Source: Ascoidea asiatica JCM 7603
Taxonomy: Eukaryota; Fungi; Ascomycota
Assembly: GCA_001600695.1 (NCBI GenBank)
Contig: BCKQ01000005.1
Location: 122,159-133,917, forward strand
Length of the DNA stretch: 11,759 bases
Reading direction: 5' to 3'
In this document: positions 1 through 11,759 of the stretch, in pieces
Layout of the letters: each line of letters starts with the position of its first letter
Numbering within the stretch: the stretch's first letter is position 1
Program-made: the position numbers and the translations under genes
Notes under the pieces: generated by a model
Databases searched by the model: none
The model's input: the letters and a program-made list of their open reading frames with translations, nothing else
Told to the model about the DNA's origin: nothing

Positions 1-109
1 TTTGAAGGGTAAAAAAGGGGTGGAGACATGTGATATAACCGAAGGCAGAAGTAAAGAAAAGGGTAATAAATAAAAGTGCCGGTCAAATTACTGTTTAAAC
101 ATTTTGGGA

Positions 110-354
110 TCATTTGTTTGAGGTGGGCCTCTTTTATTGTTTAAAGGCCCACAATTATTTATGCGAAAATGGATTTTGGAGAGGATATATTCCATGGTAC
201 GGATAAATAGCTAAATGTCAATATAATTTTGTTTTAAAAGTTGCTACGCCTTATATTTCCTAATAAAGTAAATACGCGCCGTTACGAGGCTGAAAATATT
301 TGCAAATAGAGATGTTGTGTCTTCAAAAAGAGATGATGTGACTTCACTTAGTAT
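110..354 (+). repeat. Left copy of a long inverted repeat, paired with 11515-11759. It may also include 1-109, whose partner would lie beyond the window end.
   Basis: Base-by-base comparison: 110-354 equals the reverse complement of 11515-11759 at 244/245 positions (single mismatch 341/11528). Identity stops abruptly at 355/11514. Confidence 0.97.
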
Positions 355-524
355 CACTCGACTTGTGATAAACCTAAACTGAGCTATTTTGAAACCATAA
401 TGTTACAGTCTTATAATTCATTTAGTACTAAATATTGCATATTTTCATTCAATTTATTTATTCATTTAAGACTAAGTAGAAAATTTTGATGATTACAAAA
501 GTTCATTTTCTCTTTATGTAAATT

Positions 525-1261
525 TTAAAACGACATTTCTTCATCTTCACTATTTGAATCGTAACTTTCTACTGACGACAAGTCATTATCCTTATTATTA
601 AGATCAACACATTCTATATGATTATTTCCACTATTATTTGAATTATCATTATTTTTCTCACTTTTATCGCTATCACTATCATTATTACTATTACTACTAC
701 TACTACTATTGAAAATATCATTCTCAGAAGCAAATTTTTCAACATATTCCTTAATTTTTTCATTATATAATTCTTTATTATTTAGATATAAATGGCTTGC
801 ATCACCATTCAATGGATCATCTGCATTCGGATATCTTAGTAACTGTGGTAAAAAAATTTCAAAAATATTAAACATATCAAACATTGGTGACCACTTCTGA
901 TTAATAACATCTAGACATACTGATCCACTTGTTTCATCAATATTTGGATGAAATATTATATTTGTAAATCCAATAGATGGCGATTTATAAGGATAATCAT
1001 CTGGTAATTCAACATGCACTTTCCAGATTCCATTTTCATATGATGTGCCTTTTGGTCCATAAAATTTCACAAAAAATTCTTGTAAATTATCATTTATTAA
1101 TTCGACTTCATAATCACTCATTATAAGATTACTAACGTCTGTTTGAATACGACGTTTTGAGGAGCTTATTATATAAAAACACTAATTTGTCAGTAAATAT
1201 TTCATTCATTTTAAAAGTAAATCCCCTATCAAAAGGATAAAAAAAAAGTAACATACCTCAT
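525..1261 (-). CDS. UBC8: E2 ubiquitin-conjugating enzyme Ubc8 (UBE2H family, GID complex E2). Two exons: 1261-1257 (ATGAG) and 1164-525; 214 aa with an acidic Ser/Asn-rich tail.
   Basis: UBC core with FHPNID...GSVCLDVIN active-site Cys and [10 protein letters not shown]. Splicing restores the conserved N-terminus [12 protein letters not shown] in frame with the 198-aa ORF. S. cerevisiae UBC8 also has an intron just after the start codon. Confidence 0.93.
1165..1256 (-). other. Spliceosomal intron of UBC8, 92 nt
   Basis: 5' splice site GTATGT at 1256-1251; branch-like TACTGAC at 1195-1189; 3' splice site AAG at 1167-1165. Removal gives ATG AG|C TCC TCA AAA CGT CGT. Confidence 0.88.
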
Positions 1262-2067
1262 TTTAATGAACAAAGATTAATTATTTGGCTGAAGTTATTA
1301 TTATTATTTTTATGTATAAGTAAAAACAAAAACAATAGCAGATAGGGAGAATAAAAGTAAAAGTTTGTATAAAAGTAGACGTTAAAGTAAAATGTAAAAA
1401 GAGAACTTTGAAAGTTGTATGAATTCATCAAACTTATCTATTCTTTTTAATATCATTATTACTATCATTTAATAACCATACAGTAATACAAACAAAAGCT
1501 ATCGTTTTGGAGCCGGGCCAATTTTGATTGCCACTTTCCAAATAAAGAAATAATGTATGAATTCCGACCTTTAAACTCTTCTTATGTATGAAGAACGAGT
1601 AATGTTATAAGAAATACGGACAAATTCCCAAAAGTTAATACTATTAGTCAGATGATATTCCCGGATTAGAGGAATCACTAAATATTGGGATCAAAAAATG
1701 TGGCCCTTCAATTATAGTTTGTTCTATCATGTGATATAGAATAATACCTTTTTTTTTCCCATTTTTAAATATATAAAAGACCTTTAAGAGTAGTTTTAAA
1801 TGTATTTTTGGTTTTATATTCCATTTTTAAAGATAACTTATACTTTGAAGGCGATATGATTTTAAAGCGCTAAATTTAACTTGACACTACTCTATGAAAT
1901 GTAAATTTAAAGAACTTTCCCTGAAATTTTCATTCAAAGTTTTGTGAATTTGAATTTAATGACTTCACCCAAATCATATCATAACAATTTCAAAACAATA
2001 GAATACCATGGTCTATTCAAATTTTTTTCATTCTTTTTTATATAATTTCTAAAGGTAAAAATTGAAG

Positions 2068-5000
2068 ATGTTTGTTACTTTTTTGAAAGGTAGTTCTTTT
2101 TTTGAGTTATCTCTGATTAAATCCTCAAAATGTCATCCAGCTTTTCCATTTACTTTATTTCGTTCTCAATCTATTAAAGTTCAAAATTCAAAAGATGAAG
2201 ATTTGAATCAAATAAATAATATACAAGACCTAATTCATAAATATTCTTCCACTTTACAACTCCCGAAAACATCGCTTTCAAATAGGTCTAATAAAGCTTT
2301 AATAAATAATCATATTATGCCCATTGTTACTGAAAGATTATATAATTGGCAACTCCAAAAATATTCTAATGATTCTCTTTTTATTCTACATGATGGACCT
2401 CCTTATGCAAATGGTAATTTGCACCTTGGACATTCAGTTAATAAAATTTTGAAAGACTTAGTCATTAGATATCAGTTACTTTTAAAGCATAAAGTTTATT
2501 ATAGGCCAGGTTGGGATTGTCATGGTTTACCAATTGAGTTAAAAGCCTTAGAAAAATTAACAAAGCAAAATAGGAAAAGAGATGTGAAAATAAAGTTAAC
2601 CCCAAGTAGAATCAGAAAAATTGCTGAAAATCATGCGATTGAACAAGTAGAAATTCAAAAGAAGCAATTTAAATCTTTTGCTATTTTAAGTGATTTTACA
2701 GATCCTTACTTAACTTTATCTAAAGAATTTCAATTAAATCAACTAAAAATTTTCAAAAAAATGTTTATGAAAGATTTAATTCAAAGAAAAAAGAAGCCTG
2801 TTTATTGGGGTTGTGAAACACAAACTGCATTAGCAGAAGGTGAATTAGAATATAATGAAAATCATAAATCTATTGCTGCCTACTTAAAATTTCCAGTCAT
2901 TAAATGTACCAAAGAATTTAAAGCATTTTTAAATAATCTAAATATACCTTTAAATAAAATATCTTGTTTAATATGGACTTCTACGCCATGGACTATAGCA
3001 AGTAATAGAGCAATTTGTGTTAATGAATCTTTTACCTACTCTTTACTACATTCTGAAAAAGAAGGTTATTTGATTGTTTTAGACTCTTTAGCAGATAAAA
3101 TAATATCCATTTCTTCCTTCGGTGAACAACTTTCTAAGGTTCCTAACGTTTTAATACCTGGTTCTTTATTAGTGAACAATTTTTACAAAAATCCGGTTAT
3201 TCATTCTCTTTCAAACAATAGTAATATTTTTAAAATTATTCACGGTGATCATGTTACTAATACTGCTGGAACTGGTTTAGTTCATACTGCACCAGGACAT
3301 GGAAATGACGATTATTTTGTTTGCTTGAAAAATGGAATTGATGATATTCTTTCTCCAGTTGATAATGAAGGCAAATATACCGCAGATGTTCCCAAAGGAT
3401 TTGATTCTTTGATCGGTGAGCATGTTTTGGGAAATGGATCGAAAAAGATGCTAATATTATTAGAAAAGAATAACATGATATTTAGTATCGATTCAAATTA
3501 TATACATTCTTATCCCTATGATTGGCGATCTAAAAAGCCTATTATCATTCGCTCCACCCCTCAATGGTTTGCTGACTTGTCACACATTAAAAATGATGCT
3601 ATGAATGCTATTTCTGAAGTTAGTTTTACTCCAAAGAGAGGTTATAATAGGCTATCAGCTTTTATAAAAACGAGAAATGAGTGGTGCATTTCTAGACAGA
3701 GATCATGGGGTGTGCCTATTCCTTGCTTCTATGATAAAACTTCAGGTGCAAGTTTAATGACTGAAGAGACTATTGACTATATAATTCAGATTTTAGAGAA
3801 AGAAAACTCTTTTGATTTATGGTTTCAAGAAGAAGAAGATATCTCTCATTGGCTACCTGAGAAACTCAAAAGTTTAGGTACATCACACGTAAAAGGCTTA
3901 GATACCATGGATGTTTGGTTTGATTCAGGTTCTAGCTGGGCAATTATCGAAAACTATCTAAATAAAGAAGGTCTTTTACACAAAAGAAATTATTTAGCCG
4001 ATGTATATGTGGAGGGGTCTGATCAACACAGAGGTTGGTTTCAATCTTCCTTATTAACAAAAGTTGCGGTTGGCTCTTTACTTCCAAGTGAGAGTGAATC
4101 TTACCAACATACAGCTCCATATAAAAATGTTATAACCCATGGTTTTACTTTAGATGAAAATGGATGTAAAATGTCAAAATCTATAGGAAATACAATCGAT
4201 CCTGATTCCATTATAACAGGCAAGAATGGCTTACCTGCCATTGGAACAGATGGACTTAGATTATGGGTAGCTCAATCAGATTTTACAAAAGATATAACAG
4301 CTGGTCCAACAGTTTTCAAGCATATCGCTGAAAATTTGAAAAAAATAAGATTTACTTTTAAATTTTTACTTGGTAATCTTAATGGCTACTCTGGTATTAA
4401 AGATCTGGTTCTGTATGAGAATTTAGAAGAAATCGATAAATATTGTCTAAGTAAGCTCATACGATTATATTACAGCTGTCACAATAGTTACTCGATTTTT
4501 AATTACAATAAAGTAGTTCAAGATATAAATAACAATATGAACAATATTTTGTCGAGTATGTATTTTGATATTGTTAAAGACAGACTATATGCCGATGATC
4601 CATTAAGTATCTCCAGAAAATCAGCACAGACAGTTCTATTTAACGTTCTTATGGTATATTTGAATTTACTCTCCCCAATTTTACCTATTATTACACAAGA
4701 AGTTTTTGAAAACATTCCGGAAATAGTGCTAAGTAAGAAGTCTGAGAGCATATTTTCACCTTTTCAGCTCAATTTTGAGAAATTTACCAAAAAAGAATTC
4801 ATCGATCAGGATATTGAAGAACGCTTTGATAAAAAAATTTGGCCTTTAAAAAACGAGATTCTATTACTATTGGAAAAGGCAAGAGCAGATAAGAAATTAA
4901 AAAATTCTCTTGAGGCCCAAGTACAGTTAAATAAAATCTCATCTGAGAGTGAAGAATCAAATTTTCTCGATAATTTAATGAAAAACCTCAATTTGGAGAA

Positions 5001-5232
5001 CATGAGTGATCTATTTTTGGTGTCTAATGTTTCAATAAATCCAAACGGAGCCAGTGATAAAAATATTGAAAACAATGATTATGAGTACAAGAAAGTTGTC
5101 AAAATTGAAGGGAGTTCGTTTGAAATTATTGTCACCGCTTCCAAACGTTCAAAATGCCCAAGATGTTGGAAATTTAATTCAAAATCATTAAGGGAACTTT
5201 GTGATAGATGTGTAAAAGTCATAAGAACTTAA
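2068..5232 (+). CDS. ISM1: Mitochondrial isoleucyl-tRNA synthetase (class I, bacterial-type IleRS1), 1054 aa from ATG 2068
   Basis: LHDGPPYANGNLHLGH (HIGH motif), PGWDCHGLPIE, WTSTPWT and GTGLVHTAPGHG (editing domain), EWCISRQRSWGVPIP, EGSDQHRGWF, KMSKS, and a C-terminal CPRC...CDRC Zn finger. The N-terminal extension resembles a mitochondrial presequence. The ORF track start at 2062 is TTG; the first ATG is at 2068. Confidence 0.95.
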   Translation: MFVTFLKGSSFFELSLIKSSKCHPAFPFTLFRSQSIKVQNSKDEDLNQINNIQDLIHKYSSTLQLPKTSLSNRSNKALINNHIMPIVTERLYNWQLQKYSNDSLFILHDGPPYANGNLHLGHSVNKILKDLVIRYQLLLKHKVYYRPGWDCHGLPIELKALEKLTKQNRKRDVKIKLTPSRIRKIAENHAIEQVEIQKKQFKSFAILSDFTDPYLTLSKEFQLNQLKIFKKMFMKDLIQRKKKPVYWGCETQTALAEGELEYNENHKSIAAYLKFPVIKCTKEFKAFLNNLNIPLNKISCLIWTSTPWTIASNRAICVNESFTYSLLHSEKEGYLIVLDSLADKIISISSFGEQLSKVPNVLIPGSLLVNNFYKNPVIHSLSNNSNIFKIIHGDHVTNTAGTGLVHTAPGHGNDDYFVCLKNGIDDILSPVDNEGKYTADVPKGFDSLIGEHVLGNGSKKMLILLEKNNMIFSIDSNYIHSYPYDWRSKKPIIIRSTPQWFADLSHIKNDAMNAISEVSFTPKRGYNRLSAFIKTRNEWCISRQRSWGVPIPCFYDKTSGASLMTEETIDYIIQILEKENSFDLWFQEEEDISHWLPEKLKSLGTSHVKGLDTMDVWFDSGSSWAIIENYLNKEGLLHKRNYLADVYVEGSDQHRGWFQSSLLTKVAVGSLLPSESESYQHTAPYKNVITHGFTLDENGCKMSKSIGNTIDPDSIITGKNGLPAIGTDGLRLWVAQSDFTKDITAGPTVFKHIAENLKKIRFTFKFLLGNLNGYSGIKDLVLYENLEEIDKYCLSKLIRLYYSCHNSYSIFNYNKVVQDINNNMNNILSSMYFDIVKDRLYADDPLSISRKSAQTVLFNVLMVYLNLLSPILPIITQEVFENIPEIVLSKKSESIFSPFQLNFEKFTKKEFIDQDIEERFDKKIWPLKNEILLLLEKARADKKLKNSLEAQVQLNKISSESEESNFLDNLMKNLNLENMSDLFLVSNVSINPNGASDKNIENNDYEYKKVVKIEGSSFEIIVTASKRSKCPRCWKFNSKSLRELCDRCVKVIRT

Positions 5233-5505
5233 TTTGTGAATATATAATATTCCATGTATATATTGTAAGTAGTGAAAATATTTTTTTTTGGGTAACTAAA
5301 ACGATTCATTTTTGTAAGCTATGGATATTACAATGAGGCCTACTTCAGTTTCAAAGCAAAACAAAAAGTATACTGGGAAAATTTCTCCTAATCTAACCAA
5401 GATAATGAAGACTGATTGATAGTTAACAGTTCAATAAAAAACAACCTCATCACTTAAAAAAATTAGTTTTGACCAATTGAATAGTAACAGGGTTAATATA
5501 TATTA

Positions 5506-6482
5506 TTAACACCTTACATCTACCCCCTTTCTTTTTTCATCTTCTCTTAATTCAAACATAATCTGAACGCCGACATATAAACAGAAAGTAGAAATAAGTG
5601 AAAATTTTATACCATCAGAGGAAGAAATCATATCATTTAATAACTTTTTAGTTCCTTCAGTCCCTAAGCAAAAACCCATTATATTTGCAATCATCATAAG
5701 CCAAATGTTAATAACAGCACCAATGCCACAAACATGTCTATAATACCATTTATTTATGATTAATGGCTTTAAATACATATTAGATAATATTTCTGGAATT
5801 AAAAACAAAACAATTAACCATCCCCACATTAATAGTTTCAATTGAATATCATGCCAAATAGCAACAAAAGAGAAAACTGCCAAAGAAGTTAAAATTCTGG
5901 AATTTGATCCACCTAACGGAATATATATATATTTAGTTACCCATTTATTATAAGAACGGTGCCATCCTCTCCAAAAGGCTAAAGCTGAATAATTATTACT
6001 TACGCATCGGATCATATTTTCAGGGGTATCAATTCCATCAAATAAAGCCCAGAGTCTAAAAAATCTCCAAGGTATCAATAACTTCAACCAAATTATTACT
6101 AGATTAAAAAAGCCAATCATTGAGATTTCAAAAGGAGTATCATTTGACCATGCTTTTCTTTTTGAAATTGCAACGACATAAATATAATGTAAAATAAATT
6201 CCATTGTTAAAAGACAGTATAAAAATCTTAAAAGGTATTTAATTAAAAAACTTAAATTTAGTGTTGGTAATCTATGATAAGATTGAAAAATGAAATCATT
6301 AAACGTTATAATTGGACCTGCAATAAATAAAGGAGTATAAAATACATAAGAAATATAATTAAATAAATTATAATCACTTAAATTTAACGGAGCATTCATT
6401 CTTAATTTATCATTAGTTAAAAGTTCTGGATTCTCTAAATCTATATTAGATTTACTTAACTTTCTTATTTTACTAGAACTAA

Positions 6483-6514
<32 letters not shown>

Positions 6515-7329
6515 GTTGTTGGCTCTAATTGAAGTTCATAATATCGGTTATAAAAATCTAAGTTAAAACTTAACATCCTTAGTAAAGTAAAGTTAAAGAA
6601 TACATCCCATCTTTCAATAATACCTTTGAAAGAATCTAAAAAACTTAAACTTGAAGATATTGAAGAAAATTTAATTAACCTATATTTATCATTAATAAAT
6701 AAAGTGGAAATTCCATACACCCAAATAGACAAAATTCCAATTTTTTTATAATTCAAATTTTTTAAATTTAAAAAGCTAGGTAAAGTTTTTTTGTTTTTAT
6801 TCAAATAAATAAAAAATCTTCCAATGAAGAAGTTAATAAATAAATGTAATAAAATTTTAATTGAATTGAATCCATGAGCAGAAAATAAGAAAAACAATCC
6901 AAAAAAAAAATCAAAATTATTCCTAACATTTGAAACTAATTTAGCAAAAACAATTCTTAAAGTCAAATGTAATAAGGATAATAAACTTAATAATAAAATA
7001 TTATCTCTAAAAAATCTATATTGAGAGTCAGAATTATCAAATTTTCTATCAAATAGCCAACCATCAGATAGTAAATTTTCATAATTTATATAATTTTCAT
7101 TATCGGAAGAAGATAGATTTATTGCAGTTTTATACATGTAAGGAACAGCTATAGAAAATACAATTATATAAAACCTAAATTCTAAAGTTGACCAATTTGA
7201 AACATTTGAATTTTTTATTATTCTATCTTTTTTTTGGGCAGAAATTGTTGAGGGAGATAGCCTTGAGTCTAAAACTGGTAAAGTAAAAAAATCCAGATAA
7301 TGTTTGATTATTTTAATCATGGGTTGCAT
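5506..7329 (-). CDS. GUP1: Membrane-bound O-acyltransferase Gup1 (GPI lipid remodelling; HHAT-like MBOAT), 607 aa
   Basis: DNSDSQYRFFRDN, RWDVFFNFTLLRMLSFNLD, GPIITFNDF, PENMIRC..NNYS..AFWRGWHRSYNKW, FVAIWHD (catalytic His), many hydrophobic segments, C-terminal GVDVRC. Confidence 0.94.
6484..6513. repeat. (ATT)10 microsatellite encoding Asn10 in a Gup1 loop
   Basis: Ten perfect ATT units; translates to TTNNNNNNNNNNV on the minus strand. Confidence 0.95.
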
Positions 7330-7474
7330 TGAATATTATTATAAATCTGTGGAATTAAATATCTGTTTGCATTTGGTCTAAATAGCTTCTCAGTTTTCTA
7401 TAAAAATTGAAATTGAATTTCTGATTTTTATTCAAGACAATTACATAAATGTAATAAATTGAAAGTACCACTCT

Positions 7475-7482
7475 CCGGGTAA
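7475..7482 (+). promoter_or_regulatory. Reb1-type binding site in the GUP1 upstream region
   Basis: Exact CCGGGTAA about 146 bp upstream of the GUP1 ATG, inside a GC-rich patch in otherwise AT-rich DNA. Motif match only. Confidence 0.5.
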
Positions 7483-7594
7483 TCTGGATAGCCACCTGAG
7501 GGCGGTGGTAATTTTTCAAATAATAATGCAAGTGAAAAATACCTTGAAATACTGTGCTTTCAACATTTGTTCGCAAATGTTCATCGGTCAGGAT

Positions 7595-7940
7595 TAGTGT
7601 TTAAAAGTTATGTTAGGTCCTAACCTAACTTTTAAAGTCTTGAAATACCTAACCTAACTACCTAACTTTTAAGTCACGTGATTATATAATAAATTGATTT
7701 TAAAGCTCAGTTTGAATGTTTTTTTATTTTTGGACTTTTCCTCAAGTATAGATAAGAGGCTACGTGATTTCTAAAAGAAAAATACACATGAAAATTCCCA
7801 TAAGTAAAATTTTTATTTTTAAAATTTATAAAATCACGTGACTACACGTGATATTTGTTTTTTAACTTTTCCTAACTTTTTAAAAATTGGGCTCTAAATC
7901 CTAACTTTTTCAGGTTAGGTTAGGAAAATTTAAAACACTA
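7595..7940. mobile_element. Non-autonomous hAT-superfamily DNA transposon (MITE), 346 bp
   Basis: Left end TAGTGTTTAAAAGTT vs reverse complement of right end TAGTGTTTTAAATTT (13/15). Directly flanked by an 8-bp near-direct repeat, GTCAGGAT (7587-7594) / CTCAGGAT (7941-7948). Clusters of CCTAAC/GTTAGG motifs near both ends; no ORF. Confidence 0.82.
7673..7850. promoter_or_regulatory. Cluster of CACGTG E-boxes (Cbf1/Tye7/Pho4-type) inside the MITE
   Basis: GTCACGTGAT at 7673-7682, its exact reverse complement ATCACGTGAC at 7833-7842, CACGTG at 7845-7850; near-matches TACGTG 7761-7766 and CACATG 7785-7790. Confidence 0.55.
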
Positions 7941-8346
7941 CTCAGGATTCCAGCCATAACCAGTAATGCCTAATAGTGGCTGATTCCAAATCCCTCCATG
8001 GGGTTTCAAAACCGAACAGTTCTTGGAACGGGATGAGAATTTTAGAAAACTATTTTATTTATACATCTAAATTCTTAGTACTCTAATAATTTGATAATAA
8101 AAAAGTTTTTATTTACTTTACAATATTCAAATGTTAAATAATGAATTTTTATATAGTAAAGAACGAAAAAACAAGTTATTTTTTCTTTTTTCAATTTTGT
8201 TTTATTGGAAATAATTTTCATCAACGAGAATAAATTTATAAAATTCATTGGAATTCATTTTTTAGTATGATAAAAATTTCAAAGTATATTATTAGCAGGC
8301 TTATTAAAGAGAAAAAATTAGAAAAGAAAAAAAATCACATAGGAAA

Positions 8347-10320
8347 TCAATCCATTTGATCATATAATTTTTGAAGATCATAATTCTCTCTCCAATACTT
8401 CCCTCTTTTTTTTAAAATTATCATTGGAATTGCACAAACGGTAACCAATCCTGCGACAATAGTATATAGCGGACCAGCTCCAATAGCTTTAATTAATGGT
8501 TCTGATATAAAAGACCCAATAGTAGCCATGCTTTGACGTAATAAATTGTTTAATGCAATTCCGGTAGCACCCCTTCCTGGAAGTGAATCCACAATATATG
8601 TAATCGTGAAAGAAACGGTAAGCATATTTGCAATTCCAAATAAAAACGTCCCCACAAGTGGAGCTACCCAAACTGTTTTTTTTTCAAAACACCAACCAGT
8701 AATCAAAAGTGCAACGGGATATAATATAACTGCAAGAAGTAAATTATATGACAACCTAGCTTCTGGGGCTAAAAAGCCATATTTCTTTTGATAATCTTTT
8801 AATAATTTATCAACCCATTTACCTCCAACATATGATGCAATTATATAACCGGCCGAATTTGGAATATACATCAAACCAACAATAATTGAAGAAAAAGAAT
8901 ATGGCTCTTTAGAGTAAATATTTGAAAGAGCCATATTATTTATATAAGTAGGTAAAAAAGAAAAAGAAGAATATAATATGGCTAAAAGTACCGGAGGATA
9001 TTTGAAAAATACAACTGCCTTTAATGGGGAATAAAAAAAGTATAAAGCTGAGTTAAATTTATTGATTTTATTATGTGATTTATTTTCAGAAACATGAGAC
9101 TCAACAATTGTTTTATATTTTCTTAAATCTGAATTTCTTATAGATATTTCACTATTGAAGTTGGAGGATGTTCTAGTTATTGCTTGACCTGCAAATAAAT
9201 CAATGGGAATATCATCTTCATCGTTGATATTTCTGCTAGTATGTGTCAAAACATTGGTTAAAACTCTTTCAATCTCTCTTGGGTTCAAATTTTGATCAAT
9301 ATCATTATCATGATCAATTTTATCACTAATACTATCATGACTAGTTGTACCAACACCAGTATCAATATTAGAAACTATATCAAAATCAGAATTCATAGTA
9401 TTAGTTCTATCGATATTGATGACGATGTTGTTGTTGTTGTTCTCAATAATATTATTAGCTGATTTTTTTGTCTTTTGAGCTTCTTCATCGAATGTTAAAT
9501 CTTTTTCAATATTAATTCTTCTAGATTTCAAAATTTCTGCAATTGCTGATTTACTTTCTTGTCTTCTAAGTGTTTCCGGTAAAAAAAAAATGATCATTAT
9601 ATTAATACAAAAAGCAAAAATAACCAAGAACCATTGAGTACCTCTGAATCCCCATCTTAAAGATATAGCCCCACCAATTATTGGAGATAAAAAGGGTGCA
9701 ACTAAAGTCCCAAGATAAAAAAAACCCATTGCAGTTCCTCTTTCGGTTGGAGCAAATAAATCTGCTATTGAACCAGCACCAACACTTTGAACAGAACTAG
9801 AAGAAGCTCCACATAAAATTCTGAATCCCATTAGCATACCTATTGAGGTTGAAAGTGCACAACCTATTGAAAAAAACATAAAAAGAGTAAAAGATATAAT
9901 ATATATTGATCTTCTACCGAATTTTTCACTAAAAGAAGACCACCAAAGAGGAAAGATTCCTAAGGACAAAAGGTAAATACCAACAGATATATTAACTAAA
10001 GAAGTCGAAGTATGAAGAGTTTTATCAATATTATCTATAGATGGTAATAAAATTGAAGTTCCCATTGGACCAATTATAGAAGCAGAAGCTACTATCGAAA
10101 GAATTAAATTTTTCATGCTTTTTGAATAATTTCTAGGATCTTTGTATTCTGGGACAAGTAATAAAGTTTTAGCGAAAAATCCCCTTCTATCTTTTCTTAA
10201 AATTATTGTATCATCAAAAGTATTAGTATTTTGAACATTCTTAGAAATTGGACTTGAAATTTTCTTATTATCAACAGGGGATATAGGGTTTGAATCGTTG
10301 TTAGTTGTATGAGTAGGCAT
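8347..10320 (-). CDS. QDR3: MFS drug:H+ antiporter, DHA1 family, Qdr3-like; 657 aa from ATG 10320
   Basis: GPMGTSI, VNISVGIYLLSLGIFPLWWSSFSEKFGRR, SVQSVGAGSIADLF..ERG, LPETLRRQ, PEARL; two TM bundles with a long central loop, matching Qdr3 as I recall it. The ORF track start at 10329 is TTG; the first ATG is at 10320. Confidence 0.88.
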   Translation of the reverse strand: MPTHTTNNDSNPISPVDNKKISSPISKNVQNTNTFDDTIILRKDRRGFFAKTLLLVPEYKDPRNYSKSMKNLILSIVASASIIGPMGTSILLPSIDNIDKTLHTSTSLVNISVGIYLLSLGIFPLWWSSFSEKFGRRSIYIISFTLFMFFSIGCALSTSIGMLMGFRILCGASSSSVQSVGAGSIADLFAPTERGTAMGFFYLGTLVAPFLSPIIGGAISLRWGFRGTQWFLVIFAFCINIMIIFFLPETLRRQESKSAIAEILKSRRINIEKDLTFDEEAQKTKKSANNIIENNNNNIVINIDRTNTMNSDFDIVSNIDTGVGTTSHDSISDKIDHDNDIDQNLNPREIERVLTNVLTHTSRNINDEDDIPIDLFAGQAITRTSSNFNSEISIRNSDLRKYKTIVESHVSENKSHNKINKFNSALYFFYSPLKAVVFFKYPPVLLAILYSSFSFLPTYINNMALSNIYSKEPYSFSSIIVGLMYIPNSAGYIIASYVGGKWVDKLLKDYQKKYGFLAPEARLSYNLLLAVILYPVALLITGWCFEKKTVWVAPLVGTFLFGIANMLTVSFTITYIVDSLPGRGATGIALNNLLRQSMATIGSFISEPLIKAIGAGPLYTIVAGLVTVCAIPMIILKKRGKYWRENYDLQKLYDQMD

Positions 10321-11261
10321 TAAATTCAAAGCAAAAATTAATTAACAATAACTTAATTTTAAAATTATTGGCAAATCCATTATATGAATTTAAATAAATT
10401 AATAAAAAAAAGAAGCAAGTTAACTCTTTATAAGGAAATTAATAAAATATTCAAGAAAGTAAATATGATAATTAATATTATTACATTTGCTAAATAATTT
10501 CACCTCAATCGAATTATTCCAGTATAGCCAATAGAAGCAAAAAAAAAAATTGAGATTTCAAACAGAAAAATAAAAGATTTAACTTAGATATTAGATTTGA
10601 TATTCAAATGACGATTTATGATAGTAAAATAAAAACAAATTGTTTTTGGAAGATAAATTTATTATTAAATTGAGAAACAAAACTTTACTTTTCATAAGAG
10701 TGACAAAATATTTCAAAAAAGAAAAAATCCGACAAAACCTCGGAATTTATTTCAAAATAGATGAAAAGAGAAAAAAAACGAATTTAAGAAACAAAACATG
10801 TGATAATTTTACAGCAAACAAACCAAGTATGGCTTTTCGGGTTAATAATCATGGACAAATCGAGGGTAAGTTGGTCGAGAAGCAGCAGAACTTTCAGAGT
10901 GAAGCTGAGTCAAAGACACCGCCGGGCGAACAGCTTTTCGTTAGGATTGGAATATTTATCAGAAAAGGCCTCACCGGAATTAGATAAAATATAATAGGAA
11001 ATTAGCGGCAACTCACCATTTTGGTAACTTAACCGATAATTCCCTTCTTTTTCCCAAAAAATTAACCGCCAGCTACTGGTAAATACCAATACACGATATA
11101 TTGAGTATTTTGAAAAACAAGGTTCTATGTTGATTATAAAAAACGTGATTTATTCTGACAGGTATAGGTTTTTAATCATTGGGAATATCTTTAAAATCCG
11201 AGAAAGATAGAAATTTTATTTTGTTGTTCCCAGAACAACTCAACTACAATGATTACCCTGA

Positions 11262-11290
11262 GACTTAGGACTCCTAAGTCACTTAGGAGT
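11262..11290. repeat. Overlapping double palindrome; candidate hAT excision footprint
   Basis: GACTTAGGA-C-TCCTAAGTC (11262-11280) overlaps ACTCCTAAGT-C-ACTTAGGAGT (11270-11290). ACTTAGGA is directly repeated at 11263 and 11281 with its reverse complement between. Confidence 0.7.
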
Positions 11291-11514
11291 AACGCAATTT
11301 AACCACTTGTTTTGACCCCAGTACTCATTCGATTTACTCATTTTTGCCCCTCAAAAAAACGAAATTCCAAACAAATTTTGTTAACAAAACATAGTCCTTT
11401 TCTAAAAAAAAAATTAACCTCCATACTATTTTAGTAGAAATGTGTTCATATTTACTTGAAAATATTCTAATTTAGGAACGTAAAATTACACTTTTACTCG
11501 CTTTTACCTGAGAA

Positions 11515-11759
11515 ATACTAAGTGAAGACACATCATCTCTTTTTGAAGACACAACATCTCTATTTGCAAATATTTTCAGCCTCGTAACGGCGCGTATTTA
11601 CTTTATTAGGAAATATAAGGCGTAGCAACTTTTAAAACAAAATTATATTGACATTTAGCTATTTATCCGTACCATGGAATATATCCTCTCCAAAATCCAT
11701 TTTCGCATAAATAATTGTGGGCCTTTAAACAATAAAAGAGGCCCACCTCAAACAAATGA
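11515..11759 (-). repeat. Right copy of the long inverted repeat, truncated by the window end
   Basis: Reverse complement of 110-354 with one mismatch; identity continues to the last base of the window. Confidence 0.97.

Follow-up and report, generated by a model that had tools for sequence, protein, structure and literature searches.

Inverted pair of probable transposon ends around four single-copy genes in an Ascoidea-type genome

The DNA analysed here is a single stretch of 11,759 nucleotides (the window), in which four genes are enclosed by near-identical inverted arms. These arms probably represent the gene-facing ends of two members of a repeat family with about eight copies in the genome, likely a young DNA transposon with terminal inverted repeats (TIRs) and possibly Mutator-like; the genes between them would be ordinary single-copy chromosome, inverting only by occasional accidental recombination. 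The feature is real but of an ordinary type, probably a pair of transposon ends, with the modest twist that the flanking copies are probably sisters and that two DNA transposon families probably share this short stretch.

Results

Near-identical, non-coding inverted arms had been described in the initial annotation, and the sequence comparison bears this out. Positions 110-354 match the reverse complement of 11515-11759 at 244/245 nucleotides (blastn E=2e-124), with the lone mismatch at 341/11528. The runner-up inverted pair in the window is only 34 nt long at 71%, which excludes a chance origin of the arms. No ATG-started ORF of at least 50 aa, no tRNA and no Rfam match was found in the arms, and the visible 359 bp of the left copy hold no ORF. 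Over the whole window, the tRNA search gave no hit and the Rfam search gave two weak matches (E 0.48 and 0.99), both of which lie outside the arms and were rejected.

Three public contig sets (X1, X2 and X3) were aligned to the window, with 95-97% of sampled words present; two further sets from other organisms (X4 and X5) had a share of 0.00 and contribute no evidence. X1 and X2 may be the window's own source and may come from one strain, and the three sets represent at most two samples. Compared with the extent first proposed for the repeat, the inner boundary is displaced inward by 5 bp and lies at 359/11510, not at 354/11515. Out to this boundary the arms are identical at 247/250 nucleotides according to a repeat finder, and contig break points and loose ends concur. 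Window positions 1-109 are also repeat, lying under the high-depth contig of the repeat interior. This contig (X2 record 8) reaches at least 259 bp to the left of position 1, which puts the length of the left copy at about 618 bp or more. Coordinates of all features are collected in Table 1. Two structural details were recorded near the arms. A small hairpin with a 6-bp stem and a 7-nt loop spans the junction between left terminus and flank (349-369), and at 11262-11290, 220 bp inward of the right arm, an 8-bp word is followed by its inverse and then by the word again, so as to form two palindromes that overlap; these resemble the footprint that hAT or MULE elements leave on hairpin-type excision.

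Table 1 Features of the window and their coordinates.
Feature	Position	Strand	Details
Left repeat copy	1..359, onward at least 259 bp past the window's left edge	.	Terminus at 359, reading GAGTGATACTAAGTG from outside inward
Two tandem 21-bp subterminal repeats, left copy	303..346	+	Period 21, 2.1 copies, 86%
UBC8, E2 enzyme	525..1261	-	Stop codon 165 bp from left terminus; best full-length match A. rubescens UBC8 (70%)
ISM1, mitochondrial isoleucyl-tRNA synthetase	2068..5232	+	60% to A. rubescens ISM1; next best 53%
GUP1, MBOAT O-acyltransferase	5506..7329	-	67% to A. rubescens; next best 56%
hAT-type miniature element, 346 bp	7595..7940	.	8-bp perfect TIRs TAGTGTTT; 8-bp flanking duplication 7/8
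MFS drug-efflux-type transporter (QDR3 label unconfirmed)	8347..10320	-	Start codon 1189 bp from right terminus
Right repeat copy, inverted	11510..11759, cut by window edge	.	Terminus at 11510, GAGAAATACTAAGTG
Same two 21-bp subterminal repeats, right copy	11523..11566	-	Period 21, 2.1 copies, 91%

Sequencing depth distinguishes a repeat confined to two arms from a dispersed one, and a comparison of repeat and gene depth had been proposed with the initial annotation. Contig depth does not strictly equal copy number; with the mean of five single-copy contigs per run as the reference, the repeat-interior contig over 1-221 in X1 has a depth of 391.1 (7.8x single-copy) and that over 1-160 in X2 a depth of 321.5 (7.2x), while unique parts of the window have depths of 44.8-51.1 (X1) and 44.2-46 (X2), like contigs of other loci (54 and 50.7 in X1). 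The enclosed genes are thus single-copy and the repeat is dispersed. By this measure it occurs at about eight places in the genome, and a two-copy repeat cannot give such depths. Among the contigs listed, the repeat splits into several paths between 222 and 300. Variant B has a depth of 4.0/5.0/5.3x, and variant D, in which 69 bases are skipped (223-293), one of 2.4/1.6x. Variants C1 and C2, seen in X2 and X3 over window positions 196-305, reach about 0.5-0.8x each, and this half depth suggests two alleles of one heterozygous locus in a diploid strain. A step in summed depth near 304 (9-12x) was not read as copy number, since contigs that overlap enter such a sum twice. A 28-base pattern from the repeat gave no match in JGI metagenomes. 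With the 7-8x depth, the diverged variants and a terminus common to other loci, the second of the two options originally offered, namely two copies of a young dispersed element, is supported.

A sharp terminus shared by dispersed copies is a mark of TIR DNA transposons, and such a terminus was found. This terminus is GAG, lies at 359/11510 and points toward the genes. In all three runs the unique left contig begins at 330; contigs overlap by 30 bases (X3 records 15/16), so another locus shares the sequence through 359. The unique right contig ends at 11558, again in 3/3 runs, and at least two X3 contigs align from 11510 and then depart with other flanks, leaving loose ends before 11510. One contig in each run departs from the window's repeat inward of 295 (mirror position 11574) and continues into another interior, with the same 27 letters in 3/3 runs; a second element end or a subfamily would look like this. 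A boundary with a TA duplication at 351-352, as in a Tc1/mariner reading, was also considered and is disfavoured, since the sequence through 359 is shared with another locus.

In the visible part, with one flank per copy, neither a transposase nor an outer end nor a target-site duplication (8-11 bp in MULEs) appears. Judged from its terminus, the repeat is most likely a class II element. Its GAG start is what we take, from maize MuDR, to be a hallmark of Mutator-like elements, and that superfamily is possibly the correct one, as a lead rather than as a filed assignment. The 21-bp tandem repeats sit 13 bp from the GAG inner end of the arms and are putative transposase-binding sites. The ends of Muta1 of Aedes, as described in PMC5499845, are built and bound in this manner, with a terminal motif followed by subterminal tandem repeats; they resemble the present arms in the G-starting terminus, the subterminal repeats behind it and the long non-coding end, and differ in carrying nine 12-bp repeats where two 21-bp repeats are found here. 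MULEs typically have very long TIRs according to PMC6446971. The TIRs of Mutyl, the Mutator-like element of Yarrowia, are given as 22 bp in PMC5014426. If the long TIRs are symmetric, two elements in direct orientation would give the same picture as an inverted pair.

The multicopy, non-coding nature of the repeat would also suit two inverted copies of a dispersed repeat of another class (a retrotransposon LTR, or a Helitron-like or SINE-like element); long LTRs can attain its minimum length of about 618 bp, and LTR elements are reported in PMC13148404 to be young and common in the sister genus Saccharomycopsis. We nevertheless consider such an origin unlikely. LTRs have the termini TG...CA, whereas the shared terminus here is GAG/CTC. 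In addition, the repeat has no poly(A) tail, and the subterminal tandem repeats, together with a variant that has only the terminal part in common, fit TIR elements better.

Cut-and-paste transposition has taken place in this genome, as is shown by a second TIR element with a target duplication in the same 11.8 kb. The TIRs of this miniature element (Table 1) are perfect over 8 bp, within the 5-27 bp known for hAT MITEs, and agree at 11 of the first 12 bases. It is flanked by a duplication of the 8-bp length characteristic of hAT elements; 34 of 11359 window positions equal its 7/8 agreement at this spacing. CCTAAC/GTTAGG hexamers, many of them subterminal, occur 10 times in the element versus 4 times in the other 11,413 bases, and the predicted fold has a z of -4.3 against 100 shuffles. 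Contig loose ends fall exactly at 7595 (at least two contigs, X3) and at 7940 (at least three contigs in each of three runs), and pieces homologous to the element were found inside 9.8-kb and 12.9-kb single-copy contigs. It is therefore a dispersed MITE: non-coding, shorter than 600 bp and with at least three related loci. The element lies 265 bp upstream of the GUP1 start. A cluster of CACGTG sites at 7675-7845 was examined as a CDEI-like centromere signal and rejected, all three sites being inside the miniature element. On either side of it (7480-7600 and 7941-8040) the non-coding DNA is GC-richer and may represent an older element into which the miniature element inserted.

For the repeat of the arms, the two flanking copies appear to be more closely related to each other than to the remainder of the family. 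The window's private repeat haplotype near 11625 has a depth of only 2.0x and 2.1x, so the flanking copies appear to be sisters. A transposase from an unseen full-length copy would have inserted both, and the likeness of the two would stem either from a local hop or from exchange over the intervening 11 kb, through gene conversion or a crossover. The enclosed block would be inverted if the two copies recombined with each other. It is conceivable, though quite improbable, that a homogenised sister pair recombines often enough for a single clone to contain both orientations of the 11-kb block. The window would in that case contain a transposon-born invertible segment at the stage that gives rise to yeast flip/flop switches, in a genus where A. 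rubescens evolved one.

The initial annotation had also offered, as its first option, a non-MAT invertible cassette. A dedicated flip/flop cassette of this sort, perhaps with domesticated transposon ends, that reversibly changes the DNA upstream of the transporter is in our view very unlikely. The near-identical, inverted arms agree with it, and so does the private haplotype (2.0-2.1x), which is apparently confined to these two copies, as a homogenised dedicated pair would be. As described in PMC6692504, the related A. rubescens has an FF1 switch with 2-kb inverted repeats, and short-read assemblies may contain FF1 contigs whose ends are short inverted repeats. The present structure is indeed like the FF1 switches of Ogataea polymorpha and A. 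rubescens in having an inverted repeat around a gene block, and it comes from the same genus as the latter. However, a dedicated two-copy cassette fails the copy-number test, the repeat family being present at 7.8x and 7.2x with many variants rather than confined to two arms. The arms hold neither MAT genes nor truncated gene ends, MAT genes are absent from the structure as a whole, the transporter starts 1189 bp from the arm with all four promoters apparently inside the block, and no sign of a centromere, a telomere or an adjoining silencing element was identified in the window, unlike in the FF1 switches as that source describes them. None of the three contig sets links one arm to the other, although contigs would not reveal such a link.

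The absence of MAT genes noted in the initial annotation holds for the enclosed block, where the four long ORFs carry only E2, IleRS, MBOAT and MFS domains. Named matches from A. rubescens bear out three of the proposed designations: UBC8, ISM1 and GUP1. The fourth, QDR3, has no named match, and the gene is better described as an MFS transporter of the drug-efflux type. For UBC8, A. rubescens ranks third by E-value, behind two plant-labelled matches that cover only 65-75% of the query, and provides the best full-length match at 70%; for GUP1 and ISM1 it ranks first. These matches identify the host as an Ascoidea-type yeast distinct from A. rubescens. UBC8 opens with a 5-nt exon, and the intron predicted behind it (1256-1165, - strand) has the donor GTATGT and the branch site TACTGAC, where TACTAAC is usual. 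The four frames contain only 4 CTG codons, so that the choice of genetic code hardly matters. None of the four window proteins has an exact match in the protein collection searched (0/4).

UBC8 and ISM1 are neighbours in A. rubescens too, with consecutive accessions (ODV63886/ODV63887), and GUP1 is on a different scaffold from ISM1 in that species. Pachysolen, C. arabinofermentans, W. mucosus and B. naardenensis each have ISM1 and GUP1, convergent neighbours here (5232-5506), on separate contigs; in S. crataegensis the two genes are 56 accessions apart, with a contig of equal length for both. Judged from these gene orders, the block is partly an old arrangement with at least one internal synteny break (ISM1/GUP1) and is no conserved unit. 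A search of metagenomes for ISM1-related loci confirmed 0 of 37 pattern matches and found no empty site. The promoters of all four genes appear to be inside the block, so an inversion would not swap promoters and would be expected to have little effect on expression.

These observations also bear on whether the gene block is the cargo of one giant element, or forms a circle together with one element, which we consider extremely unlikely. The arms are mutually closest (2x haplotype), as the TIRs of a single element would be, but their termini point toward the genes and not away from them. The inner flanks at the 359/11510 boundary show no direct repeat at any length from 2 to 11, in X1 the block is as deeply covered as contigs that belong to other loci, and UBC8 and ISM1 are consecutive in A. 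rubescens. A composite transposon carrying the genes, as had been suggested for the pair, is not supported either, because the termini in view point toward the genes, which are present as single copies.

That one arm is an assembly artefact is scarcely credible and has largely been refuted already. An assembler has inflated inverted repeats in other yeasts (PMC6692504), and the window ends inside the repeat; in 3/3 runs, however, contigs assembled separately run across both repeat-to-unique junctions (from 330 on, and up to 11558) with 0 differences, and the right junction carries private bases, so that an artefact in either arm is most improbable. The end of the right arm coincides exactly with the place at which the left copy departs from the high-depth contig, at an inserted base behind 109, as truncation by the assembler predicts. 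On this evidence the window is probably an entire contig, which the assembler carried on into the repeat for as long as it could separate the copies. The caution voiced earlier, that a contig with the same repeat at both ends favours two dispersed copies, fits this picture.

Discussion

The preferred reading, two transposon copies facing each other across ordinary host genes, has close counterparts among yeast DNA transposons. In Lachancea mirantina, recombination between the Rover2 copies LAMI0F15368t and LAMI0F15632t inverted the region between them and swapped their target duplications, as described in PMC4316626. Like that pair, the copies described here are DNA transposon copies of opposite direction around host genes. 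Unlike the present element, whose superfamily is putative and which is known from sequence alone, Rover is a hAT element with 18-20-bp TIRs and a known transposase, and its inversion is documented. For Dici1 of Diutina catenulata, PMC13469147 describes a recent burst of near-identical copies, an inversion between inverted copies and derived MITEs. The likeness lies in near-identical DNA transposon copies forming an inverted pair in a budding yeast; Dici, however, is an ITm element with CAGTCGGT ends, a TA duplication and up to 96 copies, whereas GAG ends and about 8 copies were found here. The miniature element upstream of GUP1 resembles the mRover1 MITE of Lachancea waltii as described in PMC4316626, with a length of about 350 bp, short TIRs, an 8-bp duplication, many subterminal hexamers and few copies, although the TIR and hexamer sequences differ.

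We found no description of either element in the literature on Ascoidea transposons, inverted repeats and mating-type switching, in which few subscription papers were covered and where Supplementary Data 8 of the Dici study could list one; the one supplementary file of PMC5751038 contains neither 'Ascoidea' nor 'Saccharomycopsis'. As a substrate for rearrangement, the inverted pair belongs to a type already on record. Budding yeasts have few DNA transposons according to PMC4316626, and two apparently recent families within 11.8 kb of an Ascoidea-type genome extend the short list of lineages that carry them. If frequent flipping of the block were true, the origin of flip/flop repeats from transposons would become directly testable.

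Follow-up and report, generated by a model that had tools for sequence, protein, structure and literature searches.

The window (the whole stretch of 11,759 nucleotides that was analysed) contains four genes, which encode a ubiquitin-conjugating enzyme, an isoleucyl-tRNA-synthetase-type protein, an MBOAT protein and an MFS transporter. Among 7991 scored candidates, the best match of the MBOAT protein comes from Ascoidea rubescens (67% identity), with the next named yeasts reaching at most 56%, and many of its matches carry the name GUP1. Judged by these identities, the host is most likely an Ascoideales-type yeast, Ascoideales comprising Ascoidea and Saccharomycopsis in the accessible part of PMC13148404.

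Two features of the surroundings deserve mention in their own right. The first is a 250-bp inverted repeat (110-359/11510-11759), the arms of which are 99% complementary and separated by 11,150 nt, such that it flanks all four genes and its right arm reaches the end of the window. It is unrelated to the element described below, and could represent a second repeat family with two copies in opposite orientation, a segment capable of inversion, or a feature of the assembly. The second concerns the ubiquitin-conjugating gene, which we take to resemble S. cerevisiae UBC8. Judged by eye over the region of approximately 1165-1261 (minus strand), this gene probably starts at ATG 1261 and contains an intron, with putative signals in the form of GTATGT at 1256 and a branch-like TACTGAC at 1195-1189; if right, this start would explain why the Pfam match of the gene opens at profile position 16.

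Anatomy and setting of the 346-bp element

Between the MBOAT and MFS genes lies a MITE-type element of 346 bp and a GC content of 0.26 (Table 1), situated 266 bp upstream of the GUP1-like ATG (7329, minus strand) and 407 bp beyond the MFS stop codon. It is non-coding, its longest stop-free frame amounting to 44 aa. The left TIR and the reverse-complemented right TIR agree at 13 of 15 positions, the first eight exactly, and both begin with TAGTG; the two TSD copies directly abut the TIRs. Thus far a preliminary description of this DNA, which had reported an ORF-less unit of this length with imperfect 15-bp TIRs, an adjacent 8-bp TSD, and an insertion upstream of GUP1, agrees with our findings at each point. 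This location most likely reflects a tolerated intergenic insertion.

Table 1 Coordinates of the element, its component parts and the two flanking genes within the window
Feature	Position	Strand	Basis or remark
GUP1-like MBOAT acyltransferase, 607 aa	5506..7329	-	PF03062; 67% to Ascoidea rubescens
Left TSD copy, GTCAGGAT	7587..7594	+	7/8 identical to 7941-7948
TIR element (MITE-type), one copy of a dispersed family	7595..7940	.	Structure, depth, other junctions
Left TIR, TAGTGTTTAAAAGTT	7595..7609	+	Other contigs part from the window at 7595/7596
Left subterminal block: palindrome and four co-oriented CCTAAC	7612..7666	.	Motif positions
Inner palindromic box with CACGTG (7675), left arm of the 18-bp pair	7672..7689	.	
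AT-rich core	7690..7825	.	One other copy is ~69 bp shorter
Right arm of the 18-bp pair and CACGTG boxes 7835, 7845	7826..7852	.	
Right subterminal block, asymmetric to left: two CCTAAC, two GTTAGG inward	7871..7924	.	
Right TIR, read inward TAGTGTTTTAAATTT	7926..7940	-	Long pieces stop at 7940
Right TSD copy, CTCAGGAT	7941..7948	+	Abuts the right TIR
MFS transporter, 657 aa	8347..10320	-	PF07690

The interior of the element is dominated by short motifs. CCTAAC occurs at 7619, 7624, 7648, 7653, 7661, 7871 and 7900, and its complement GTTAGG at 7612, 7914 and 7919, giving ten occurrences (the preliminary description had counted about ten), each no more than 72 bp from an end, with only four others in the remainder of the window. 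Dinucleotide-shuffled versions of the element (n = 2000) contain 0.19 such motifs on average and never more than three. The motifs are split six to four between the left and right ends, and their orientation patterns differ: reading inwards, the left TIR is followed by a GTTAGG-T-CCTAAC palindrome and then by four co-oriented CCTAAC motifs, and the right TIR by two CCTAAC and then two GTTAGG. The preliminary description had missed two further features, namely three CACGTG E-boxes (7675, 7835 and 7845; maximum of one in the shuffled sequences) and an 18-bp inverted pair (7672-7689/7826-7843) with 136 nt between its arms, within which the first two boxes are located. These boxes most likely belong to the ends as a further subterminal motif.

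Shuffling produced TIR and TSD geometry of this quality 6 times in 1000 trials on the intergenic region and not once in 100 on the whole window, and an equal-scoring, low-complexity match is also present within the GUP1 ORF (6751-7211). By itself the geometry is only moderately unlikely, and it is weaker evidence than copy number. As a single strand the element folds stably (z -4.3), a consequence of its inverted motifs, and we do not take this stability as a sign of RNA function. Searching the whole window against Rfam at E up to 1 yielded only chance-level matches to MIR7696 (E 0.48; 24.9 bits, where the gathering score is 83) and FTX_1 (E 0.99), a tRNA scan found none, and the neighbourhood of the reconstructed empty site, with fold z of -1.6/-1.9 at best, gave no hint of an interrupted RNA gene.

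The DNA beside the element is richer in GC (0.40 at 7460-7594 and 0.46 at 7941-8040) than the remainder of this intergenic region (0.21 and 0.17), and contains a hairpin at approximately 7466-7509. These flanks are of single-copy depth, have no match in Rfam, and show fold z-scores between -1.1 and -2.8. This GC-richer DNA may be a promoter-type island of GUP1 into which the element inserted.

Copy number, shared junctions and heterogeneity of the family

Three public sequencing runs of one organism (X1, X2 and X3) contain 94-98% of the sequence words of window positions 5500-10400. X1 and X3 derive from one sample, and X1 and X2 may be source DNA, so the runs are not independent. Contigs were aligned to window positions 7000-8600 at 80% likeness, resulting in 35 (X1), 33 (X2) and 34 (X3) aligned records; none aligned from X4, a run of another organism, which is no proof of absence there. 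Summed contig depth is flat over the flanks (46 in X1, 45-49 in X2 and 35-38 in X3) and lies between 206 and 557 within the element in X1, with the jump confined to the bins covering 7594-7971. The ratio of inside to flank depth ranges over 4.5-12.1 (X1), 5.7-13.6 (X2) and 4.8-16.1 (X3) and peaks at both ends, summed contig depth not being equal to copy number. A single-copy sequence, which the preliminary description had named as the outcome that would speak against its reading, is not what these depths of 4.5-16 times the flanks describe.

The junctions tell the same story. In X1, 15 of the 35 records fit the window in part only, with loose ends at 7595, 7596 and 7939 (at least two contigs each), 7940 (at least three) and 7941 (at least one), and at least two further loose ends fall at 7935 in X2. 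Other copies sharing the predicted ends, as the preliminary description had anticipated, are accordingly present, with at least four left and at least six right junctions within 1 bp of those ends in X1, some of which could be allelic if the organism is diploid. Three long pieces from X1, other than the window's own copy, stop exactly at 7940, and copies stopping there lie within long contigs (9,792 bp; 12,863 bp). A weak hint of an 8-bp TSD at a second copy comes from X3, where one right flank matches the merged left-flank consensus at 7595 at six of eight positions in register (flanks being merged from two to three contigs per row). A joint skipping the element was found in none of the three runs, which represent at most two samples, have identical loose-end letters and are possibly source DNA.

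Because depth jumps inside the element and other junctions fall at the same two ends, the element is one copy of a dispersed, multicopy, non-coding and TIR-bounded family with sharp common ends. It is shorter than 600 bp and has several copies at different sites, and we hold its reading as a MITE with high confidence. The notion that we are dealing with a chance arrangement in AT-rich DNA could draw on the equal-scoring TIR and TSD match in the GUP1 ORF, yet the observed clustering of motifs was reached in none of 2000 shuffles. An assembly artefact is likewise opposed by the junctions of the GUP1-upstream copy, both of which lie inside contigs of single-copy depth, without differences, in all three runs, and by the many other junctions at the same ends. 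We consider the probability of either to be negligible.

The family is heterogeneous and includes internal deletions, unlike a young and homogeneous MITE burst. By identity, the X1 records fall into classes of 14 at 99% or above, 8 at 95-99%, 6 at 90-95% and 7 below 90%, such that 13 of 35 are less than 95% alike; many copies fall in the range of 80-95%. In one copy, 35 letters resembling 7725-7760 replace the 104 bp at 7725-7828, leaving it approximately 69 bp shorter, and further contigs have one end or both in common with the element and differ in their interior, with joints at 7623-7871 and 7629-7719. Such internally differing contigs fit deletion derivatives. At 7863 and 7670, loose stretches at least 255 letters long are unlike the element interior, although the one at 7670 (one contig, X3) still opens with a CACGTG box. 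Contigs that combine these ends with another interior may belong to sister subfamilies, or to a longer and possibly autonomous parent. Junctions at 7596, 7939 and 7935 indicate altered terminal bases in several copies. As the copies diverge, their terminal bases vary, and the copy studied here has a 7/8 TSD and a 13/15 TIR, the family is probably mostly aged.

The same variation bears on the possibility that the sequence is a functional chromosomal module, centromere-like or bound by Cbf1, in which an AT-rich core of approximately 136 bp would lie between inverted RTCACGTG boxes, with about one such module per chromosome. Three CACGTG boxes where shuffling yields at most one, an 18-bp inverted pair spaced by 136 nt, and some five to seven depth-equivalents across the core would all suit such a module. 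However, the sequence has TIRs, a TSD and base-precise common ends, and the CDEI box is not conserved: CACGTG is altered at 7678 in one contig, at 7846-7847 in one, and at 7836, 7837 and 7839 in one contig each, where depth corresponds to approximately five to six equivalents. One copy, moreover, does without some 69 bp of the core, and published Ascoideales centromeres, in the accessible parts of PMC13148404 and bioRxiv 2025.04.25.647736, are of the regional or Ty5-cluster type. We regard a chromosomal module as very unlikely.

That the element is a solo LTR, or what remains of some other retroelement, is in our judgement most unlikely. Solo LTRs of yeasts are typically dispersed and diverged sequences of approximately 350 bp, and Cbf1 sites are present in 24% of yeast Ty5 LTRs according to the accessible part of bioRxiv 2025.04.25.647736. 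The ends of the present element, though, read TAG...CTA, not the TG...CA of LTRs, its flanking repeat is 8 bp rather than 4-5 bp long, and the motif arrays at both ends, together with the two-fold layout, are not LTR-like.

Superfamily assignment and a proposed mechanism

The accessible text of PMC4316626 defines hAT elements by TIRs of 5-27 bp and an 8-bp TSD. The present copy combines a 15-bp TIR and an 8-bp TSD with a YAG start and asymmetric subterminal repeats. Termini of hAT elements follow the consensus YARNG, and 8-bp TSDs are also generated by P, Merlin and some Mutator elements. We consider it likely that the family belongs to the hAT superfamily and consists of miniature transposons, an assignment made by anatomy, as no transposase was found to accompany these ends. 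Of the earlier reading as a hAT MITE, the multicopy, non-coding TIR element with sharp ends is upheld, and the hAT part is the best fit by anatomy. The preliminary description had further invoked the nTnnnnAn target preference of Hermes/hobo. This TSD does fit that pattern, but two fixed bases are matched by chance in approximately 13% of cases (0.37 x 0.37) at this composition, and the pattern is absent from two right flanks of other copies, each represented by one contig, leaving the proposed preference unsupported.

The alternative to be weighed here is a non-autonomous TIR element of Mutator/MULE, P or Merlin type, with a TSD of 8-9 bp and mobilised by the transposase of the respective family. 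In favour of this alternative, no transposase was found, MULEs are present in yeasts (Mutyl, alpha3), and the TSD was seen at one copy only, where it matches at 7/8 positions. Against this, a 15-bp TIR starting with TAG and accompanied by hexamer arrays suits hAT, whereas MULEs usually have long TIRs and 9-bp TSDs, and the ends of Merlin elements start with GG and those of P elements with CA. Furthermore, in the accessible part of PMC5751038, hAT is ubiquitous and P and Merlin transposases amount to single cases in Dikarya or fungi. An origin in one of these other superfamilies seems unlikely to us, and we retain hAT as the working assignment.

Viral contigs were scanned with five degenerate motifs for a hAT transposase that could serve as a seed; the scans gave 0, 1, 0, 0 and 3 loci, none of them a hAT ORF. 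End-pattern matches in metagenomic (3 loci) and viral (9 loci) sequences are attributable to chance: L001-L003 and L007 represent one 27/28-bp right-end match (L001:4001-4028) that falls on the opening codons of a 53-aa ORF in a phage-like contig of aquatic origin, and the remaining eight loci show no further likeness to the element. A phage BLAST produced no match.

By analogy with hAT biology, mobilisation might proceed as follows. A longer parent would likely have given rise to the miniature family through internal deletion, and a transposase supplied in trans from another genomic locus would cut and paste the element. Its catalytic dimer would grip the TAGTG tips, and its BED zinc fingers, as in Hermes, would bind the CCTAAC array, cooperatively so at the palindromic pair beside the left TIR; a staggered insertion over 8 bp, followed by repair, would then create the TSD. 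Perhaps, and we see the chances as even, the family represents a hAT lineage that is new for budding yeasts, has no relation to Rover or Roamer and was separately acquired in Ascoideales. A bolder version, in which miniature copies of such a separate lineage carry inverted CACGTG boxes of the Cbf1/CDEI type, with their AT-rich core, into promoters such as the GUP1 promoter, some of them being co-opted as regulatory or centromere-seeding DNA, strikes us as a long shot.

Comparison with known systems

Class II elements have been described as very rare in yeasts. The preliminary description somewhat overstated this rarity: MITEs have been published for Lachancea (mRover1) and Diutina (Dici1). In the literature that we found, these are the only yeast MITEs, and yeast hATs are confined to Saccharomycetaceae. 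We found no literature on Ascoidea DNA transposons or on these ends, Repbase, Dfam and most subscription journals being outside the scope of our search; neither is mentioned in the accessible parts of PMC5499181, PMC6692504 and bioRxiv 2025.06.16.659975, and the word 'Ascoidea' is absent from the accessible supplement of PMC5751038, where genomes may carry other labels. The family is apparently undescribed, although its absence from print is not established. It would extend hAT-type MITEs to Ascoideales, with ends that differ from those of Rover and Roamer. It also favours the idea that such elements seem rare in part because searches have relied on transposases and few genomes have been surveyed. 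It reveals no new mechanism. Its two ends offer a concrete probe for the parent transposase, and the family would gain in importance if that parent proved to be still active or to have been acquired horizontally, or if GUP1 expression were altered by the CACGTG boxes.

The closest counterpart is mRover1 of Lachancea, termed the first MITE in yeasts in the accessible text of PMC4316626, where its elements average 356 bp and possess 8-bp TSDs and 16 subterminal hexamers in both orientations. Our family resembles mRover1 and the Rover elements of Lachancea and Kluyveromyces, as portrayed in that text, in its budding-yeast host, length of approximately 350 bp, lack of an ORF, short YAG TIRs, 8-bp TSD, hexamer repeats in both orientations, handful of copies and internal-deletion variants. 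Rover and Roamer TIRs start with CAG, TAG or CAT, that of Rover3 with CAGTG (PMC4316626, accessible part, Table S4), yet beyond the first letters the Rover TIRs are unrelated to ours (Rover1 CAGCACTGGGG..., Rover3 CAGTGCTGTCC...; same source). The hexamer also differs, being CCTAAC here and GATTCG in mRover1, and the copies of our family are more diverged than the 93-100% given for mRover1 (both PMC4316626, accessible part). The hosts belong to different orders (Ascoideales here, Saccharomycetales there), and the present family has no known parent. Roamer, from Naumovozyma and Kluyveromyces, shares the TIR start TAG and the 8-bp TSD, in contrast to which its TIRs are 28 bp long (TAGACATGGG...) and its elements are autonomous and approximately 3 kb in size (PMC4316626, accessible part). 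A word search of the accessible sequence supplement of PMC4316626 for TAGTGTTT yielded no occurrence. Judged by the compared sequences, the element is not a member of Rover or Roamer, and the comparison with these elements that the preliminary description had suggested finds no match for the TIR or hexamer of the family.

A different parallel is offered by the MITEs derived from Dici1 in Diutina catenulata, which are likewise non-autonomous TIR elements of a budding yeast outside Saccharomycetaceae. Unlike our family, they are ITm (Tc1/mariner) elements with a TA duplication, a length of 1053 bp and a known active parent (PMC13469147, accessible part).

In the layout of its ends, the element resembles Hermes and Tol2. 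As far as the accessible part of PMC10368747 describes it, the left end of Hermes has a quasi-palindromic pair of repeats just past the TIR, bound cooperatively by two BED domains, and its subsequent repeats are co-oriented, with a differing right end; Tol2 is similar. Imperfect short TIRs, a palindromic pair followed by co-oriented repeats, an asymmetric right end and an 8-bp TSD are common to these elements and ours. Their BED site, however, is AAGT (PMC10368747, accessible part), whereas the motif enriched here is CCTAAC, a putative site only, which often runs on into ACTT, the complement of AAGT.
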